From Patescibacteria group bacterium (GTDB taxonomy: Bacteria > Patescibacteriota > Patescibacteriia > GWA2-46-9): a stretch of DNA of 52,514 nt. The notes under the pieces are model-generated. The model had not been told where the DNA came from, ran no database searches, and worked only from the letters and a program-made list of their open reading frames with translations. The stretch is taken from positions 134,568 through 187,081 of the forward strand of contig JBAYUF010000002.1 in NCBI GenBank assembly GCA_041675205.1, read 5' to 3'. Positions 1-52,514 of this stretch are shown one piece after another. Made by a program: the position numbers and the translations under genes. The stretch's first letter is position 1. Each line of letters begins with the position of its first letter.

Positions 1-774
1 TTGGTGCGTGCGTTTCTGGGTGTGACTCTTGTAGGTATTGGTGACGCTGTGCAACAACTTCGTAAATACAAAGACGACTATGAATTGGAAAAGTTGCAGC
101 GAGCCATTGCGGCAACTGATGCGGTTTATAAAAAAACGGTTTTATGGCTTCGGACGTTAAAAAAGAAACGGAAGCTTCCCACCGAACTTGGCGTTGCTCA
201 TTATGTTCAGACCTTGGCACACGACATTCCCGGTGGTGGACTAGCCTTTCCGACAATTGTCGCAGCCGGAAAGCATGCAGCGCGGCCGCATCATGAGCCA
301 ACAGCAGCACGTTTGCAGCTTGGTCAGGAGGTGATTATTGATCTCGGCGTAAAGCTGGTAGGGTACCATGCCGATATGTCTCGGACTGTGTATCTCGGGG
401 AACCAACTACGGCGCAGCGTCACCGCTACGAAACATGCCTCAAGGCGCAAACAGCGGCGCTTACCTACCTTCGGCGTGGTGGGCGTCTGGCCGCGAAGGC
501 AGACGCAATTGCTCGGGTTATTATTGATGAAGTCTATCCCGGGGCTTTTGGTCATTCACTTGGACATGGCGTTGGATTAGAAGTTCATGAAGCGCCAACA
601 CTGAGTACTGGTAGTCGTGACATATTAAAAAACGGTATGGTTTTTTCTGTTGAGCCGGGTATATATGAAACTAATAAAGGCGGCGTGCGGATTGAAGACT
701 TAGCCACGGTGACAAGTAGTGGCGTGACCGTATTGAGCCGCTCCCCGAAGACAATAAAAGCGAGTATCTTGTAG
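1..774 (+). CDS. Xaa-Pro aminopeptidase / M24 family peptidase (probably 5'-truncated by the window edge)
   Basis: M24B metal-ligand motifs: IDLG..GYHADMSRT, FGHSLGHGVGLEVHE, FSVEPGIY, GGVRIED. Confidence 0.9.
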   Translation: MVRAFLGVTLVGIGDAVQQLRKYKDDYELEKLQRAIAATDAVYKKTVLWLRTLKKKRKLPTELGVAHYVQTLAHDIPGGGLAFPTIVAAGKHAARPHHEPTAARLQLGQEVIIDLGVKLVGYHADMSRTVYLGEPTTAQRHRYETCLKAQTAALTYLRRGGRLAAKADAIARVIIDEVYPGAFGHSLGHGVGLEVHEAPTLSTGSRDILKNGMVFSVEPGIYETNKGGVRIEDLATVTSSGVTVLSRSPKTIKASIL

Positions 775-776
775 AT

Positions 777-1364
777 ATGATTGCGTACGTCGAAGGAACA
801 ATTATTAGTAAGACTGGCACGACACTCGTCGTTGTTGTGCAGGGTATTGGGTATAGAATATTCGCTACGCAAGCCACTATTTTGACTGTGGCAGTTAATG
901 ACACAATCGCGCTTTATACACATCAGTATGTTCGAGAAGATGCGCTAGAGCTGTATGGGTTTGAACGGTCGGAAGAGCAGGCCATGTTTGTAACCCTCAT
1001 TGGGGTAACGGGCGTCGGTCCAAAGAGTGCCCTCGGTATATTGTCGACCACCGTGCCAGAACAGTTGCGGAATGCGGTGGTGACCGGTGACATCGCAGTG
1101 TTAACGAAAGTTTCGGGCATTGGTCGTAAAACCGCTGAACGATTACTGCTTGAATTGAAAGATACGTTTGCTGCTGAAGAGCGGGCAGTACCAACCGCAG
1201 CAGGTTTTGCCATTGGTGACGGTGAAGTACTAGAAGCACTGGAGCGTCTCGGTTACCGCCTAGCCGATGCGCGTGCCGCACTCGAGGCCGTTCCGAAGAC
1301 TTTGACCGATTCTGTTGAGCGATTGAAGGCAGCGTTAAAGCAGTTAGGAGCAAGTCGGTCGTAA
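777..1364 (+). CDS. ruvA: Holliday junction branch migration protein RuvA
   Basis: MIAYVEG start, REDALELYGF, GVGPKSALGILS and SGIGRKTAERLLLEL helix-hairpin-helix motifs. Confidence 0.97.
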   Translation: MIAYVEGTIISKTGTTLVVVVQGIGYRIFATQATILTVAVNDTIALYTHQYVREDALELYGFERSEEQAMFVTLIGVTGVGPKSALGILSTTVPEQLRNAVVTGDIAVLTKVSGIGRKTAERLLLELKDTFAAEERAVPTAAGFAIGDGEVLEALERLGYRLADARAALEAVPKTLTDSVERLKAALKQLGASRS

Positions 1365-1366
1365 GT

Positions 1367-2419
1367 ATGGATACACGAAAGATAGATGATGCCGGCGTTT
1401 GGGACTACTGGATGAAGCACGCACGTTGTAGCCAACTCACGCAGTCGTGGGGGTGGGGCGTTTTTCAACAGACCCTCGGGCATCAGGTAACACGATTGCA
1501 GATTGTTGAGGGCGACACTGTGTTGGCGGGCCTGCAGCTTGTATCGCAGCCGCTGCCACTTGGAAAGCAATATCTCTACGCGCCGCGTGGTCCGCACATG
1601 TTGGCTGACGACGAGAGCACGGCGGAAAGTATTATGCACCACTGCGTTCGAGGCATTAGTTTGGCGGCTAAAGAGCAGCAGGCAGTTTTTTCTCGGCTGG
1701 AGGCACATGGACAACCGTGGGTGGACGTCTCGTTGTCCGCAACAGCAAATCTTGTGCCTACGAAATCAGTTCAGCCCGCCGATGAACTTCATGTGCTAAC
1801 AACGACAGACGAAGATGGCTTACTGGCTGCAATGCAAGAGAAGACACGATACAATATTCACCTTGCCGAGCGGCGCGGTGTTCATGGGCGACTCATTGAA
1901 GACTTGAGTTACGCACATCGTGTTTTCCCATTCTTTGTGAAGCTTTTGCAGCAGACAGCTAAGCGGCAGGGAATTCGCCCGCATGACACACTGTACTATC
2001 GTCGCATGATTGACATACTTTTGCCGCGTGGAGAAGTAAAATTGTATGTGGCGGAGTATGACAACCAGATTATCGTAGCGAATATTCTGGGACTGTTTGG
2101 TGACACGGTTACCTATCTCCACGGTGCTTCTAGTTACGAACACCGGTCACTCATGGCACCGTACTTACTGCACTGGGAGGGTATTCGTCATGCGAAGCGT
2201 TCAGGGTATGCTCGCTACAATTTTGGTGGGGTTAGCCCGGAAGGCGCTGAAGCGCACGCGTGGGCGAACCTAACTCGTTTCAAGGAAGGATTCGCAACGA
2301 TTGGGAAAACCGGTGAACGAGTTCATTATCCGCAAGCCGTTGATTTGGTCCACCAACGTTTTTGGTATAGGATGTACGCCACGTCACGAGATATTCGTCG
2401 GCGGCTCAGAAGGAAGTAG
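1367..2419 (+). CDS. FemAB/FemX family peptidoglycan interpeptide-bridge aminoacyltransferase
   Basis: QSWGWG, YAPRGP, KTRYNIHLAERRGV, YLHGASS, YNFGG and LTRFKEGF motifs. Confidence 0.9.
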   Translation: MDTRKIDDAGVWDYWMKHARCSQLTQSWGWGVFQQTLGHQVTRLQIVEGDTVLAGLQLVSQPLPLGKQYLYAPRGPHMLADDESTAESIMHHCVRGISLAAKEQQAVFSRLEAHGQPWVDVSLSATANLVPTKSVQPADELHVLTTTDEDGLLAAMQEKTRYNIHLAERRGVHGRLIEDLSYAHRVFPFFVKLLQQTAKRQGIRPHDTLYYRRMIDILLPRGEVKLYVAEYDNQIIVANILGLFGDTVTYLHGASSYEHRSLMAPYLLHWEGIRHAKRSGYARYNFGGVSPEGAEAHAWANLTRFKEGFATIGKTGERVHYPQAVDLVHQRFWYRMYATSRDIRRRLRRK

Positions 2420-2433
2420 TTTTTGTTTCCATA

Positions 2434-2524
2434 GTTTCCGCCTCCGGCGGACAATAAAATACCCCGCACCTTTCTTTTGCCCTCGTAGTTTCCGCCAAAG
2501 GCGGATCCGCCCTTGGCGGACAAT
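2434..2524 (+). repeat. Two copies of a CCGCC/GGCGG palindromic (REP-like) element
   Basis: gtttccgcctccggcggacaat (~2434-2455) and gtttccgccaaaggcggatccgcccttggcggacaat (2488-2524); related copies at 25883-25916, 51541-51556 and 51636-51668. Confidence 0.8.
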
Positions 2525-2545
2525 GCACATTTGTAGCATACCCTT

Positions 2546-2617
2546 GCTCCCATAGTTCAACGGATAGAACGTGGGTTTCCGGAACCTAAGATGGGGGTTC
2601 GATTCCCTCTGGGAGCA
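2546..2617 (+). tRNA. tRNA-Arg(CCG), CCA not encoded
   Basis: Cloverleaf GCTCCCA/TGGGAGC, anticodon loop TTCCGGA, T-loop GGTTCGATTCC. Confidence 0.95.
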
Positions 2618-2658
2618 GAGATATGCTAACAATGTGTTTCCGGTATACTTAGCTGTAT

Positions 2659-3012
2659 ATGAATTTAGACAGCGCCGTGTTTTACACTGAGGATATTGAG
2701 AAAGCCACTCGATTTTATCGAGACGTTTTGGATTTTACTATTGAACAGCAACAGGCGGACAAGTACGTTTCTTTTATTTTTCCCAATAACGCACGTTTAG
2801 GTATTAAGAAAAAAATAGAAACAAGAGAAATTCCGGGAGCGCAAACAGTATTTATTTCTTTAGAACAAGGTATTGAAGAGTTGTATGACAGTTTGAAGCA
2901 GAAAAAAATAATCATACACAAAGAACTTGTGCTTGAAGATTGGGGTAAGAACTTCAGCATTTTAGACCTCGACGAGAATAAAGTTCAGTTTGTTCAAAAG
3001 CAGACAAAGTAA
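2659..3012 (+). CDS. VOC/glyoxalase family protein
   Basis: DIEKATRFYRDVLDF and EDWGKNFSILDLDENKVQF fold pattern. Confidence 0.85.
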   Translation: MNLDSAVFYTEDIEKATRFYRDVLDFTIEQQQADKYVSFIFPNNARLGIKKKIETREIPGAQTVFISLEQGIEELYDSLKQKKIIIHKELVLEDWGKNFSILDLDENKVQFVQKQTK

Positions 3013-3096
3013 ATTTTTTGTTCTTCAAAACCGCTGGCTAACGCCAGTTCTTTTGTTTTTTGGTACCCTTGTCTAGGAATATAATTTAGCAATTTC

Positions 3097-4443
3097 ATGC
3101 TACTACACCGCATAAAATCTCTTGCTCGTCGCTGGCTGCCTCGTGCTGTATTTCAAGGCTACCATCACGGTATGGCCTTGTTTGCAGCAGGGTGGTATGG
3201 GTGGCCCTCTGAAAAACTCATTGTCATTGGGGTTACCGGCACCAAAGGGAAATCAACCACGGCAAACATAATTGCTCAGTTATTAGAATCAGCTGGCCAG
3301 GTTGTCGGCCTGACGTCGACTGCCACAATGAAGGTTGGTCCAACAGAGTGGTTGTCGCAAACGGGCATGACCATGCCTGGCCGATTTGCTCTGCAGCGTA
3401 TGTTGCGTGATATGCACCGGGCTGGTTGCACGTATGCAGTCATAGAAACTTCATCTGAAGGTATCGCTCAGTATCGTCATAGCGGCATACATTACGACTG
3501 TGTGCTACTGACGAACTTGTTTCCAGAGCATCTAGAATCGCACGGTTCTTATGAAGCGTATCGAGCAGCGAAAGGGAAATTGTTTCAACATCTACACCGC
3601 AGTCGTCCGAAGAAGATTAATGGCAGAACAATTTCGCAGCATACGGTTCTCAATGCCGACGATAAAGAATTTTCATTCTATCGGGAGCTTGCTGCAGGTA
3701 CCTTCTGGTCTTTTGGGGTAGGGAATGGGCAAGAGCTAACAGACGAGCATCGGTTGTCGTATCGGACAATGTCGCTCGACGCAAAAGGCGCAACCATTTT
3801 ACTCGGTGGCCAGATGGCGCAGTCGCCATTTCTTTTTGGTTTCAATGTAGAAAACGTTGCAGCGGCAGCGCTTGTCTGTCTGGCATTCGGTTTTAGCTGG
3901 CCAAGTATTGTCACAGGCATTGCGGCTTTAAAACCAGTTCCCGGCAGGCAAGAGTTTATTCAGTGTGGTCAGCCCTTTCTGGTTATGATTGACTACACAC
4001 ACGAGCCAACGTCTATGCGAGCACTCTATCGACATCTTGCCGTTCTGTCTCATAAGCGGGTACTGCAAATAATCGGGCCGACTGGTGGTGGTCGGGATCG
4101 TTGGCGGCGTCCTGTTATGGGCGAAGTTGCTGCTGCGCACGCAGATGTCGTGATTAGCACAACTGATGACCCCTATGACGACGACCCGGCCGTGCTCGCT
4201 GACGAATTATTGGCTGGTGCAGTGAAAGTGCAGCAACAAGGCCGCAGCGTGGTGCTTGAGAAAATAGTAGATCGTCGCGCCGCTATTGCCCGGGCCTTTG
4301 CGTTAGCTGCGCCAGGGGACCTCGTGCTCATATCTGGTCGTGGTGCCGAACAAACTATGGCAGTGGCGAATGGTGTCCGATTACAATGGGACGATCGCGT
4401 GGTGGCTAGTGAGGAACTGGGCAAGCTTGGTTATCGGGCATAA
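3097..4443 (+). CDS. murE: UDP-N-acetylmuramyl-tripeptide synthetase (Mur ligase)
   Basis: GVTGTKGKSTT P-loop, ETSSEG, TNLFPEHLE, VPGRQE, DYTHEP, GGGRD, DDPYDDD. Confidence 0.9.
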   Translation: MLLHRIKSLARRWLPRAVFQGYHHGMALFAAGWYGWPSEKLIVIGVTGTKGKSTTANIIAQLLESAGQVVGLTSTATMKVGPTEWLSQTGMTMPGRFALQRMLRDMHRAGCTYAVIETSSEGIAQYRHSGIHYDCVLLTNLFPEHLESHGSYEAYRAAKGKLFQHLHRSRPKKINGRTISQHTVLNADDKEFSFYRELAAGTFWSFGVGNGQELTDEHRLSYRTMSLDAKGATILLGGQMAQSPFLFGFNVENVAAAALVCLAFGFSWPSIVTGIAALKPVPGRQEFIQCGQPFLVMIDYTHEPTSMRALYRHLAVLSHKRVLQIIGPTGGGRDRWRRPVMGEVAAAHADVVISTTDDPYDDDPAVLADELLAGAVKVQQQGRSVVLEKIVDRRAAIARAFALAAPGDLVLISGRGAEQTMAVANGVRLQWDDRVVASEELGKLGYRA

Positions 4444-4497
4444 ACTATACGTAGTCTTATCTGAGATCTGCCGTTAAATAATTCATAATTTCATCGC

Positions 4498-5091
4498 ATG
4501 CCTCTTTTTAAAAGGAAACGAGTACCAACCAGCCGTGTTTATCCGCTCCAATTTCGAAAGATTTGGAAGAAACTATTGACGCTTGAGATGGGTGTAGGGA
4601 AGGAAGCACATCGTATGTGGCGTTCAATCTTCGGTACCTTGTTTATCGTTGCTGCTATCTTTGCGCTCATCATAGCTGCAACACCACAGTCGGTAGCACC
4701 AAACTACCTTTTGCTACTCTCGCCTTTTGCCGCTGTATTTTTTTGCATGCTGTTTCTTATCATCATCTATCAGTGGCTGTATATTTGGACCTATTTTTAT
4801 GACCTTGACGAACATTTTCTTCGGGTTCGAAAAGGTGTCCTCATCCGTCGCGAAGTGAGCGTTCCGTATAACCGCATTCATGACATATACTTTGACCAAG
4901 ACCCATTGGATCACATTTTAAATCTGTACGATTTATACGTCGCAACGGCATCGGAAATTTCTCACACTGAAACGCATATTGATGGACTAAGCCGGCAGAA
5001 TGGGGAAGCGGTACGGAACCTACTTCTGGAGAAAGTGGAAAAGTCTCGTGGCGGAGCTCCAGACAGGCCAAATTCTGGACTTGACAGCTGA
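4498..5091 (+). CDS. Membrane protein with bacterial PH (bPH_2/YdbS-like) domain
   Basis: Two TM segments, then LRVRKGVLIRREVSVPYNRIHDIYFDQDPL. Confidence 0.8.
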   Translation: MPLFKRKRVPTSRVYPLQFRKIWKKLLTLEMGVGKEAHRMWRSIFGTLFIVAAIFALIIAATPQSVAPNYLLLLSPFAAVFFCMLFLIIIYQWLYIWTYFYDLDEHFLRVRKGVLIRREVSVPYNRIHDIYFDQDPLDHILNLYDLYVATASEISHTETHIDGLSRQNGEAVRNLLLEKVEKSRGGAPDRPNSGLDS

Positions 5092-5222
5092 AAAACAGTC
5101 TGGTACGGTGCTCACACTTTCAACCCGTCTTTCGGGCATGTTTTTTTGCGATTTTTGTTACACCGTGGTGCTTCATAGTAATAGGTAGTGCACTCTTCCC
5201 GTTCTCGGGAGGGGGTTTTTTG
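5081..5222 (+). promoter_or_regulatory. rpoB promoter and leader with two terminator-like hairpins and a 16-codon uORF (5138-5188)
   Basis: TTGACA at ~5081 with TACGGT -10; cccg-tcttt-cggg+T run; ctcttcccg-ttct-cgggaggggg+T run; ATG5138..TAG5188 encodes MFFCDFCYTVVLHSNR. Confidence 0.5.
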
Positions 5223-5265
5223 TTTCCACCTGCCCGCTTACTTATTTTTTAACTGCCAGCGTCCC

Positions 5266-8200
5266 ATGGCACACCCACCACGCAAACGTTTCGGCGTCAT
5301 TCGTGAGGCTACCCCCCTTCCTGATCTCACGGCCATTCAGAAACAATCGTACGATTGGTTCTTGCGCGAGGGGTTACGCGAACTGTTCGATGAAGTAAGT
5401 CCTATCCAGGACTTCACTGGTCGTGATTTAGAACTTGCCTTCACCGATTATTATCTCGATGAAGCGAAGTTCGATGAAATTACGAGCCGCGAAAAGAACG
5501 TTACCTTTGAAGCGCCGCTTCGTGTGAAAGCGAAGCTCACGAACCGACGGACGTCGGAAGTGAAAGAGCAAGAAATTTATTTGGGTGATTTTCCAGTTAT
5601 GACACCACGAGGGACGTTCGTGGTGAACGGCATTGAACGGGTGGTCGTTTCACAGATGATTCGGTCGGCGGGTGTATTTTTTACTTCAGAATTTGTCCGT
5701 GGTCGTCGGTTGTATGGGGCGAAGGTCATTCCAAACCGTGGGGCATGGTTGGAAATGGAAACAGACGCCGCCGGTGTGGCCTGGGTGAAGATTGATAGAA
5801 AGCGAAAAGTAGCCGTAACCTCTTTGTTACGGTCTTTTGGCTATGGCACGGATGATCAAATCAGAGCGCTGTTCCAAGATGAGCTCGTACAGCCATATCT
5901 TGAAGCGACGTTAGCAAAAGATATTGCCACAAACGAAGATGAAGGGGTGATTGAAGTGTATAAGCGGATTCGACCAGGGGACCTCGCTACCACCGAGAAC
6001 GCTCGGACACTCATTCAATCGATGTTCTTCCGGTTTGATCGCTACGACTTTGGTCGTGTCGGTCGTCATAAATTGAACATGCGTTTTGGAATTGATGTTC
6101 CGAACGACAAAGCGCACCGCGTTCTTCGCAAAGAAGACCTCGTTATGATTGTGAACGAGATTATGCGGTTGAATGCGACACAAGAAGAAGCAGACGACAT
6201 TGACCACTTGGGGAATCGCCGCGTACGGGCAGTGGGTGAGCTGATTCAAAACCGGTTCCGTGTTGGTGTCGCTCGTATGGAGCGCATCATTCGCGACCGT
6301 ATGTCGACATTGGACATTAACGAACTGACGCCAAATAAGCTTATCAATGCACGGCCAGTTATTGGTGCCTTGAAAGAATTTTTCATGAGTTCGCAGCTGT
6401 CGCAGTTCATGGATCAAACGAACGCCCTGGCTGAGTTGGAGCACAAGCGCCGCGTGTCTGCTATGGGCCCGGGTGGTTTGTCTCGTGAGCGGGCAGGATT
6501 TGAAGTGCGTGATGTGCACCCAACGCACTACGGTCGGCTCTGTCCAATTGCCACACCAGAAGGACCGAACATTGGTCTGGTTGGACACTTGGCAAGTTAC
6601 GCACGGGTGAATGAGTACGGATTTATTGAAACACCTTTCGTTCGTGTGAAGCACGATGTGGACAATGACGCAAAAGAAACGACGGGCGAAATAGTGCGGC
6701 TTGATGTTGTTCATCCCAAAACCGGAAAAGTTATTGCCAAAGCTGGCACCACAGTAACGGCAGCACTAGCGAAAGATATTGCAGCTGTTAGTGAGGTAGA
6801 AACAGTGGCGTTGAAGCCACGCATTACGGGCGAGATTGTGTACCTCGATGCCTTTACGAACCAGCGACACACGACAACAGCGGCCACGACCCCCATTACG
6901 GAAGATGGCTATTTTGTTGAGGAAAAAGCCGAAGTACGTCGCCATGGCGAGCCGTCAGTCGAACCAGTTGAAACGATTGATTACATGGACGTTGCGCCGA
7001 ACCAAATCGTCAGTATCGGCACATCGCTCATTCCTTTCCTTGAACACGATGACGCCATTCGGGCACTCATGGGTACGAACATGCAACGGCAGGCAGTTTC
7101 TTTGGTCAATCCAGCCGCCCCGATTGTCGGTACTGGTGTTGAAGCTCGAGCCGCCCGCGATTCTGGCCACGTTGTTATTGCTGACGAAGAGGGTGAAATT
7201 GTTGAAATCGACGGACGCCACATAGTGCTCCTCGCCAAGAGCGGCAAGCGGTACGTCTATGAACTTACGAAATTTGTTCGTTCTAACGCTTCGACCTGTT
7301 TAAATCAACGTCCCATTGTTTCACTGGGTGAGAAAGTGAAGGCTGGCGAGGTGCTGGCCGATGGTCCGTCGACTGAGGGTGGTGAATTGGCATTGGGTCG
7401 TAACGTCACAGTCGCCTTCATGTGTTGGGAAGGCTATAACTATGAGGACGCTATTATTATTTCAGAGCGCCTAGTTCGTGACGACGTTTATTCGTCAATT
7501 CATATTGAGGATTACACGGTAGACGTTCGTGAAACGAAGCTTGGTCCAGAAGTTATTACGTCTGACATTCCAAACATTGGTGAAGAGAAGCTGAAAGATC
7601 TCGACGAAGAAGGTGTTGTCCGCATCGGTGCGCAAGTTTCTTCGGGGGACATCTTGGTTGGTAAAATTACACCCAAAGGAGAAACTGAACTTTCTGCTGA
7701 AGAGAAATTGCTGCGCGCCATTTTCGGTGAGAAAGCAAAAGATGTCCGTGACACATCACTATACCTTGAACATGGTGAGCACGGTAAAGTCGTGGATGTT
7801 AAAGTTTTCTCACGTGACGCAGGCGACCGTTTGCCGGCTGGCGTTATTAAGAGCATTCAGGTGAAGGTGGCAAACCTACGAAAGATTCAGGTGGGTGACA
7901 AAATGGCTGGTCGACACGGCAACAAGGGTGTGGTGTCGCGAGTTGTGCCAGTTGAAGATTTGCCGTTCCTTGAGGACGGAACACCAGTCGACATCATTCT
8001 TTCACCACTCGGTGTGGTTTCTCGTATGAACCTCGGTCAAATTCTTGAGACGCACCTTGGTATTGCGGCTGAACGACTCGGCTATCACGTAGCCACACCG
8101 GCGTTAGATGGGGTGACGGGCGAAACAATTCAAAATGAGTTAGAACGAGCCGGCCTCGCCCGTGATGGTAAGGCAGTGCTATATAACGGCCGTACCGGTG

Positions 8201-8622
8201 AACCGTTCGCGCATCGGGTAACGGTTGGTACCATTTATATGTTGAAATTGAACCACATGGTGGACGACAAGATTCATCAGCGGTCTATCGGTCCATACTC
8301 GCTTATTACGCAACAGCCGCTGGGTGGTAAGGCGCAGTTTGGTGGTCAGCGATTTGGTGAAATGGAAGTGTGGGCGCTCGAAGGGTATGGAGCCGCTCAT
8401 ACCTTGCAGGAAATCTTGACCATTAAGTCAGATGACGTGCCCGGACGTTCCAAGGCGTACGAAGCTATCATTAAGGGTGAGCCAATCCAAAAGATGAATG
8501 TGCCAGAATCCTTTAATGTGTTGGTTCGTGAACTGAAAGGACTTTGTCTTGATGTTGAGTTGCTAGACGACGAAGACAATGTCATACGGGAGTCGTCCGA
8601 GGAACCAGTTGTCGCCGCTTAA
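5266..8622 (+). CDS. rpoB: DNA-directed RNA polymerase subunit beta
   Basis: Canonical motifs (RDVHPTHYGR, GDKMAGRHGNKG, GGQRFGEMEVW). ATG 5266 preferred over the GTG 5188 of the ORF track. Confidence 0.99.
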   Translation: MAHPPRKRFGVIREATPLPDLTAIQKQSYDWFLREGLRELFDEVSPIQDFTGRDLELAFTDYYLDEAKFDEITSREKNVTFEAPLRVKAKLTNRRTSEVKEQEIYLGDFPVMTPRGTFVVNGIERVVVSQMIRSAGVFFTSEFVRGRRLYGAKVIPNRGAWLEMETDAAGVAWVKIDRKRKVAVTSLLRSFGYGTDDQIRALFQDELVQPYLEATLAKDIATNEDEGVIEVYKRIRPGDLATTENARTLIQSMFFRFDRYDFGRVGRHKLNMRFGIDVPNDKAHRVLRKEDLVMIVNEIMRLNATQEEADDIDHLGNRRVRAVGELIQNRFRVGVARMERIIRDRMSTLDINELTPNKLINARPVIGALKEFFMSSQLSQFMDQTNALAELEHKRRVSAMGPGGLSRERAGFEVRDVHPTHYGRLCPIATPEGPNIGLVGHLASYARVNEYGFIETPFVRVKHDVDNDAKETTGEIVRLDVVHPKTGKVIAKAGTTVTAALAKDIAAVSEVETVALKPRITGEIVYLDAFTNQRHTTTAATTPITEDGYFVEEKAEVRRHGEPSVEPVETIDYMDVAPNQIVSIGTSLIPFLEHDDAIRALMGTNMQRQAVSLVNPAAPIVGTGVEARAARDSGHVVIADEEGEIVEIDGRHIVLLAKSGKRYVYELTKFVRSNASTCLNQRPIVSLGEKVKAGEVLADGPSTEGGELALGRNVTVAFMCWEGYNYEDAIIISERLVRDDVYSSIHIEDYTVDVRETKLGPEVITSDIPNIGEEKLKDLDEEGVVRIGAQVSSGDILVGKITPKGETELSAEEKLLRAIFGEKAKDVRDTSLYLEHGEHGKVVDVKVFSRDAGDRLPAGVIKSIQVKVANLRKIQVGDKMAGRHGNKGVVSRVVPVEDLPFLEDGTPVDIILSPLGVVSRMNLGQILETHLGIAAERLGYHVATPALDGVTGETIQNELERAGLARDGKAVLYNGRTGEPFAHRVTVGTIYMLKLNHMVDDKIHQRSIGPYSLITQQPLGGKAQFGGQRFGEMEVWALEGYGAAHTLQEILTIKSDDVPGRSKAYEAIIKGEPIQKMNVPESFNVLVRELKGLCLDVELLDDEDNVIRESSEEPVVAA

Positions 8623-8633
8623 CCGCTACCACT

Positions 8634-11600
8634 ATGTATACAGAACCAACACAAGGAACCGCTTCCGACTTTGCCGCCATTCGATTGAAGCTGGCTTCAC
8701 CAGAAGCGGTGCGACGCTGGTCGCACGGTGAGGTCACAAAGCCAGAGACGGTAAACTACCGAACGCAAAAGCCAGAAAAGGAAGGTCTCTTTTCGGAACG
8801 AATTTTCGGTCCTTCAAAAGACTGGGAATGTTACTGCGGCAAGTACAAGAAGATTCGGTACAAGGGCATTGTCTGTGATAAGTGTGGTGTTGAGGTAACG
8901 AGAGCCGTTGTTCGACGTGAACGGATGGGTCACATTGAACTCAAAGCGCCAGTTTCACACATTTGGTTTCTGCGTGGCGTGCCATCAAAAATTGGTCTTA
9001 TGCTTGACCTTTCCATGCAGAATTTGGAAAAAGTCATTTACTTTGCCAACTTCATTATTACCGAGGTTGATGAAGGATTGCGTGAGGCAACTATCGAGCA
9101 GGTGAAGCAGGAGTACCAGGCGAAGCGTCGGTCTATTGAAGCTGACTATCAGCACGAGGTAAAAGACGCGCAGGGTGACGGGACGAGCGAAAAGAGAACA
9201 GCTATTGCGAAGGTTCGCGATGAACGATTGGCTGAACTTGAGGAAGTATTTGCTCTCGCAGAGCGTGAACTTCGAGATTTGAAGCCGATGCGCATTATTT
9301 CCGAGAGCACGTACCACGACCTTTCCCTTAAGTATGGTCATGTCTTTACGGCTGGCATTGGTGCCGAAGCGGTGTACAAATTACTTTCTGAAATCGACTT
9401 GCCAGCGCTTCGTGAAACGATGGAAGAAGAGATGGAAGAGGCTGGTGGTGCACGGGCCGAGAAGTTGACTCGCCGAATGAAGCTCTTAAAGAGTTTTATG
9501 CAGAATCATTTGCGACCAGAGTGGATGATTATTACCGCTCTTCCCGTTATACCTCCGGATCTTCGGCCAATGGTGCCGCTTGATGGTGGTCGTTTTGCAA
9601 CTTCTGACTTGAACGATTTGTATCGTCGAGTTATTAACCGTAACAACCGTTTGAAGCAGCTGGTTGAGTTGAACGCGCCGGAAGTTATTACGCGGAACGA
9701 GAAGCGTATGCTTCAAGAAGCGGTTGATGCGTTGATTGATAACTCTGCTCGTCACGGTAAGACAGTCATGGCTGCCACGGGGCAGAAGCGAAGCTTGAAG
9801 TCATTGGCCGACATGCTGAAAGGGAAGCAGGGTCGATTCCGCCAGAACTTGCTCGGTAAACGTATCGACTACTCTGGTCGTTCCGTTATTGTGGTTGGTC
9901 CAACATTAAAGATGCATCAGTGTGGGTTGCCAAAGCGAATGGCGCTTGAATTGTTCCGACCATTTGTTATTAGCAAGCTTATCAGTCGTGAATTGGTGCA
10001 TAACGTGCGTTCGGCGAACCGATACATTGAAAGTGCTCGACCAGAAGTGTGGGACATACTAGACGAGATTGTGGCCGATGCATTCGTTCTATTGAACCGC
10101 GCGCCAACCTTGCACCGTCTTGGTATTCAAGCCTTCCGTCCAATCCTGGTTGAAGGGAAAGCTATTCAATTGCACCCCCTCGTTTGTCCGGCGTTTAACG
10201 CAGACTTTGATGGTGACCAAATGGCGGTACACGTACCACTGACAACAGAGGCTCGACGTGAAGCAGCTGAATTAATGCTCTCGTCTAAGAACCTTTTGAA
10301 GCCAGCACATGGCGAACCAGTGGCCAGCCCGAACCAAGATATTGTGTGGGGTCTCCACTACCTCACCACTGTGGACGAAGATGAAGCAACCGCCAATAAA
10401 CGACTGTTTGGTAGCCCGACCGAAGCAATTACCGCGCATGACCTTAAGGTTGTTGGGCTTCGTCAGATGCTAACGGTCCGCTTATTGTCCGGTGAAATCG
10501 TTGTTACCTCAGTTGGACGATTGCTCTTCAATGAGGTGATGCCAGAGAGTGTTGGCTTTATGAACGAAGTCATGGATAAGCGCACGCTCGGAAATGTCGT
10601 CAAGAAAGTGATTGAACTTGAAGAAGTAGACAGAGCCGCGCAACTACTTGATGACTTGAAGGATCTTGGGTTTGCTTATCTGACGAAGTCTGGACTCTCG
10701 TGGAGTATGGGGGATATTCCTTCACTTCCTGAAAAGCCAGAAATTATTGAGGCGGCCCACAAAGAAGTTGATGAAGTGCAGCAGCAGTATGCCGATGGAT
10801 TGTTAACGAATGACGAGCGTCACAGTCAGGTGGTGCAATTGTGGACCAGCGCCAAAGATAAGGTCGTAGCGCTCTCGAAAAATATTCTGCCAAAGGGTAG
10901 CTCGGTTTACACTATGGTTGAGTCCGGTGCCCGTGGGTCGTGGGGGCAGCTTACACAGATTGTTGGTATGAAGGGGCTTGTGACCAACCCATCTGGGGAT
11001 ATTATCGAACTGCCAGTTACGGGTAACTTCAAAGACGGGTTTGACGTACTTGAGTACTTCATTTCAACCCACGGTGCCCGTAAAGGACTTTCTGATACTG
11101 CGCTTCGTACCGCTAACGCCGGATATTTGACTCGTCGGTTGGTCGACGTGGCACAAGACGTCATTGTCCAGAGCACTGATTGTGGAGACCAAGAGGGCTT
11201 GGTTATTACTCGAGAAGAAGCCGCCAGTACCGGGCAGACGTTAGAGGAAAAGGTGGCTGGTCGAGTTGTGCTGGAACGGGTAATGAAGCCAGGGACTCGA
11301 AAGGTTATCGTCAAAGAAGGTGAACTGATTGGCTCCGATGTATTGGCTGAGTTGATTGAAGCGAAGGTAGATTCAGTACGAATTGCCAGTATCATGACGT
11401 GCAAAATGGGTCGTGGCGTCTGTGTTAAGTGCTACGGATTGGACCTTGGGTACAACCGTCCAGTTTCGCTTGGTACGGCTGTCGGCATCATCGCGGCTGA
11501 GTCTATTGGTGAACCTGGTACACAGCTTACTATGCGTACGTTCCACACTGGGGGAGTGGCTGGTCAGGACATCACGCAAGGTTTGCCACGAGTGGAAGAA

Positions 11601-12356
11601 CTGTTTGAAGTGCGACCACCAAAGCGTAAAACCTTCTTGGCTGATGTGGCTGGTGTTGTCTCAATAACCACCCCGAGCCGCGAAGCGAATCCGGATGCAC
11701 CTCGTGGTCAGCGGTTGCTCCGCATTGTGAGCAATGAACCCGTTCCTGACGCTGACCCAGAGATTGGTGAAAACATTCGGGAGATTATTATTCCGCCAGG
11801 GTATCGGTTGCTTGTTAATGACGGCGCTACCGTGACTGTCGGTGAGCAACTGACGGATGGCAGTAATGATTTGCAGCAACTTTTCCGCTTGCGTGGGCGT
11901 CTTGAAACGCAGCGCTACATTATTCGAGAGATTCAGTACATCTACTCTTCCCAGGGTCAGAAGCTAAACGATAAGCACGTGGAAGTCATTTGTCGGCAGC
12001 TCTTCTCACGAGTGTATGTTACAAACGCCGGCGACTCTGACTTACTCCCTGGAGAAATCGTTGAGCGTGCGCAGGTGATGGATGCGAACGCCGGCAGTTC
12101 AAAAGATTTGGTTGAGTACGATGAACTTTTGTTGGGTATGACAAAGGCGGCACTATCAACGAAGAGTTTCCTCGCCGCGGCGTCCTTCCAAGAAACCGCT
12201 CGGGTGCTCATTAACGCCGCAACGTCTGGGCGCGTGGATAGACTTGAGGGTCTAAAAGAAAATGTCTTGATTGGTCGCCTCATTCCGGCAGGGACTGGTT
12301 TCCGAGATAAACACATGGCAGTAGCACCAGCACCGGCACTTCCGGCTGCAGAGTAG
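8634..12356 (+). CDS. rpoC: DNA-directed RNA polymerase subunit beta'
   Basis: Zn finger [20 protein letters not shown] catalytic motif, [11 protein letters not shown]. Confidence 0.99.
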
Positions 12357-12391
12357 CGTCCCCCGTTTTGCCGTGATATAGTTCAGCTACT

Positions 12392-13177
12392 ATGGAAGGC
12401 AAAAAAGTACTCATCGTTGAAGATAACGAAACACTGCTACAGGCTTTGGAACGAAAGCTTGTAGGGTACGGGTACATCGTTACCAAGGCAAGAGATGGGG
12501 AAGAGGGGCTGCGGGCCATCACCGAAACTTCGCCAGACGTGGTTTTGCTGGATATTCTCATGCCAAAACTTGATGGTTTTGCTGTGCTTGAGAAACTGCA
12601 TAGCGACGGCATCATACCGAAATTGCCAATCATTATTATCTCGAACTCCGGTCAACCAGTTGAGATTGATCGAGCGGTAAAACTTGGGGCCCGAGATTAC
12701 CTCGTAAAGGCAGAATTTGATCCAGAAGAAGTCGTTGAAAAAGTACGAGTCGTGCTCGGCGAGCCACCAGTGGTTGCTCAGGCAGCCGTTGTGCCGACAG
12801 CCACTGCGCGACGCATTCTTATTGTTGAAGACGATCAATTTTTACGTGATTTATTAGAACGTAAATTGAAAGCCGAAGGATTCATTGTTGAAACTGCTAT
12901 CGAAGGAGAAGCAGCGCTGGCTGTTGCCGAGAAAACCATGCCCGATCTTATCTTGCTAGACATTATTCTTCCCGGTATTGATGGCTTTACAATCCTCGAA
13001 CGACTGAAGCAATCGCCTGCCATGGCTGGTATTCCGGTAATTCTACTCACGAACCTTGGTCAACGCGATGATGTTGATAAGGGTTTGAAGCTTGGTGCCG
13101 TTGGTTATTTGGTGAAGGCGCACTTTACACCAGGCGATATTGTTGAGAAAGTTCGTAGCACTCTGCAGATTGGTTAA
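12392..13177 (+). CDS. Response regulator made of two tandem receiver (REC) domains, no output domain
   Basis: Two repeats of IVEDN/IVEDD..LLDI(L/I)(M/L)P..DG..GA..YLVKA. Confidence 0.9.
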   Translation: MEGKKVLIVEDNETLLQALERKLVGYGYIVTKARDGEEGLRAITETSPDVVLLDILMPKLDGFAVLEKLHSDGIIPKLPIIIISNSGQPVEIDRAVKLGARDYLVKAEFDPEEVVEKVRVVLGEPPVVAQAAVVPTATARRILIVEDDQFLRDLLERKLKAEGFIVETAIEGEAALAVAEKTMPDLILLDIILPGIDGFTILERLKQSPAMAGIPVILLTNLGQRDDVDKGLKLGAVGYLVKAHFTPGDIVEKVRSTLQIG

Positions 13178-13178
13178 T

Positions 13179-13412
13179 ATGCAGGTTACTATTTACACGA
13201 CGAGCACGTGCCCGTATTGCAAGTTGGCGAAAGCTTTTTTTGTAGCGCACAACGTAGCATTTACAGAGAAAGATGTAACGAGTGATCACGCCGCGCAGCA
13301 AGAGATGATAGAAAAATCCGGAGTCATGGCCGTACCAGTTATTGTCGTTGACAGTGAAATTGTCGTGGGATTCAAAGAAACAGAACTTACCCGATTACTG
13401 GGGCTTTCGTAA
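13179..13412 (+). CDS. Glutaredoxin / NrdH-like redoxin
   Basis: CPYC active site and VPVI cis-Pro motif; ATG 13179. Confidence 0.92.
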   Translation: MQVTIYTTSTCPYCKLAKAFFVAHNVAFTEKDVTSDHAAQQEMIEKSGVMAVPVIVVDSEIVVGFKETELTRLLGLS

Positions 13413-13414
13413 GT

Positions 13415-14929
13415 ATGGAAATATTGGCCATTCGAGGAATGGCAACCCAATACGAGACGGATGTAGTGGTTGTTGGCTCCTTTGAAAAAGAAAAAAAATT
13501 AGTTGGTGCGGTGCGTGATATTGACCGAATTTTGGCTGGTCGAATCACTGCTGCTATAAAGCGATATGATTTTTCTGGGAAGAAAGGCGAAAGCATTTTG
13601 ATTCCTTCGCACGGGATTCCCTCACACACGGTGTTACTTTTGGGACTTGGTCAGCGTCGTAATTGGGATGCTAGTGTACTTAGAGAGTTAGCAGCCAGTA
13701 CGGCGAAGCGCACTGGCCAAGAACGAGCGAAGCGAATTGCGTTCGCAGTGGAGCCGTTTGGCGGTAGTCGCGCTATTGAACGAAGCGCTGCTGCTATTAC
13801 TGAAGGGGTACTTCTCGGAACCTATAAGTTCGATCGGTACCATGGTAAGGAAACAAAAGTTGAAGTAGAGAAGCGACTCATTACTACGGTGGCGGTACTT
13901 GTTGGATCTGATGCTCAGAAGCGCCAGGCTACGGCGGGCATTATTAGTGGCCAGCGCAGTGCTGCGATGACGTGTTATGCCCGAGACCTTGTTAACACTC
14001 CTGCCAGCGATATGACGCCGCAGCATTTGGCGGCCGTTGCTCGTGAGATTGCGAGCAAGAAAAAATCGCAAGTTACCGTTCGTGTTCTGGATGCTGCTGC
14101 CGCAAAGAAACTCAACATGGGGGCTTTCCTCGCTGTGGCAAAAGGCTCAGATGAGGCACCGCAATTTATACACCTAACATATACGCCAAAGCGGTCAGGC
14201 AAATTAAAAAAAGTATTCTTTGTTGGTAAGGGTGTTACGTTTGATTCTGGTGGGTTGCATGTTAAGCCGTGGGGGTACATGGAAAATATGAAAATCGATA
14301 TGGCCGGTGCGGCGGCGGTGCTAGGATTATTCTCTCGTATTGATGAGTTGGCACCACGGTGTGAAGTGCACGGCATAATCCCAGCTGTTGAAAATATGCC
14401 TTCAGGCAAAGCCGCGAAACCGGGTGATGTTGCCATGACCTTATCGGGTAAAACGGTAGAAATTTTGAACACTGATGCTGAAGGTCGCCTCATTTTGTGT
14501 GATGCGCTTGGTTATGCGGTACGAGAAAAAGCAGATTACATTGTAGACCTCGCAACATTAACCGGTGCGTGCGTCGTGGCGCTGGGTGAAGAGATTGCGG
14601 GGATGTTTGGCAATACGAGCGCGTTCACCAAAATGGTAATGGCGGCTAGCAAGGAAGTTGGTGAGCCGCTATGGCAATTGCCGCTTCCTGGTCGGTATAA
14701 AGAGCTTTTGAAGAGTAAAGTAGCCGATTATAGAAATACAGGAGACAGATGGGGTGGAGCTATCGTAGCTGCTTTGTTCTTGCAAGAGTTTGTTGAAAAA
14801 ACACCATGGGTGCACCTTGATATTGCTGGACCAGCTTGGGCGGAGCGCGAAACGCAACCCTCGGTGCCACTAGGTGCTACTGGTTTTGGGGTACGGACGC
14901 TGGAGGCTTTGCTGGCGACGTTGCGGTAA
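13415..14929 (+). CDS. pepA: Leucyl aminopeptidase (M17)
   Basis: VGKGVTFDSGG, MKIDMAG, NTDAEGRL, TLTGA, WVHLDIAG. Confidence 0.97.
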   Translation: MEILAIRGMATQYETDVVVVGSFEKEKKLVGAVRDIDRILAGRITAAIKRYDFSGKKGESILIPSHGIPSHTVLLLGLGQRRNWDASVLRELAASTAKRTGQERAKRIAFAVEPFGGSRAIERSAAAITEGVLLGTYKFDRYHGKETKVEVEKRLITTVAVLVGSDAQKRQATAGIISGQRSAAMTCYARDLVNTPASDMTPQHLAAVAREIASKKKSQVTVRVLDAAAAKKLNMGAFLAVAKGSDEAPQFIHLTYTPKRSGKLKKVFFVGKGVTFDSGGLHVKPWGYMENMKIDMAGAAAVLGLFSRIDELAPRCEVHGIIPAVENMPSGKAAKPGDVAMTLSGKTVEILNTDAEGRLILCDALGYAVREKADYIVDLATLTGACVVALGEEIAGMFGNTSAFTKMVMAASKEVGEPLWQLPLPGRYKELLKSKVADYRNTGDRWGGAIVAALFLQEFVEKTPWVHLDIAGPAWAERETQPSVPLGATGFGVRTLEALLATLR

Positions 14930-16526
14930 CTGGAACTACTTGCACGCTTGACGAGCGGCGAAGCGCCGCTTTTATTTTTTGCTCAACTTTTCGAGCCTGA
15001 AGAATTTTCGTTGGCGATAGCTCTGTTAGATCAGCTTCTCGTTCGTGCGCCGCATAGAGTACGGTATACATTTCTGGCAATAAGGAACCCATCAGTTCAT
15101 CTACCGTAACAGAACGAGCTATGGCAGCGTAGTGTTCATGAGGTGCTGCATTTTCGTCAATCGCCAGATCAATACCGGTTGCCGGCGTAAGTGAAGCATC
15201 GTCATTTTCCAGGTAGGCGAGAACTAATCCATCACCACCTAATTCTTTTGTTTGCACAACAGCAACCGCCGCCGCTTCCTCGTGCTCAGCCATAAATGTT
15301 AGCAATGATTGCCAGGCTCTTTTCGTTAGCGTTAAATCGTGGACTTGGCAGAAACCACCAAGACATTTCATGCCGTAGTATAAAGACACCATGATGTAAC
15401 AGGTAAGCATGCTCGGAAAAATTTTTTTTGCCTTGAGAGCAGTTCGAATAGCTTCGGGGTTCCATGGTACGATCGGCAATCCATTTGGCAACGTAAGTGA
15501 ACCGTTTGCAATCTGTAAACTTACCCGACGATGTTTCTCGTCAATTCCCCAGAAGAAGCAAGTGCCGGTACCCTTCGCCTGAGAGAATGCGCCCGGTATT
15601 CCGTCAAAACAGTTCGTCGCTTCTTCGCGAACCCGGTCGTCAAAGAGCATGCGGTAGAGGAGGGAGTCTGCATTGATGAGGTGAACCTCTTGAAGGAGGG
15701 TTGCAACAATTGATTCAATATCAATATAGATGAGATCCAGCGGTTGGGATCCGAATAGTTTTGGCCAAAGTGCAAAGTTAATTTTTGTTATTTGCGTGGA
15801 GAAGTCCGGTGCGTTTAGTACGTCTGGGTTTGCAAAGATTTCTCCTAATATTTTTTTCGCCGCCGTTGCACGAGGAATGGTTAGTGCGCCACCGCGTGCC
15901 AGCGCGTCGAGTCTCGCACATGCCCGATCGATGTCAGCAGCCGTAAATGGTTCTAAGTCGTAGACAACACTCATTTTTAAGCGATCTGGGAGTATAGGTA
16001 TGCGAATGAGTTCGTGCTGCCCGGCTCGTTTGCCATTGAGCAAGATGCCTCGAGGATAGGCTGAGGCATTATTTACAGAGACACTGGCAAATGAAAAAAC
16101 GACCGCCGCACATAAGTCAGGGTCGTCCGTATCCATCACAGGGAGACTGGAGATGAGATTAGCGTTAACGAAGAAAGGGTGGTCGATTGGTCCGTGATGA
16201 TCGATCGTTGAAATGAGCGCCTTACTTCTTAATTGCAAAGCGACACGTTTGCCAACGCTAGGATTGATTCGTTCAGCGACGAGTTTTTCGACAACGGCAA
16301 TGAGTTCTTCTTTGCGTTCATCGAGACGTGGGGCAGGGTTCACGTCAAGAAAATCGCGGGCATATTCATAGAGTGTCTTAGCCCCGTGGCGATCCATTAT
16401 TTCACCAAGAATCGGGCGCCGCTGCCATATGGCTTGACGGAGTCTGTGTACGGCTTTAAGAATTTTTTGTACTGCGTCGGCGTTTTGGTCGCGTCCAAAT
16501 GCCTCAGTGTCATCAGGAATATCCAT
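14877..16526 (-). CDS. Hypothetical protein, ~549 aa, function not recognised
   Basis: Long uninterrupted ORF with globular composition; the start could alternatively be 16544. Confidence 0.8.
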   Translation of the reverse strand: MDIPDDTEAFGRDQNADAVQKILKAVHRLRQAIWQRRPILGEIMDRHGAKTLYEYARDFLDVNPAPRLDERKEELIAVVEKLVAERINPSVGKRVALQLRSKALISTIDHHGPIDHPFFVNANLISSLPVMDTDDPDLCAAVVFSFASVSVNNASAYPRGILLNGKRAGQHELIRIPILPDRLKMSVVYDLEPFTAADIDRACARLDALARGGALTIPRATAAKKILGEIFANPDVLNAPDFSTQITKINFALWPKLFGSQPLDLIYIDIESIVATLLQEVHLINADSLLYRMLFDDRVREEATNCFDGIPGAFSQAKGTGTCFFWGIDEKHRRVSLQIANGSLTLPNGLPIVPWNPEAIRTALKAKKIFPSMLTCYIMVSLYYGMKCLGGFCQVHDLTLTKRAWQSLLTFMAEHEEAAAVAVVQTKELGGDGLVLAYLENDDASLTPATGIDLAIDENAAPHEHYAAIARSVTVDELMGSLLPEMYTVLYAAHEREADLTELSPTKILQARKVEQKIKAALRRSSSVQVVPVTATSPAKPPASVPQNQ

Positions 16527-16666
16527 AGTAAATCGCTCCCTCAAAGGAGCGTGGTATTTTCCTCGTGATTATTTGCTGTATCCTGGCAAAAAAAGGGTGT
16601 TTAGTCAAGGCTTTCGGGGTATTTTGAAGGGTCTTTTGAATCCATCAGCTTACACCCTGAAAACCC

Positions 16667-16694
16667 TTGACAGGCCGGAAACATTCGGTATAAT
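16667..16694 (+). promoter_or_regulatory. Consensus sigma70 promoter upstream of the 23S-5S unit
   Basis: TTGACA (16667-72), 16 nt spacer, TATAAT (16689-94). Confidence 0.85.
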
Positions 16695-16802
16695 TAGCCA
16701 AGTTAACTGTGGATATTAACTAACGCCTCTCTATGCAACATCGCCTAATAACTTCTCTCCAAACGGACGGCTAGAGACATTACCGGCGTTGCAGGTGTCT
16801 CA

Positions 16803-16826
16803 ACCGCCCTTCGGCGGTTTTTTTGT
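16803..16826 (+). terminator. Intrinsic terminator-like hairpin inside the rRNA leader
   Basis: aaccgcc-cttc-ggcggtt followed by a T run. Confidence 0.7.
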
Positions 16827-17019
16827 CCCTTCTTTTTTTAAATCTCACCGCTCGTTGTTCCTGGTGCAGCGACTCGTCGACGCCTTGCGCGTCGCGGTCG
16901 CTGCAGCGGGTGGAACGGATAGCAACTTGAAAATTTCATAGTCCAATGCAAGCACACGGATGAAGACGCATCTTCACATAGATTAATTGCAGTTTTACTG
17001 GATGCTGATGAATATCAGC

Positions 17020-20156
<3,137 letters not shown>

Positions 20157-20255
20157 GCTGATGTGCGTCCACATCCAGCATGACTGTAATTTTTTTGATG
20201 CGTCAGACAGACGCGTGCTTGCATTGTGTTTTCACTCCAGCCGTGGGCTGCAGTG

Positions 20256-20364
20256 TCCTGGTGCTTCTAGCGGTGAGGCCACACCTGTTCCCATTTCGAA
20301 CACAGCCGTTAAGCTCACCAGCGCCGATGATACTCTTTCAGGGGAAAGTAGGTCAGCGCCAGGA
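20256..20364 (+). rRNA. rrf: 5S rRNA (~109 nt)
   Basis: TCCTGGTG..CACCTGTTCCCATTTCGAACACAG..CGCCGATG..AGTAGGTCAGCGCCAGGA, flanked by an extended stem gtgggctgca/tgcagcccac. Confidence 0.95.
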
Positions 20365-20379
20365 CAGTGCAGCCCACAA

Positions 20380-20407
20380 AAAACAGCAACCACTCGGTTG
20401 CTGTTTT
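20380..20407 (+). terminator. Terminator of the 23S-5S unit
   Basis: aaaacagcaacc-actc-ggttgctgtttt. Confidence 0.8.
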
Positions 20408-20473
20408 CGTTGTCTTCGGGCGCGCCCGGTAACCTGCCAAACATTGGTTTCTCTGCTAGTATAGCTAAAACAT

Positions 20474-21238
20474 ATGAAGCAACAGAAAAAAATTGGCGTT
20501 GTTCTTTTGGCTGCTGGTAAAGGTAGCCGTATGGGTTTGTCTATCCCAAAAGTGCTTGTGCCTGTTGCCGGGCAGCCTATGATTCTACGCGCCGTAGGGG
20601 CGATCGAAGAAGGCGCGTTTGGAATGAAGCCTGTCGTGGTCGTTGGATATAAGCGTGCACAAGTTGAAAAAGCCGTTGGTAGCCGGGCACTCTATGCTGG
20701 GCAATCAAAGCAGCTTGGCACAGGGCACGCCGTTGCTACAGCGATGCCGCTTTTGAAAGGAAAGGTTAATCAGGTCATCGTGGCTAATGGTGATAGTCCT
20801 TTTCTCACTGCAGCTGTGCTGCGTAAGTTGTCGGCTATGCAACTACGGACGGGGGCAGCCATGGCGCTCGCCACAGCGCTTGTTCCTAACTATAGGGGTG
20901 TCCAGCGTATTTTTTCGAAGTGGGGGAGAATTGAACGTGATACAACTGGTCGTTTCGTTCGTCGCTGCATTGAGTATAAGGATGCAACAGCTGGAGAGCG
21001 ACGAATCCGCGAAGTAAATTGCGGTCAGTATTGTTTCAATGCGGCATGGCTTTGGCGCACACTACCGAAATTACAGCGTAAAAATGTACAGCGTGAATAT
21101 TATTTAACGGATCTCATGGCACTCGCTGTTGCTGATGGTGAGCGAGTTGTGCCACTGGTACTTAAAGATTGGCGCCACGGGGTCGGCGTCAATACACAAG
21201 GTGAAGTATTGCTTGCTGATCGGTTGGCGAGGCAGTAG
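20474..21238 (+). CDS. GlmU-like nucleotidyltransferase, N-terminal domain only
   Basis: LLAAGKGSRM..PKVL, QLGTGHAV, EVNCG.Y.F, QREYYLTDL; no left-handed beta-helix domain. Confidence 0.85.
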   Translation: MKQQKKIGVVLLAAGKGSRMGLSIPKVLVPVAGQPMILRAVGAIEEGAFGMKPVVVVGYKRAQVEKAVGSRALYAGQSKQLGTGHAVATAMPLLKGKVNQVIVANGDSPFLTAAVLRKLSAMQLRTGAAMALATALVPNYRGVQRIFSKWGRIERDTTGRFVRRCIEYKDATAGERRIREVNCGQYCFNAAWLWRTLPKLQRKNVQREYYLTDLMALAVADGERVVPLVLKDWRHGVGVNTQGEVLLADRLARQ

Positions 21239-21246
21239 CGCTACGT

Positions 21247-22518
21247 ATGATTTCGACAATTGGAAATACAGTTCTTGATTTACATATTCATTCAAAATTT
21301 TCTCGCGCCTGTTCAAAAGATCTTCTGCTTCCGAATATTGCCGCCGCCGCAGCTCGCAAAGGCATCACGCTCATGGGGACGGGAGATTTCACGCACCCTG
21401 GGTGGTTTGCCATGATGGAACAAGAACTGACGCAGACTAGCAGTGGTTTTTATGAATGTAAGGCAGCCAAAACCGTACGGCCGGTTCAATTCGTTCCCAC
21501 TGTTGAAATTGCTTGCATCTATAAAAAGAACGAAAAAGTTCGCCGTTTACATGTGTTGGTTGTTGCGCCCGATCTTTCGGTCGTAAGGAAAATTAATATC
21601 GCCCTAGCAGCAATTGGTAATCTAAAAGCAGATGGGCGACCAATGTTGGGGCTCGATGCGAAGCGTCTGCTAGAAATTGTGCTGAGCATTTCAGAAGCAT
21701 GCATGTTTATTCCGGCACACGTCTGGACGCCGTGGTTTTCAGTCTTTGGTTCAAAATCGGGCTTTGATAGTTTGGAAGAATGTTTTGAGGAACTAACGCC
21801 ATATGTCACTGCCATAGAAACGGGGCTTTCGTCGGACCCGCAGATGAACTGGCAGATTTCTCACTTAGACAAAGTAACCTTACTATCAAATTCAGACGCG
21901 CATAGTCTGGATAATCTGGGCCGTGAGGCGACAGTACTTACTGGCATGGATTGGACCTACGACGCGCTTCGTCATGCTCTTTCAAATACACAGTCAAACA
22001 AGATTGTTGGTACCATTGAATTTTATCCTGAGGAGGGGAAGTATCACGTTGATGGTCATGCAATGTGTGGTGTACGGTTATTACCTGACGAGACTCGACA
22101 GTTGCAAGGCGTATGTCCGAAGTGCGGGCGATCCGTTACCGTCGGCGTTCTTAGCCGAGCGTCTCAGTTAGCAGACCGTATGGTCACTGAACGACCAAGT
22201 AGCCGGCCAGATTATGTTTCTATTGTGCCACTGAGAGAAATTTTGTCAGAAGTAATTGGCGTTGGGAAACATTCAAAAGCAGTGGCGCGAATCTATGAGC
22301 AGTTGGTGCCAACGGTGGGGACTGAGTTCGAGGTTCTCATTGACGCGCCGCTCGCTCGCATACAGGCGGCTACGTCGCCTGCCGTAGCTGATGCGGTTAA
22401 TCGCGTCCGACGAGGTGCAGTAACCATAACGCCTGGGTACGATGGTATTTTTGGCTCTATTAGCCTGTATGGTTTAGAAGGTCCGCCTGGTCCGGCAGAA
22501 AAAACTATTTTTGGGTAA
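21247..22518 (+). CDS. PHP-domain endonuclease Q family protein
   Basis: DLHIHSKFSRACS, GTGDFTHP, PAHVWTPWFS, SNSDAHS, PEEGKYH.DGH..C, CPKCG, PGYDG.FG. Confidence 0.88.
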   Translation: MISTIGNTVLDLHIHSKFSRACSKDLLLPNIAAAAARKGITLMGTGDFTHPGWFAMMEQELTQTSSGFYECKAAKTVRPVQFVPTVEIACIYKKNEKVRRLHVLVVAPDLSVVRKINIALAAIGNLKADGRPMLGLDAKRLLEIVLSISEACMFIPAHVWTPWFSVFGSKSGFDSLEECFEELTPYVTAIETGLSSDPQMNWQISHLDKVTLLSNSDAHSLDNLGREATVLTGMDWTYDALRHALSNTQSNKIVGTIEFYPEEGKYHVDGHAMCGVRLLPDETRQLQGVCPKCGRSVTVGVLSRASQLADRMVTERPSSRPDYVSIVPLREILSEVIGVGKHSKAVARIYEQLVPTVGTEFEVLIDAPLARIQAATSPAVADAVNRVRRGAVTITPGYDGIFGSISLYGLEGPPGPAEKTIFG

Positions 22519-22550
22519 GCAAAAAGAGCTCCCTAGGGAGCTCTTTTTGC
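22519..22550. terminator. Bidirectional terminator (perfect 32-bp palindrome)
   Basis: gcaaaaagagctccctagggagctctttttgc between convergent genes. Confidence 0.9.
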
Positions 22551-22567
22551 TGTGAGGACAGAAGCGG

Positions 22568-22678
22568 TTATCGCTTCTTTGCCTTCTTCACAGTCTTCTT
22601 CTTCTTAGGAGCGGCCTTGCGCTTTGGTGCCGCCTTCTTCACTGTCTTTTTCTTTGCTGCCTTTTTCTTTGCTGCCAT
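22568..22678 (-). CDS. 36-aa Lys/Ala-rich histone H1-like peptide
   Basis: MAAKKKAAKKKTVKKAAPKRKAAPKKKKTVKKAKKR, preceded by GGAGGTGA SD and followed by a terminator. Confidence 0.75.
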   Translation of the reverse strand: MAAKKKAAKKKTVKKAAPKRKAAPKKKKTVKKAKKR

Positions 22679-22910
22679 GAAAATCACCTCCGTCCAATTA
22701 TGCGTAACAGTGATGCGTTCGCTTTCGCGTAGTACATGTGTTGCGCTAAAATTTTTTTGTAACGCGATTGTGCGTTTCAAAAACTGTAATCATTATATAC
22801 TAAAAAAATATCGTCAACAATATTTTTTGCAACAAAATAACATTCGCCGTAGCGAATGTTATTTTGTTTCGTAGCAATCTATTGCAGTGACGAGTGAAGC
22901 AGAATTTTTT

Positions 22911-22986
22911 TGGTGGACCCGAGGGGATTCGAACCCCTGACCTCTCGGATGCAAACCGAGCGCTCTACCAACTGAGCTACGAGCCC
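22911..22986 (-). tRNA. tRNA-Ala(TGC)
   Basis: GGGCTCG/CGGGTCC acceptor with G3.U70, anticodon TGC, encoded CCA. Confidence 0.97.
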
Positions 22987-22998
22987 GTGAAAAAGATG

Positions 22999-23256
22999 TT
23001 ACGGTAAAGTTGTGAATCCTGCAAAAAGACCACCAAACAGGCCTAAAAGTACATTTCCAATAAGTCCGGTTACCATAAGTAAACCGATTATGATTGCCGC
23101 GACACCAACCAACTTATAGCCAAGGCGCGATCCACCGTAGAAACGTAACCACTGTTCAGCCCAACCCATTGAGCCGGCAAAGGTTAGAATTTTTTCTGTG
23201 TAGACAACAATGAGCGCGCCGATTGTTGTAATGATGAGGCCCCAGATGATTTGCAT
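22999..23256 (-). CDS. Small hypothetical membrane protein
   Basis: 85 aa with hydrophobic Gly-rich helices. Confidence 0.7.
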
Positions 23257-23295
23257 AGGCTGTGGATAACTTCTTATTTTTTTACGTACAACGTC

Positions 23296-23595
23296 TTACG
23301 GTAACGGTTTGTTCACTAATGTGTGTAGTAAACTTTTTGCGTCGTCGTTTACACTTTTATTTTTTTTTATCACATTGCACACCGTACATTGATGATAGAC
23401 AATAAACGTATCGTGCTCGTAGCGTGTTGCGATAGGACGCATCATACCATGACACGTTGCTGCTCGGTCACCTGGGTCAATGTCCACATGTTTTGACCAG
23501 AGACATTTTGGGCAGTGATTCGTATATCCGTCACCCACTACATTTTGAGCGCAGTGTTCGCAGATGAAGTCCTCTTTCTTCCTCGTGAATGTCAC
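23296..23595 (-). CDS. RNHCP-domain Zn-binding protein
   Basis: F.CEHC..TNHCPKCLWSKHVD..PGDRAATCHGMM pattern. Confidence 0.9.
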   Translation of the reverse strand: MTFTRKKEDFICEHCAQNVVGDGYTNHCPKCLWSKHVDIDPGDRAATCHGMMRPIATRYEHDTFIVYHQCTVCNVIKKNKSVNDDAKSLLHTLVNKPLP

Positions 23596-23673
23596 GTGCC
23601 AATTCTACAGGTTTTTGGCTATTTGTGAAGCCGTGCTTGCCCAAGCCGTGTTGCACAGGTACGCTTAGCTACT

Positions 23674-24339
23674 ATGCAAACAAAGGCCATAATTTTTGAT
23701 TTAGAGGGGGTTATTGCCGACACCAATCACATTTGGGATGAGGCGGACCGCGCTTTCCTCAGTCAGCGCGGTCTCAATTGGAGTGATATGTCATGGGTTG
23801 AGGCAAAGGCATCTTTGAATGGGATGTCATTACGAGACGGTGCTTCCTATGTTAAGGATTATTTTAATTTGCCAGATGCTGTTGACGAGCTTATAGATGA
23901 ACGATTTCAAATAGTGCAGCAGCTATTTCAAAAAACGATCACTTTCGTGCCGGGCTTTCAAGAACTTTGGCGATTGCTCCCAGATAGTAAATACAGAATG
24001 GCAGTTGCTACGGCGCTTCATCCCGAATTATTGACCATTGTTCAGGAGCGACTTGCGTTACCTACATATTTCAATACTCACATCTACTCGGTAAGCGAAG
24101 TTGGATGGAAATCAAAGCCAGACCCAGCTGTTTTTTTGTTTGCGGCAGAAAAGCTTGGAGTAGTGCCTAGTCAGTGTGTTGTTATTGAAGATTCTCCTAA
24201 GGGTATTATGGGAGCTCGGGCAGCAGGAATGAAATCCATAGGGTTCTCGGGAACTTTTGAAAAGCAGCACCTTAGTGCCGCTGACGTTGTTATTGATGAC
24301 TTACTTGATGTGGCTACGTATATTGGCAAAGAAATATGA
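23674..24339 (+). CDS. HAD-family hydrolase (beta-PGM-like)
   Basis: IFDLEGVIADT, KPDPAVF, VIEDSPKGI. Motif I reads DxE instead of DxD. Confidence 0.85.
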   Translation: MQTKAIIFDLEGVIADTNHIWDEADRAFLSQRGLNWSDMSWVEAKASLNGMSLRDGASYVKDYFNLPDAVDELIDERFQIVQQLFQKTITFVPGFQELWRLLPDSKYRMAVATALHPELLTIVQERLALPTYFNTHIYSVSEVGWKSKPDPAVFLFAAEKLGVVPSQCVVIEDSPKGIMGARAAGMKSIGFSGTFEKQHLSAADVVIDDLLDVATYIGKEI

Positions 24340-24902
24340 GTAGTGAAAAATTTGTATCGCGAGGTGGTGAAAAGTTGGCTCACGCCCTCGATACTTTTGC
24401 CGTGAATGTAACTGGTGCGATATGTGCCGACTTAGGCTGCTCAACGGGTGGCTTTACCGATTGCTTATTGCAGCGTGGTGCCAAGAAAGTGTACGCGATT
24501 GATACGGCCTACGGTGTGTTGGATTGGAAATTGCGAAATGACGCACGTGTGGTTGTTATGGAAAGAACCAATGCGCTCTACGCTGAGCTACCAGAACTTG
24601 TTGATGTGGTGACAATTGATGCTGGGTGGACGAGACAGCAGAAAATTATTCCGAAAGCACTCACGTTTATAAAACCAGGTGGTGTCGTGGTGACATTAGT
24701 TAAACCGCACTATGAAGCACTGCCGGGTCAGTTAGTTGCTGGGCGAGTGCCAGATGAACTCGTGTCGCAAGTGCTGGCAAAAGTGAAAAGCGATCTAGCC
24801 GCACTTGGCCTCCATGTAAAATCAGAGACTGAGTCGCCGATTGTGGGAGAAAAAGGTAGAAATCGAGAATTTCTATTCTTTATTTCTCCGGCGGGTAATT
24901 AA
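24336..24902 (+). CDS. tlyA: TlyA-family RNA methyltransferase lacking the N-terminal S4 domain
   Basis: FVSRGGEKL, DLGCSTGGFTDCLLQRGA, LVKPHYE, GNREF; ATGA overlap with the upstream gene. Confidence 0.85.
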   Translation: MSSEKFVSRGGEKLAHALDTFAVNVTGAICADLGCSTGGFTDCLLQRGAKKVYAIDTAYGVLDWKLRNDARVVVMERTNALYAELPELVDVVTIDAGWTRQQKIIPKALTFIKPGGVVVTLVKPHYEALPGQLVAGRVPDELVSQVLAKVKSDLAALGLHVKSETESPIVGEKGRNREFLFFISPAGN

Positions 24903-25082
24903 TTTCCAAAATCTTCGAGGGAGTCCGGATTGGGGAGTCACTTGTTCTGGCTGACTTTCTGGTACTGGTTTAGTTGAAGGATGCTGTGGTGCGTGCCTTT
25001 CTCGCCACGCGTCCGCTTCGCACACTGCATAGGATTTAAAATTTTCGTGTTCTGAACAGAGTTCAATTGATTCGTGGGGCAA
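24873..25082 (-). CDS. Short hypothetical protein
   Basis: 69-aa ORF filling an otherwise empty gap; no recognised motif. Confidence 0.4.
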   Translation of the reverse strand: MPHESIELCSEHENFKSYAVCEADAWRERHAPQHPSTKPVPESQPEQVTPQSGLPRRFWKLITRRRNKE

Positions 25083-25124
25083 AAGATGGGGGCTGCGCTC
25101 TGGTATAGGTATGGCTATCAGAAG

Positions 25125-25562
25125 TTACGCTGATGCTTGTTTTGATGTAAGTCGGGCATAAAGGTATCCACCCGCAACTCCCGCATAAAATCCCAATGGC
25201 CCAGTAATAATAATACCAAGTAGCGGTCCTTGGTCTGCTTCCGGCGCAAAAAGAATTGGACCAACAAAACCAGCAATGAAGCTAATAAAGCCAAGAATAC
25301 ATCCACTGATTATTGCAATCTTCATGCGTCGCCGACTTTCTGCTGTCTGAATCTTGAGGTAAATCCACCAACAAAGAAAAGTATTTCCTACAGCAGGCAA
25401 GAGTTGAATGAACCATGAAAATATATTAAATCCGTCTTTCAGTTCTACAAATAAAGCAAACAAGTTATTTAATGCATCAAGACTGAAAAGAATTGCCAAT
25501 ACGAGGGCAACTTTTCGATGAGTTTTATAAGTAGTAGGAGTGATGGTTTTTGTATCTTCCAT
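25125..25562 (-). CDS. Hypothetical membrane protein (AT-rich)
   Basis: About 4 TM helices and a QGPLLGIIITGPLG motif; ATG 25562 preferred. Confidence 0.7.
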   Translation of the reverse strand: MEDTKTITPTTYKTHRKVALVLAILFSLDALNNLFALFVELKDGFNIFSWFIQLLPAVGNTFLCWWIYLKIQTAESRRRMKIAIISGCILGFISFIAGFVGPILFAPEADQGPLLGIIITGPLGFYAGVAGGYLYARLTSKQASA

Positions 25563-25636
25563 ACATAATAAAATGAAAGCTAGCTTTAAACACCAAGGTG
25601 GCATTTGAAACGGGACGACCACATTGTATTGTTCAT

Positions 25637-25710
25637 TGGGCAATGTAGGATTCGAACCTACGACCTTCTCGGTGTAAACGAGACGCTCTAACCAACTGAG
25701 CTAATTGCCC
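25637..25710 (-). tRNA. tRNA-Val(TAC), CCA not encoded
   Basis: GGGCAAT/ATTGCCC acceptor, anticodon loop TTTACAC, GGTTCGAATCC. Confidence 0.96.
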
Positions 25711-25799
25711 ACAAAAAGATTTAATTTTGCTTCGTTACCTAAGTTTAGCAGACCTCATAATAATTGCGATTGCATCGCAATTACTGAAAATGACGGACG

Positions 25800-26021
25800 G
25801 TGTCCCGTGAAACGGGACGGCCTTCTCGGTGTAAACGAGACGCTCCCAACCCGCCACAATGTGAAACTTTGGGCGGGTAACCTCCGCCAGAGGCGGATCC
25901 GCCGTTGGCGGAAACTGCCTGTCCGCCATAGCTCCGACGATACTGCCGGAGCGAAGGAGGAAGTTCCGACGATGCTAGGCATGTCGGAACCCCGACCTGA
26001 AAGCGTCGGGGCTAATTGCCC
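25800..26021 (-). pseudogene. Partial tRNA-Val(TAC) duplicate with a stack of palindromic modules in place of the D-arm
   Basis: GGGCAATTAGC at 26021-26011; a 25-nt exact copy of the anticodon-arm region (25821-25845 = 25664-25688); no 3' acceptor strand. Confidence 0.8.
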
Positions 26022-26114
26022 ACAATAAGGTTTTAATCCGGCTCCCTACGAGGTTTCTGTATACTTGCTTTTCTTGCTCCTGTCCAGGTAGGGGACTTCT
26101 GGTATACTAAGGGA

Positions 26115-27002
26115 ATGAATTGGCTGCTTGTGGCACTAGCCGGACATTTTGCGAATGCTTTAGCGTTCGTTGTTGATAAAATATTACTGTCTGGACGTAT
26201 GCAACGCCCAGGTGTTTATGTCTTTTTTATTGGCACACTTGGTCTCTTGGGTTTTGTGCTCTTGCCTTTTGGTGAGCTAACGATCTTGCCCGTGTCTGTT
26301 CTTGTTACGGCATTCATAGCTGGCGCTTCTTTCATGGCGGCACTGTTGGCATTTTTTAATGCTCTGCAGCAAGGGGAGACCACTCGAGTCGTGCCGGCGG
26401 TTGGTGCACTTGTTCCTCTTTGGACAATACTTTTTGCTGCCGTTACGCTTGGCGAAACGGTGTCATCCGGTCAGTTGTCAGGGATAGCCCTCTTAATTAT
26501 CGGTGCGGTGGTTATATCGTATGAACGGGGACAAGCGAAGCGTCTTGGTTATAGAGAAGCGTATCTTACAGTCCTTGCTGCTGGCTTGTTTGCCCTTTCG
26601 TACACATTAACGAAAGTCGTTTTTAACCAAACCACGTTCATTGATGGTTTCCTTTGGATGCGACTGGCGGCCTTTAGTACTGTTGTCCCGCTCCTCATGG
26701 TGCCGGGTATTCGCCAGGCCATTTTTGCCCGTGGGGGCACTCGTCCATCGGCATTATTTTATGTTGGACAAGCGTTTGGTGCGCTTGGGTTTGTATTATT
26801 AAATTTTGCCGTTGCCTTGGCACCCCAGGTTTCGGTCGTGAATGCTTTGCAGGGCGTACAGTACGCCTTCCTTTTCATTCTGGCTGTATTTGTAAATCGT
26901 TTCTTTCCTGGCGCCATTCATGAAAGGATTACTCGAACGATAGTTTTGCAAAAAGTGTTTGCTTTGTTTGTCTTAAGTTTTGGCCTCTATCTTGTCGCTT
27001 GA
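26115..27002 (+). CDS. EamA/DMT family transporter
   Basis: About 10 TM helices in two repeats; GETTRVVP, GETVS..QLSGIAL. Confidence 0.85.
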   Translation: MNWLLVALAGHFANALAFVVDKILLSGRMQRPGVYVFFIGTLGLLGFVLLPFGELTILPVSVLVTAFIAGASFMAALLAFFNALQQGETTRVVPAVGALVPLWTILFAAVTLGETVSSGQLSGIALLIIGAVVISYERGQAKRLGYREAYLTVLAAGLFALSYTLTKVVFNQTTFIDGFLWMRLAAFSTVVPLLMVPGIRQAIFARGGTRPSALFYVGQAFGALGFVLLNFAVALAPQVSVVNALQGVQYAFLFILAVFVNRFFPGAIHERITRTIVLQKVFALFVLSFGLYLVA

Positions 27003-27003
27003 G

Positions 27004-28008
27004 ATGCGCGTAGGTATTCGTCGGTCATCTATACGTTGGGTAGCGCTGGCTATTTGCGCGGCCCTTATTGTTTGGCTAGCCTATCTTGCTCGGCCAGTAG
27101 CAGAGCAAGAGCAGCGCCTGGGTGTGACTTTTTCAACCAAGCAGGCGCTGGCATTACATCTTGATCCAAAGGTGGTGCTCGGAAGCGTTCTTGATGAACT
27201 CGGCGTTCGCCAGTTGCGTATCGTTGCGTACTGGGATGATATAGAACCAACGCAAAACACGTTTACTTTTTCAGAACTTGATTGGCAACTCGACGCAGCA
27301 GCGGCGCATAACGCTGAAGTTATTGTTGCGGTTGGTCGTAAGGTGCCGCGTTGGCCTGAGTGTTTCGTGCCGGCTTGGCTCCATACGTTATCAAATAGCG
27401 AACAAGACGCAGCATTGGAAGACCTATTGGTAGCCATTGTCAGTCGTTATGACAGTCGACCAGAAATAGTGATGTGGCAGTTAGAGAATGAGCCGTTCGT
27501 AAGCTGGTTTGGTTATTGCCCAGCACCACTCCGCGAACGGCTTGATCGTGAACTGACCATAATGAGGGAACGTACAGAGAAACCAGTGCTTATTACCGAT
27601 TCAGGAGAACTGTCACTTTGGTCGCATGCTGCGACGTTTGCCGATACCTTTGGTACCACAATCTACCGAACTACCTGGAATAAGTACATTGGCTATTGGA
27701 CCTATCCATTTCCGGCAGGACTGTATCGGGCGAAGGCTCGTCTTTGGGGACTAGACCCTGCGCACGTTCTCATTGCAGAGCTTCAAGCAGAACCTTGGCC
27801 GCCAGGTGTCTCCCTCGTTGAGGCGACCATTGAGGAGCAGTTGCGTTCCATGGACATAGATCGATTGAATAACCAAATAGCGTTTGCTAAGAAAACTGGG
27901 TTTGGTGACGCCTATCTTTGGGGCGTAGAGTGGTGGTATTGGATGCGTGAGCAAGGTCACCCAGAATTTTGGGAGCGTGGCAAAGAATTATTTCCAAGCG
28001 ATAAATAA
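27004..28008 (+). CDS. Membrane-anchored glycoside-hydrolase-like TIM barrel (beta-galactosidase/GH-A clan-like)
   Basis: N-terminal TM helix; YWDDIEP, WQLENEP (acid/base), ELQAEPW (nucleophile region), LWGVEWW. Confidence 0.7.
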   Translation: MRVGIRRSSIRWVALAICAALIVWLAYLARPVAEQEQRLGVTFSTKQALALHLDPKVVLGSVLDELGVRQLRIVAYWDDIEPTQNTFTFSELDWQLDAAAAHNAEVIVAVGRKVPRWPECFVPAWLHTLSNSEQDAALEDLLVAIVSRYDSRPEIVMWQLENEPFVSWFGYCPAPLRERLDRELTIMRERTEKPVLITDSGELSLWSHAATFADTFGTTIYRTTWNKYIGYWTYPFPAGLYRAKARLWGLDPAHVLIAELQAEPWPPGVSLVEATIEEQLRSMDIDRLNNQIAFAKKTGFGDAYLWGVEWWYWMREQGHPEFWERGKELFPSDK

Positions 28009-28068
28009 ACGCTGGTTACAATGGCAGTACGGCTTTATGGCTAACGGTTTTACGGCTATACTAACCAC

Positions 28069-28533
28069 ATGATATATATTGGCGCTGATCATCGTGGCTT
28101 TGGCCTTAAAGAGTCATTAAAACGGTTTTTGACGAAGAATAGGATTCCGTTTGAGGACTTCGGAGCGGCAAAACTTGACCCCAGTGATGACTTTATTGAT
28201 TATGCTTTGCCGGTTGCCAAAGCCGTTGCCACTGACCCCGTCATGCATCGCGGTATTTTAATGTGCGGCAGTGGTGTTGGCATGGATATTGCTGCTAACA
28301 AGGTGCGTGGTGTGCGAGCAGCATTGGTTCGGTCAGTGCATCAAGCCATTGGTTCAAGAAAAGACGATGATGCCAATGTACTGGTGTTTGATGCTGACGA
28401 GACCAGCGGGGCTGATGCCGCCGATATCGTTCAGGTTTGGCTGTCCACACCATTTAGTAACGAGCCACGGTATCGTAATCGCCTTGATAAGCTGGCAGCA
28501 CTCGAGCAAGAGATGTTTTCTCCAAACAAATAA
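28069..28533 (+). CDS. rpiB: Ribose-5-phosphate isomerase B
   Basis: GADHRG, CGSGVG..IAANKVRGVRAA, DANVL. Confidence 0.95.
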   Translation: MIYIGADHRGFGLKESLKRFLTKNRIPFEDFGAAKLDPSDDFIDYALPVAKAVATDPVMHRGILMCGSGVGMDIAANKVRGVRAALVRSVHQAIGSRKDDDANVLVFDADETSGADAADIVQVWLSTPFSNEPRYRNRLDKLAALEQEMFSPNK

Positions 28534-28536
28534 AGT

Positions 28537-29163
28537 ATGGTTATCATTCCAAGTATTCTTACCGATTCTTCGCAAGAACTTATCTCGCGGGTGCAGTCGG
28601 TGGCTGGCTTGGGTTTGACGGTGCAGGTAGACTTTATGGACGGGCAATTTGTGCCGACCAAATCGGTGTCGCCCGATGACCTGCCTGAATTACTTCGAGA
28701 TGTTGAATGGGAGGCGCACTTAATGGTGCGCGATCCGCTTAGCTGGAGCCCGCCACTGTATCGACTTGGCGTTAGCCGTGTGTATTGGCATGTTGAGGCG
28801 CTCGACGGTGTGTTGCGTCTTCCGAGGCCATCGAGCCGCATTGAGCATGGGCTTGCGTTGCGGCTAGAAACGCCAGTCACGGCCATAGAATCGTACGTAC
28901 CCAGTTTGACCTCACTATTACTCCTCAGCATAGAAAAGCCAGGGTATCAGGGCGAAGTATTTTCTGAAGCAGTCTATGAAAAAATTAGGACAGTGAAAGC
29001 ACGCTACCCCCAATTAAAGTTGACCATTGATGGCGGGGTAAAAATTGAACATATGAAGCCGTTGTCAAAGCTGGGTGTTGATCGGGTTGCCGTGGGGAGT
29101 ACGTTTTGGAAATTTGGGGACCCAAAGACGGTACTCGCCGCGTTTCGGCAAGCGACACTCTAA
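28537..29163 (+). CDS. rpe: Ribulose-phosphate 3-epimerase (divergent)
   Basis: IIPSIL, VDFMDGQFVP, EAHLMV, PGYQG, IDGGV, VAVGS. Confidence 0.9.
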   Translation: MVIIPSILTDSSQELISRVQSVAGLGLTVQVDFMDGQFVPTKSVSPDDLPELLRDVEWEAHLMVRDPLSWSPPLYRLGVSRVYWHVEALDGVLRLPRPSSRIEHGLALRLETPVTAIESYVPSLTSLLLLSIEKPGYQGEVFSEAVYEKIRTVKARYPQLKLTIDGGVKIEHMKPLSKLGVDRVAVGSTFWKFGDPKTVLAAFRQATL

Positions 29164-29227
29164 TGGCATACGCCATACGCTATATGCTGTACGGTTTACG
29201 AATGAAAACTCGGATTGAGAAGTTTTG

Positions 29228-30097
29228 ATGAATCCGATGACACACATATCCGATAAAAAAATAAAAGCACTTGAACAAACGGCGAATAAAATTCGCCAGT
29301 CTATTATTGAAATGCTCGTGGCGGCTGGCTCTGGACATACGGCTGGTCCGCTTGGTATGGCCGATGTTTTTACCGCTCTTTACTTTGCTGTTCTCAAACA
29401 CAATCCTAAAAAATCACTCTGGCCAGAGCGCGATTACTGCGTGCTTTCAAATGGGCATATTTGTCCGGTGCAATACGCTACGTTAGCGCATGCTGGTTAT
29501 TTCCCTGTGCGTGAATTAATGACGTTACGAAAACTAGGCTCTCGGCTGCAGGGGCATCCGCATCGAGGTTCTCTACCCGGTATTGAAACGACGTCTGGCC
29601 CGCTTGGGTCAGGACTCAGTCAAGCGCTTGGCATAGCTATCGGTCTTAAGATGGATGCACGCAAGAACCAAGTTTACTGTCTGTTGTCTGATGGCGAGCA
29701 CGACGCTGGCAACACGTGGGAGGCGGTGTTGTTGGCTGGTAAGCTCCGACTCGATAACGTAACGGCGATTATTGACCGCAACAATATTCAGATTGACGGC
29801 ATGACCGAAGACATCATGCCACTTGAATCATTGAAAGAAAAATACGAAGCATTTCGTTGGCACGTCATTGAAGTAAATGGTCACAATATGACAGAAATTA
29901 TCAATGCCTGTGAAACAGCTCGGTCAATCTACGAAAAACCAGTTGTTATTATTGCCCATACTATCCCAGGAAAAGGCATAGAGGAGATTGAATTTGATTA
30001 TCGATGGCATGGTAAGGCTCCAGCAGGTGTGGAGGCAAAGGAATTTTTGCACGAGCTTAGAACGTTGGGCGGGAAAATAAAAAGTGAACACGAGTAA
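29228..30097 (+). CDS. tkt: Transketolase, N-terminal subunit
   Basis: SGH.AG, LSNGH, LQGHP, GPLGSGLS, SDGEHDAG.TWEA, DRNNIQIDG. Confidence 0.95.
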   Translation: MNPMTHISDKKIKALEQTANKIRQSIIEMLVAAGSGHTAGPLGMADVFTALYFAVLKHNPKKSLWPERDYCVLSNGHICPVQYATLAHAGYFPVRELMTLRKLGSRLQGHPHRGSLPGIETTSGPLGSGLSQALGIAIGLKMDARKNQVYCLLSDGEHDAGNTWEAVLLAGKLRLDNVTAIIDRNNIQIDGMTEDIMPLESLKEKYEAFRWHVIEVNGHNMTEIINACETARSIYEKPVVIIAHTIPGKGIEEIEFDYRWHGKAPAGVEAKEFLHELRTLGGKIKSEHE

Positions 30098-30098
30098 T

Positions 30099-30449
30099 AT
30101 GAAAACATATAGGAACCTTATAATAAGGTCAGTACTGAGTCTGCTATTATTTTATGCCCTTTTTCATTCGCTGTTGCTTGTCGCAATGCAATTTGCTGCA
30201 GTGTTGGAATTCTTCTTGACGATGGATGTTGAAGTCGCCTGGCTTATCTCATTTAGTTTAATTGGTCTATTTTGTGCTGGCATTTTGCGTCCTTTTATTT
30301 TGTCGCCCATTTTTTTGGCTCTCGGTGTAGAGTTAGCCGATTTTTCGTATAAATCAAAATTCAAAGAAGGCTTAGGTTACGCTGTCTTAATCGTTCCATT
30401 ATTTTGGTATCTATCCTATGACGCAACTCAGTTTCTCAGGTTCTCGTAA
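30099..30449 (+). CDS. AT-rich hypothetical membrane protein inserted between the transketolase halves
   Basis: 116 aa hydrophobic ORF flanked by an imperfect 17-nt direct repeat. Confidence 0.7.
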   Translation: MKTYRNLIIRSVLSLLLFYALFHSLLLVAMQFAAVLEFFLTMDVEVAWLISFSLIGLFCAGILRPFILSPIFLALGVELADFSYKSKFKEGLGYAVLIVPLFWYLSYDATQFLRFS

Positions 30450-30487
30450 ATTTACACTTTAAGTTCCTAAAGTGAGCACGAATAAAC

Positions 30488-31495
30488 ATGGGAGTTTCTA
30501 AAAAAAGCAATTTACTGGACAAAATATTTGAGGTTAAAGACGTGGTGCAGAAAGCTACGAGGGAAGGCTATGGCCAAGGTCTTCTTGAAGCAGGCAGAAA
30601 AGACGAGCGTATTGTAGCTTTGTGCGCAGATCTGACCGAGTCAACGCAGACCATACATTTTGCTGAAGCCTTTCCTAACCGGTTTATTGAGATTGGTGTT
30701 GCTGAACAAAATTTGGCAGCTGTGGCGGCAGGGCTCGCGAACTACGGTAAAATTCCATTCATTTCAAGTTATGCGACGTTTAGTCCCGGACGAAATTGGG
30801 AGCAAATTAGAACCACCATTTGTTACAATAATGTGCCGGTTAAAATTGTTGGTTCCCATGCCGGTGTTTCCGTTGGTCCTGACGGTGCTACGCATCAGGC
30901 GTTGGAAGATATCGCCATTATGCGAGCATTGCCCAACATGACGGTACTGTACCCGTGCGACGCCAATGAAGCGCAGAAAGCCACACTGGCTGCTGCTAAG
31001 ACAAAGCATCCCGTTTACCTCCGTCTTGCTCGTGAAAAAACAGCCGTGTTTACTACCAAGCAAACACCGTTTGTTATTGGTAAAGCCGAAGTTTTTTTTG
31101 AGAGCAAAGGAAAGCCTGATGTTGTGCTTCTTGCTTCAGGGCCGCTCGTGTACGAAACAATTATGGCCGCGCATGCCCTTGAAAAAATAGGTCGCAGCGT
31201 TCGGGTAATTAATCTTCACACAATAAAACCAATTGATGAGCGCACCCTCATTAAGGCAGCACGGGACGCCGGTGCCATTGTTACTGTTGAAGAACATCAG
31301 ATTGCCGGCGGCATGGGGTCTGCCGTAGCCGAGATTCTAGCACAACATAACCCAGTCCCCATTGAGTTTGTCGGTATTAAGAATCATTTCGGAGAGTCTG
31401 GGACGCCAGAGCAGCTTTTGAAAAAATTTGGCTTGACCGAAGCGGGCATTGTGCGTGCAGCAAAACAGGCTATAGCGCGAAAGCGGTCGTCATAG
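30488..31495 (+). CDS. tkt: Transketolase, C-terminal subunit
   Basis: ADLTES, GVAEQN, GPDGATHQALEDIA, YLRLAR, VTVEEH..GGMGSAVAE. Confidence 0.95.
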   Translation: MGVSKKSNLLDKIFEVKDVVQKATREGYGQGLLEAGRKDERIVALCADLTESTQTIHFAEAFPNRFIEIGVAEQNLAAVAAGLANYGKIPFISSYATFSPGRNWEQIRTTICYNNVPVKIVGSHAGVSVGPDGATHQALEDIAIMRALPNMTVLYPCDANEAQKATLAAAKTKHPVYLRLAREKTAVFTTKQTPFVIGKAEVFFESKGKPDVVLLASGPLVYETIMAAHALEKIGRSVRVINLHTIKPIDERTLIKAARDAGAIVTVEEHQIAGGMGSAVAEILAQHNPVPIEFVGIKNHFGESGTPEQLLKKFGLTEAGIVRAAKQAIARKRSS

Positions 31496-31517
31496 TGAGC
31501 TGTGCTACCATATATCT

Positions 31518-32507
31518 ATGCTATACGACCTCTTCACTATTGGCCCAGCCGGCCTTGATACACTGGTCAATATCGATGACGCTGACGTGCACTGCAGTAT
31601 AAATACGCAGTTGTGCCAAGTGTGCTTACGGTACGGTGACAAGATTATTGCCAAAGGTATTACAACAAAAACGGCCTACAATGGCATGAATAATGCGGTT
31701 GGCGGCGCACGACTGGGTATGAAAACAACGATGTACTGCGTGGTTGGGGATGACGATAATGGACAACGCATTCTGCGCACTCTGCGCAAGGAAACGGTTT
31801 CGCCACGGTATGTGCAAGTTGCTCGAAATCGTTCTACGAATGCATCAGTGGTTATTGATTATCATGCAGAACGGACCATTCTCGTACACCATGGAGCAGA
31901 AGATCGTTTTGATTTTCCTAAAAAGCCACCAGAAGCACACTGGGTGTATCTAACTTCTTTTGGTGGCCCGTATCAGTCCCTCTATCGCCAGGTTGTTCGT
32001 TACTTGGCCGCCCATCCAAAAACAAAGCTTGGTTTTAATCCAGGAAGTTTTCAATTAAAAGATGATGTTAAGCGCTTGCGCCCAATTCTAAAGCGAACGA
32101 CGGCACTGTTCTTAAATCGAGACGAGGCCAGAATTATGACGGGCATTCGTCGCGAGAAGACGGAGCGACAACTACTGAACGGCATGCTGGCACTTGGCGC
32201 GAGTATTGCGGTCATGACAGATGGGCCAGTCGGCTCATTCGCAACTGATGGTCGTTCCTATTGGCAGCTTGGCATTTACCCTTCGCCAGTGATAGAGCGT
32301 ACTGGTTGTGGAGATAGTTTCGCCAGCGGATTTATGGCTGCGCTCCATTATAAGCAGTCAATGGTCGAAGCAATGCGGTGGGGAACGTTGAATGCCGCTG
32401 GCGTGCTGCAGCATATTGGTCCGCAAGATGGTTTGCTAACATTGTCGACGATGCGTCGGCAGGTCCAAAAAACGAAGCGGTCATTGCAGCCTCGGATACT
32501 GAAGTAG
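31518..32507 (+). CDS. PfkB-family carbohydrate kinase
   Basis: VGDDDNG, NPGS.QL, TDGPVGS, ERTGCGDSFASG. Confidence 0.88.
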   Translation: MLYDLFTIGPAGLDTLVNIDDADVHCSINTQLCQVCLRYGDKIIAKGITTKTAYNGMNNAVGGARLGMKTTMYCVVGDDDNGQRILRTLRKETVSPRYVQVARNRSTNASVVIDYHAERTILVHHGAEDRFDFPKKPPEAHWVYLTSFGGPYQSLYRQVVRYLAAHPKTKLGFNPGSFQLKDDVKRLRPILKRTTALFLNRDEARIMTGIRREKTERQLLNGMLALGASIAVMTDGPVGSFATDGRSYWQLGIYPSPVIERTGCGDSFASGFMAALHYKQSMVEAMRWGTLNAAGVLQHIGPQDGLLTLSTMRRQVQKTKRSLQPRILK

Positions 32508-32510
32508 CGT

Positions 32511-33020
32511 ATGAGGGGTAATTTTTTTCGTCAGGTTGATTGGTCGACCACGGTATCTATAAGGACGGTTGGCGTCGCACTTACTGCTGTCGTTGTTATT
32601 GCGGCAGCAGCATTCATCACTGCCGACACGATTTTCCGTTCGGCCAATACCGTTGTGAGTAGTAACGTGGCAACTGAAGCGTCTGTAGTTACTAGTGAAG
32701 GGTACAAATTTTCATTACCAATTACGTGGCAGGAAAATAAAAATAACGAGTTGGGTGAATACATCTTCGAGAATAATGGGCACACCATTCGTATTCGTAC
32801 AATTGAGACCGTTACGACAACAACATTAATTCCGGCACCAGCCACGCCAGTTGTCCTACAAAATAGTGTTATGGCCGATCGGTATCGAGATTATGACCCA
32901 GCGACTGGAAAAGCAATGGATCGAGTGATTATTCCCCGAACTGGTGGTAGTTTTGTTGAAGTGAGTGGCTATGGTCCCATTTTTGAACGTCTGTTAGATT
33001 CGTTTACTTTCGTCAATTAA
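32511..33020 (+). CDS. Hypothetical membrane-anchored protein
   Basis: N-terminal TM helix followed by a soluble domain. Confidence 0.65.
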   Translation: MRGNFFRQVDWSTTVSIRTVGVALTAVVVIAAAAFITADTIFRSANTVVSSNVATEASVVTSEGYKFSLPITWQENKNNELGEYIFENNGHTIRIRTIETVTTTTLIPAPATPVVLQNSVMADRYRDYDPATGKAMDRVIIPRTGGSFVEVSGYGPIFERLLDSFTFVN

Positions 33021-33028
33021 CATTTGCT

Positions 33029-33907
33029 ATGCAAAAACTTTCCGAAGTTTTTACTCAAGCAGTTGCGGAAAGGTGGGCTATACCGCATTTCAATATCTCT
33101 GATTTAGGAATGCTCAATGCCATTGCTGTCAAAGCGGCGGAATTGCGGGCGCCCGTTATGATTGGTGTGTCTGAAGGCGAACGTGCCGTTATTCGTGATG
33201 GTATTGCGGTGGCCATGGTGGCAGCGGCCGCCAAAACGTTCGGGGCGAGTTTGTACCTAAACGCGGACCATGCTAGAAGTCCCGAAAGCGCCATTGAAGC
33301 AATCACTGCCGGTTTTCAATCGGTTCACATTGATCTCTCTAAAGAGTCAGATGAAACAAATATTGCCGGTGTTTTGCAGGTAGTGGAAGCGGCTCGGGCC
33401 GCGGGAGACGTGATGGTGGAGGGAGAAATTGGCTACCTCGTGACCGATTCTTCGACCATTTATACTGAAGCTGTCGTTGTACCAGAGGAGAGCTTAGCCT
33501 CAGTAGAGCGAGCGGTGAATTTCATTCAGGCAACGAAGGTTGATCGCTTAGCCGCAGCGGTTGGCACCATTCATGGCATGGTCGTTAAAGATAATCTTGC
33601 GAAGGACAATGTGAACGTTGAGCGCGTCGGTCTAATTCATAGTGCGATCCCAACCGTACCGCTCGTCCTGCATGGTGGTGCCGGTGTGCCTTTTGATGCC
33701 GTGGCCGAGGCGGTCAAAGCTGGTATAGCAAACGTTCATTTTAGTACTGACTTACGGATCGCCTATATAACGGCCTTGCGTGCGTCGCTTGCCGGTGCGC
33801 CTGAAGAAATCATTCCGTACAAACTCTTCAAGCCGGCCGGTAGTGCGCTGCAGGAAGTTGTACGGGAACGCATTTTGTTGTGTGGTGCGGCTGGCAAAAT
33901 TATTTGA
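33029..33907 (+). CDS. fba: Class II fructose-bisphosphate aldolase
   Basis: HFN, NADHA, VEGEIG, AVGTIHG, PLVLHGG.G. Confidence 0.9.
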   Translation: MQKLSEVFTQAVAERWAIPHFNISDLGMLNAIAVKAAELRAPVMIGVSEGERAVIRDGIAVAMVAAAAKTFGASLYLNADHARSPESAIEAITAGFQSVHIDLSKESDETNIAGVLQVVEAARAAGDVMVEGEIGYLVTDSSTIYTEAVVVPEESLASVERAVNFIQATKVDRLAAAVGTIHGMVVKDNLAKDNVNVERVGLIHSAIPTVPLVLHGGAGVPFDAVAEAVKAGIANVHFSTDLRIAYITALRASLAGAPEEIIPYKLFKPAGSALQEVVRERILLCGAAGKII

Positions 33908-33912
33908 TCTGT

Positions 33913-34509
33913 ATGTTTAGACGACTACTCGGGCCAATCGTAATACTTGCTATCGTATTAGTCGGCGTTGTCTATAGCTGGAATAAACTTCCTTGGCTGC
34001 GTGATAGTACTGAAAAAGAGACTGAAATTGTCGAAGTAATCGTTCCGGAACCTGAGGCGCCAAAAACATATGCGACCGCTCCTGAGGTTGACTACTTGGC
34101 GCCAGATTTTGCCTTACCGAGAATCGGTAATGGCGACGAACGACTTAGTCAGTTTGTTGGTCGGCCAATTATTCTCACCTTCTGGAGAACTGATTGCCCG
34201 TTTTGCGTAAGTCAATTGGCGACGTTCAATATTACGGCACTATTATCCTCGAAGCCGGTCGTCGTATTGGCGGTAAACAGGGGACAGCCAATTGAGGCAG
34301 TGGTTAATTGGAGGCAATCACGAGAGCCATTCCCTGCGGTACGGCTTTTTGTTGATACAAATGAGGAAGTATCGAATCTTTATAAAGCAACTGAGCTGCC
34401 AGTAACGTTTTTTATTGATGCCACTGGAGTTATCCGAAGTCGATTTACTGGCGAACTAGCGTTTGATCAAGTTCGTGAAGCCCTTGGCCAGCTTACGGCA
34501 GAGCCGTAG
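33913..34509 (+). CDS. TlpA-like thioredoxin-fold protein with N-terminal membrane anchor
   Basis: APDFALP, FWRTDCPFC, LPVTFFIDATG; ATG 33913. Confidence 0.85.
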   Translation: MFRRLLGPIVILAIVLVGVVYSWNKLPWLRDSTEKETEIVEVIVPEPEAPKTYATAPEVDYLAPDFALPRIGNGDERLSQFVGRPIILTFWRTDCPFCVSQLATFNITALLSSKPVVVLAVNRGQPIEAVVNWRQSREPFPAVRLFVDTNEEVSNLYKATELPVTFFIDATGVIRSRFTGELAFDQVREALGQLTAEP

Positions 34510-34647
34510 AGTGCAAAATACCCGGTCGCTTGGTTATCCACCGCGTCTTGTGGGGTTGGATGATTGTCCCACTGTGCTATACTGGCAAACACTGTTTTTC
34601 TCCCAGTAAATAAAGTTTTTTGACTCACAGCAGTTTGTTGCGTTTTC

Positions 34648-34702
34648 TTGACCCTAACAATATCTTGTGGTATTTTTTGTTAAGCACCACTAGATGTAGA
34701 CA
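34648..34702 (+). promoter_or_regulatory. nrdJ promoter with two tandem NrdR boxes
   Basis: taaCAATATCTTGtgg (34655-70) and ccaCTAGATGTAGaca (34687-702), 32 bp apart, matching the acaCwAtATaTwGtg consensus and overlapping a TTGACC-17-TATTTT promoter. Confidence 0.75.
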
Positions 34703-34784
34703 ATTCAGCCTCGCATCGCCGTACTGTACAGAGGTGTCCCTCCATTGTTTGCTTTGTTAATTGCTAACCTTACCTTGCCAGGTT

Positions 34785-37589
34785 ATGTCAACAACTCGCA
34801 TCGACGCATCGCTCCGTGCTACTCCTAGGTCTTCAGTCGTTAGCGAGGATGAAGGGTATCGAATAGAACATTTTTTTACAAAACCAGGAGTGCATCCGTA
34901 TGATGAGATTGTTTGGGAGCAACGGACAGCGAGTATAGCAAGTAGTGGCGGGCAAGTTGTTTTTGAACAAAAGGACGTCGAGATTCCAGATTTTTGGTCG
35001 CAGTTGGCCACGAATGTTGTTGTTTCAAAATATTTCCGTGGGCAAAACGGTACACCGCAGCGGGAACGCAGTGTTAAACAATTGGTGAGCCGAGTGGCCG
35101 ACACTATTACTGAGTGGGGAAAAACTGGTGGGTATCTTCGCGATGAAGAGGCTCCCATTTTTAATGCTGAGCTTGCGCACCTGCTTGTGTATCAGAAGGC
35201 AGCATTCAATTCACCAGTCTGGTTTAATGTTGGCGTCCGAGAGAAACCGCAGTGCTCGGCCTGCTTCATTCTTTCGGTCGAAGACACAATGGAGTCGATT
35301 CTTGATTGGATCAAGAAAGAGGGGATGATTTTTAAGCACGGTTCTGGTTCGGGTATAAATCTTTCCACTTTGCGATCTTCAAAAGAACGATTGTCGCTTG
35401 GCGGCACAGCGTCTGGTCCGGTTTCGTTCATGCGCGGCGCTGATGCCTCGGCCGGTGCCATTAAGTCAGGCGGGACAACGCGACGGGCAGCTAAGATGGT
35501 GGTTTTGAATATTGATCATCCAGACATCGTTGAGTTTGTGCGCAGTAAAGAATTAGAAGAGAAAAAAGCTTGGGCACTTGGCGCCATGGGGTACGACATG
35601 GGGCTAAACGGCGAAGCCTGGCAGTCAATTCAATTTCAGAATGCGAATAATTCTGTGCGTGTTACGGATGAGTTTATGCGCGCCTATGAAGCGGATGGTG
35701 ATTTTTCAACACGGGCCAGCACAACCGGTGAGGCGGTCGAAACATTCAAAGCACGTGACCTTATGAAGATGATTGCTGACGCCGCTTGGGTGTGTGGTGA
35801 TCCAGGTATGCAGTACGACACGACTATCAATGCGTGGCATACCTGTCCAAACACTGGCCGTATTAACGCCTCAAATCCGTGCTCAGAGTACATGCATATT
35901 GATAATTCAGCCTGTAACTTGGCGAGTATCAACCTGTTGAAGTTCGTGCGAACTGATGGCCAGTTTGACGTTATTGGTTTCCGGCGGGCGGTAGAGATTT
36001 TACTTTTGGCGCAAGAGATTATTGTTGGTTTCTCCAGCTATCCAACGCCAGAGATAACGAGAAACGCCATCGATTACCGCCAGCTTGGATTGGGGTACGC
36101 TAACCTTGGTGCATTACTCATGGATCGTGGCCTTCCGTATGACTCTGATGAAGGCCGTTCTTACGCGGCTGCTATTACGGCGCTCATGACTGGCACGGCG
36201 TATGAGATGTCAGCCCGTATTGCTTCTCGGGTTGGACCGTTTGCAGGCTTCATGAAGAACCGTGAGCCAATGCTCGGTGTTATCTTAAAGCACCAGGCAG
36301 CTATTCGAGACATTGACGCACCGGCCGTAGCGCAAGACCTCATGGAGGCGGCGTATGAAGTATGGGCGTCGGCGCTCACTTTGGGTGAACAATTTGGTTA
36401 TCGAAATTCCCAGGCCACCGTGCTGGCCCCCACCGGTACCATCGCCTTCATGATGGATTGCGACACCACTGGTGTTGAGCCGGACATTGCCCTTGTTAAA
36501 TACAAGACACTCGTTGGTGGCGGCATGATGAAAATTGTGAACCGCACCTTACCTGCGGGACTCAGACGACTCGGGTACAGCGAAGAACAAATAAAAGAAA
36601 TGGTTGAGTATGTAAACGAGCAAGAAACTATTGAAGGTGCGCCGTACTTGAAGGAAGCAGACCTCGCCGTATTCGATTGTGCCTTTAAGCCCGTGAACGG
36701 AGAGCGTTCCATTCACTACCAGGGTCACATTAAGATGATGGGTGCCGTACAGCCGTTTATTTCTGGTGCCATATCGAAGACGGTGAACATTCCAGAGACG
36801 AGCACTTCCGAAGAGATTGCTGAAATGTACTACGAGGCATGGAAATTAGGAGTGAAGGCGCTCGCTATTTATCGCGATGGTTCAAAGAAGACGCAGCCTT
36901 TGAATACGGGCAAAAAGAAAGAAGCAGCACAAACAGTATCTATTGAGGCAGATGTGTCCGTTTCTGTAACCGAGGACCCCTCACTTCGTCGTCACAAGCT
37001 TAAGGATACTCGTCGGGCAGTAACGCATAAATTCACCATTGCTGGTCACGAAGGGTATGTCACTGTTGGCCTGTACGATGACGGTCAACCAGGGGAAGTC
37101 TTCCTTACCATGAATAAAGAAGGCTCCACTATTTCTGGGCTGATGGATGCCTTCGCCACCATGGTTTCCGTTTCCTTGCAGTATGGCGTGCCGCTAAAAG
37201 ACCTCGTTCGTAAGTTCAGCCATATGCGGTTTGAGCCATCAGGATTTACCAGAAATGAGGACATTCCTATTGCTAAATCCGTCATCGATTACATCTTCCG
37301 GTGGCTTGGTATGAATTTTCTTTCAGCTGCTGATCAAGTTGAAGCCGGTCTAACCGCACAGCCAACAGCGGCAACTGAAGTTGTCGGGGAAATGAAGACC
37401 GCTATACTTCCGCAAACGAAAGCAGTACCAGTAATGCAGGACACGAGCGGGCAAGTGGTTATCAACGAACACTTTACGGTTCGAGTACAGGGAGATGCGC
37501 CAACCTGCGCTGACTGCGGCAGTTTAATGGTGCGTAATGGTGCTTGCTACAAGTGTTGGAACTGCGGGTCAACTTCCGGCTGTTCTTAG
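34785..37589 (+). CDS. nrdJ: Class II (adenosylcobalamin-dependent) ribonucleotide reductase with fused TSCPD domain and Zn ribbon
   Basis: FNSPVWFN, QCSACFI, ASNPCSEY..ACNLAS, APTGTI, GAISKTVN, YRDGSK, C-terminal CADC..CWNC; ATG 34785. Confidence 0.96.
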   Translation: MSTTRIDASLRATPRSSVVSEDEGYRIEHFFTKPGVHPYDEIVWEQRTASIASSGGQVVFEQKDVEIPDFWSQLATNVVVSKYFRGQNGTPQRERSVKQLVSRVADTITEWGKTGGYLRDEEAPIFNAELAHLLVYQKAAFNSPVWFNVGVREKPQCSACFILSVEDTMESILDWIKKEGMIFKHGSGSGINLSTLRSSKERLSLGGTASGPVSFMRGADASAGAIKSGGTTRRAAKMVVLNIDHPDIVEFVRSKELEEKKAWALGAMGYDMGLNGEAWQSIQFQNANNSVRVTDEFMRAYEADGDFSTRASTTGEAVETFKARDLMKMIADAAWVCGDPGMQYDTTINAWHTCPNTGRINASNPCSEYMHIDNSACNLASINLLKFVRTDGQFDVIGFRRAVEILLLAQEIIVGFSSYPTPEITRNAIDYRQLGLGYANLGALLMDRGLPYDSDEGRSYAAAITALMTGTAYEMSARIASRVGPFAGFMKNREPMLGVILKHQAAIRDIDAPAVAQDLMEAAYEVWASALTLGEQFGYRNSQATVLAPTGTIAFMMDCDTTGVEPDIALVKYKTLVGGGMMKIVNRTLPAGLRRLGYSEEQIKEMVEYVNEQETIEGAPYLKEADLAVFDCAFKPVNGERSIHYQGHIKMMGAVQPFISGAISKTVNIPETSTSEEIAEMYYEAWKLGVKALAIYRDGSKKTQPLNTGKKKEAAQTVSIEADVSVSVTEDPSLRRHKLKDTRRAVTHKFTIAGHEGYVTVGLYDDGQPGEVFLTMNKEGSTISGLMDAFATMVSVSLQYGVPLKDLVRKFSHMRFEPSGFTRNEDIPIAKSVIDYIFRWLGMNFLSAADQVEAGLTAQPTAATEVVGEMKTAILPQTKAVPVMQDTSGQVVINEHFTVRVQGDAPTCADCGSLMVRNGACYKCWNCGSTSGCS

Positions 37590-37699
37590 GATTCATTCAT
37601 TAGTTCTACGCTCCTATAAAAAGCGGCCCCCCAGTGTCAGTTCTGGGTGGGCCGCGGGACGGGTCGTGTGGAGAATGTTTCCGTTTCCGGAGGGGCGAC

Positions 37700-37990
37700 T
37701 TAGTCGCTGCCTTTCGGAAGGACCGTCACCTGCCCGTTGGCGGTGATCGCGACCCGGATTGAAGCGTAGTCGTCGTCGCTACTCTCGTCGAGGTCGGGCA
37801 CGCGGACATTCGCGTACAGATGGTCCGATCCGCACCCCGGTGCCATCTCGATTTGAGTGACGACACCTTCGTAGATGCCACCATCGATCGACACCGCTAC
37901 CTTCAGACCCTCGAGTAGCATGGTGATTGCCACGATGGTCAGGGATGGTCCCTGAATCAGTGTGGCCGTAGATACCTTTAAATTGCTCAT
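37700..37990 (-). CDS. Hypothetical protein (GC-rich)
   Basis: 96-aa ORF followed by a minus-strand terminator hairpin at ~37618-37655. Confidence 0.6.
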   Translation of the reverse strand: MSNLKVSTATLIQGPSLTIVAITMLLEGLKVAVSIDGGIYEGVVTQIEMAPGCGSDHLYANVRVPDLDESSDDDYASIRVAITANGQVTVLPKGSD

Positions 37991-38113
37991 GGACTTTTTT
38001 CCTCCGCTCCGTTGTATTGTGGGACCATACTTTATTACTACGATGTTTTCAAATAGTCAATGTTAGAAGGTGTCATGAGATGCCTCAGTGAAATATTTTG
38101 GTAACATACAGTA

Positions 38114-38344
38114 ATGAAAGATAAAGGCATTGAACCAAAGGAATACTCGCAGTTTTCTGCTCCAGAGCAGGCACCCGAAACAGCCACTAATATGGAGGTA
38201 GCGTTATTTTATATGGAACACATCACGCGTCCTTGTGAAGTTGAGGTGGCGCCGGGGCAAGTGGAAAATATTAGAGAATTTTATATTAGATTAGCGAAAG
38301 GATATATTCCTAAAATGACCAATGCCTTCGCAAAAAAATGTTAG
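38114..38344 (+). CDS. Hypothetical protein (AT-rich)
   Basis: 76-aa ORF, no recognised motif. Confidence 0.5.
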   Translation: MKDKGIEPKEYSQFSAPEQAPETATNMEVALFYMEHITRPCEVEVAPGQVENIREFYIRLAKGYIPKMTNAFAKKC

Positions 38345-38479
38345 AGGAAAAAATTAAAGAGTACGAATAATATTGTGAAAACTGCCGCAATAAACACTCA
38401 TTTGAAATAGTATTCTCAGAGAGACGCCTCGGCAGGGAAGCCGGGGCGTCAGGTCTCTCTCCTCATTGTTGCCGCCCTC

Positions 38480-38719
38480 TCAGGCGGCTTGTTTGCGAAG
38501 AACCACACAGGTGGTCCACAGAAGAAACTTCCTGCAGGCTTCCCATTGCTGTCCTCGCCGGAGTTCGTCTTCGGCGACGGGTTCGCCGGTCGCAGCGTAA
38601 AAAACAGCGCCGCAATGGCTGCATCGAGATACCCCGCTAATCTCGATGAGGTGCCCGATGGCGTCGCATTTGGTACACGTGCCGCTGCCTCCACCGTTCC
38701 GGTAACCTAAACCATTCAT
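38480..38719 (-). CDS. Small putative Zn-ribbon protein
   Basis: CTKC...CSHC pair in 79 aa. Confidence 0.55.
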   Translation of the reverse strand: MNGLGYRNGGGSGTCTKCDAIGHLIEISGVSRCSHCGAVFYAATGEPVAEDELRRGQQWEACRKFLLWTTCVVLRKQAA

Positions 38720-38795
38720 AGGGACACTCCTTGGCTGCTTTGCTTGGTCGTAGTTCCGTACTTTTTAGTGTAATCTTAATTGAACAAAGTACAAT

Positions 38796-39404
38796 ATGGG
38801 CAAAAAATATCCACCCACTCCACCCGTCACTATTCCCGAAAAGCACGGTCTTTTTATGATTTACGAGGGACGAGGTAAAGGGAAGACTACGGCCGCTATT
38901 GGTATGGCCGTTCGGGCGCTCGGCACCGGCATGAATGTTTTCATCATTCATTTTATTAAGGGCGAATGGCCAAACGGTGAGCGAGACTTTTTTGCCGCCT
39001 ATGGCGAGCTACTACCGCTGTACAAAGGAAGCAAGAAACTTGGTCACGTTCATGTCGAGTCCTCCGGCAAGGGTTTTGTTAAAATTTTAGGAGATAAGAA
39101 GCCGATGCGTGTGCATAAAGACGCCGCCAAGCGTGGCCTAGCACGCGCTAAGCGTGCCCTGAAGAGTGGTGACTACCAGCTCATCGTTATGGATGAAGCA
39201 ATAAGTGCCATAGAAGAAAAGTTAATCACCGTGCAAGACCTTCTCGCAGTTTTGAAGGTTAAGCCGCCACTTACGCACCTTGTTATGACTGGGCATTTTG
39301 CGCCAAAGGCATTAGTTGCAAAAGCGGACTTGGTGAGCCGAGTCGATATGGTGAAGCATCCGTACTATAAAGGCATTTTGGCACAGAAAGGTATAGATTT
39401 TTAA
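38796..39404 (+). CDS. cobO: Cob(I)yrinic acid a,c-diamide adenosyltransferase (CobO/BtuR)
   Basis: YEGRGKGKTTAAIGMAVRALG, FIKG, MDEA, LVMTG, MVKHPY..GI.AQKGIDF. Confidence 0.92.
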   Translation: MGKKYPPTPPVTIPEKHGLFMIYEGRGKGKTTAAIGMAVRALGTGMNVFIIHFIKGEWPNGERDFFAAYGELLPLYKGSKKLGHVHVESSGKGFVKILGDKKPMRVHKDAAKRGLARAKRALKSGDYQLIVMDEAISAIEEKLITVQDLLAVLKVKPPLTHLVMTGHFAPKALVAKADLVSRVDMVKHPYYKGILAQKGIDF

Positions 39405-39455
39405 GGTGCGGCCTCTGAACTTTTTTTTCGAACCAGCCATGCTACACTTACGCGT

Positions 39456-40463
39456 ATGAAGGTAAATTCTCGACAATTCTTCTTCTTTGCTATGCTTTTC
39501 GGTGCGGCCAGTTTGGTATTCGCGCTTTTTTTCCCGTATCTACAACCACTGGCGATTGCGGCAGCGTTGGCAGTTGTTTTTCGGCCAGTCCATCGTAAGT
39601 TACAGAGTTATGTTGGTGCGCCAAATGGTGCCGCCGCTTTTTTGACCGTGGTTATTTCTGTGGGGCTTGTCCTTGTGCCACTCCTCATTTTGGGGAGTCT
39701 TGTTTTTTTGGAAGCCAGAGGTCTCGTGACCTATTTGCGACTTGGTGGTTACGGTGGTGTAGAGGATGACATTGTAGATATCCTGTCACGGTACATGCCA
39801 GGGCTTCGTAGTAATTTGGCCAGCTACGTCCAAGACATTGGGCTTAGTGTGGCTGGTAATGTGCGGGGTGTTTTGTCTGGTACTGTGTCGGCACTTTTTA
39901 ACTTCGCGCTTAGTGCCATTGCCTTTTTTTATATATTGAAAGATGGTGACCGATTTGCGGCGGCATTTGCAAAAGTGAGCCCATTTAAAGAAGAACGAGA
40001 TTATCAAATACTCGACAGGCTTGAAACAGCGGTGAATGCTGTCGTTACCGGCACTGTGGTTGTTGCCGTTGCGCAAGGCGTATTGGCCGGAATTGGTTTT
40101 GCGATTTTTGGTATCCCAAGTCCGGCACTGTGGGGTGGGGTAGCCATTTTTGCGGCACTTATTCCGGGCATTGGTACCTCACTCGTCGTTGTTCCCGCTG
40201 TGCTTTACCTGTTGTATGCTGGTTCACCAATCATGGCGCTTGCCTTACTTGCCTGGGGGGCGGTTCTCGTTGGGTTAATTGATAATATTCTTCGGCCTTG
40301 GCTGATTGGTCGCAGTTTTAATATCCATCCATTTTTGGTGCTGTTATCAGTCTTCGGTGGGCTACAACTTTTCGGACCGTTAGGCATTATTCTTGGGCCA
40401 ATTTCGCTCGCCTTACTCATAGTGTTGCTCGATCTTTCGGACCACTATCTTGACGGAGAGTAA
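39456..40463 (+). CDS. AI-2E family transporter
   Basis: AQGVLAGIGF, IPGIGT, DNILRP, HPFLVLLSVFGG..FG.LGIILGP. Confidence 0.9.
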   Translation: MKVNSRQFFFFAMLFGAASLVFALFFPYLQPLAIAAALAVVFRPVHRKLQSYVGAPNGAAAFLTVVISVGLVLVPLLILGSLVFLEARGLVTYLRLGGYGGVEDDIVDILSRYMPGLRSNLASYVQDIGLSVAGNVRGVLSGTVSALFNFALSAIAFFYILKDGDRFAAAFAKVSPFKEERDYQILDRLETAVNAVVTGTVVVAVAQGVLAGIGFAIFGIPSPALWGGVAIFAALIPGIGTSLVVVPAVLYLLYAGSPIMALALLAWGAVLVGLIDNILRPWLIGRSFNIHPFLVLLSVFGGLQLFGPLGIILGPISLALLIVLLDLSDHYLDGE

Positions 40464-40566
40464 GGTGAGTAAATATTTCGGTTTGGCCCCAATTTTGCAC
40501 TAGACACCTTTCTACAATTTGTTATACTCGTTTGACCGATAACATTTCGGTCGTTCTTTTCTAAAA

Positions 40567-40645
40567 AGTAACGTTCGTAGGGAAGAGGGAGCAATCCCCA
40601 CAGACCCGCTACGGTAGCCAGTCCGGCCACACTACGAATTTTACT
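40567..40645 (+). ncRNA. Minimal cobalamin-riboswitch-like aptamer
   Basis: AGGGAA-GAGGG-AGCAAU-CCCC-ACAG-ACCCGCU-ACGGUA-GCCAG-UCCGGCC follows the order of the cobalamin core; closed by ttcgtag/ctacgaa; promoter-like TAGACA-16-TATACT upstream and terminator at 40716-40737. Confidence 0.5.
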
Positions 40646-41013
40646 CAAGTGAGTTCTTAACTCTCCGAGGATCGAGAGCGTGGAAAAAAAGGTCGCACTT
40701 CGTGCGTACCCGTTTCCGCGTCTTCACGCGGTTTTTTCATTACTGCGGCTCTTCGAGTTGTGAATTCACACCTGGATATGGTGACTTTTGTGCGCCTTGC
40801 GCCTTGATAGGCGCAGCTGCGCCTAGGTCACCGAAATTTGGCAGCGGGTGAATCATTAAATCCCGCACACCACTATCCAGAAAGAGGCCCCTTCTAGCAC
40901 ACCCACCCACCCACCTTTCCTTTCTTTTCTTTCTTTTCTTTTAGTGCGTATGGGGTCTTCTTTCTTTTCTAACGTTTTTCAATACGTTTAAGCGAGTCTT
41001 GTCGTTTACGAAA

Positions 41014-41041
41014 TTGACAGCCCAAAGCATTTTGCTACTAT
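41014..41041 (+). promoter_or_regulatory. sigma70 promoter of the T-box leader
   Basis: TTGACA (41014-19), 16 nt spacer, TGc-TACTAT extended -10. Confidence 0.8.
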
Positions 41042-41057
41042 CCAATTACAATTCAAA

Positions 41058-41274
41058 AAGCGTTGATGGAGTTGACACTCCGGAGCTGCAGGAAGAACCT
41101 CTTGAAAGAGATAAGTAGAACCTTGCCGGGAATTCCCGTTATAGAATAGAGGTGTCCTAATTAGAGGGCACTGATAAGCTTAGACAGGCGACTGTCTAAG
41201 AAAACAGAGTGGCACCACGAGTAACCTCGTCTCTGTCTATCCAGAATTTTTATGGATAGAGACTAGGTTTTTTT
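41058..41274 (+). ncRNA. T-box riboswitch (Asp, ultrashort stem I) with intrinsic terminator
   Basis: K-turn-like GCGUUGAU/GGAGC base with GGAG-UUGACA-CUCC hairpin; stem II with GAA/AGUA; IIA/B pseudoknot (CGG-GAAUUC-CCGUUA..GAAU); antiterminator AGAG-UGGCACC-ACGAG-UAAC-CUCGU-CUCU; terminator plus U tract. Confidence 0.88.
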
Positions 41275-41293
41275 GTTGTCTTCATTTATGCGT

Positions 41294-42460
41294 ATGTTTG
41301 CCAAACGAATAGAACAACTTCATTCTTCACCAACATTAGCGCTGGAAGAGAACGTGAGACTTTTAGAGTCCCATGGAATTAGTGTCGTGAATTTAGGCAT
41401 TGGTGAACCAGATTTTGGTACTCCCTGGAGTATTCGCTTTGCAGCAATTGCTGCCATAGTGAAGGGGTTTACGCACTACACCGCCACTAGTGGCATCGTT
41501 GAATTGAGGACGGCAGTGTGCAAAAAACTTTTTGATGAAAATAAAGTTTTCTATCACCCAAGTGAAATAGTTATTGGGGTGGGAACGAAACAGTTGCTCT
41601 ATCACGCGTTTCAAGTACTTTGTGACAGTGGAGACGAGGTTATTGTGCCCGTGCCCACATGGAGTACGTATGCGGAACAAGTACGACTGAGCGGCGCAAC
41701 ACCCGTCTTTGTTACCCTAGAACCACCCTTTCGTTTAACCGCGGCCGCTCTAGAAAAAAGTATTACTTCAAAAACAAAAGCAATTGTATTAAATAGTCCA
41801 GCTAACCCAACCGGGGCGATTATAGAAGAAGAAGAATTGATAAAAATAGCTGAGATTGCCGTAGAAAAAAATATAATCGTTATTTCTGACGAAATCTACG
41901 AGAAAATTATATTCGGGCGTAGACATGTATCAATCGCATCTCTCAATGAAGAGATAAAAGCACGTACTGTAACGATAAATGGTTTTTCAAAAAGTTATGC
42001 CATGACCGGTTGGCGGGTTGGTTTTGCTGCTGGGCCAAAACATATTATCGATGCCATGGTTGCCCTGCAAAGCCAAACAACCTCAAGTACGTCGTCTATT
42101 TCTCAGAAAGCCGCCTGTGCGGCGCTGACTCATCCGCAAAAATCAGTTGAGGCGATGCGGACGGTCTACCGTAGCCGTCGTGATTTTTTGGCAGCAGCAC
42201 TGGCCAAGACTCCACAGCTATCGTTCACGCTTCCTGATGGTGCCTTCTACTTTTTTGTCGATATCAGCCCGCTGCTTGGAAAACAGTTTCAGAGCGCAGT
42301 GGCCTGGTGCCAAGCGTTACTTGACGAAGAACGAGTTGCTGTCGTTCCAGCCGAAACTTTCCTTTATAAAAATTATATTCGTTTAAGCTTTGCTGTACCC
42401 ATCGAGGAATTACAGGAAGGGATAAAACGTATTGAACGGTTTGTAAAAAAGTATGAATAG
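41294..42460 (+). CDS. aspC: Class I PLP-dependent aminotransferase (aspartate aminotransferase-like)
   Basis: GIGEPDF, YTATSG..ELR, NSPANPTG, SDEIYE, NGFSKSYAMTGWRVG; the start may be 41288 or 41294. Confidence 0.9.
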   Translation: MFAKRIEQLHSSPTLALEENVRLLESHGISVVNLGIGEPDFGTPWSIRFAAIAAIVKGFTHYTATSGIVELRTAVCKKLFDENKVFYHPSEIVIGVGTKQLLYHAFQVLCDSGDEVIVPVPTWSTYAEQVRLSGATPVFVTLEPPFRLTAAALEKSITSKTKAIVLNSPANPTGAIIEEEELIKIAEIAVEKNIIVISDEIYEKIIFGRRHVSIASLNEEIKARTVTINGFSKSYAMTGWRVGFAAGPKHIIDAMVALQSQTTSSTSSISQKAACAALTHPQKSVEAMRTVYRSRRDFLAAALAKTPQLSFTLPDGAFYFFVDISPLLGKQFQSAVAWCQALLDEERVAVVPAETFLYKNYIRLSFAVPIEELQEGIKRIERFVKKYE

Positions 42461-43961
42461 AAAGATTCCAGCCACCATGGTTTCACAACACCCAGATCAA
42501 GCTGGTACGCCTTATTGGCATACCGAAGCGTTTATTAGTACGCAACAGGAAACACATGAGTGCTTCCTTTCTTTTTCCGAGCTCGGTGTCTCAGAGTACA
42601 AATGGGATTGGGAAGGCAAATTTGTCGATGAATCGGTCATTGAACGTTTGTTGGCGGAACATCTCGAATACTTTAAAAATTTTCCCCTGGGTAAAGATAA
42701 GTTTTTAACATTTCGTCTTCCAAACCCAAAGGTGGAAACAGAATTTCGTTTGGGTAGGGCATTCATGGGCATTTTGGGCGCGGCTGGTCTAGCAAAAGAA
42801 GTTGGTCTTCACGCTCCGCCCTTATTTGAAGTCATTTTACCCATGACAGAGTCAGCCGAAGAGATGATTGCCATTCAAGAATCGTTTAAAGAGTTGGCGT
42901 CGTTAAAACATCCGCTGCACAACTTCGAGAGAGGTGGCCTGACCCATATTGAACTTATCCCACTTTTTGAACAAGTCGATGTTATTATCGCGTCTGCTCA
43001 TATTTTGGAAACGTACTTGGCACTTCATGAGCGAATCTTTCATTTTACACCAGCGTACATTCGGCCGTACCTCGCCCGTTCAGATCCAGCATTGAATTCC
43101 GGATTAGTGCCAACCGTACTGGCCATAAAAATTGCTTTGTCTCGTTATCAAGAGCTTGAACAGAGAACTGGGGTGCGGCTGTACCCAATCATCGGTTCAG
43201 CTTGTTTGCCATTTCGTGGGGGACTAACACCCGATACAGTGGCAGAATTTTGTCACGAGTATCGAGGTATAAAAACTGCGCTTTTGCAAAGTGCTTTTCG
43301 GTATGATTTTGACAAAAAAAAGGTTCTCGAAGCAATCCGCCTGCTCGAAACGATGCTCCCCTTAGGCGAGGCAGCAACGATTACGCCATCGGAAGAACAG
43401 AAGCTACTAACGCTCATTACATACTTTGAGGGGGCTTACCAGCGAACGGTTGAGGGCATTGCGCCAATTATCATGCAGGTTGCTTCTGCGTTGCCACGAC
43501 GACGGGAGCGAGTGCAGCATATTGGTCTTTTTGGTTATTCACGGAGTCTTGGAAAAGTGCAACTGCCTCGTGCCATAGGTTTTACTGGTGCGCTGTACTC
43601 ACTTGGCGTTCCGCCGGAACTCATCGGCACTGGTAGGGGAATAAAGTATGCTGAGGAAAATATGGGCGTGGACTTGCTAGAGAAGTATTATATTGGTCTG
43701 CGGCGTGAGCTGAAACGAGCCGGTGGCTTTTTGTGTAAAGAAGGATTGGCACGTCTGGCAACATTGTCTCCTGAATGGAAAGAGGTTGAGCAAGATGTTC
43801 AGTACATAGAAGCGTATCTTGGGGAACGTTTAGGACCTGTTACCAAAGACGAAATTGAGCACGCGAATATTGTTCAAAAGGTGCATGCTAGACTAGAGGC
43901 CGGTGAGTCATTTGAAGAGTATTTACAACCGTTGGCAGTGCTTCGAAAGAGTATAGGCTAG
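42453..43961 (+). CDS. ppcA: Archaeal-type phosphoenolpyruvate carboxylase
   Basis: IPATMVSQHPD, WDWEGK, TFRLPN, EVILPMT, IPLFE, ARSDPALNSG, PFRGG, QSAFRYD, LFGYSR, LPRAI.FTGALYS.GVPPE. Confidence 0.95.
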   Translation: MNRKIPATMVSQHPDQAGTPYWHTEAFISTQQETHECFLSFSELGVSEYKWDWEGKFVDESVIERLLAEHLEYFKNFPLGKDKFLTFRLPNPKVETEFRLGRAFMGILGAAGLAKEVGLHAPPLFEVILPMTESAEEMIAIQESFKELASLKHPLHNFERGGLTHIELIPLFEQVDVIIASAHILETYLALHERIFHFTPAYIRPYLARSDPALNSGLVPTVLAIKIALSRYQELEQRTGVRLYPIIGSACLPFRGGLTPDTVAEFCHEYRGIKTALLQSAFRYDFDKKKVLEAIRLLETMLPLGEAATITPSEEQKLLTLITYFEGAYQRTVEGIAPIIMQVASALPRRRERVQHIGLFGYSRSLGKVQLPRAIGFTGALYSLGVPPELIGTGRGIKYAEENMGVDLLEKYYIGLRRELKRAGGFLCKEGLARLATLSPEWKEVEQDVQYIEAYLGERLGPVTKDEIEHANIVQKVHARLEAGESFEEYLQPLAVLRKSIG

Positions 43962-44041
43962 AGGTAGTCCGACAGTCGCAAATTTTATTGACGACGAACC
44001 GACGCAAAAACTCTTGAGGAAAAAATCTGTAACTGAATCAG

Positions 44042-44473
44042 TTAGGCAAGCTTTATTATGATTAAAGAACCGATAAATATAAAAACTGAGCCTAGGAGGA
44101 AATAGAAATCTAAGCTTGTTTTAAAAATCAAAAAACTAAAAAGTATAACAAAAAATGGGTATGCTATTTCAAAAATTGATGCAGTTGGTGCTCCTAGTAT
44201 TTTTATACCAGAGAAGATAAAAAAATTTGCTAGTGTTGCCAAAATTACGGCAGCAAGAATTAAACTTAGATTTAGTTTTCCGGACGTCAGTAAAACCTTT
44301 AGCGACTGCGTATCCAAAAGTATTATCGGCAACGTAATACTGGCTACGAGAATGGCATCAACAAAAATCAAGGATAATGGAGAAACTTTGTCCAGTATCT
44401 TTTGGTCTATGGTATATACCAAACCCCACGTGACAGCGGCAGCTATGGCGTATATAAACCCAACGGTTTTCAT
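44042..44473 (-). CDS. EamA/DMT single-repeat membrane protein (very AT-rich)
   Basis: 143 aa, about 5 TM helices, ASIFEIAYPFF. Confidence 0.8.
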   Translation of the reverse strand: MKTVGFIYAIAAAVTWGLVYTIDQKILDKVSPLSLIFVDAILVASITLPIILLDTQSLKVLLTSGKLNLSLILAAVILATLANFFIFSGIKILGAPTASIFEIAYPFFVILFSFLIFKTSLDFYFLLGSVFIFIGSLIIIKLA

Positions 44474-44526
44474 AAAGATTTGAAATTTTTTCCCTCACAT
44501 TCCGAATATTTCGGAATGATTTCTAT

Positions 44527-44648
44527 TGCTGCGGGACTACTGACCTCACTTATTTTACCTATCCAAAACCAAGTTTGACTTGGTGGTGTCCCGCCGCTGC
44601 GGGACTACTGTCAGTATAAACATTTTGAAAAATCAAAATGACCACTAA
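44527..44648 (-). repeat. tRNA-Leu(TAA) 3' trailer units (one complete, one truncated)
   Basis: Minus strand: ...TTGATTTTTCAAAATGTTTATACTGACAGTAGTCCCGCAGCGGCGGGACACCACCA, then ...TCAGTAGTCCCGCAGCA truncated. Confidence 0.8.
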
Positions 44649-44734
44649 TGGTGCCCGGGGAGGGAGTCGAACCCTCATGGCCGTGAGACCCGGGGATTTT
44701 AAGTCCCCTGCGTATACCATTCCGCCACCCGGGC
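44649..44734 (-). tRNA. tRNA-Leu(TAA)
   Basis: GCCCGGG/CCCGGGC acceptor, anticodon loop CTTAAAA, long variable arm, encoded CCA. Confidence 0.97.
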
Positions 44735-44741
44735 TTATGAA

Positions 44742-45086
44742 CTAGGAGAAGCTTAAAATAATCAGAGATATAACACCAATTGTTACCCCCGCTATTTGCC
44801 ACCCCGTGAGTGCCTCATTGAATATAAGCACACCGATGACTAAAAAACCAACGATGCTAAGGATTGTCCAGATAACAGATGTTATGACAAGCCCTTCTCG
44901 GAGTAAGGTTGGTATATAAAAAACAGCAGAGCCGATGTACCCAAGCACCGCCAAACCAAAGAGTAGTCGACTAGAATTGATTGACCAAAGTTTTGCAAAG
45001 TAATCACCGGCGACTACCGAGCTAGCACTCAGTAGCAAAAGAACGATAACGGGAATTTTCTCAATTAGTTGGCTACTGACAGACAT
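44742..45086 (-). CDS. Small 4-TM SMR/DMT-like membrane protein
   Basis: 114 aa hydrophobic; IFNEALTGWQIAGVTIG pattern. Confidence 0.75.
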   Translation of the reverse strand: MSVSSQLIEKIPVIVLLLLSASSVVAGDYFAKLWSINSSRLLFGLAVLGYIGSAVFYIPTLLREGLVITSVIWTILSIVGFLVIGVLIFNEALTGWQIAGVTIGVISLIILSFS

Positions 45087-45129
45087 AAAAATGGGTAGTG
45101 TGATTGATGCGCAGGATTTCTAAATCTTT

Positions 45130-45407
45130 CCGTTATCTAGCACCGTTGTCACGGCACTAAAGTTATTAGACTTTTCCGCTATGGTAGCCCCCCGTTGGGA
45201 CTACTGTCGTCGTTTATCTTTTGTCTCCGTCAAAAGTTTCACTATGGTAGCACCGTTGTCACGGCACTCCCGTCCTTGCATTTTCTATCACTATGGTAGC
45301 ACCGTTACTACGGCACTAAAGTCATTAGATTCTTTCCGTTATGGTAGCCCCGCTGCTGCGGGACTACTGATATCACTTATCTTTTGTCTTCGTCAAAAGT
45401 TTCACTA
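45130..45407 (-). repeat. Tandem array of five hairpin units behind tRNA-Met, four ending in GCTACCA
   Basis: Plus-strand anchors atggtagc at ~45181, 45244, 45293 and 45341, with a degenerate fifth unit at ~45135. Confidence 0.9.
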
Positions 45408-45484
45408 TGGTAGCAGGGGCGGGGCTCGAACCCGCGACCTCCGCCTTATGAAGGCGTTGCTCTAACCAGCTGAGCTACCCTGCC
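45408..45484 (-). tRNA. tRNA-CAT (elongator Met most likely; Ile2 not excluded)
   Basis: GGCAGGG/CCCTGCT acceptor (G1.U72), loop TTCATAA, encoded CCA; no initiator features. Confidence 0.93.
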
Positions 45485-45667
45485 ACAGAGATAAGATCCT
45501 ACAACGAACAATGACACAGGTGAAGGGTTTGTGTTGCCCCATGCCCGCCACAATGTGAAACTTTGGGCGGGCTGCCATAGAAGAGATAAAGTAGGGCGAA
45601 GTATAGCAGTCGTGGCGGGCCTCTGACAACCGTAGCCGACGACCAACAAATCAGTTATCATGGCGCC

Positions 45668-46051
45668 ATGACCGATGAAGTATTCAGCCAGCTTGTGCGT
45701 GAAGGAATAGATGCTATTCCAGAGCACTTCGGCAAGCTCGTGGATAATGTGGTTATAACCATAGAAGCAGTAGCGCGGCCCGAGCAGCTGAACGAAGTAC
45801 CCATAGCTCGGGGTCACACACTGCTTGGTTTGTACCAGGGTGTTCCTCAAACCCGTCGCGGACCAAACTACAGCATGGTGCTCCCTGATAAAATAACCAT
45901 TTTTAAAGAGCCCATTGTCGCGCTCGGTAACACCCCTGAGGGTATTCGAAAAATTGTCACCGACACTGTGTGGCATGAAGTTGCACACCACTTTGGTTTA
46001 GATGACGACGCCATTAATGCAGCACAGAAACGACGCCATGCTGCACTTTGA
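45668..46051 (+). CDS. Zincin-like metallopeptidase family protein
   Basis: LLGLYQGVP..R, PDKITIFK.PI, TVWHEVAHHFG. Confidence 0.88.
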   Translation: MTDEVFSQLVREGIDAIPEHFGKLVDNVVITIEAVARPEQLNEVPIARGHTLLGLYQGVPQTRRGPNYSMVLPDKITIFKEPIVALGNTPEGIRKIVTDTVWHEVAHHFGLDDDAINAAQKRRHAAL

Positions 46052-46658
46052 TCTTTCCCAAATTATTCAAACCGTCGGACTCTTGGGCGTCGCCGCTATA
46101 GTTTTTGCAGAGTCGGGGCTTCTTATTGGTTTCTTTCTGCCGGGGGATAGCCTGCTGTTCACGGCCGGACTACTGGCCTCACAAGGTGTTTTTTCATTCT
46201 CATTGCTCATTCTGCTCTCGTTTATAGCAGCAGTGGCAGGCGACAGTGTTGGGTATGCATTTGGGTATCGAATTGGTCCGCGGATTTTTACCCGAGAGGA
46301 TTCTCGATTTTTTAAAAAAGCACACCTTGAACAAGCACACAATTTTTTTGTTCGCTATGGCGCACAAGCCATTGTGCTGGCACGATTCATGCCCATTGTT
46401 AGAACGTTTACTCCGATTCTCGCAGGTGTTGGCAAAATGCCGTACCGCACATTCATCACTTATAATTTTATCGGTGCCGCATTGTGGGCGATTGGTATAC
46501 CGACACTTGGGTTCACTCTTGGTACACTTGTGCCAAGTATTGACGAGTACATTCTCCCTATAATTGCTGGAATCATCGTGGTGTCATTTATCCCGCCAAT
46601 TAAAAGCTGGTGGCAGTCGAGAAAGTCTTCACGAACCCAGGAAAGCACGCTAGGATAG
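46038..46658 (+). CDS. dedA: DedA (VTT/SNARE-associated) membrane protein
   Basis: FAESGLLIGFFLPGDSLLFTAG, ARFMPIVRTF.P..AG; ATG 46038. Confidence 0.92.
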   Translation: MLHFDLSQIIQTVGLLGVAAIVFAESGLLIGFFLPGDSLLFTAGLLASQGVFSFSLLILLSFIAAVAGDSVGYAFGYRIGPRIFTREDSRFFKKAHLEQAHNFFVRYGAQAIVLARFMPIVRTFTPILAGVGKMPYRTFITYNFIGAALWAIGIPTLGFTLGTLVPSIDEYILPIIAGIIVVSFIPPIKSWWQSRKSSRTQESTLG

Positions 46659-46674
46659 AAAAACTGTACTTTAG

Positions 46675-46748
46675 GCGGGCATCGTATAATGGTAATACCT
46701 CAGCTTTCCAAGCTGATGCCAGGGGTTCGATTCCCCTTGCCCGCTCCA
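46675..46748 (+). tRNA. tRNA-Gly(TCC)
   Basis: GCGGGCA/TGCCCGC acceptor, loop TTTCCAA, discriminator T plus encoded CCA. Confidence 0.97.
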
Positions 46749-47028
46749 AAAGCGGAACTTTTGACGGAGACAAAAGATAAATGATGATGGTGTCCCGCGT
46801 AGGCGGGACTCCAAGGAATTCAATCTTTGATTTTTCAAAATGTTTACGATGACAGTAGTCCCGCAGCAGCGGGGCTCCAACAGAGCCGAGTTTTTTACCA
46901 CGACAAAAGATAAATGATGATGGTGTCCCGCGTAGGCGGGACTCCAAAGAGTTAATTTTTCAAAATGTTTAGGATTTCAGTAGTCCCGCGTAGGCGGGAC
47001 TCCAGGGAACTTTTGACGGAGACAAAGG
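46749..47028 (+). repeat. Tandem array of four hairpin units (plus a partial fifth) behind tRNA-Gly, each ending in CTCCA
   Basis: Unit ends at ~46813, 46879, 46946 and 47004; two module types alternate. Confidence 0.9.
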
Positions 47029-47185
47029 CTAATGTAGTTTTTTTAAATTAATTTTTATCGCACAATTCAATGTACTAGTACATTGAATCAACAAAGAAAG
47101 GATCTCGATTTTACGCTGCGGAATCTTGATTTTATTCAAATAATCTGCTATAATTTAATAAATTAAGTAAACTTTATAATAAAAT

Positions 47186-47416
47186 ATGGGTTTATTCAGT
47201 GGAGAGCCAAAAGGTGAGTCGCATTTTTGGGCAAGTAGATTTATCCGCGAAAGGAAACCGGACGAAACAGAAGAGTCTAGCGACGAACCTGCGCACGGCC
47301 GTTTCGTACCTTTAGACGAAGCTCCCGGCACGGCACCTAGTCCAGAAGAAATATTGATTAGCCGGGAAAATGCTTTACCACCCGAGGAATTAACGAATAC
47401 AGATATAGAAGCGTAG
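47186..47416 (+). CDS. Short acidic hypothetical protein
   Basis: 76-aa ORF followed by a strong terminator. Confidence 0.55.
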   Translation: MGLFSGEPKGESHFWASRFIRERKPDETEESSDEPAHGRFVPLDEAPGTAPSPEEILISRENALPPEELTNTDIEA

Positions 47417-47436
47417 TTGTCGTGTCGCATTTCAAT

Positions 47437-47467
47437 CAAAGCCACCCTTACCGCAAGGGTGGCTTTG
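47437..47467 (+). terminator. Intrinsic terminator-like hairpin
   Basis: caaagccaccctt-accgc-aagggtggctttg. Confidence 0.75.
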
Positions 47468-47511
47468 TTGTTTCCGTGTCGGCAAAGAAAGCCCTGTGAT
47501 ACCATTGTCTT

Positions 47512-49032
47512 ATGAAACCAGAAACAATATTAAAAGATTGGCAAAAAAGAGCCATTAGAACACGGGAACTTTCATTTGCCCGTGCCTTATTCAAAACGTA
47601 TCCTGATTCCAATCTTTATTTGGTCGGGGGCATGGTGCGCGATTTGCTACTTGGTCGACAAACGAAAGACTATGATTTTGTAGTGACCAATGTTGCCGAG
47701 GCGAAATTACTAACGTTTCTAAAGCGACATGGCCGAGTGAATACCGTCGGCCGGACGTTCGGGGTTATAAAATTTGTTCCAACAGGTCAACACGGCAGCT
47801 TGGCCATTGATATTGCGCTGCCGCGGCTTGATTTACCAGCCAAGGGAACTGGTGCATATAGGGATATAAAGGTGGTGCGTCGTGCGTCTTTACCTATCGA
47901 AGAGGATCTTTTGCGTCGAGACTATACGGTGAATGCAATAGCCTGGGATATACGTGGTAAATGCATTGTCGACCCAACCGGCGGAATAGTTGATTTAAAG
48001 AAGCGACAATTACGTACGGTGGGTGATGCGGCAACTCGGTTCGCCGAAGATTACTCACGCGTCCTGCGTGGGTTACGATTTGCCGTTACACATAATTTTT
48101 CATTTGCACCAGCCACCTGGCGGGAGCTGCGGGTGGCGACGGCTGGGCTTGTAAAAAAAGTGAGCGGTGAATTTGTTGTACCGAGGGAAGTGATTGCTCG
48201 TGAGTTTTTGCGGACGTTCGTTGCAAATCCCGTTATTGCGCTCAACCTGTATGACCGCAGTACGGCACTTGAGAAATTAATTCCTGAACTGCGAGCCACG
48301 AAAACGTGCCCGCAACCGCGCAAGTATCACAGCGAAGGGTCTGTTTGGAAGCACACTGCGTTGGCACTCGCGGCGCTTGCCTCTAGACGCTTCCGGGCAA
48401 AGCATGCAGGCATTGATGCGGAGTTAGTTGTAACGGTGTTACTACACGACATAGCCAAGCCGACCATGCTCAGAACTCCAAAAAAGGATGGCGTCGATCG
48501 TGTTCGTTTTGATGGGCACGATGTCGAAGGTGGAAAAATGGCTGAAGCAATTTGTGAGCGACTGAAGCTCTCTGTGATGTCAGTAGATTCGGGACTACAC
48601 GTTGAGCCAACAAATGTGCGCTGGCTTATTCAGCACCATCTTCTCTTGTTGCACGGTCGGGTGACTGATATGAAGTTGCGCACGGTGCTAAAGTACTTCG
48701 TTGACCATCCTTTGGCAGAAAAGCTCAAGGCACTTTTGCTGGCCGATACGCTCGGCACTATTCCAGCCAGTGGAAAGCCGTACACAAAACATCTTGTTGA
48801 CCTAGAGCGCCATTTGAAGCGGATACCCCGACGTGATGGTAAGTTGCCAGCGCCACTACTTGGTGGTGACGGCATTATGCGCGTGGTGCGTATTGCCGCC
48901 GGGCCGGCCATTGGGTTTTTGAAACGTCGATTGCGCGAAGAGCAGTTGATGGGTACAGTACGCACCAAGCAGGCTGCCGTAGAGTTTATAAAAGACGAAT
49001 ATGCCAGAACATACACTGAAGGTTCCAATTGA
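47512..49032 (+). CDS. cca: Class II CCA tRNA nucleotidyltransferase with HD domain
   Basis: VGGMVRD..LG..TKDYDF, EDLLRRDYTVNAIA, DPTGG..DL, FAEDYSRVLRGLRF, LLHDIAKP. Confidence 0.88.
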   Translation: MKPETILKDWQKRAIRTRELSFARALFKTYPDSNLYLVGGMVRDLLLGRQTKDYDFVVTNVAEAKLLTFLKRHGRVNTVGRTFGVIKFVPTGQHGSLAIDIALPRLDLPAKGTGAYRDIKVVRRASLPIEEDLLRRDYTVNAIAWDIRGKCIVDPTGGIVDLKKRQLRTVGDAATRFAEDYSRVLRGLRFAVTHNFSFAPATWRELRVATAGLVKKVSGEFVVPREVIAREFLRTFVANPVIALNLYDRSTALEKLIPELRATKTCPQPRKYHSEGSVWKHTALALAALASRRFRAKHAGIDAELVVTVLLHDIAKPTMLRTPKKDGVDRVRFDGHDVEGGKMAEAICERLKLSVMSVDSGLHVEPTNVRWLIQHHLLLLHGRVTDMKLRTVLKYFVDHPLAEKLKALLLADTLGTIPASGKPYTKHLVDLERHLKRIPRRDGKLPAPLLGGDGIMRVVRIAAGPAIGFLKRRLREEQLMGTVRTKQAAVEFIKDEYARTYTEGSN

Positions 49033-49912
49033 TATAGGGAAACAACGCCTCGACCTCTATCTCGTAGCGTCCCTTGGGTTGTCGCGGAGTCGGGTGCAAC
49101 AGCTGATTCGTAGTGGGGCAGTGCTTATTAGTGGGGTTGCCCCAGTCATACACCATTGGTTAAAAGCAGGAGAAGTCATTACCGTTGTCGATAATCCAGA
49201 GGCGTTGATTCCTCCACCCCCAGCTCCAGAACTTGTTATTCTCGACGAGACTGAAGATTTTTTAGTTGTCGTCAAGCAAGCTGGCGTTCTTGTTCACCCG
49301 GCGCCGAACGCCAAAGCGCCAACCTTAACTTCCGCGTTACTAAACTATTTACCAGCCATCGCAACAGTTGGTCAGCCGGACCGCCCCGGTATCGTGCATC
49401 GTCTTGATCGTGATGTTTCTGGTCTTCTTGTGGTCGCTAAGACGGCAGCTATGTATGACTGGTTGGTGAACGAGTTTCGTGAACGACGAGTGGAGAAGCA
49501 GTACACCGCACTGGTGCACGGCAGCATTGATCGTGACGAAGGTCTTATAACGTTTCCGATTGGTCGCTCGAAAACAAATCCGGGTCGTATGGCTGCTCGA
49601 CCAAGCGGTGGTGAAGGACGGTCCGCCGAGACTGCGTACACGGTGCTTACTCGGTATGTTAACTTCACGTTACTTTCCGTGGTCATTCATACTGGCCGAA
49701 CGCACCAAATACGAACCCACCTCAATGCCCTGGGTCACCCCGTGGTAGGGGACGCGTTGTACGGTAAAGTGTTGGCTCAGGGTGTGGCGTTGCCTCGACT
49801 TTTTTTGCAGGCGACGAATCTTGGATTCCGCGACTCACAGGAAGTTTGGCATCGGTATACGTTGCCGCTCGACGCTGAACTTGCTACCTTCTTGACTACC
49901 ATAACGGCATGA
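49001..49912 (+). CDS. RluA/RluD family pseudouridine synthase with S4 domain
   Basis: RLDLYL, RPGIVHRLDRDVSG, HTGRTHQIR.H...GHPVVGD.LYG. Confidence 0.93.
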   Translation: MPEHTLKVPIDIGKQRLDLYLVASLGLSRSRVQQLIRSGAVLISGVAPVIHHWLKAGEVITVVDNPEALIPPPPAPELVILDETEDFLVVVKQAGVLVHPAPNAKAPTLTSALLNYLPAIATVGQPDRPGIVHRLDRDVSGLLVVAKTAAMYDWLVNEFRERRVEKQYTALVHGSIDRDEGLITFPIGRSKTNPGRMAARPSGGEGRSAETAYTVLTRYVNFTLLSVVIHTGRTHQIRTHLNALGHPVVGDALYGKVLAQGVALPRLFLQATNLGFRDSQEVWHRYTLPLDAELATFLTTITA

Positions 49913-50508
49913 CTCCGAAACCGCTGAAACAAAAAAATACCGGCACCCTCTTTCTTTTGGTGGGTCCGTCGCGTGTGGGCAAAGACACCATTCTTCGTTC
50001 GCTGCTCCGGCGTAGAAGTTTGGGACTCGTGAAACTCGTAACCATGACAACTCGTTTGCGTCGACCGGGTGAGATAGCCGGGAAGACGTATCATTACGTA
50101 TCCGACGATGCATTTCAGGAGCGCATAGCAAAAAAGCAGTTACTCGAATGGGCACCAGTGCGTAATTATAAATATGGGACACCGAAAGAGCCGTTACTAA
50201 CATTGTTGCAGCAAGGTCACAATGTCATTCAACAGATTGACGTACGAGGTGCCGCAGCACTTCGAGCCCGCACGCTGCGAACAATAACCATTTTTATACT
50301 CCCTGGTTCCCTTGCCGAACTAAAAGTGCGACTTAGTTCGAACACGTTTACCCCAGAACAGCGGCGGGTGCGATGGACAGAGACCGAACAAGAATTAGCA
50401 CGTCAGACCGAGTTTGATTATCGCATTGTGAATACGCAAGGAAAATTAGGGCAGGCGGTTGATGAGGTTGCTGCTATCATTCGGAGTATTGCGCAAGTGC
50501 ACTCTTGA
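49909..50508 (+). CDS. gmk: Guanylate kinase
   Basis: GPSRVGKDT, TTRLRRPGE..G..YHY, YGTP, IDVRGA. Confidence 0.92.
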   Translation: MTPKPLKQKNTGTLFLLVGPSRVGKDTILRSLLRRRSLGLVKLVTMTTRLRRPGEIAGKTYHYVSDDAFQERIAKKQLLEWAPVRNYKYGTPKEPLLTLLQQGHNVIQQIDVRGAAALRARTLRTITIFILPGSLAELKVRLSSNTFTPEQRRVRWTETEQELARQTEFDYRIVNTQGKLGQAVDEVAAIIRSIAQVHS

Positions 50509-50589
50509 CTGACCGTACGTTATTGCTTAGAATAGCTGAGCATTTTACCCCCGAAATTCGGGCTTTTTTATTCGATTTTTGAGCGTTGT

Positions 50590-51105
50590 ATGGCTGAAGA
50601 AGAAGTAGAGAAAACTGAAGAGGTGCCAGTTGCCCCTTCTGAAGAACCAAAAGAAGCAGCTACAGCCCCAGAGATGGCGGCTGAGGTGCCTGCTGAAACT
50701 GTTGAAGCCGAGCCAGCAGAGGCGACGGCTGAAGAAGTTGTGGCTGTCAGTGAGGCTGCCGTGGTGAGTGTTGGCCCAGTGTACCCAGAAGTAGTGCCGG
50801 GTGCTCTCGTGCGGGTACACCAACGAATTCGGGAAGTTACGCCAAAGGGCGAAGAGAAAGAGCGTGTACAGATTTTCGAAGGTACGGTCATAGGTCGGAA
50901 GCATGGCTCAGAAGCCGGTGCCACTATTACCGTTCGCAAAATCTCAAATGGCGTTGGTGTTGAAAAGATTTTCCCACTGCACTTACCAACCATCGACAAG
51001 ATTGAAGTGAAGAAGCTCTACCGAGTGCGTCGAGCAAAGCTTGGTTATCTCCGAACATCAAAGAAGCGAATTAAGGAAGTGAAGAAGGTTACTGCTGCGG
51101 CGTAA
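50590..51105 (+). CDS. rplS: 50S ribosomal protein L19 with acidic N-terminal extension
   Basis: [35 protein letters not shown]. Confidence 0.95.
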
Positions 51106-51149
51106 CCTTGCGTGGCGTCTGACAGGGCGCTACACTCTACAAATTGTGC

Positions 51150-51236
51150 GCGCGGGTGGCGGAATTGGTATACGCGCTAGCTTGAGGGGCTAGTGGGAGC
51201 AATCCCATGGAGGTTCGAGTCCTCTCCCGCGCACCA
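51150..51236 (+). tRNA. tRNA-Leu(GAG)
   Basis: GCGCGGG/CCCGCGC acceptor, loop TTGAGGG, long variable arm, encoded CCA. Confidence 0.97.
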
Positions 51237-51670
51237 AAAAAAATTGCTGACTTTGCGTCAGCTATTTTTTTTGGTGAAGGCAAGGAAGGACTCGAACCTG
51301 GGAAAGGGGTCGGGAAAACGGAAGTTTTCCCGCAGCGGAATTATTCAAACCGAGGGGTTTGAAAGAGGAGCTTTGGCGACGAGGGTTCTAGGAGCGAAGC
51401 GACGGAGTCCTCTCCCGCGCACCAGTAATGTATATAACGATAGTAGTCCCGAAATAGCGGGGCACCAAAAAAAATTGCTGACTTTGCGTCAGTGATTTTT
51501 TTTGGTGAAGACAAGGAAGGACTCGAACCTGGGGAAGGGGTTCCGCCAGAGGCGGACAGACGGGGAGCGGAGAAGTTTCTCTGCGGCGGAATCTCGCCCG
51601 CAACACCAGTGCGTAGCACTGCCGGCAGGTATTCTCCTCCAAGGGCGGATCCTCCTTTGGTGGAAAACCG
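51237..51670 (+). repeat. Composite tRNA-Leu(GAG) trailer: inverted and direct copies of the tRNA 3' half plus palindromic modules
   Basis: Antisense T-arm 51288-51299; 20-nt direct repeat 51405-51424; ~78-nt duplication 51231-51309 / 51462-51540. Confidence 0.88.
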
Positions 51671-51920
51671 AACAATGATAATGGATATAAAAGAGAAGTC
51701 CGCCGCGGTGGACAACAAAGGCTATATTTCGGCTATATTCTTAGCCAGCGCATCAGTTTTTTATTATGATGGTGTCCTAATGTGTACAATATTAGTAGTC
51801 CCTATTTTAGGGGGGCATCAGCGATATTCTATCAATATATAGTTTGACTAAATGTTAAAAATATAGTATGCTAGCTCTGATTTTAACAGACTTGTTTTAC
51901 TAGAAATCGTTATTTTCAAA

Positions 51921-52514
51921 GTGGAAAAAAGTCATACAAAGGTAACTTGGGCTACTAAAAAAGTCACAAAAAAATGTGCTGCTTTTTATTTAGATTGTAT
52001 TAAATTGTCGGTTCTTTCTCCTTTTGAACATTTCACGGTAAACAAAGATTTTCCTAAAAGATTTTTTGCTTCGGCTGCAATTTGTGGCCTACTTCTGTAC
52101 ACGATTTTGCCATACGGCCAAGTTGCCGCCGCCGCCTCTACGTTTACGCAAACAAACTGGGCGGGCGGAGTAACAGCAAATAGCGCAGTACATGCATCTA
52201 ATCAAACAGGCTGGACGGAATACAGTGTAAAAGACGCAGCACTATCGATTGTGAATGGAGGCGCTGATTTGCAGCTCGGCGTTACCTCGCAATCGCTTAC
52301 CCAGACGAGCGATGCAAATGCGGCTACCGGATTTAACCTTACAGGAAGCGCACATACCCAGACCGAAGTTACGGGCGCCGGGAGCTCGGCATCCATTATT
52401 TTGAATACGGTTGCTGACGCTGCTACCACGACTGTTGCGGCAGGCAATGCACATTCGTGCGCACTGCGTGCTGACGGCACGGTCTTTTGCTGGGGTATGA
52501 ACTATTACGGCCAG
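51921..52514 (+). CDS. Secreted/surface protein with RCC1-type repeat (runs off the window end)
   Basis: Frame open from 51867 to the end; signal peptide ..GLLLYTILPYGQVAAAA-STF; AAGNAHSCALRADGTVFCWGMNYYGQ RCC1 motif. The start codon is uncertain (GTG 51921 or TTG 52005); TTGACT-17-TATGCT promoter at ~51844-51872. Confidence 0.75.
   Translation, partial: MEKSHTKVTWATKKVTKKCAAFYLDCIKLSVLSPFEHFTVNKDFPKRFFASAAICGLLLYTILPYGQVAAAASTFTQTNWAGGVTANSAVHASNQTGWTEYSVKDAALSIVNGGADLQLGVTSQSLTQTSDANAATGFNLTGSAHTQTEVTGAGSSASIILNTVADAATTTVAAGNAHSCALRADGTVFCWGMNYYGQ

Follow-up and report, generated by a model that had tools for sequence, protein, structure and literature searches.

REP and BIME elements are GC-rich palindromes of 20–40 nt, perfect or nearly so, which occur singly, as dimers, or in clusters (PMC3733652), and the GTAG-type REP is laid out as a GTAG head, a stem-loop, and a short tail (Di Nocera et al., 2013, PMC3733652). 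REPs are sometimes located within genes, those of the CGTC type are without a dedicated transposase, and the families are species-specific. Elements of the IS200/IS605 and PATE groups insert 3′ of a short motif without target duplication, are built of hairpins, and use DNA hairpin loops as targets. The RPEs of Rickettsia and the MITEs of Coxiella are found in frame in conserved housekeeping genes, where they add a short tolerated peptide that is missing from homologues, and RPEs also occur in RNA genes. Partial tRNA copies beside a live gene are known from the tRNA-linked repeats of E. coli (tyrT/rtT) and from att duplications. The locus described here, an apparently dead copy of a tRNA-Val gene filled with palindromes, shares features with each of these systems and departs from each of them in others.

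The window, i.e., the whole stretch of 52,514 nt that was analyzed (C2:134568–187081), belongs to a Patescibacteria genome (G000; 1.15 Mb in 36 contigs, 48% GC, 49 tRNA genes) and bears bacterial 23S and 5S rRNA genes together with seven tRNAs. The density of tRNAs suggested an organelle origin, which was ruled out by the bacterial rRNA and by the 1.15-Mb, 36-contig genome. On the minus strand, at 26021–25795, fragments of tRNA-Val(UAC) lie in gene order about 90 nt upstream of an intact gene (25710–25637), which is the sole gene with that anticodon in the genome (Table 1). The fragmentary copy, hereafter the ghost, retains the leader, the 5′ acceptor strand, both halves of the D-stem, part of the D-loop, and the anticodon arm, and its leader matches that of the intact gene at approximately 13 of 17 positions. 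A preliminary description of the locus had recognized this upstream copy and its start, both of which are borne out here, as well as a 25-nt identity of the anticodon arm, which holds at all 25 positions (25845–25821 against 25688–25664 of the intact gene; 29 nt at 97%). The same description held that the D-arm had been replaced by five palindromic modules. Palindromes do span 26011–25850, but TAGC, TTGG, and GAGC of the D-arm are all kept and the modules are an insertion inside the D-loop; nor are they five independent elements, as hairpins 3–5 and the double hairpin form one composite unit common to other loci. Hairpins 1 and 2 have no second copy anywhere in the G000 genome, and hairpin 2 is paralogous to the nearby hairpin 3 (repeat D4: 15 nt, 87%).

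Table 1. Features of the ghost and its surroundings in window positions, listed in the 5′ to 3′ direction of the minus strand.
Feature	Position	Strand	Remark
Copy of the tRNA-Val 5′ leader, GGATTAAAACCTTATTGT, against AATTAAATCTTTTTGT at the intact gene	26022..26039	-	repeat D2: 23 nt, 91%
5′ acceptor strand and 5′ half of the D-stem, GGGCAATTAGC, equal to the intact gene ("B-type" allele)	26011..26021	-	15-nt exact copy TTGTGGGCAATTAGC
Hairpins 1 and 2 (CCCCGAC..GTCGGGG; TTCCGAC..GTCGGAA)	25964..26011	-	extra modules, this locus only
Composite D-loop element, whole	25850..25963	-	~115 nt insertion in the ghost D-loop
Start of the composite element: linker CTTCCTCCTTC, then hairpin 3	25952-25931 (hairpin 3)	-	
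GGCGGA..TCCGCC hairpin of the composite element	25927-25907	-	
30-nt double hairpin TCCGCCAACGGCGGATCCGCCTCTGGCGGA, then GGTTA	25912-25883	-	
Long CCCGCC..GGCGGG hairpin of the composite element	25877-25850	-	
D-loop remainder TTGG, 3′ half of the D-stem, whole anticodon arm, and variable region, GAGCGTCTCGTTTACACCGAGAAGG	25821..25849	-	repeat D1
T-arm substitute GTCCCGTTTCACGGGAC, hairpin GTCCCG-TTTCA-CGGGAC	25802..25818	-	same length (17 nt) as the T arm that it replaces
ACCGTCC, probable 3′ acceptor strand of an "A-type" (GGACGGT) tRNA-Val allele	25795..25801	-	from comparison with G004, L032, and G001
Perfect AT-rich palindrome TAATTGCGAT-GCA-ATCGCAATTA in the 84-nt spacer between ghost and live gene	25761..25783	-	inverted repeat I8
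Intact tRNA-Val(UAC)	25637..25710	-	Rfam tRNA, 77.5 bits; CCA not encoded
Downstream remnant GGTCGTCCCGTTTCAAATGCCACC, 16 nt past the intact gene	25597..25620	-	repeat D3: 24 nt, 79%

Behind the variable region of the ghost, the trinucleotide CCG leads to the T-arm substitute, which belongs, as had been proposed, to the hairpin family of the tRNA tail arrays; 15 of the 16 GTCCCG..CGGGAY sites in the genome lie within 600 nt of a tRNA. The 3′ acceptor strand was previously said to be absent, which is probably wrong because ACCGTCC stands at the expected place and equals the strand of a second allele. This strand is present in the intact genes of a relative (G004) and of a metagenome locus (L032) and also ends the ghost of another relative (G001). 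Five of its seven positions would pair with the ghost's own 5′ acceptor strand, and the ghost would thus be chimeric, with its 5′ end of the "B-type" and its 3′ end probably of the "A-type"; in an alternative reading, the heptamer consists of ACC followed by GTCCGT, the head of a tail-array unit. The ghost has neither the T-loop GTTCRANYC nor the paired acceptor stem of a functional tRNA, its T arm being replaced and its acceptor strands apparently coming from two alleles, and at this locus both ARAGORN and the Rfam tRNA model recognized only the intact gene and missed the ghost. The remnant downstream of the intact gene consists of the 5′ half of the T-arm-substitute hairpin, followed by a degraded B-type acceptor strand and ACC. 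A weak terminator-like hairpin (n = 1) overlaps the ghost tail, and the palindrome in the spacer is similar to AT-rich hairpins that trail other tRNA genes. Coding potential was considered for a 107-aa open reading frame that overlaps the ghost on the plus strand (25705–26028) and was rejected; the frame is without a Pfam match.

The composite element occupies the equivalent D-loop position in dead tRNA copies at ten loci, which represent seven tRNA species (Val, Ile, Met, and Asp) in four genomes: Val-UAC, Ile-GAU, and Val-GAC in G000, Met and Val-UAC in G004, Met and Val-UAC in G001, and Val-CAC, Ile-UAU, and Asp in G285, which is a member of another family than G000–G004. The element stands after TAGCTCAGTT and before GAGC, and every dead copy adjoins an intact gene. 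Since these ten occurrences in seven tRNA species share one position, their common placement is a matter of site specificity and not of shared ancestry. The element of the tRNA-Val ghost is 85% identical over 84 nt to that of the tRNA-Ile(GAU) ghost (C1:90582–90665), which lies upstream of its gene and is preceded by GGGCGTGTAGCTC, the first 13 nt of tRNA-Ile, and 91% identical over approximately 74 nt to that of the tRNA-Met ghost in G004, likewise upstream of the gene and placed between TGGCAGGGTAGCT and GAGCAACG. In G285, (G)TAGCTCAGTT precedes and GAGC follows each of the three copies of the element, all of which sit in a dead 5′ copy upstream of an intact gene. At Val-GAC in G000, the element splits a nearly complete dead copy downstream of the live gene, and this ghost has a different, fully compensated anticodon stem, a second insertion in the T-loop, and trailer hairpins of its own. 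The alignment of the element copies (A1) contains an invariant core and D-arm flanks, and the junction motif GGCGGAGRTTACCCG was found in four of 401 genomes of the class (G000, G001, G004, and G285) with no matches in the controls. The length of tRNA sequence kept 3′ of the element ranges from none (Ile) through 8–14 nt (Met, Asp, and Ile-UAU) and at least 27 nt (the present ghost) to everything (Val-GAC and the Val ghost of G004), and this gradient can be read as the progressive erosion of once-complete interrupted genes.

The syntenic comparison of the Val-UAC locus covered the five genomes in the whole order and one metagenome locus (L032), which was the single locus returned by a metagenome scan with the neighboring EamA (61% identical in L032). 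In G004, an intact A-type tRNA-Val and a spacer are followed by the double hairpin, GGTTA, and the long CCCGCCC hairpin, and then by GAGC with the identical 25-nt anticodon arm; the 3′ part of this ghost has a normal T arm and a B-type acceptor with CCA, and the 5′ part is absent. In G001, an intact B-type gene, hairpins, and the long hairpin precede GAGCGTCTCGTTTATACCGAGAAGG, in which the anticodon is TAT and not TAC, and after it come a GC hairpin in the place of the T arm, ACCGTCCA, and a third relic. The ghost of G002 reads GGATGGTTAGC, an insert in the D-loop of only 21 nt, and GAGCGTCTTGTTTACA, with the 3′ strand of the anticodon stem gone; the intact gene, which is identical to that of G000, begins 23 nt after it. 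In L032, an intact A-type gene is followed by a ghost in which hairpins overwrite the anticodon arm and the T arm. The recurrence of the ghost architecture in four other genomes argues against an assembly chimera.

The third codon positions of EamA are saturated between these genomes (35–38% identity), whereas the ghosts of G000 and G004 are nearly identical in the anticodon arm (25 of 25 positions, with 24 of 25 against the ghost of G001) and in the segment made up of the 30-nt double hairpin, GGTTA, and CCCGCCC (35 of 36). The ghosts therefore cannot be old neutral orthologues, and it has to be invoked that they are young, homogenized, or independently made by a site-specific process, none of which is demonstrated. 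Conversion from the neighboring gene cannot explain the cases in G004 and G001 because the live tRNA-Val there has a different anticodon stem. The long hairpin has opposite orientations in G001 and G004, which is expected of a DNA palindrome and not of a conserved RNA helix.

Dead tRNA fragments are common throughout the G000 genome, where 22 of the 49 tRNA genes have partial self-copies nearby (exact same-strand matches of at least 11 nt within 600 nt). These matches are beyond chance, because random 1.2-kb controls gave an 11-nt exact match for 0–2 of the 49 tRNA queries. The 5′ fragments, often with the leader, always lie upstream of the gene, and the 3′ fragments, often with the trailer, always lie downstream; both kinds are present at four tRNAs, and 5′ and 3′ remnants of the B-type flank the live Val-UAC gene on its two sides. 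Stacked layers occur at Met in G001, Arg in G003 (two units), and Asp in G285 (two layers). The equal-length replacement of the T arm by a GTCCCG..CGGGAY hairpin recurs in L032 and in two further ghosts of G000 (Val-CAC and Asp), and the Val-CAC ghost (C10:27104–27175) was scored as a tRNA by ARAGORN. The TCCGCC-N3-GGCGGA hairpins of G000 are within 450 nt of a tRNA at 13 of 15 sites, and tRNA neighborhoods make up approximately 4–5% of the genome.

The stretch is likely a nonfunctional remnant of an earlier tRNA-Val(UAC) gene copy, i.e., a pseudogene that was colonized by site-specific, REP-like palindromic elements. A redundant tRNA-Val copy would have arisen by duplication or by replacement with another allele, and the composite element may have entered the single-stranded loop of its D-hairpin through a mechanism that works on hairpin DNA, similar to that of the IS200/IS605 and REP families. 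The T arm would then have been lost or overwritten and more hairpins gathered, with erosion by deletion possibly still ongoing. The perfect anticodon arm would be due to a recent origin of the copy or to its conversion by the live gene rather than to selection, and the ghost would be without a role of its own; at most, its hairpins may ride in the leader of the tRNA-Val precursor. The idea put forward earlier, that a tRNA duplicate acts as a sink for several tiny palindromes, was essentially right, although too passive for a composite element that is site-specific for tRNA D-loops. Ghosts that have sequence on both sides of the element, or that lie downstream of the live gene, favor a hit on a redundant copy followed by decay. 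On the other hand, duplication and subsequent decay do not predict the strict polarity of the fragments or the stacked layers of G001 Met, G003 Arg, and G285 Asp, and the polarity, the leader copies, and the stacked layers favor some coupling of insertion to gene regeneration.

Such coupling could be the work of an insert-and-restore cassette, in which the element would enter a tRNA gene (at the D-loop on the 5′ side and at the T-loop or 3′ end on the other), bring along or regenerate the displaced part together with the leader, and push the old part outward as a ghost. The tRNA locus would thereby become a layered nest, and the tRNA-derived pieces would be homology or attachment arms. We consider this unlikely, even though it would fit the distribution of 5′ parts with leaders upstream and 3′ parts with trailers downstream, the co-occurrence of both kinds at four tRNAs, the remnants on either side of Val-UAC, and the layers that repeat one junction at the three loci with stacks. 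The near identity of the element across genera with saturated synonymous sites also speaks for it, as do ghost alleles that are often unlike the live allele and have compensated stems (Val-GAC), which suggests replacement by incoming copies. However, no recombinase, nuclease, or transposase gene is adjacent; there is no integrase near the ghost, and the sole tyrosine recombinase of the genome is approximately 83 kb away. In addition, the ghosts of Val-UAC, Val-GAC, G004 Met, and G285 Ile keep sequence on both sides of the element, which places the element inside a once-complete gene and not at an attachment junction, three of the copies that bear the element lie on the downstream side of the live gene, and no polymorphism between empty and occupied sites was seen.

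The ghost might instead be a functional tRNA-like RNA, transcribed alone or as the tRNA-Val leader, which would use the anticodon arm and the stacked hairpins as a decoy, regulator, or processing scaffold, for example by luring anticodon nucleases or modification enzymes or by stabilizing the precursor. It is predicted to fold with high stability (−119 kcal/mol; z = −6.6; none of 200 shuffles equally good), including a 9-bp closing helix of ATGGCGGAC with GTCCGTCAT, the anticodon arm is intact here, identical in G004, and nearly unchanged in G001 despite saturated neutral divergence, and the ghost lies directly upstream of the live gene on the same strand. Any stack of perfect palindromes is expected to be stable, however, and the comparison with relatives makes such a role quite improbable: G001 has an altered anticodon, G002 a truncated arm, and L032 an overwritten one, and the arm is missing from sister ghosts that bear the same composite element and keep 0–14 nt beyond it. 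Nor is the order of ghost and live gene constant, the ghost lying upstream or downstream depending on the genome; the long hairpin has opposite orientations in different genera, and hairpins 1 and 2 are confined to this genome. A search of the ghost against Rfam gave no match even at E ≤ 10, and a promoter scan of the ghost's strand was negative for promoter-like sites upstream of it. The structured, anticodon-displaying RNA suggested in the preliminary description is thus unsupported; relatives with fewer modules, for which that description had called, do exist, but the anticodon arm is not preserved as such amongst them. An attachment-site scar of a lost conventional integrative element (a phage or island using tRNA-Val) is extremely improbable. 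Although tRNA genes are classic integration sites and partial tRNA repeats are reported to flank integrative elements (Williams, 2002), it is the 3′ part of a tRNA that these scars duplicate, whereas the ghost is a nearly full-length copy with leader and 5′ part; the repeats have neither integrase nor cargo between them or next to them (the EamA gene begins 93 nt away), and the architecture recurs at seven tRNA species with one common 115-nt element.

The core of the composite element is the 30-nt double hairpin TCCGCCnnnGGCGGATCCGCCnnnGGCGGA. An exact-pattern scan with one genome per species gave more than 120 exact loci among the matches listed, and the hosts among these matches include many CPR lineages, Omnitrophota, Planctomycetes, Kiritimatiellae, Ignavibacteria, Chloroflexota, and others. 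The pattern has 24 specified bases, with a chance expectation far below one. This number of specified bases, the count of exact loci among the matches listed, and a strong frame bias rule out an origin by chance or low complexity: at 64 of the 126 listed sites the 30-mer is in frame 0 of an open reading frame of at least 200 aa, with 5–6 sites in each other frame. Outside family f1, five of the 126 listed sites are near tRNAs, and the flanks are unrelated. The bases bordering the listed sites are biased, with T at −2 in 86%, T at −1 in 62%, and A at +2 in 78%. Within family f1, the plain 30-mer occurs in the D-loops of tRNA-Arg 5′ ghosts (TAGTT/30-mer/CAA), with two stacked units in G003, and the three non-tRNA copies in G000 are intergenic.

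The in-frame 30-mer encodes the peptide SAxGGSAxGG, which is the same in either orientation, and its hosts include the beta subunit of ATP synthase, a TsaD-like protein, and a class I aminoacyl-tRNA synthetase. Amongst 25 spanning homologues from G000, 21 have a gap at the site of the 30-mer, which is exactly 10 aa long in five; examples of these five are TELILM/SARGGSASGG/K against TELILM/K and, in the ATP synthase beta subunit, VVDV.F/SAEGGSAFGG/..KLPA. As the gaps of exactly 10 aa imply, the 30-mer is, judging from these alignments and where the empty site is readable, an exact 30-bp insertion after TT without target duplication. The site specificity, the lack of target duplication, the preference for positions 3′ of TT, the hairpin-loop targets, and the hairpin build are reminiscent of single-stranded DNA transposition of the IS200/IS605 and REP (HUH/Y1) types. 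The Y1 transposase domain (PF01797) was absent from G000–G004 in a search in which the control genomes matched, and no transposase or recombinase was linked to the element; two Y1-domain open reading frames in G285 are also unlinked to it.

As a tentative generalization, the 30-mer and the composite element might represent a class of ultra-small mobile DNA without target duplication, apparently undescribed, that attacks DNA hairpin loops and TT/NAA sites and is spread over many phyla. Such DNA would survive in essential genes by means of the flexible SAxGGSAxGG linker, readable both ways, and would have specialized on tRNA D-loops in one Patescibacteria lineage, where each hit would be coupled to tRNA duplication or replacement and lead to layered nests of dead copies. 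In its context, the ghost indicates that the tRNA genes of these minimal-genome bacteria are renewed through duplication or replacement and that a site-specific palindromic element marks this turnover; in the annotation of CPR genomes the ghosts risk being miscalled as odd tRNAs, as in the case of the Val-CAC ghost with ARAGORN. A 30-bp element that inserts in frame in conserved proteins across phyla could mark horizontal DNA traffic amongst groundwater bacteria, and we know of no smaller in-frame inserting element. The loop of the D-hairpin provides a concrete target site for testing the movement of transposase-less, REP-like elements. What makes the locus interesting is the element specific for D-loops and the in-frame 30-mer that is spread over many phyla, the ghost alone being a probable pseudogene.

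A limited literature search (element sequence, palindromic and in-frame elements in CPR, and tRNA-linked repeats) returned no direct description of the composite element or the 30-mer. The likeness to REP and BIME sequences lies in the palindromes, which are rich in GC, perfect or nearly so, and present as single units, dimers, and clusters, and in the tail-array hairpins, which consist of GTAG, a stem-loop, and an ACC/CCA-like tail. Members of the tail arrays read (A)GTAG-TCCCGC..GCGGGA-CACC, whereas the copy in the ghost reads GGCC-GTCCCG..CGGGAC-ACC without the GTAG head, and GCCG or GTCG stands in the ghost hairpin where REP has GTAG. Location inside genes and the lack of a dedicated transposase are also found in some REPs and in the CGTC type, respectively. 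In contrast to REP, there are approximately 15–16 sites per hairpin type here (tens per genome and not hundreds), more than 85% of which are within 600 nt of tRNA genes, no RAYT/Y1 transposase is present in the five family genomes, and the 30-mer is nearly unchanged across phyla.

With the RPEs of Rickettsia and the Coxiella MITEs, the 30-mer shares its in-frame position in conserved housekeeping genes, a short tolerated peptide, and its absence from homologues. The 30-mer is set apart from the RPE families by its size (30 nt against approximately 100–150 nt), and it differs further in encoding one peptide in either orientation and in occurring in many phyla of uncultured bacteria instead of one genus. 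The insertion 3′ of TT, the lack of target duplication, the hairpin build, and the D-arm as a hairpin-loop target are features in common with IS200/IS605 and PATE elements, from which the present element differs in that a cognate TnpA (Y1) was not found in family f1 and that both Y1 frames of G285 are unlinked. Finally, the tRNA-linked repeats of E. coli (tyrT/rtT) and the att duplications resemble the locus in having partial tRNA copies beside the live gene and units that end in the 3′ tip of a tRNA. The last bases are ..ACC in the ghost and ..GCCACC in the downstream remnant, but the ghost lies upstream of the gene and carries 5′ parts. Those systems duplicate the 3′ end only, whereas the ghost begins with the leader and the 5′ end, is nearly full length, and is interrupted by a site-specific palindromic element.

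Ghosts, dead partial tRNA copies beside an intact gene, are also found upstream of tRNA-Arg(CCG) and tRNA-Met in the window, where the 5' ghosts are of the same kind as at tRNA-Val(UAC). The tRNA-Arg(CCG) ghosts consist of GCCCTCGTAGTT joined to the 30-nt double hairpin that forms the core of the D-loop element, and of CCATAGTT joined to a single hairpin, while the tRNA-Met ghost consists of the leader, TGGCAG, and the 28-nt CCCGCC hairpin, copied without a single change. Several tRNA genes of family f1, to which the source genome belongs, are preceded at a distance of approximately 8-22 nt by a leader motif, (A)CCCCGCACC(T)TT, which has been copied along with the ghost layers; this motif may be a promoter or processing signal.

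Locations of the features discussed
Feature	Location	Remark
tRNA-Val(CAC) look-alike	G000 C10:27104-27175	outside window; called tRNA by ARAGORN
Tandem tRNA-Val(GAC) cassettes	G000 C4:21450-21860	outside window
5' ghosts upstream of tRNA-Arg(CCG) and tRNA-Met	window 2430-2545 and 45485-45575
Leader motif	window 2455-2475	also loci L155, L156, L158, L022
3' end of intact tRNA-Val(UAC)	window 25630-25640
30-nt double hairpin	window 25883-25912	further copies at loci L034-L153
Y1-transposase-domain ORFs	G285 C12:44942-45160; C6:68494-68787
23S + 5S rRNA	window 17019-20364	no 16S adjoining

Elsewhere in the source genome (G000), the acceptor stem of the tRNA-Val(CAC) look-alike (GGCGCG/CGCGCC) is compensated and particular to this copy, GTCCCGTTTTACGGGAC stands in for the T arm, and the real tRNA-Val(CAC) gene is followed by a second ghost of the look-alike's kind. 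A cassette of tRNA-Val(GAC) and two trailer hairpins occurs twice in tandem as a whole unit. In the second copy the T-loop carries a 38-nt insertion, the D-loop element is present, and the anticodon stem is different but fully compensated. The intact tRNA-Val(UAC) does not encode CCA (..ATTGCCCAATG); its 100% identical counterpart in G002, of the same family, does (..ATTGCCCACCA). The window also contains rRNA genes, and the 23S gene probably carries an insertion because the match spans 3141 nt versus the 2925-nt model.

Outside family f1, a junction-motif scan of 401 genomes of the class identified the D-loop element only in G285, which encodes two ORFs with a Y1 transposase domain; such ORFs occur in none of the five family f1 genomes. 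The double hairpin itself, TCCGCCnnnGGCGGATCCGCCnnnGGCGGA, is present at more than 120 loci across many phyla. Where the empty site is readable, the insertion is exactly 30 bp, lies 3' of TT, and has no target duplication. About half of the listed sites are in frame within conserved protein genes, and the encoded peptide, SAxGGSAxGG, is the same for both orientations.

Follow-up and report, generated by a model that had tools for sequence, protein, structure and literature searches.

The leader described here, which has a very short stem I, lies on the forward strand of a 52,514-nucleotide stretch of Patescibacteria DNA, the whole of which we call the window. Judged from its sequence, it is a genuine T-box (a tRNA-sensing RNA switch), and we consider it very probable that it is an Asp T-box, specific for tRNA-Asp, which governs by transcription attenuation an aspC-ppcA operon leading from phosphoenolpyruvate (PEP) through oxaloacetate to aspartate. 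All the sequence and structure parts of such a switch, the covariation of its helices and the agreement between codon, discriminator base and downstream gene were observed directly.

A permissive Rfam scan of positions 40900–41400 gave a match to RF00230 (T-box) at 41054–41237 (+), with 57.1 bits and an E-value of 6.6e-12, that spans all model positions from 1 to 219 and is hence an end-to-end match. In the Rfam alignment, 4 nt of stem I stand in place of 74 consensus positions, and it is this replacement that keeps the match under the Rfam gathering score (93 bits); a default scan at that score reported no T-box in the window. The preliminary description had listed the T-box parts in order behind a promoter of their own and had proposed a comparison with RF00230. 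All these parts, including the promoter (Table 1), are indeed present, and the comparison returned the match just given, though one under the gathering score. The whole leader is also more stable than shuffled sequences (fold z = -3.9), and both RF00230 and our model R2 (see below) find this copy as the only T-box of the host genome.

The preceding transcription unit is closed by a terminator at 40716–40731, so that the leader has its own promoter. This upstream terminator, a hairpin followed by T6, comes after a weak match to the AdoCbl riboswitch aptamer (RF01482, 40555–40689 (+), 25.7 bits, E 0.016, gathering score 50), with a corrinoid adenosyltransferase gene further upstream at 38796–39404. 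There is no gene between the terminator and the T-box promoter, an interval that contains a C/T-rich simple repeat at 40900–40965 (CCCACCCACCCACC, then TTTCC/TTTCT units).

Table 1. Features of the T-box leader and its operon, in window positions.
Feature	Positions	Strand	Evidence
Sigma-70-type promoter, TTGACA-16-TACTAT with TG extension	41014–41041	+	10/12 matches
T-box leader core, from K-turn to end of antiterminator	41054–41237	+	RF00230; own models R1 (216.6 bits) and R2 (169.2 bits)
Ultrashort stem I module, 27 nt: base helix GC/GC, K-turn, 5-bp stem, 6-nt loop UUGACA	41060–41086	+	Rfam alignment, covariation
Specifier GAC (Asp), penultimate triplet of the loop, then the usual purine (A at 41077)	41074–41076	+	Sequence, loop-codon rule
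Stem II: S-turn-type purine strands GAAGAA and AAGUAGAA, upper helix with GAAA loop	41088–41126	+	Rfam alignment
Stem IIA (CGG/CCG), F-box-like CCCGUUA, IIB pseudoknot	41127–41147	+	Covariation
Additional 8-bp linker hairpin separating IIA/B from stem III	41151–41172	+	Fold; kept in orthologues
Stem III, 9 bp, GCGA loop	41179–41200	+	Fold
Antiterminator: helix A1 of 6 bp, 7-nt bulge, helix A2 of 5 bp	41204–41236	+	-10.5 kcal/mol
Intrinsic terminator: 5+12 bp hairpin (41223–41269), loop (41241–41251), U7 tract (41268–41274)	41223–41274	+	-20.9 kcal/mol
aspC-like class I aminotransferase, ATG at 41288 or 41294	41288–42460	+	Pfam PF00155, E 3.6e-79
ppcA, archaeal-type PEP carboxylase, 8-nt overlap with aspC	42453–43961	+	PF14010, E 9e-127

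The 5' half of the leader is strongly reduced. At the base of stem I a K-turn is formed by GA (41065–66) with GA (41083–84), giving the pairs G12.A31 and A13.G30 beside a 3-nt bulge, an assignment made at the sequence level only, and above it GGAG/CUCC closes the apical loop UUGACA. What stands between the K-turn strands is a closed stem I hairpin of 16 nt, which lacks the distal loop (interdigitated T-loops) as well as the AG bulge. A stem I of about 27 nt with GAC in its terminal loop had been proposed, and both points are confirmed. A conventional long stem I was considered as well and is ruled out, stem I being closed between the K-turn strands and the promoter leaving only about 10 nt upstream of them. 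Downstream, the IIB pseudoknot pairs AUUC (41132–41135) with GAAU (41144–41147).

The 3' half carries the complete switch. The T-box bulge is the 7-nt UGGCACC at 41210–41216, and both it and the competing terminator with its U tract stand where the preliminary description had placed them. Within the 5' arm of the terminator (41223–41240) lie the 3' strands from both helices of the antiterminator (41226–41236), and the two outer A-U pairs of the terminator hairpin take the first two U of the U7 tract. Terminator and antiterminator are mutually exclusive and the terminator is the stronger (about -21 vs. -10.5 kcal/mol). Nothing like a Shine-Dalgarno sequence was seen in the switching helix, nor at a distance of up to 20 nt from the two ATGs. 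The terminator-type output that had been claimed thus holds, since the hairpin overlaps both antiterminator 3' strands and runs into U7 with no Shine-Dalgarno sequence in the helix.

The two genes behind the leader, an aspartate-aminotransferase-like enzyme and an archaeal-type PEP carboxylase, are those expected from the earlier claim that the operon makes Asp from PEP, and their predicted products together fit that route. The best NCBIfam match of aspC is aspartate aminotransferase, at 386.6 bits, under the 550-bit equivalog cut-off, and ppcA matches TIGR02751 with 458 bits, over its cut-off of 146. The start taken by the ORF tool for aspC, a TTG at 41273, falls within the U tract; the ATGs lie 14 to 20 nt past it. 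The aspS gene of the host has no T-box.

Regarding specificity, the host genome has a single tRNA-Asp(GUC) (contig C4, 43932–44007), with G73 and no encoded CCA, whose anticodon pairs with GAC and whose discriminator base pairs with the C of UGGC. The loop offers the triplets UUG, UGA, GAC, and ACA, of which GAC alone corresponds to a tRNA carrying G73. The alternatives UUG (tRNA-Leu, A73) and ACA (tRNA-Thr, U73) were rejected as specifiers, their discriminator bases being a misfit to UGGC. The tRNA-Asn of the host has G73 as well. The genome encodes bacterial-type AspRS, LysRS, and GatB, and a tblastn search of it found no AsnRS; with GatB present and AsnRS not found, tRNA-Asn is probably charged through Asp, as Asp-tRNA(Asn). 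A tRNA-Asn(GTT) called by ARAGORN outside the window (C2:117428–117523) measures 96 nt, vs. 73 nt for the copy on contig C1, and may hold an intron or be a miscall.

We found three T-box-aspC-ppcA operons, the one in the window and two orthologues. The first (L195, genome G112, same class as the host) has the loop CUGACA and the bulge UGGC, an aspC 50% identical to that of the window and a ppcA 60% identical over 99 aa. The second (L028, on a 3.2-kb MAG contig) has the loop UUAACA, again with UGGC, and an aspC 56% identical that is followed by ppcA. When the three leaders were aligned with plain, unfitted MAFFT, 98.3% of the cells were paired and 14 of the 42 pairs had changed on both sides, compared with 1–4 changed pairs and 34–44% pairing in slid controls of the same alignment, so the covariation across orthologous leaders that the element should show is there. 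The changes on both sides include all three pairs of the stem II upper helix, five pairs of stem III and four of the antiterminator, and one pseudoknot pair is A-U, C-G, and G-C across the three orthologues. The linker hairpin stands at the same place in all three with unrelated sequences, its structure being conserved, and the terminator and U tract are also common to all. In L195 (positions 700–775) the ATG of aspC adjoins the terminator U tract and a GAGG is found in the terminator 3' arm, 6 nt upstream; this helix could stop both transcription and ribosome binding.

The expectation that homologues would keep GAC was borne out in part: L195 retains it, while L028 has AAC at the same loop position, a change of one base. 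We explain the AAC by the probable charging of tRNA-Asn via Asp, and read it as a coherent swap to an amino acid that depends on Asp here and not as a refutation. Other relatives manage without the switch. Among about 160 loci with aspC relatives, from named genomes and metagenomes, a T-box was present only in L028, and the ppcA loci of three genomes (G004, G029, and G047) were likewise without one by Rfam (E up to 0.1). Two of these genomes, G004 (same family as the host) and G047, carry aspC-ppcA without a T-box, and inspection by eye of the 870-nt gap upstream of the G047 aspC also revealed none. At a further locus (L115), with aspC-ppcA or a close aspC homologue, there is no T-box and a tRNA gene stands in its place. 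As close relatives carry aspC-ppcA without it, T-box control is dispensable.

The host assembly consists of 1.15 Mb in 36 contigs at 100% completeness, and its phylum mates all have genomes of 0.6–1.7 Mb. Ribosomal protein L30, present in 13 of 14 control genomes, is absent from it, and the 23S rRNA (17019–20159) is 3141 nt long vs. 2925 nt for the model, with several inserted blocks (e.g., of 60 and 67 nt). The small size at full completeness, the missing L30 and the 23S insertions fit Patescibacteria and agree with the probable CPR (candidate phyla radiation) host proposed from the letters. The window also has a 5S gene (20257–20364) after the 23S, and no 16S gene.

Searching relatives with RF00230 recovered T-boxes in 20 of 61, mostly short and sub-threshold. 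MAFFT misaligned the 5' modules of eight divergent leaders, and a covariance model seeded from the two closest orthologues was used instead. Model R1, run with filters off, missed two leaders (L006 and L014) and misaligned another (L019); for model R2, 12 well-aligned members were used, excluding L008 and L202 (misaligned in the A7 alignment) and L200 and L207 (without a standard stem II). R2 has full-length matches in 137 of the 401 genomes that we sampled across Patescibacteria. On these matches the pairing of a minimal stem I with a terminator is widespread in Patescibacteria, and the suggestion that such an architecture is unusual for the host does not hold.

Across 29 aligned phylum members the stem I module measures 26–33 nt (median 27), with an A after the codon in 25 and the NGA...GA pattern of the K-turn in 22. 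Changes on both sides were seen in 35 of 38 pairs of a 16-member alignment, which is model-fitted and thus leans towards the model. Of 36 leaders whose downstream genes were annotated with NCBIfam, 35 have a penultimate loop triplet that suits the gene; the exception (L236) precedes a gene without a match at the E cut-off of 1e-90, and L008, whose gene belongs to no family, was left out of the count. These codons are GAC or AAC before aspS, GUC before valS, AUC before ileS, CCC or CCU before proS, UGC before cysK-like genes, and ACC before thrS, and the last base of the UGGN bulge tracks the expected discriminator base. The Asp specificity claimed at the outset is therefore supported by the penultimate GAC, by the fit of G73 of tRNA-Asp(GUC) to UGGC and by the same rule in the relatives. 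A hairpin with a U tract ends every one of the 26 new phylum loci that were examined. The nearest non-orthologous matches of R1, at 74–75 bits, are aspS leaders with GAC (L196 and L013) and a valS leader (L197).

Two other groups of leaders came up in this survey. The aspS leaders found phylum-wide (L211–L235) are short-stem-I T-boxes with GAC or AAC depending on the genome and with UGGC or UGGU bulges, and they precede aspS genes of two types, non-discriminating archaeal and bacterial. A second minimal layout (L009, L010, L011, L017, L018, L020, L025, and L027) has ACC in the loop of a short stem I and UGGA, apparently has no S-turn stem II, and in most cases precedes thrS, as confirmed by NCBIfam for L010 and L011 and judged by eye for the others.

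Putting these parts together, transcription would begin about 10 nt upstream of the K-turn, and the 27-nt stem I would offer the GAC of its apical loop to the GUC anticodon. Stem II, with its S-turn, and the IIA/B pseudoknot would then dock on the codon-anticodon duplex, by analogy with the solved ultrashort-stem-I ileS T-boxes, and this docking would stand in for the absent distal platform of stem I, which normally stacks on the tRNA elbow. With uncharged tRNA-Asp, the 3' GCCA would pair with UGGC and stabilize the weak antiterminator, allowing readthrough into aspC-ppcA; with the tRNA charged or absent, the stronger terminator would form and transcription would stop at the U7 tract. Uncharged tRNA-Asp thus probably turns on the two-gene aspartate operon; tRNA binding, sensing of its charge and termination in vivo at the window leader are what we infer from this arrangement. 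If the minimal form does function at a terminator, this would go against the view in the field that a long stem I is generally needed (PMC7583486).

Other explanations of the same leader have to be weighed. A translational switch like the actinobacterial ileS T-boxes, with the apparent terminator being in fact a sequestrator helix, would agree with the translational nature of all the ultrashort-stem-I T-boxes described previously (review PMC7583486), and the GAGG in the terminator 3' arm of L195 could mask a ribosome-binding site. Nevertheless, we regard it as quite improbable, as the hairpin in the window leads directly into U7, neither the helix nor the 20 nt before the ATGs offers a Shine-Dalgarno sequence to be sequestered, and hairpin and U tract are kept together in all three orthologues as well as in the 26 phylum loci newly examined. 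The leader might instead respond to tRNA-Asn, either in place of tRNA-Asp or in addition to it. For this to be so the GAC of the window would need a G.U pair with GUU at the first codon position, when Watson-Crick pairing of the specifier is what T-boxes prefer (TBDB paper, PMC7778990), and L195 also has GAC; these points make it very improbable despite the AAC of L028, the interchangeable use of GAC and AAC by the aspS leaders of the phylum and the G73 shared by both tRNAs.

The sub-threshold Rfam score, together with relatives whose aspC-ppcA has no T-box, could also suggest a decaying, non-functional remnant that has lost the distal half of stem I. Against such decay, all helices and the pseudoknot are maintained by compensatory changes, neither promoter nor terminator is damaged, and 137 of the 401 genomes have the same stem I module of 26–33 nt, its codon in agreement with the gene behind it, so that a remnant appears to us extremely improbable. 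The reading that we prefer remains that of a tRNA-Asp-specific, terminator-wired T-box.

Taking the window and the phylum together, we lean slightly towards a broader reading, in which a phylum-wide class of Patescibacteria T-boxes would attenuate transcription without contacting the tRNA elbow, using only a 26–33-nt stem I, stem II and IIA/B. The only copy in the host would have moved from the control of a synthetase to that of the PEP-to-aspartate module, one base would be enough to toggle its amino-acid address from Asp to Asn or back, and the linker hairpin might give a substitute contact with the tRNA. If true, such a class would contradict the view that co-transcriptional sensing needs a long stem I to capture the tRNA elbow fast. 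The rule in the field is that a minimal stem I suits only slow, reversible translational control, and a large natural family wired to terminators would put this rule to the test. Standard annotation misses minimal T-boxes because they score under the Rfam threshold, and in consequence amino-acid regulation would be under-counted in the candidate phyla radiation. Since the single T-box of the host would guard the route from PEP to aspartate, the supply of this amino acid, on which Asn-tRNA probably draws as well, appears to be a point at which this very reduced metabolism is controlled. At about 180 nt, minimal T-boxes are also possible parts for engineered tRNA sensors.

According to a 2020 review, transcriptional T-boxes generally need a long stem I with an elbow-binding motif for fast capture of the tRNA, and intermediate and ultrashort stems I are assigned to translational, mostly actinobacterial T-boxes (PMC7583486), in agreement with the preliminary description, which held that ultrashort stems are best known from translation-regulating actinobacterial leaders. 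The translational model of TBDB was built from Actinobacteria only (PMC7778990). Full-text literature searches combining T-box with Patescibacteria or candidate phyla radiation gave nothing relevant, and an earlier mention in primary T-box papers is possible.

The closest known counterparts of the 5' half are the ultrashort-stem-I ileS T-boxes of Mycobacterium and Nocardia (Sherwood et al., 2015; structures 6UFG and 6UFM, as cited in PMC7583486). The window leader has in common with them the K-turn with a short hairpin, the specifier in the apical loop, the purine after the codon, the S-turn stem II and the IIA/B pseudoknot, as well as the lack of the elbow-binding double T-loop motif. The actinobacterial leaders combine a Shine-Dalgarno sequestrator with AUC and ileS, whereas the window has a terminator and U tract, GAC and a biosynthetic operon, in addition to a Patescibacteria host and the extra linker hairpin. 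With the canonical RF00230 T-boxes (Bacillus subtilis tyrS and glyQS) it shares K-turn, stem II, IIA/B, stem III, the UGGN antiterminator, the competing terminator and, as predicted for the window, the uncharged-tRNA logic, but about 70 nt of the canonical stem I are missing, comprising the specifier internal loop, the AG bulge and the elbow-stacking distal loop. The other terminator T-boxes of Patescibacteria (aspS, valS, ileS, proS, thrS, and cysK-like) have the same architecture and follow the same penultimate-triplet rule; unlike these, which mainly precede synthetase genes, the T-box of the window would control aspC-ppcA and is the sole one of its genome. The leader unites a 3' half like that of the canonical transcriptional T-box with a 5' half like that of the actinobacterial ultrashort form, one defining feature of each being missing.

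Follow-up and report, generated by a model that had tools for sequence, protein, structure and literature searches.

A lineage-restricted relative of the tRNA-linked repeats: two-hairpin cassettes behind the tRNA genes of a Patescibacteria family

Results

The tRNA loci and their units

The window, a stretch of 52,514 nucleotides from contig JBAYUF010000002.1 of an ultra-small Patescibacteria group bacterium, contains four tRNA genes of interest, whose positions, as given in a preliminary description of this DNA, were confirmed by both ARAGORN and Rfam:

44649..44734, minus strand: tRNA-Leu(TAA), 3' end ...GGGCACCA at 44649
45408..45484, minus strand: tRNA-Met(CAT), 3' end ...CCCTGCTACCA at 45408
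46675..46748, plus strand: tRNA-Gly(TCC), 3' end ...GCCCGCTCCA
51150..51236, plus strand: tRNA-Leu(GAG), 3' end ...CCCGCGCACCA

Non-coding cassettes of 35-67 nt, each with two hairpins, are strung behind several tRNA genes. A unit starts directly 3' of the tRNA CCA with a short ATAACGT-like box, continues with hairpin 1, whose variable sequence shows compensating changes, a linker rich in A and T (about 11 nt), the motif CAGTAG and hairpin 2 with the 7-bp stem G-TCCCGC/GCGGGR-C, and closes with a tail identical to the last 5-7 nt of the local tRNA. One complete unit (CACCA) and truncated ones were found at the Leu-TAA locus, four units with GCTACCA ends and a fifth with a mutated tail at the Met locus, four units with CTCCA ends at the Gly locus, and one short unit (GCACCA), flanked by two larger cassettes, at the Leu-GAG locus:

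44584..44648, minus strand: Leu-TAA unit 1, complete; box TTAGTGGT, hairpin 1 CATTTTGA/TCAAAATG, linker, CAGTAG, hairpin 2 TCCCGC-AGCG-GCGGGA, tail CACCA
44527..44583, minus strand: Leu-TAA unit 2; begins with the CCAAGTCAAACTTGG hairpin, broken off after CAGTAGTCCCGCAGCA in the hairpin 2 loop
44498..44526, minus strand: start only of a third Leu-TAA unit; ATAGAAATC and hairpin ATTCCGAA/TTCGGAAT, abutting the half-hairpin; then the next gene
45342..45407, minus strand: Met unit M1; box TAGTGA, hairpin CTTTTG/CAAAAG, CAGTAG, hairpin 2, tail CTACCA; covariance model match
45294..45341, minus strand: Met unit M2; other hairpin type TAGTGCCGT/ACGGTGCTA, then CCA
45245..45293, minus strand: Met unit M3; hairpin type as in M2
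45182..45244, minus strand: Met unit M4; contains, at 45213-45238, the 26-mer also present in Gly unit U1
45114..45181, minus strand: Met unit M5; mutated tail GCTAGA, then the truncated start of a further unit
46749..46813, plus strand: Gly unit U1, type A; hairpin CTTTTG/CAAAAG, TGGTG, hairpin 2, CTCCA
46814..46879, plus strand: Gly unit U2, type B; hairpin TTTGA/TCAAA, CAGTAG, hairpin 2, CTCCA; covariance model match
46880..46946, plus strand: Gly unit U3, type A; last 45 nt those of U1
46947..47004, plus strand: Gly unit U4, type B; hairpin 1 lost in part
47005..47037, plus strand: end of the Gly array; type-A unit start, diverged and truncated
51237..51424, plus strand: X-type cassette 1, of another family; terminator hairpin, inverted tRNA-end copy, structured core, direct 21-nt tRNA 3'-end copy
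51425..51467, plus strand: short Leu-GAG unit without hairpin 1; GTAATGTATATAACGA, TAGTAG, hairpin TCCCG/CGGGG, tail CACCA
51468..51608, plus strand: X-type cassette 2; 5' terminator and arm as in cassette 1, different core, end ...CAACACCA

Leu-TAA unit 1 matched the covariance model with 71 bits (MFE -25.6, z -5.3) and is 83% identical to Gly unit U2. The preliminary description had all four loci end their units in the local tRNA sequence; the unit ends do copy it, but the Leu-GAG "tail" region belongs mostly to the different, larger cassette family. Every sequence quoted there was found in its place. The 26-mer AACTTTTGACGGAGACAAAAGATAAA occurs at 46756 (plus strand) and 45213 (minus strand), with no third copy genome-wide, the 20-mer TTGATTTTTCAAAATGTTTA at 46827 (plus strand) and 44617 (minus strand), and AGTAGTCCCG, allowing one mismatch, at 14 places in the window where 1.65 would be expected, a count reached in none of 100 shuffles. 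The units do draw on a common pool of modules, as had been proposed: identities across loci of 0.81-0.83 equal those within loci, and together with the identical 26-mer and 20-mer they point to exchange between loci. The array region (6.6 kb) was 100% identical in two other assemblies; these being the only ones found, no gain or loss of units between strains was seen.

Conservation of structure and attachment to tRNA 3' ends

The hairpins are maintained as structures: 98.7% of cells pair, and both sides have changed in 8 of the 14 pairs, which none of 500 shuffles matched. Compensatory changes were also observed between orthologous units, namely from CACGG/CCGTG to CATGG/CCATG in the Tyr unit (genomes G001 and G003) and in the Leu-TAG units of G000 and G002. 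Hairpin 2 covaries between genera and is therefore not a fixed protein site.

When 401 genomes of the class were searched with the covariance model, the family proved confined to the window's own taxonomic family, with matches in all five of its genomes and only two borderline ones (E 0.003 and 0.008) in the remaining 396. Rfam has no family covering the units, RtT included, in agreement with the earlier claim. Within this genome, 11 of 13 model matches lie at most 600 nt downstream of a tRNA on the same strand (p ~ 1e-19), which bears out the proposed tie to tRNA 3' ends; two units lie away from any tRNA. The supposed link to an encoded CCA was visible as a trend (10 of 33 CCA-encoding versus 1 of 16 CCA-less tRNAs) but fell short in Fisher's test (p = 0.08), one unit standing behind the CCA-less tRNA-Ser(CGA). 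The outgroup contigs show the empty state, tRNA-Gly(TCC) being free of units and immediately followed by tRNA-Leu(TAA).

A generic genome-wide search for hairpins with a copy of the tRNA's last 5 nt behind them returned 19 instances on the downstream side of tRNAs, 2 on the upstream side and 1 in antisense. The table of loci by tails is nearly diagonal, all nine independent loci matching (chance of perfect sorting ~7e-4), and the locus-matched termini claimed from the window alone are thereby substantiated. Across three genera the tail follows the identity of the tRNA: CTCCA behind Gly-TCC, Gly-GCC and Thr-TGT; CACCA behind Leu-TAA, Leu-TAG, Leu-CAG, Leu-CAA, Leu-GAG, Val-GAC and Tyr; CTACCA behind Met; and GACCA behind Pro-CGG. 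Many single or older units have decayed tails: CCACCG in G001, CTACT and CTA at Met in G002/G004, ACCT/ACAT at a second tRNA-Met locus (3' end AACCA), probably that of the initiator, and further GAACA, TTCA and AACA. Where the CCA tails have decayed the hairpins are kept by compensatory changes, so that the tail looks like a signature of insertion, not a functional CCA end.

Copies inside units and away from tRNAs

In the Leu-TAG array a unit of 63-65 nt lies inside a hairpin-2 loop, the empty state being preserved in an otherwise identical short unit; this insertion duplicated no more than 2 nt (GC). Behind Pro-TGG, the same hairpin-2 position is occupied by a related unit whose hairpin 1 is of the same type. 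Further copies lie between grpE and dnaK, at position 90678 of contig C2 and, with no clear duplication, within an X-type cassette behind tRNA-Ser(CGA). Target duplication is all but absent from nested and off-tRNA copies; at C2:90678, the first unit stands behind CAACCA and each unit has CAACA after it, and the presence of CAAC(C)A on both flanks would also fit such a duplication. These copies start with a degenerate NCCA and box (TACA-TAAAC, ATCC-TAAG, CAACA-ATAAC, ACCT-TAGGC, AACCA-AAGTGG) and have no 3' CCA tail wherever the 3' flank is readable. Little duplication combined with such 5' ends suggests that the moving segment probably extends from the discriminator-CCA through hairpin 2, a phase deduced from four to five off-tRNA copies with a degenerate 5' "NCCA".

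Neither a Y1/RAYT transposase nor an IS200/IS605-type TnpA was detected in the genome, and no integrase gene lies beside any array. The co-occurring transposase or dedicated integrase that had been envisaged was thus not found; what the genome encodes is a single Xer-like tyrosine recombinase and a single retron-type reverse transcriptase. The box-hairpin 1 region resembles dif weakly and not generally.

Discussion

Comparison with known systems

The cassettes are a new, lineage-restricted relative of the E. coli tRNA-linked repeats. The latter (tyrT/rtT; repeats distal to tRNA and rRNA operons) were reportedly described by Egan and Landy in 1978 and by Rudd in 1999, and their origin and function long went unexplained. 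In both systems non-coding units stand directly distal to tRNA (in E. coli, or rRNA) genes, 1-5 per locus at about ten loci, and each closes with a copy of the upstream gene's 3' end. The E. coli repeats are transcribed with the upstream gene, and the Patescibacteria cassettes are probably likewise co-transcribed with their tRNA genes. However, the E. coli units measure about 100-180 nt with 18-19 nt copied, compared with 35-67 nt and 4-7 nt here, whereas the cassettes have two covarying hairpins and common modules, match the E. coli repeats neither in sequence nor through Rfam (RtT), and are restricted to one Patescibacteria family. The preliminary description recognised no known family combining cross-locus modules with locus-matched ends, but the defining trait has a precedent: every E. 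coli repeat closes with the upstream tRNA gene's 3' end (reviewed in PMC8144298).

Other systems share single traits. REP/BIME elements have a conserved GTAG directly 5' of a GC-rich hairpin (here CAGTAG and TCCCGC/GCGGGR) and numerous clustered intergenic copies; unlike them, the cassettes occur in a genome without RAYT/Y1 transposase, are tied to tRNA 3' ends instead of being spread over gene ends, form no inverted pairs and have a hairpin 2 that covaries between genera. IS200/IS605-derived palindrome-associated elements (PATEs) likewise insert 3' of a short motif in fixed orientation without target duplication, and carry an end hairpin with a conserved guide-like stretch 5' of its foot; in the cassettes, however, the two hairpins are dissimilar, no fixed tetranucleotide target beyond ...GC can be defined, and TnpA is missing from the genome. 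As with integron attC cassettes, members of an array are closed by a hairpin conserved in structure and variable in sequence, with the boundary at its 3' foot, so that the bases after it are the neighbour's; yet the tRNA cassettes have no R''/R' core sites, attI/promoter platform or ORFs, and their genome has no integron integrase, only the Xer-like enzyme. Integrative elements that target tRNAs, and CIMEs, also replace and displace the tRNA 3' end and form tandem arrays bounded by a repeated core, but over 15-50 nt, while the cassettes would replace just N73-CCA (plus 1-2 nt), are gene-free, have no integrase nearby and use many host tRNA species.

Alternative explanations

The units might be functional trailer RNAs processed from the tRNA precursor, with CCA-ending microhelices or punctuation as their function and spread between loci secondary. 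Strict co-orientation with the tRNAs, immediate adjacency, covariation of both hairpins, orthologous retention across genera, a discriminator match without exception and the position of some arrays (Gly-GCC and Leu-TAG in G002) between tRNA and terminator all accord with this. Moreover, once the G of CAGTAG and the C preceding the tail are included, hairpin 2 makes a 7-bp stem followed by NCCA, so that it would form a G1:C72 microhelix with the neighbour's discriminator-CCA, resembling a minimal substrate of RNase P or 3'-end processing. There are published parallels: the repeated 3' end of the E. coli repeats is thought relevant to processing (PMC8144298), and in M. kandleri a palindromic motif lying 3' of tRNA genes has been proposed as a maturation signal (PMC5217627). 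Nevertheless, we regard a trailer-RNA function as rather unlikely: many units combine a mutated CCA (the decayed tails listed above) with intact hairpins, and off-tRNA copies have no 3' CCA, both of which weaken the CCA-ending minihelix RNAs of the preliminary description; the hairpin-2 stem does not copy the local acceptor stem, G1:C72 excepted; and for the same tRNA both presence and copy number differ widely between genera. We think it unlikely, too, that the units are miniature integrase-dependent elements or CIME-like scars (cis-mobilisable remnants) stacked by tandem accretion. On that view, a cassette attP (hairpin 2 ...GC|NCCA box) would be recombined with tRNA 3' ends by a serine or tyrosine recombinase whose gene lies elsewhere, arrays being tandem integrations and the tail a short crossover or identity core. 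Direct repeats of the tRNA 3' end do bound every unit in fixed orientation, the shared GC of target and cassette end could be a 2-bp crossover dinucleotide, and the same genome contains, behind other tRNAs, X-type cassettes with 18-21-nt att-like tRNA-end copies as well as a gene-cassette array behind tRNA-Trp ending in a T-arm-like ...CCTGCCA. A sequence-specific integrase, however, normally has one attB, and here more than ten tRNA species with unrelated acceptor and T-arm sequences serve as targets, over an identity of merely 4-7 nt, with no array adjoining an integrase, the sole tyrosine recombinase Xer-like and dif-likeness weak and not general.

A further reading dispenses with dedicated mobility altogether. 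Tandem duplication from the tRNA's last bases is the classical explanation of the 3.14 x 178-bp tyrT repeats, and the first unit at each tRNA could have arisen in this way, with the left end of the duplication within those bases; further units would be due to unequal crossing-over and to ectopic gene conversion between the conserved hairpins. Block periodicity (A-B-A-B at Gly, TRF period 67; A-C..A-C at Met), identical short tandem units (3 x 36 nt at Leu-TAG, 4 x 34 nt at C2:90715), partial and more diverged units closing the arrays, and the location of the module-sharing Leu-TAA, Met and Gly loci within 2.5 kb in inverted orientation are what such a process would leave. It explains neither the new sites without homology (grpE-dnaK, C2:90678, the X-type cassette behind tRNA-Ser, two hairpin-2 loops) nor the same architecture with the correct tail behind more than ten tRNAs on different contigs, and we judge it improbable. 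An ordinary MITE (miniature inverted-repeat transposable element), moved by a DDE transposase preferring ...NCCA targets with a 4-7-bp target duplication, is disfavoured and seems to us very improbable indeed. The tail duplicated on either side of each unit at tRNA sites and the flanks at C2:90678 would suit it, but the units lack terminal inverted repeats, all face the same way with respect to the tRNA (11 of 11 in this genome; p ~ 5e-4 if random) and vary in apparent duplication length from 4 to 7 nt; the sole insertion whose empty site is known has duplicated no more than 2 nt, and the copy at Ser-CGA none that is clear.

Proposed origin and role of the cassettes

The explanation we prefer, with moderate confidence, is that the units are lineage-specific small non-coding cassettes, tRNA-linked repeats, inserted and then locally multiplied at the 3' ends of CCA-encoding tRNA genes; the preliminary description, which spoke of hairpin cassettes being added or shuffled again and again at tRNA 3' ends, captures this fairly. 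The segment inserted or duplicated would be [N73-CCA][box][hairpin 1][AT-rich linker][CAGTAG][hairpin 2 ending in ...GC], entering at the point where the acceptor stem ends in its last G-C pair (...GC|NCCA). The cassette would thus supply the new NCCA of the tRNA, and the old one would be pushed behind hairpin 2, so that the tail of the host tRNA itself "ends" every unit and only tail-compatible copies persist at a given tRNA. A cassette moving between tRNAs with different discriminators would mutate the recipient. To account for modules common to Gly (U73) and Leu/Met (A73), the model thus has to invoke selection or exchange of bodies only. Arrays may have grown mainly by duplication of one- or two-unit blocks, as at Gly and Met, while hairpin-1-to-hairpin-2 bodies were presumably swapped between loci by recombination. 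The joints could be made by an enzyme encoded away from the arrays and acting in trans, or by illegitimate recombination at the 2-nt GC microhomology.

Selection keeps the two hairpins, either for a role in the tRNA precursor (processing or stability) or as a need of the spreading mechanism; it does not maintain the CCA tail itself. Since the Leu-TAG and Gly-TCC units have been kept across genera, a function for the host fits at least as well as a selfish element.

Unit arrays at four tRNA loci

Seven tRNA genes were identified within the window with ARAGORN and Rfam, and the following four are trailed by units, that is, by two-hairpin non-coding repeats with a tail copied from the last bases of the tRNA.

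tRNA genes followed by units (ARAGORN and Rfam)
44649-44734, minus strand, tRNA-Leu(TAA)
45408-45484, minus strand, tRNA-Met
46675-46748, plus strand, tRNA-Gly(TCC)
51150-51236, plus strand, tRNA-Leu(GAG)

Each locus was read in the sense of its own tRNA. The Gly locus holds four units of 58-67 nt (U1-U4), all with a terminal CTCCA, and a truncated, diverged fifth marks the end of the array. At the Met locus four units terminate in GCTACCA and are followed by a fifth with a mutated tail and by a truncated unit start. The Leu(TAA) locus comprises one complete unit ending in CACCA, a second broken off in the loop of hairpin 2 and the start of a third, while a single short unit ending in GCACCA lies behind tRNA-Leu(GAG), flanked by two larger cassettes of another family. 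The core word AGTAGTCCCG occurs 14 times in the window with at most one mismatch (1.65 expected). The 26-mer and the 20-mer that the preliminary description had reported as shared between loci were found where it had placed them and are absent from the rest of the genome, and its observation as a whole was confirmed. Since the 6.6-kb array region is base-identical in an ENA and a Logan assembly, it is not an assembly artefact.

The larger cassettes behind tRNA-Leu(GAG) (X-type; 51237-51424 and 51468-51608) each combine a terminator hairpin of the A-run/T-run type and a structured core with two copies of the tRNA 3' end, one inverted and one direct; the direct copy measures 21 nt in the first cassette and ~5 nt in the second. 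The same family is found elsewhere in the genome behind tRNA-Glu(CTC), Ile(TAT), Trp and Gln(TTG); together with the tRNA-Trp array, these cassettes indicate that the tRNA 3' ends of this genome collect several cassette kinds. At 51794-51822 on the plus strand, 560 nt past tRNA-Leu(GAG), a similar-looking hairpin, TAGTAG-TCCCT-ATTTT-AGGGGG-CATCA, is preceded by ~185 nt of GC-rich hairpins. The start of the second Leu(TAA) unit (44569-44583, minus strand) is a trailer module, CCAAGTCAAACTTGG(TTTGACG...), that also stands directly 3' of several tRNAs with discriminator base U73 in relatives (tRNA-Gly(CCC), Gly(GCC) and Thr(CGT) of the compared genome G004, and Logan contig L260); hence, the pool of trailer modules is wider than the modelled family.

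Architecture and structural conservation

Copies gathered across the whole 1.15-Mb genome share one layout. A short box, (A/T)TA(A/G)CGTN, lies directly 3' of CCA and is followed by hairpin 1 (8-9 bp, varying in sequence among loci), an AT-rich linker of ~11 nt, CAGTAG, hairpin 2 (TCCCGC-N4-GCGGGR), a C and the tail. When the pair between the G of CAGTAG and the C preceding the tail is counted in, hairpin 2 forms a 7-bp stem followed by N-CCA. Short units lacking hairpin 1 also occur (three of 36 nt behind tRNA-Leu(TAG), four of 34 nt at C2:90715, on contig C2 of this genome, outside the window). In an alignment of 11 units, which were picked by eye and thus somewhat favourably to pairing, 98.7% of the cells are paired, and both partners have changed in 8 of the 14 pairs; neither slid registers nor any of 500 shuffles approached the observed pairing. 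Orthologous units support the hairpins independently through compensatory changes: those behind tRNA-Tyr in the compared genomes G001 and G003 differ by a double change from C:G to T:A in hairpin 1, and those behind tRNA-Leu(TAG) in G000 and G002 by a change from A:T to G:C. Consensus scans of the arrays for promoters and terminators gave no signal above shuffles. In the tRNA-Thr(CGT) trailer of G002 (L202 / L041), tail, box and hairpin 1 make up a 47-nt perfect palindrome, CTCCAATAATGCTCCTTCCGAC-CGT-GTCGGAAGGAGCATTATTGGAG, near which the assembly contains runs of N.

Distribution and tail matching

A covariance model of the unit matched in all five genomes of the window's family (13, 8, 5, 1 and 1 hits); among the 401 genomes searched in total, the others of the class gave two borderline matches only (E 0.003 and 0.008). 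In the window's genome, 11 of the 13 matches lie on the same strand within 600 nt downstream of a tRNA, a zone amounting to 1.3% of strand-space (p~1e-19), and the modules are thus tied to tRNAs rather than equally common elsewhere. A genome-wide, motif-independent search for any hairpin followed by the last 5 nt of the tRNA itself yielded 19 downstream cases, as against 2 upstream and 1 antisense, with a diagonal locus-by-tail table. The proposal that unit termini track the host tRNA was therefore upheld statistically, and the rule also held in two relatives, from which the flanks of 85 tRNAs were fetched. A link between units and an encoded CCA, likewise suggested earlier, amounted to a trend, as units stand at 10 of 33 CCA-encoding and at 1 of 16 CCA-less tRNAs (p=0.08).

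Unit tails and their host tRNAs
CTCCA: tRNA-Gly(TCC) and Gly(GCC); in the window's genome also Thr(TGT)
CACCA: tRNA-Leu(TAG), Leu(CAG) and Tyr
CTAC...: tRNA-Met

Outgroup contigs with the same neighbour genes carry tRNA-Gly(TCC) without units and tRNA-Leu(TAA) 58 nt further on, which is likely the empty ancestral state. Contigs with an identical neighbour protein were 100% identical to the array contig, and the same was true for G002; strain-level polymorphism was found in none of these matching contigs, and the closest other homologues are at most 73% identical. A metagenome scan with the hairpin-2 pattern returned at least 119 stretches, only two of which reached E<=0.01 with the full model, one (L102) as a weak full-length match of 29 bits and the other by hairpin 2 alone. 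The remaining stretches failed the full model at that threshold and were rejected as chance GC hairpins.

Nested and off-tRNA copies

Behind tRNA-Leu(TAG) stand four short units of 36 nt, identical except that one of them is interrupted by a full unit of 63-65 nt, directly after TCCCGC of its hairpin 2. With a prefix of 21 nt and a suffix of 17 nt against a length of 36 nt, at most 2 nt (GC) were duplicated. The one target feature in common is ...GC. A related unit behind tRNA-Pro(TGG) occupies the same hairpin-2 position and shares the otherwise unseen hairpin-1 type ATTCCTGC/GCAGGAAT, and another copy lies inside a larger cassette behind tRNA-Ser(CGA).

Two further sites are remote from tRNA genes. 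At C3:63329-63392 (L048; C3 being a contig of this genome) a complete unit separates the grpE stop codon from dnaK. The stop codon itself falls within the degenerate ACCT-TAGGC start of the unit, so that the C-terminal end of GrpE may have been altered when the unit was inserted; at this locus the relatives were too diverged or differed in synteny for an empty-site comparison. The second site, C2:90678-90880 (L007 1464-1660), contains a full unit, behind it four short units of 34 nt arranged head to tail, and then a truncated unit; this region is ORF-poor, with no tRNA within 15 kb and no Rfam match. Nested and off-tRNA copies open with a degenerate NCCA and box (TACA-TAAAC, ATCC-TAAG, ACCT-TAGGC, AACCA-AAGTGG, CAACA-ATAAC), and CCA after hairpin 2 is absent from them wherever the 3' flank could be judged.

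Neighbouring genes and candidate enzymes

When all six frames of the genome were searched with PF01797, the controls worked and no Y1/RAYT transposase was matched. The sole tyrosine recombinase of the genome is an Xer-like enzyme, encoded on the arrays' own contig ~100 kb from them, and its score is under the cut-off for integron integrases; there is also a single reverse transcriptase, of the retron type. No recombinase gene was found beside the arrays.

A gene for a class II CCA-adding enzyme, with a PolyA_pol head and an HD domain, occupies 47512-49032 on the plus strand, 500 nt downstream of the Gly array, from which it is separated by a 76-aa ORF and a terminator-like hairpin. At 17019-20364, a 23S rRNA match of 3141 nt, against a model of 2925 positions, is followed by 5S; the window contains no 16S, and the opposite strand carries tRNA-Ala(TGC) at a distance of 2.5 kb. 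The rRNA operon seems unlinked, and the 23S gene may contain insertions. On contig C2 (117428-117523), ARAGORN called an unusually long tRNA-Asn(GTT) of 96 nt, which could reflect an intron or a mis-call.

Discussion

[quoted passage not shown] Our units likewise directly follow a tRNA on its own strand, singly or in tandem (11 of 13 model matches within 600 nt downstream, all co-oriented), and obey the same principle with a copy of only 4-7 nt; they differ in size (35-67 nt), modular two-hairpin build and lineage. At E<=1, Rfam returned nothing besides tRNAs and chance hits that would point to RtT/TLR homology, and no Rfam match or, in a full-text literature search, published description of the family was found. 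The earlier statement that no described family fits therefore stands as regards this family itself, although the E. coli TLRs share its defining logic. The family represents a variant of the tRNA-linked repeats that is new and restricted to its lineage.

The other known systems considered mostly fail at least one tested defining feature. REP/RAYT was suggested by GT[AG]G 5' of an imperfect palindrome, seen here as CAGTAG with TCCCGC-N4-GCGGGR in most units, and was rejected because the genome has no Y1 transposase; moreover, REPs are dispersed at gene 3' ends, often as inverted pairs (REPINs), whereas our units occupy tRNA trailers and two other sites in direct orientation. The same lack of Y1_Tnp, and a hairpin 1 unrelated to hairpin 2, rejects an IS200/IS605 PATE. 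Integron attC cassettes are incompatible with a sole tyrosine recombinase that is Xer-like and remote, and no GTTRRRY cores were seen. As with tRNA-targeting integrative elements or CIMEs, direct repeats of the tRNA 3' end flank the units and the tRNA stays intact; the repeat is very short (4-7 nt), and no integrase adjoins the arrays. A MITE with target-site duplication is contradicted by the lack of TIRs, an apparent duplication of 2-7 nt and a single orientation, and a CRISPR array by 'spacers' that are shared modules and by the spacerless array at C2:90715. Exploitation of Xer/dif was also rejected: no canonical dif was found, and ATAA-N6-TTATGAC follows CCA in a few units, not generally.

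From these results, the likeliest hypothesis, to which we give an even chance, is that small structured DNA cassettes gain entry to tRNA genes at the GC|NCCA junction and multiply there. What is inserted or duplicated would be the segment from N73-CCA (N73 being the discriminator base) through the foot of hairpin 2, and it would enter after ...GC, where in a tRNA the acceptor stem ends; the incoming cassette would thereby renew the NCCA of the tRNA and displace the old one to behind the hairpin. Entry of such a segment at GC would account for locus-matched tails without target duplication and for the fixed orientation. We infer this phase from a few, partly degenerate cases, namely nested and off-tRNA copies with a degenerate NCCA and box at the 5' side and no 3' CCA, whereas at C2:90678 a duplication of CAAC(C)A fits equally well. 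The order of hairpin types, A-B-A-B in the Gly array (the last 45 nt being common to U1 and U3) and A-C-C'-A-C in the Met array, points to block duplication. Identities across loci are on a level with those within them (0.83 for Gly U2 and Leu(TAA) U1, 0.81 for Gly U2 and the Thr(TGT) unit, 0.82 for Gly U1 and the first Met unit, M1), and what the loci have in common spans hairpin 1 through hairpin 2, box and tail being locus-specific. Conversion is favoured by the inverted orientation of the Leu(TAA), Met and Gly loci, all within 2.5 kb; the Thr(TGT) unit lies on a different contig. The insertion-making activity may act in trans, or, alternatively, the joints may arise by illegitimate recombination at GC microhomology.

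A functional RNA role of the cassettes seems improbable to us but is an alternative to be taken seriously. In its most specific form, which we consider more doubtful still, the units would be expressed as small RNAs appended to tRNAs and act in trans on enzymes or toxins by which the 3' ends of tRNAs are recognised. The precursor would be cut by RNase P-type and 3'-end processing, freeing 7-bp G1:C72 microhelices with the discriminator and CCA of the neighbouring tRNA, and these acceptor-end mimics could be decoys, sponges or substrates; the CCA-adding enzyme, whose gene lies 500 nt away from the Gly array, is one enzyme of this kind. In DNA, the trailer-shaped segment from N73-CCA to the terminal hairpin would spread by copy-and-paste, possibly via an RNA intermediate. 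The main argument against CCA-ending minihelices is provided by decayed tails beside intact hairpins.

Decayed tails
CCACCG: tRNA-Tyr, G001
CTACT and CTA-: tRNA-Met, G002 and G004
ACCT and ACAT: a second locus of tRNA-Met, which ends in AACCA and is probably that of the initiator
GAACA: tRNA-Pro(CGG), unit 1
TTCA: tRNA-Leu(CAA)
AACA: C2:90715

Decay is seen in single or older units, the hairpins of which are still paired. The constant CAGTAG shows no covariation with the tail, and hairpin 2 copies nothing of the local acceptor stem beyond G1:C72. Judged from these sequence patterns, the tail looks like a historical signature of arrival and not a selected CCA end. The interpretation in the preliminary description is thus supported as regards locus-matched tails and shared modules, while its minihelix part is argued against by the tail decay.

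For annotators, the trailers of Patescibacteria tRNAs contain families of structured repeats that are missing from databases. We hold the chances of the proposed mechanism of cassette entry and multiplication to be evenly balanced. These are the first hints on insertion phase for repeats of the tRNA-linked type. The family is much smaller than the E. coli repeats and has a clear two-hairpin architecture; its evolutionary record is readable in compensatory changes of both hairpins, tail decay, nested insertions and the empty ancestral arrangement in outgroups; and its hosts have tiny genomes with almost no recombinases. Together, these features make it a tractable case, which opens to study how tRNA 3' ends attract and multiply small cassettes, and whether such cassettes are processing signals, selfish DNA, or both.

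Follow-up and report, generated by a model that had tools for sequence, protein, structure and literature searches.

Tandem repeats linked to the tyrT and tyrV tRNA genes of Escherichia coli, with units of 178 bp, have been known for decades. The tyrT/rtT repeats have no accepted function (10.1101/2024.07.17.603846); the 3' end of the host tRNA, CCA included, is copied at the end of every unit, so that the transcript can be excised by the tRNA-processing machinery. Short tRNA-like structures are also found within longer transcripts as cleavage signals, in the t-elements of plant mitochondria and in mascRNA-type mimics (PMC1920247). Such mimics retain features of both the acceptor and the T-arm, and RNase P and RNase Z cleave them. 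Here we describe a much smaller tRNA-linked repeat, found in a stretch of 52,514 nucleotides (the window; C2:134568-187081) from the genome of a tiny, uncultured, Uhrbacteria-like member of the Patescibacteria (G000; 1.15 Mb, 36 contigs, 49 tRNA genes).

The host gene of the array is a tRNA-Met(CAU) at 45408..45484 on the minus strand (ARAGORN; Rfam tRNA model, 66.2 bits), with a G1.U72 pair, A73 and an encoded CCA. We assign it to the elongator type, given that the other tRNA with a CAT anticodon (on contig C4) has the initiator C1xA72 mismatch and that a tRNA-Ile(UAU) is also present. From this gene outward, five units follow head to tail without gaps (45134-45407, minus strand; 66, 48, 49, 63 and 48 nt), and the minus strand reads exactly as the original prediction of a five-unit array had described it. 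GCTACCA, the last seven nucleotides of the tRNA-Met gene, terminates units u1 to u4, and of the exactly six copies of GCTACCATA in the 52.5-kb window, five lie at 45180-45414. This pattern is far beyond chance. It is not an assembly artefact either, since a 959-nt region is 100% identical in three other public assemblies. G000 occurs in the groundwater samples of ERZ27247358, SRR6484325 and JGI 3300037067. The sole open reading frame spanning the units, an antisense frame of 94 codons, is without support.

We compared the locus with that of a congener, R (ENA ERZ27300258 k141_48787; identical in Logan SRR6213120), in which the tRNA-Met is the same and the neighboring proteins share 90% and 96% identity with their G000 counterparts. 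Unit 1 (45342..45407, minus strand; type A, 66 nt) is not present in R and scores 74.6 bits with the R1 covariance model of the family. It starts with TAGTG and continues through a leader hairpin, CUUUUG/CAAAAG (45381-45399), and a spacer ending in UCAGUA to the microhelix AGUCCCGC-AGCA-GCGGGGCU, which reaches 10 bp if extended (45344-45367), and then ACCA. Unit 2 (45294..45341, minus strand; type B, 48 nt), 87% identical to r1 of R, has the leader TAACGGAAAGAAUCUAAUGACUUU, which forms no hairpin, and the microhelix AGUGCCGU-AGUA-ACGGUGCU, again followed by ACCA. Unit 3 (45245..45293, minus strand; type B, 49 nt) is part of a 49-nt indel relative to R and combines its own, differing leader with hairpin B, here with the loop GACA, and ACCA.

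Unit 4 (45182..45244, minus strand; type A, 63 nt) is a copy of u1 and is collinear with r2 of R; 55 of the 63 aligned positions are the same as in u1, with 89% identity across a 56-nt repeat, and its microhelix is shortened to GUAGUCCC-AACGG-GGGGCUAC followed by CA. Unit 5 (45134..45181, minus strand; type B, 48 nt), the positional orthologue of r3 in R, is a mosaic in which a leader of the u2 type is joined to a hairpin of the u3 type, with a terminus lacking CCA, GCUAGAUA; the unit end reads GCTAGATA. The array contains a 163-nt higher-order repeat, in which u1 matches u4 (89%) and u2 matches u5 (85%). All five units end in a hairpin (-11 to -22 kcal/mol). The native trailer (ACGGAAAGAUUUAGAAAUCC...; 45087..45133, minus strand), whose opening bases are similar to the type-B leaders, is 77% identical to the flank in R and reaches the start of an SMR/EmrE-like gene of 114 amino acids (45086-44742, minus strand).

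The design is the same as that of the E. coli tyrT/tyrV repeats and their rtT (RttR) RNA (RF00391), in that units stand in tandem behind a tRNA gene and end in a copy of its 3' end with CCA (four of five units here). However, neither the region 44000-46500 nor the whole window contains a sequence or structure match to RF00391. The units measure 48-66 nt against 178 bp, the copied tRNA end is much shorter, at only 5-7 nt, and it sits in a local microhelix resembling an acceptor stem. Furthermore, a single family occupies at least 10 tRNA genes with host-adapted tails and occurs in one Patescibacteria order. In their proposed mode of action the units come closest to the t-elements and mascRNA (PMC1920247), and they do show an acceptor-stem-like helix (7-8 bp), a discriminator base (N73) and CCA, but here the mimic consists only of the 7-8-bp acceptor-like hairpin and encoded CCA, in a lineage without RNase Z. 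An Rfam scan of 44000-46500 at E<=1 returned only the tRNA and a sub-threshold YrlA match, and a scan of the whole window at gathering thresholds added nothing further. The units match no known Rfam family and form no cloverleaf with ARAGORN or the Rfam tRNA model, by which we rejected a tRNA gene or pseudogene, and our literature search found no publication describing such units.

The array had been taken for a unique feature, which it is not; it belongs to a set of about 36 two-hairpin units in G000. The canonical and ancestral unit of ∼60-66 nt opens with UARYG immediately behind the CCA of the tRNA gene. Next come the leader hairpin, variable in its stem and with GAC-NNN-GUC at the apex, and an A/U-rich spacer whose last bases are UCAGUA. 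The unit closes with a GC-rich microhelix of 7-8 bp (GUCCCGC-N4-GCGGGRC), the host discriminator base and CCA. The geometry of the microhelix is that of a tRNA acceptor stem. The hairpin-A module, AGTAGTCCC / AGTAGTCCCGC..GCGGGRC, has 23 copies in G000, most of them in tRNA trailers (Leu-tag, Leu-caa, Leu-taa, Leu-gag, Gly-tcc, Val-gac, Thr-tgt, Pro-tgg and Pro-cgg). The R1 model, built from 14 units, finds 36 matches in G000, and at E <= 0.01 it matches all five genomes of the order (28, 7, 3, 1 and 1 matches), which include Candidatus Uhrbacteria CG10_big_fil_rev_8_21_14_0_10_48_11 and Patescibacteria SO_2017_GW1_50; our comparison sample comprised these five species genomes and the congener R. 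No match was found among 36 other families of the class, and on these matches the family is confined to one five-genome Patescibacteria order.

Among the relatives, the first base of 8 out of 10 matches is base +1 behind a tRNA gene (Gly-tcc, Gly-gcc, Leu-tag, Leu-cag and Tyr). When the microhelix is defined strictly (7 bp, at least 5 GC pairs, N, CCA), both strands of the G000 genome yield 27 matches. Of these, 12 are on the tRNA strand and no more than 600 nt downstream of a tRNA gene, a space amounting to 1.3% of the strands. All tRNA-linked copies are oriented with their tRNA gene. We favor, with moderate confidence, an explanation in which the array is a local expansion of a lineage-specific, tRNA-linked repeat family whose units would be transcribed and processed together with the tRNA. 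Searches beyond the order gave only candidates that we rejected. The pattern CAGTAGTCCCGCNNNNGCGGG hit at least 118 metagenome contigs, and in the 80 loci examined from them the model found no real unit, the hits being chance palindromes. The locus L094 is a plain palindrome, two matches on viral contigs were due to chance, and a scan with the 3' half of the tRNA-Met in more distant Patescibacteria (Shapirobacteria and others) found other tRNAs, and no units, behind this gene.

Elsewhere in the window, four units and a partial one, all ending in UCCA, stand behind tRNA-Gly(tcc) (46749-47004, plus strand), one unit and a truncated one behind tRNA-Leu(taa) (44583-44648, minus strand), and one behind tRNA-Leu(gag) (51404-51468, plus strand), where an element of ∼190 nt, restoring 20 nt of the tRNA end, precedes it. 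Gly units 1 and 3 (46787-46813, plus strand) carry AUGGU in place of the usual CAGUA; the UGG of this motif could pair with the unit's own CCA, and the tip would then be sequestered. At the locus L020 (G000 C2:90675-90880), ∼4.5 microhelices are repeated in tandem with a period of 34 nt and no tRNA gene in front; their tails read AACA rather than CCA, and the left flank ends in CAACCA. Nested units occur at L025, L037, G000 C3:165165-165285 and C2:113200-113400, where a complete unit directly follows the 5' arm of another microhelix and the older loop, 3' arm and tail come next. On paper, these form a three-way junction closed by a 7-bp stem and NCCA.

The tails of the units match the discriminator base of their host, a specificity that holds down to the single nucleotide. 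UCCA ends all 10 units behind tRNAs with U73 (Gly-tcc, Gly-gcc and Thr-tgt), and ACCA ends all 19 units behind tRNAs with A73 (five Leu, Met, Val and Tyr); counted by host genes alone, 3 against 8, such a split has a chance of 1/165. In R, copies of one identical hairpin, GTGCCGTAGCAACGGTGC, continue with TACCA in the tRNA-Met trailer and with ACCA in that of tRNA-Leu(taa). The constant part of the unit stops at ...GGGRC, which corresponds to position 72, and copies away from tRNA genes carry tails such as CGTA, CTTAA and AACA, without CCA. The tail is thus copied from, or kept equal to, the tip of the host tRNA, and the lack of CCA away from tRNAs gives it the look of a feature taken over from the target, not of a functional part belonging to the unit.

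Two unrelated hairpins had been proposed to precede the same GCTACCA end. The shared end holds for u1 to u4, but the hairpins are not unrelated. Hairpin A (AGU-CCCGC/GCGGG-GCU) and hairpin B (AGU-GCCGU/ACGGU-GCU) have the same length and the same 8-bp register, with six of eight pairs in common, and both pairs that differ are altered on both sides (C-G to G.U and C-G to U-A). By this comparison the two are homologous, B being A with two compensated pairs. Folded as a whole, the array is far more stable on the tRNA strand, reaching -85.4 kcal/mol there (z -4.5, equaled by 0 of 200 shuffles) against -66.2 kcal/mol on the opposite strand (z -1.5). Across 32 units drawn from five genomes, standard pairs fill 94.5% of the pair cells and double-sided changes occur in 12 of 15 pairs (74 cells), counted among paralogues in an alignment fitted to the covariance model; none of 500 shuffles reaches this level, and slid registers do not come close either. 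Leader stems are wholly different between genera and yet retain their pairing. The 35 folded microhelices contain 31 G.U pairs, which would read as A.C mismatches on the opposite strand, and at position 2 they have U.G, U-A or C-G. As far as sequence comparison goes, these compensatory changes show that both helices, which fold on the tRNA strand only, have been kept and that the structure is under selection on the tRNA strand.

The Met and Leu-taa arrays stand on the minus strand, and those of Gly and Leu-gag on the plus strand, of a single replichore whose GC skew is uniform. Their orientation thus follows the tRNA and not replication, which argues against a mechanism bound to one replication strand.

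The array is not invariant between close relatives. Behind its tRNA-Met, R has three units in the order B-A-B*. The segment containing u4, u5, the terminus without CCA and the flank is collinear with r2-r3 of R, and G000 has two additional units: u1, a 67-nt indel adjoining the tRNA and bounded by CCATAG/CCATAA, and one internal B unit, a 49-nt indel that ends inside two copies of hairpin B. Both indels could be either gains or losses. The three other G000 assemblies are identical to one another at this locus, as are both R assemblies, so that variation at the strain level is not seen in them. In the outgroup genera G002 and G004, a single A-type unit with an end lacking CCA stands behind tRNA-Met (...GGGGCTACTAA and ...GGGGCTAAAT, respectively), and G001 has a tRNA-Met without CCA and no unit.

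This comparison bears on the prediction that the most distal unit has a decayed terminus, pointing to polarized growth from the tRNA side. The decayed terminus is found as described, and since it is collinear in R it would be older than the split between G000 and R, which supports a turnover taking place between the tRNA and an old distal anchor. Polarity is thus partly right, in that an old distal end is combined with turnover on the side of the tRNA, with the extra u1 placed at the tRNA-proximal junction; however, the second extra unit is internal, and ordered addition is not demonstrated. Conservation of the distal end likewise reads two ways, with u4-u5 collinear in R but the single outgroup unit most similar to the proximal u1 and not to the distal unit. 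Given that the indels are bounded at the repeats themselves, unequal recombination between repeats explains them better than ordered addition. Modules are common to different arrays (the 26-nt leader of Met u4 is that of Gly u1), units are nested, and distal units are truncated in some arrays, all of which likewise points to unequal crossing-over or template switching. We infer that the array expands and contracts by unequal recombination. A similar picture is seen in the trailer of tRNA-Leu(taa), with three to four units in R (L194 1398-1600), a single one in a third lineage (L196), and one plus a truncated copy in G000; by these sequences the Leu array varies as much as that of Met.

New units and their host tails could arise by unequal crossing-over or by template switching during replication at short homologies (the junctions ...GGC/N73-CCA and CCA/UAG, and the hairpin arms), and the spread of the units would require no dedicated transposase. 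Growth by such homology-driven exchange would not be strictly ordered from the tRNA side.

A promoter-like site, TTGTCA-18-TATACT with a TG extension (45600..45629, minus strand), lies upstream of tRNA-Met and is conserved in R. No terminator was found by scanning the array and trailer (45087-45407, minus strand), and the sole terminator-like site on the minus strand, 45020-45007, lies inside the downstream open reading frame. With these signals, and nothing like a terminator ahead of the next gene, the units would be transcribed together with tRNA-Met, and the array is probably cotranscribed and processed in the manner of a tRNA end. G000 encodes an RNase P RNA (C3:101805-102256). An RNB exonuclease and PNPase are present as well, while no RNase Z equivalog (TIGR02651) scores above the cutoff in any of the five genomes of the order; 16 of the 49 tRNA genes of G000 are without an encoded CCA. 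Small model substrates consisting of a hairpin and RCCA are cut by bacterial RNase P. In the mechanism we propose, RNase P would cut on the 5' side of each CCA-tailed microhelix, the cuts would open entry for 3'-to-5' exonucleases (RNB family and PNPase), which would trim the trailer to the CCA of the tRNA, and the microhelices would be released as mimics of the tRNA tip.

Several observations count against this explanation. The base 5' of the microhelix is A, where bacterial RNase P prefers U. Several units of the Met and Gly arrays have upstream bases able to pair with the CCA or with the discriminator base, which would hinder recognition of the RCCA end. Copies away from tRNAs have no CCA, and truncated and nested units are typical of selfish or decaying DNA repeats. 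The strand asymmetry of the fold would be equally expected of hairpin sites acting in single-stranded DNA, and the covariation, as stated, was counted among paralogues on a model-fitted alignment.

A bolder version would make the units a new class of bacterial tRNA-tip mimics, from which RNase P would free stable RNAs of ∼22-24 nt showing the discriminator-CCA end of the adjacent tRNA, and which would spread by copying the host's tip at each newly colonized tRNA gene. We consider it improbable. If it held, one possible role of the units would be that of a minimal punctuation, maturing CCA-encoding tRNAs and separating them from downstream mRNAs in a lineage poor in RNases and without RNase Z. 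Another possible role would be that of trans-acting decoys or competitors for readers of tRNA 3' ends, such as CCA-end toxins, the CCA-adding enzyme and T-box leaders.

The units might instead be relics or sites of recombination, that is, miniature attL/attR scars, empty CIME-like elements or analogues of integron attC sites, with the hairpin and the 5-7-nt tRNA-end core as the crossover and with entry at the tRNA-proximal site generating the polarity. The likeness to such tRNA-anchored elements and attC arrays includes a tRNA 3' anchor, a short repeated core, hairpins in the repeated sites and an older distal end. A host-derived core of 5-7 nt is found at every junction, the extra u1 of G000 lies at the tRNA-proximal junction, and the genes adjoining the arrays differ between genera. 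Elsewhere in G000, a cassette chain behind tRNA-Trp has junctions reading CCTGCCA, the last seven nucleotides of that tRNA, and other element families end in 17-20-nt copies of the host tRNA end. However, there is no integrase nearby and no cargo, and neither an adjacent IntI-type integrase nor cassettes with open reading frames between sites, as in an integron. The genomes have one or two tyrosine recombinase genes each, and the only PF00589 gene of G000 (C2:76445-77014) is ∼103 kb from the array (C2:179701-179974). Units of 48-66 nt contain no genes and are too short to circularize as duplex DNA. The core is only N73-CCA and one or two further nucleotides and varies with the host tRNA, so that one recombinase would need to accept many cores, and it compares poorly with integrase att scars, which are direct repeats, ∼15 nt long or longer, of the 3' part of the tRNA on either side of element DNA; upstream of the shared 5-7 nt, the hairpin of the unit differs from both the T-arm and the acceptor of the tRNA. 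The indels between congeners are bounded by the repeats themselves, the second of them ending inside hairpins and not in the core, the leader hairpin covaries even though it lies away from the junction, and no phage- or plasmid-like contig with a unit was found. We regard recombination sites as unlikely.

A selfish hairpin of the REP or MITE kind would account for some of the same features, the microhelix with its GTAG head being the REP palindrome and an unrecognized enzyme moving single-stranded DNA to tRNA CCA ends and to the loops of existing copies. REP and BIME elements, too, combine a GTAG head with a GC-rich imperfect palindrome and are intergenic, multicopy and clustered. The ∼36 copies in the 1.15-Mb genome of G000 against only 1-7 in sister genomes, the units nested after the 5' arm of another microhelix, the 34-nt tandem array remote from any tRNA and the mixing of leader and microhelix modules between arrays all fit such an element. 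Nevertheless, Y1/RAYT transposases are absent from the five genomes in a search with positive control genomes, and sites away from tRNAs have neither terminal inverted repeats nor target duplications. The units start at CCA and always follow the orientation of the tRNA, never forming inverted pairs of the REPIN or BIME type, the arrays occupy both strands of one replichore, and the second conserved hairpin and the host-specific tails set the units apart from REP elements. Orthologous units have also been kept across genera with compensatory changes. A selfish hairpin is in our view quite unlikely, and an origin from RAYT or IS200-IS605 elements was rejected, with PF01797 in none of the five genomes of the order and the positive controls matched. 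Very improbable is the suggestion that the hairpins are ordinary terminators or attenuators of tRNA genes and the GCTACCA repeat a by-product of duplicating a tRNA end with its terminator. GC-rich hairpins do stand downstream of the tRNA gene, and the Leu-caa and Leu-gag trailers do duplicate a terminator-like hairpin with a CACCA end, but none of the five hairpins is followed by a U tract, with (N)CCA and UAG there instead, the terminator scan of 45087-45407 was empty, and neither the 7-bp length nor the N73-CCA tail nor the UCAGUA motif is a terminator feature.

Two other origins were considered and rejected. Template switching of a reverse transcriptase at CCA ends has no candidate enzyme linked to the units, the sole reverse transcriptase of G000 being that of a type VII-A2 retron; it is encoded at L042 (G000 C4:107239-109029; PADLOC RT_VII-A2, E 8e-87), beside a DUF3800 protein, in what resembles a defense island. 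A phase-shifted model, in which units beginning with CCA were inserted into a tRNA gene lacking it, does fit the arrays behind tRNA-Met and, in G001, the tRNA-Met without CCA, but not the single units behind the Thr, Val and Tyr tRNAs, which keep their own CCA.

The repeat family favored here is a small and clean tRNA-end repeat, with one family at at least 10 tRNA genes, compensatory changes across three genera, tails that match each host's discriminator base and a copy number that varies between congeners. Given that the genomes have no recognizable RNase Z although a third of the tRNA genes are without CCA, the family offers a testable handle on two questions: how ultra-small bacteria finish the 3' ends of their tRNAs, and whether tRNA-linked repeats are processing signals, decoys or recombination debris. 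The tRNA ends in these genomes appear to be hot spots of homology-driven rearrangement, which matters for the annotation of islands and cassettes beside Patescibacteria tRNA genes.

Other elements were also seen at tRNA genes of G000. A second family, of purine-rich elements of ∼170 nt, stands behind tRNAs without an encoded CCA (Asn, Ser-gct and Ser-cga; C1:200712-201070, C1:128350-128650 and C2:12790-13090, all outside the window), and each copy ends in a 17-20-nt copy of the T-stem and acceptor strand of its host. The tRNA-Trp locus (L039 and beyond, G000 C5:17846-31067) contains at least eight further junctions ending in CCTGCCA, several of them after a T-arm-like mimic and followed by terminator-like hairpins, in an arrangement resembling a gene-cassette chain. 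The tRNA-Met gene itself has, in its 5' leader and in G000 but not R, a 91-nt insertion (45492-45582, minus strand) with a CCCGCC...GGCGGG hairpin, flanked by direct repeats of the leader end and the first five bases of the tRNA (TCTCT..TGGCAG). This insertion and its duplicated tRNA terminus suggest that the 5' ends of tRNA genes also collect hairpin modules.

Follow-up and report, generated by a model that had tools for sequence, protein, structure and literature searches.

The tRNA-linked repeats (TLRs) of Escherichia coli have been unexplained since 1978. They include the 178 bp repeats (rttR) of tyrT/tyrV and the rrA, rrB and rrF repeats behind 5S rRNA; each immediately follows a tRNA or rRNA gene and finishes with an 18–19 nt copy of the 3' end of that gene (PMC8144298). 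TLRs can be tandem, can sit between two terminators and have no accepted function; where two terminators flank them, they are transcribed and processed as sRNAs, for which the repeated 3' end has been proposed as a processing signal (PMC8144298). At tyrT, we found that each unit includes a 10 nt inverted copy (GGGGAAGGAT) of the start of its own direct repeat, approximately 90 nt upstream, that closes the unit as a 10 bp stem.

In the attP of phage CTX, an element of the Xer-dependent IMEX type, and in integron attC sites, two inverted target-like sequences approximately 90–130 nt apart can pair as a stem resembling the chromosomal site, and recombination is carried out by a tyrosine recombinase of the host or by one supplied in trans. 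Integration gives the order target-left, cargo, inverted copy, spacer and hybrid site and restores the target, hence tandem arrays. [quoted passage not shown]

Here, we examined a 52,514 nt stretch of DNA (the window) from a Patescibacteria group bacterium, in which a tRNA-Leu(GAG) gene is followed by elements whose closest described counterpart is the E. coli TLR. The order of inverted repeat (IR), core and direct repeat (DR) is shared with the tyrT units but detectable core homology is not, as the best match at tyrT to the covariance model of the Patescibacteria core (R1) had an E value of 0.16 and blastn against E. coli genomes returned nothing. The E. coli rrB repeat differs further in having no antisense arm of 7 nt or more. 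All known TLRs come from tRNA and rRNA operons, while members of the Patescibacteria family also occupy protein-gene ends and share a core conserved class-wide. No description of the family was found in the literature searched, which is not proof that it is undescribed.

Two units behind tRNA-Leu(GAG)

The tRNA-Leu(GAG) gene is at 51150–51236 on the forward strand, as are the features described below unless stated otherwise. ARAGORN returned a cloverleaf with its anticodon, and the match to Rfam RF00005 scored 53.6 bits (gathering score 29). The sequence-only reading had reported four peculiarities in the trailer of this gene: a palindrome around a hairpin, an antisense copy of the T-arm, a second copy of the tRNA 3' end, and a module ending in GCACCA that is followed by the trailer once more. 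All four are exact and far beyond chance. The palindrome (CACCAAAAAAAATTGCTGAC / GTCAGCTATTTTTTTTGGTG) occupies 51232–51276 and has 20 nt arms that are 95% complementary. The antisense copy (AGGACTCGAACCT, 51287–51299) is in fact 13 nt long and is the exact reverse complement of 51211–51223 in the host T-arm. It occurs again at 51518–51530 and, with up to one mismatch allowed, is found four times in the window, where 0.03 occurrences are expected. The last 20 nt of the tRNA gene (GAGTCCTCTCCCGCGCACCA, 51217–51236, from G57 in the T-loop to CCA; DR_A) recur at 51405–51424 (DR_B) with 20/20 nt identity, in line with the 18–19 nt repeated in TLRs. Finally, the module is 43 nt (51425–51467), and 80 nt of trailer (51231–51310) reappear at 51462–51541 with 95% identity. 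These features are not special to tRNA-Leu(GAG) but make up two tandem units of one element family, an intact unit 1 (51237–51424) and a decayed unit 2 (51468–51756).

Unit 1 begins with terminator 1 (51237–51272), made up of an A-run (51237–51243), a stem-loop (51246–51262) and a run of 8 T (51265–51272), which scores as an intrinsic terminator on either strand. As terminators differ between loci that have near-identical cores, and the native one appears to be distal to the element at a tRNA-Gly gene (see below), terminator 1 was probably brought in by the element. A spacer (GGTGAAGGCAAGGA, 51273–51286), repeated at 51504–51517, separates it from IR1, the 13 nt inverted T-arm copy. IR1 spans the left edge of the direct repeat, with 6 nt to the left of it and 7 nt inside, and adjoins the conserved core (51300–51384; 102.6 bits with R1). 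The core consists of GGGAAAGGGG, hairpin HP1 (51311–51332; GGAA loop), GCGGAATTA, HP2 (51344–51363), AGAGGAG, a small variable HP3 (51370–51377) and CGACGAGG. A linker defined by alignment of copies (51385–51404; GTTCTAG, the mini-hairpin GCGAAGC at 51394–51400, and GACG) leads to DR_B; it is seen in tRNA-hosted copies of the family and is missing from protein-gene-hosted ones. GGGTTC at 51383–51388 is able to pair with GAACCT of IR1. Based on the rule that governs direct repeats across the family and on the tRNA-Gly comparison, DR_B is read as the displaced older 3' end of tRNA-Leu(GAG).

The 43 nt module that follows the CCA of DR_B contains GTAG and a hairpin of the corresponding type (GTCCCG AAATAG CGGGGC). 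It belongs to a second family, perhaps REP-like, that likewise ends in the host discriminator and CCA, and it has no counterpart at the equivalent point of unit 1. The left part of unit 2 (51468–51530) is 95% identical to that of unit 1 and includes terminator 2 (stem 51478–51492, T-run 51496–51503), the spacer (51504–51517) and IR2 (51518–51530). The decayed core of unit 2 (51531–51743), recognized from a partial nhmmer match and from alignment with unit 1 and two tRNA-Ile copies, has been enlarged by nested insertions of TCCGCC...GGCGGA-type hairpins (e.g. 51541–51556 and 51699–51712). It is followed by DR_C (GCCAGCGCATCAG, 51744–51756), a decayed third copy of the tRNA 3' end, and by a second, decayed GTAG-hairpin module that ends in GGCATCA (51778–51820). 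The orthologous Leu(GAG) locus in genome G004 also contains two tandem units, and its distal copy has CCCGCATCAG at the place equivalent to DR_C; CATCAG replaces CACCA in both. No element was found at the Leu(GAG) locus of G001, G002 or G003, but the contig of G002 ends 76 nt past the tRNA so that its flank cannot be aligned, and in G001 and G003 the tRNA-Leu context is different.

An element family at gene ends

The family consists of units of approximately 190 bases (range about 150–250 nt) that encode no protein and are present in multiple copies. Each has a terminator and spacer, an IR of 10–15 nt, a core of approximately 85 nt with two covarying hairpins, and a DR. When the core model was used to search 401 genomes of the class, 34 were positive, with 1–10 copies each and a patchy distribution over about 15 families. 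A pattern scan returned at least 120 matches, all in Patescibacteria-type MAGs. Same-strand tRNA genes, representing 18 amino-acid identities, precede 97 of 158 unique copies, and a single copy is behind an antisense tRNA. The remainder are found at the ends of genes such as pyrG, rplK, lepA, fusA and rnhA, in the orientation expected at the DNA level, and there the orientation tracks the gene terminus and not the direction of transcription. At the 5' ends of protein genes, the IR-core-DR order lies on the opposite strand and the IR has the same sense as the mRNA. The genome that includes the window has the same layout behind tRNA-Glu(CTC), tRNA-Ile(TAT), tRNA-Trp and tRNA-Gln(TTG), as well as one orphan copy, and many of its tRNA genes have no element.

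The arms are derived from the host gene while the cores are near-identical between loci. The Leu and Glu cores are 94% identical, but 8 of the 20 positions in their DRs differ and the two loci have unrelated terminators. Near-identical cores within one genome could also be a product of gene conversion instead of recent transposition. That the antisense arm matches its own tRNA was borne out against other tRNA loci: in the 97 tRNA-hosted copies, the median complementary run between the IR and its host tRNA is 11 nt, compared with 5 nt for other tRNAs (p = 1e-39). The antisense 12-mer of the Leu locus does occur behind another tRNA, tRNA-Ile(TAT), but there it matches the T-arm of that tRNA, so the objection that the sequence-only reading had raised against itself, a 12-mer behind tRNAs that it does not match, does not apply. 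The IR usually starts 3–8 nt to the left of the DR edge and ends 2–8 nt to the right of it, a rule that holds for both tRNA hosts (75) and other hosts (25), and it is separated from the core by 0–2 nt. It is complementary to the uninterrupted host site, across the junction. The stem that an IR is predicted to form with its own right arm has a mean of –16.6 kcal/mol, compared with –11.8 kcal/mol for mismatched partners (p = 3e-21).

HP1 and HP2 are 98% paired, with compensatory changes in 12/15 pairs and observed values that were reached in 0/500 shuffles. In good helices, 10 G:T and 6 A:C wobbles were counted, numbers that do not tell which strand folds or whether it does so as RNA or DNA. Rfam 15 contained no credible match to the core in the window region (E up to 10) or in 20 diverse loci (E up to 0.01). 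With its several helices and GNRA-type loops, the core resembles a functional RNA more than it does a simple DNA site. An explanation at the RNA level, that the element is a small-RNA gene of the TLR/RrB type, perhaps mobile and transcribed by read-through or from a promoter of its own, in which the closing stem and core form the functional RNA and the copied tRNA 3' end is a processing or stability signal, is possible but improbable. Consistent with it, on the tRNA-sense strand the joining strands of the core are conserved, its helices covary and its loops are of the GNRA type; one copy (L032) is within an rRNA operon spacer, behind tRNA-Ile; and E. coli TLRs flanked by two terminators give rise to processed sRNAs (PMC8144298). 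However, where a copy sits at the 5' end of a protein gene, its DR is antisense to the start of the coding sequence and no processing signal, and RNA processing requires neither DRs of up to 89 nt nor diverged homologous gene ends. A promoter scan of the window also found no convincing promoter beside the element.

The DRs are 12–89 nt long and often take in part of the trailer beyond the tRNA. Where the host gene has no CCA, none has been added. As the repeats extend beyond the tRNA and lack an added CCA, copying appears to have occurred at the DNA level. These properties largely refute a retroelement that is primed by or copied from a tRNA, with the minus strand of DR_B as the primer-binding site for the 3' 20 nt of the tRNA, and this is the least likely of the explanations considered. 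The reverse complement of DR_B is an exact 20 nt sequence starting with TGG that resembles such a site, and the left edge of the DR is near position 57/58 in the T-loop. Against this, the DRs reach trailers and terminators, some hosts are protein genes, and reverse transcriptase (RVT_1) is not enriched (19/34 positive versus 15/32 negative genomes) and was not found in the high-copy genomes G172, G236 and G342.

The suggestion that the trailer is a MITE-like element comes near to what was found. Like MITEs and REP sequences, the units are small, non-coding, multi-copy, hairpin-forming and patchily distributed, and their arms are copies of the host end. They are not classical MITEs, as there are no constant terminal inverted repeats, the arms changing with the host, and the target duplication is long and variable (12–89 nt). 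A cognate transposase was not found, and Y1_Tnp/RAYT is absent from the window's genome.

Probable displacement of gene ends and a predicted precursor fold

Both filled and empty sites are available for a tRNA-Gly gene. In G172, the terminator that follows DR_B (AAAAAAGACCGCAAGGTCTTTTTT) is the one found directly behind tRNA-Gly in the empty locus of G018, and the T-stem allele of DR_B (CCGC) is that of the 3' end of the G018 tRNA-Gly. The proximal terminator in G172 differs from the G018 terminator. The tRNA-Gly site is also empty in G205 and G265, which are from the same genus. By this comparison, the native terminator is distal to the element, and the conclusion that the proximal end is element-borne is based on this one clean pair of filled and empty sites. 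At protein genes, two copies of the pyrG end encode the same 19 residues with 7 synonymous differences and then diverge into different tails, both of which, judged by the C-termini of relatives in asking which end is native and which foreign, are natural variants. The lepA and rplK copies behave in the same way.

The family has, in its DRs, in duplicate ends that are diverged yet coding and in the distal native terminator at tRNA-Gly, both the target-flanking repeats and the element-borne restored gene end of integrative elements and CIMEs. As in those elements, carriage of a replacement gene end leaves the host gene intact, the identity block extends from the T-loop, and serial insertions give rise to tandem arrays. 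Unlike CIMEs, the units are only about 150–250 nt with never an integrase or cargo gene, have a conserved folded core and an inverted target copy that straddles the junction, and use one core at many unrelated targets. An ordinary scar of an integrase-mediated island or prophage, with the repeats as attL and attR and the core as an attP arm left over after deletion of the interior, would account for a direct repeat from the T-loop to the 3' end, for tandem arrays and for diverged replacement gene ends. We nevertheless consider it very improbable. None of approximately 240 copies examined has kb-scale cargo or an adjacent integrase, which leaves no full-length parent or cognate integrase; the core pattern had 0 matches in IMG/VR viral contigs; and blastn of the IR-core-linker segment against phage and plasmid records found nothing. 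The same searches gave no support to a phage attP remnant. Element-rich genomes hold just one tyrosine recombinase, an identical deletion joint would be needed at more than 20 different targets, and the compensatory changes in the hairpins indicate a folded strand, not double-stranded protein-binding sites.

The sequence-only reading had also predicted that the tRNA precursor could fold into a long hairpin that captures the T-arm. As a predicted fold of the read-through RNA this was confirmed: for 51150–51305, the minimum free energy is –77.7 kcal/mol compared with –56.8 kcal/mol for the cloverleaf plus terminator, and T-arm:IR pairs have predicted probabilities of 0.93–1.0. In the 51150–51430 transcript, the 5' acceptor strand of the tRNA is predicted to pair with the acceptor strand in DR_B (probability 0.97). 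That this fold, which would dominate the read-through RNA, acts as a maturation switch, with the locus-matched antisense arm capturing the T-arm and the acceptor 3' strand and so setting tRNA-Leu maturation, is even less likely than an integration scar and is not supported as a general explanation. Between the tRNA and the arm is a terminator, complete with a run of 8 T, that scores on either strand, and the tRNA is folded by the time the arm is synthesized. This layout is also found at 5' ends of protein genes, on the opposite strand; as the IR there is in the mRNA sense, no such RNA switch could form. In addition, many tRNAs of the same genome lack the element, and decayed tandem copies fit accumulation, not regulation. 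A convergent minus-strand tRNA or tmRNA that ends at the shared terminator was also considered and rejected, as ARAGORN and Rfam found none, the T-stem has 3 bp and no acceptor partner, and the tmRNA is elsewhere.

A candidate integrative cassette

We favour, and consider probable, the explanation that a miniature integrative cassette, which encodes no protein and is widespread in Patescibacteria, forms the tRNA-Leu(GAG) trailer as two stacked copies, the proximal copy intact and the distal one older and decayed. The cassette would enter by exchanging strands at the left boundary of the duplicated block or close to it, in tRNAs within the T-loop. It would supply a replacement gene end and its own terminator, or its own promoter at 5' ends, and would displace the native gene end downstream. 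As the host gene would remain intact and still be a target, cassettes would stack with the newest next to the gene. The stem formed by the IR and DR would close the core and place next to it a copy of the target, as duplex or guide, and the core would likely be the handle for an enzyme acting in trans.

In these respects the cassette appears analogous to the attP of phage CTX, folded from a single strand, or to the attC sites of integrons. Inverted target-like sites that are predicted to form a mimic stem, more stable with their own arms than with mismatched ones, are common to both. The element targets the T-loops of tRNAs and the ends of genes, and neither a single dif-like site, as CTX does, nor attI. 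Unlike attC and CTX, it lacks a conserved core motif of the GTTRRRY kind, has a stem whose sequence depends on the host gene, and holds a conserved multi-hairpin core between its arms in place of a variable loop. No 7-mer is common to the junction sequences and no shared motif was found to the left of the junction. The lack of an evident motif common to targets is awkward for a sequence-specific recombinase.

Among the integrases, reverse transcriptases and transposases examined, no dedicated enzyme co-occurs with the element, and its mechanism of movement therefore has to be inferred. Phage_integrase domains number 1–2 per genome in element-positive and element-negative genomes alike. Element-rich genomes, in counts that covered Xer-like tyrosine recombinases, have one such enzyme and show no enrichment. 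Resolvases are present in 22/34 positive and 16/32 negative genomes. The single Xer-type tyrosine recombinase, at C2:76445–77014 in the window's genome (G000), is the one candidate enzyme that all of the genomes have.

Group I introns (IGS), group II introns (EBS) and IS110 bridge RNAs also combine a structured scaffold with an adjacent short sequence that complements the uninterrupted target on both sides of the insertion point. The element differs from these in that there was no Rfam intron or ribozyme match, 12–89 nt of target are duplicated, and reverse transcriptase is absent from many genomes. The IS110 transposase (DEDD, PF01548) was found in just 1/14 element-rich genomes and is absent from the window's genome, and a bridge RNA of this type was rejected. 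So was a TnpB omega-RNA with the flank as its guide, as TnpB (PF07282) was found in 0/14 element-rich genomes and there is no common or fixed motif beside the target; Y1_Tnp, the other IS200/IS605 enzyme examined, is present in 6/14 and not in the window's genome.

More tentatively, and with the odds against it, the cassettes may represent a new class that bears a guide, in which the arms programme the entry site and of which the E. coli TLRs are relics of like elements. The conserved folded core, in DNA or RNA form, would serve as a scaffold that attracts an enzyme, either a housekeeping one or one not yet identified, and the IR, complementary to the intact target across the junction, would set the entry point together with the DR. 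Specificity would be re-templated from the host with each move, which would explain cores that are 94% identical with arms that differ at 40% of positions.

The copies account for orphan T-arm motifs in antisense and for repeated 3' ends of tRNAs, which would otherwise be called pseudo-tRNAs or att scars. The layout shared with the E. coli tyrT repeat ties a 45-year-old curiosity to a large, alignable family, and an alignable family makes the nature of tRNA-linked repeats testable, both comparatively and biochemically. Patescibacteria are ultra-small, with tiny genomes and few recognizable mobile elements. In the genome that includes the window, this family and its sister families occupy many tRNA tails and core-gene ends, where they would supply terminators or promoters and record serial insertions. 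If the arms act as a target mimic or guide beside a conserved scaffold, recombination could be directed to conserved ends of genes by compact means, with no element-encoded enzyme.

A tandem element behind tRNA-Leu(GAG)

The tRNA-Leu(GAG) gene (51150–51236) is followed in the window by two tandem units of a repeated element. The first (unit 1, 51237–51424) is an intact copy. It is associated with an A-run/hairpin/T-run palindrome at 51232–51276, both strands of which score as an intrinsic terminator. An exact 13-nt inverted copy of the T-arm, here called the arm, lies at 51287–51299, and beyond the core the last 20 nt of the tRNA recur exactly (51405–51424). Four occurrences of the inverted 13-mer were found in the window at no more than one mismatch, against 0.03 expected. 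A 43-nt module with a terminal GCACCA (51425–51467) follows, and the 80-nt trailer then recurs at 51462–51541 with 95% identity. The antisense T-arm, recurring 3′ end and duplicated trailer listed in a sequence-only reading were thus all found in place.

In the second unit (unit 2, 51468–51756), the terminator, spacer and arm (51518–51530) are 95% identical to those of unit 1. Its core has decayed and been enlarged by nested TCCGCC...GGCGGA hairpins. The unit can be aligned with the tRNA-Ile copies at their end, and its terminus is GCCAGCGCATCAG (51744–51756), a degraded third copy of the tRNA end. The nested hairpins, of the short form TCCGCC-N-GGCGGA, lie at 51541–51556, 51643–51672 and 51699–51712, and are also found at 2431–2520. 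Other settings in which they occur are the small hairpin HP3 in the tRNA-Ile copy and the sequence upstream of tRNA-Arg(CCG), and their behaviour is like that of a distinct hairpin-insertion family.

Two units also lie behind the orthologous tRNA in the relative G004, where rplS is upstream as it is in the window. The distal repeat in G004 is CCCGCATCAG, and CATCAG replaces CACCA in the distal copies of both genomes. No element was found behind this tRNA in G002, which belongs to the same genus as G004 and whose contig ends 76 nt after the tRNA, nor in G001 and G003, where the tRNA-Leu context is different. Serial insertion at a regenerated target, with the distal copies being older, fits the two-unit stack. 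The flanking rplS (L19; 50590–51105) has an acidic Ala/Glu-rich N-terminal extension of approximately 55–60 residues before the conserved L19 body. Downstream, an open frame at 51921–52514 encodes a beginning that resembles a signal anchor and a repeat of RCC1 type (...HSCALRADGTVFCWGMNYYGQ), and is cut off by the contig end, which is also the window end.

Core structure and distribution of the family

When the 330 nt behind each of the 49 tRNAs in this 1.15-Mb genome were compared, tRNA-Glu(CTC), Ile(TAT), Trp and Gln(TTG) were found to share a common order: terminator, antisense T-arm, a conserved stretch (GGGAAAGGGG...CGACGAGG) and a copy of the tRNA's own 3′ end. An orphan copy is present on contig 4, and T-loop motifs found without a tRNA gene are nearly all antisense arms of the element. 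Alignment of 17 cores revealed two covarying hairpins, and a covariance model was built from this alignment. Among 82 matches, both helices are 98% paired with compensatory changes at 12 of 15 pairs, in an alignment that was fitted to the model and is hence biased toward the structure. The helix values were matched by none of 500 shuffles and by no slid register. The core is multi-helix, and on the tRNA-sense strand it has GNRA-type loops and conserved joining strands rich in purines; wobble counts of 10 versus 6 do not discriminate the folding strand.

The Leu, Glu and Ile cores of this genome show 89–94% identity, whereas between Leu and Glu the repeats differ at 8 of 20 positions, the arms at 4 of 13, and the terminators are unrelated. 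A single core subtype was found behind different tRNAs in different genomes. Either gene conversion has kept the cores alike, or the arms are templated afresh at every new host. At a tRNA-Glu copy (L008) and in the trailers of tRNA-Arg(CCT) and tRNA-Thr(CGT), the hairpin CCGAGTCAGACTCGG is flanked by two copies of CGAAGC, as if it had been inserted into the GCGAAGC mini-hairpin of the core with a 6-nt duplication.

The element is also found in relatives of the same family and of another family, including at the ends of protein genes. The covariance model matched 34 of 401 genomes of the class, patchily distributed over approximately 15 families with 1–10 copies per genome. When 185,579 species genomes were scanned for the exact pattern, at least 120 loci were returned; all of those listed are in Patescibacteria or Parcubacteria-type MAGs, a few of which bear other phylum labels, taken here to be binning labels. 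The same pattern had no matches in IMG/VR, a blastn search with the arm, core and linker returned none in phage, plasmid or E. coli records, and Rfam returned none in the window or in 20 diverse loci. From Rfam and a limited literature search, the family appears to be undescribed. One copy (L032, G175:C2; positions 1–100, 362–435 and 501–588) occupies an rRNA operon, where it comes after the tRNA-Ile(GAT) next to the 16S rRNA 3′ end and would be co-transcribed with the rRNA.

Other repeats also occupy tRNA trailers. Modules of 45–70 nt at 44530–44645 (−), 45140–45405 (−) and 46750–47010 (+), behind tRNA-Leu(TAA), tRNA-Met and tRNA-Gly(TCC), consist of a GTAG-type hairpin (e.g. GTCCCGCGTAGGCGGGAC) followed by the discriminator and CCA of the preceding tRNA (TCCA after Gly, GCTACCA after Met and ACCA after Leu). 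They are REP-like, but the genome lacks Y1_Tnp/RAYT. A repeat of approximately 150 nt (CTTTAAGGAAAACCTCCCGGTTTTCCTTAATATTCCTTTCCCTC...CTCTACGGCC...), present on contigs C1, C2, C3 and C4, begins exactly at the tRNA discriminator. The tRNAs concerned, e.g. tRNA-Arg(TCG), His, Phe, Lys(TTT) and Gly(CCC), for the most part have no encoded CCA. This repeat also follows the distal repeats at the Ile and Gln loci. Behind tRNA-Ser(GCT), Ser(CGA) and Asn (C1:128400–128650, C2:12800–13090 and C1:200712–201040), a different core follows the same logic, with tandem arrays in which antisense copies of the acceptor strand and T-arm are followed by a long core and a sense copy of the tRNA end. A further core type (GGAGGGAATCGAATACCACAGG...) is found behind tRNA-Leu(CAA) and Ala(CGC). 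Thus, the plan of inverted repeat, core and direct repeat is common to several core types.

Anatomy, hosts and the probable displacement of the gene end

Among 158 unique copies, 97 lie less than 200 nt beyond the end of a tRNA on the same strand, with 18 amino-acid identities represented, and one has an antisense tRNA. The direct repeats are 12–89 nt, with the proximal copy beginning 40–120 nt ahead of the core, and kb-scale cargo was never found in the copies examined. The longest complementary run of the arm has a median of 11 nt to its own tRNA versus 5 nt to other tRNAs (p = 1e-39). The arm is separated from the core by 0–2 nt and spans the left boundary of the duplication. Its complementarity to the intact gene generally runs from 3–8 nt left to 2–8 nt right of this boundary, at tRNA and protein hosts alike. 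Where the two copies disagree to the left of the identity block, the arm agrees with the intact gene in 272 cases and with the distal copy in 18, a bias partly forced by arm anchoring. The stem that the arm forms with the beginning of the distal repeat averages −16.6 kcal/mol versus −11.8 kcal/mol for mismatched partners (p = 3e-21).

Several features indicate that the rules of the element operate on DNA. The direct repeats frequently extend past the tRNA into the trailer or terminator, and a gene without an encoded CCA has no CCA in its repeat. Thus, the copy was not made from mature tRNA. Of the protein hosts, pyrG carries the element at its 3′ end and in the element's orientation, while rplK, lepA, fusA and rnhA carry it at their 5′ ends on the opposite strand. 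The rule is geometric, running from the gene body through terminus, arm and core to the displaced terminus, and is independent of the direction of transcription. As the arm at 5′-end hosts is mRNA sense, an antisense-RNA role cannot be general.

These hosts also bear on the two interpretations offered by the sequence-only reading, a tRNA maturation switch or a MITE-like element using the tRNA 3′ half as its inverted repeat. The long hairpin on which the switch would depend is the predicted winning fold of the read-through RNA, favoured by approximately 21 kcal/mol, and the predicted fold of the full 51150–51430 transcript has the tRNA 5′ strand base-paired to the distal repeat. The hairpin is thus real as a prediction. 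However, a strong terminator precedes it, and the behaviour of the family at protein genes identifies it as a by-product of the arm rather than its purpose. The element interpretation stands, and the switch is not supported.

Both pyrG copies encode an identical stretch of 19 residues, with 7 synonymous differences, beyond which their tails are unlike; each tail is natural in other genomes. Differences between the lepA and rplK copies are also mainly synonymous. We conclude that each copy is an authentic gene end and that the two come from different lineages, as in integrative elements that supply a replacement end. Which copy is native was examined at tRNA-Gly(GCC) in one genus, where three genomes have the cassette and two are empty, as is G018 from an outgroup genus. 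In G172, the terminator AAAAAAGACCGCAAGGTCTTTTTT after the distal repeat and the T-stem allele of that repeat, CCGC, correspond to the sequence directly after tRNA-Gly at the empty G018 locus. The proximal terminator in G172 is unrelated, and the inverted arm shares the allele of the proximal copy. Thus, the native end and terminator were displaced downstream, whereas the end, terminator and arm on the proximal side move together. From this one clean case, we infer the same for the window.

Related layouts and a possible mechanism

The nearest known counterparts of the element are the tRNA-linked repeats (TLRs) of E. coli. They are defined by an 18–19-nt copy of the 3′ end of the upstream stable RNA; they have no accepted function, and three are sRNAs between two terminators (PMC8144298). 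At tyrT/tyrV (E. coli K-12, NC_000913 1286700–1287240), every 178-bp unit contains GGGGAAGGAT, the 10-nt reverse complement of the start of the unit's own 19-nt tRNA-Tyr 3′ repeat, approximately 90 nt upstream of it. It closes the unit with a 10-bp stem in the MFE fold (chance probability approximately 0.004), and no mention of this inverted arm was found in PMC8144298. In the rrB unit the direct repeat is present and an antisense arm was not found, and the core covariance model had no match in the tyrT or rrB units. The tyrT repeat and the Patescibacteria element thus have their layout in common, and homology is not claimed.

No dedicated enzyme was found among six families, compared in 34 positive and 32 negative genomes or in 14 element-rich genomes. 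Tyrosine recombinases (Phage_integrase) number 1–2 per genome in positives and negatives alike, with one in this genome. Reverse transcriptases (RVT_1) are in 19/34 positives versus 15/32 negatives and are absent from the high-copy genomes G172, G236 and G342; serine recombinases (Resolvase) are in 22/34 versus 16/32. Among the element-rich genomes, IS110 transposases were found in one, TnpB in none and Y1 transposases in six, with no Y1 transposase in this genome. A housekeeping enzyme or an unknown protein may act on the element, and most copies may be relics.

Integration would leave, in order, the left part of the target, the replacement end and cargo, an inverted target copy, a spacer of approximately 100 nt and a hybrid site. 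Integration of phage CTX through its folded single-stranded attP leaves the same order of target-left, cargo, inverted target copy, spacer and hybrid site, and the arrangement also recalls the integron attC hairpin. Once strands had been exchanged, and only then, the additional complementarity of the arm to the left half of the target would lengthen the stem, which could favour the product. Alternatively, the arm may be a guide, with a likeness to the internal guide sequence of introns. The multi-helix core would be the handle for an enzyme.
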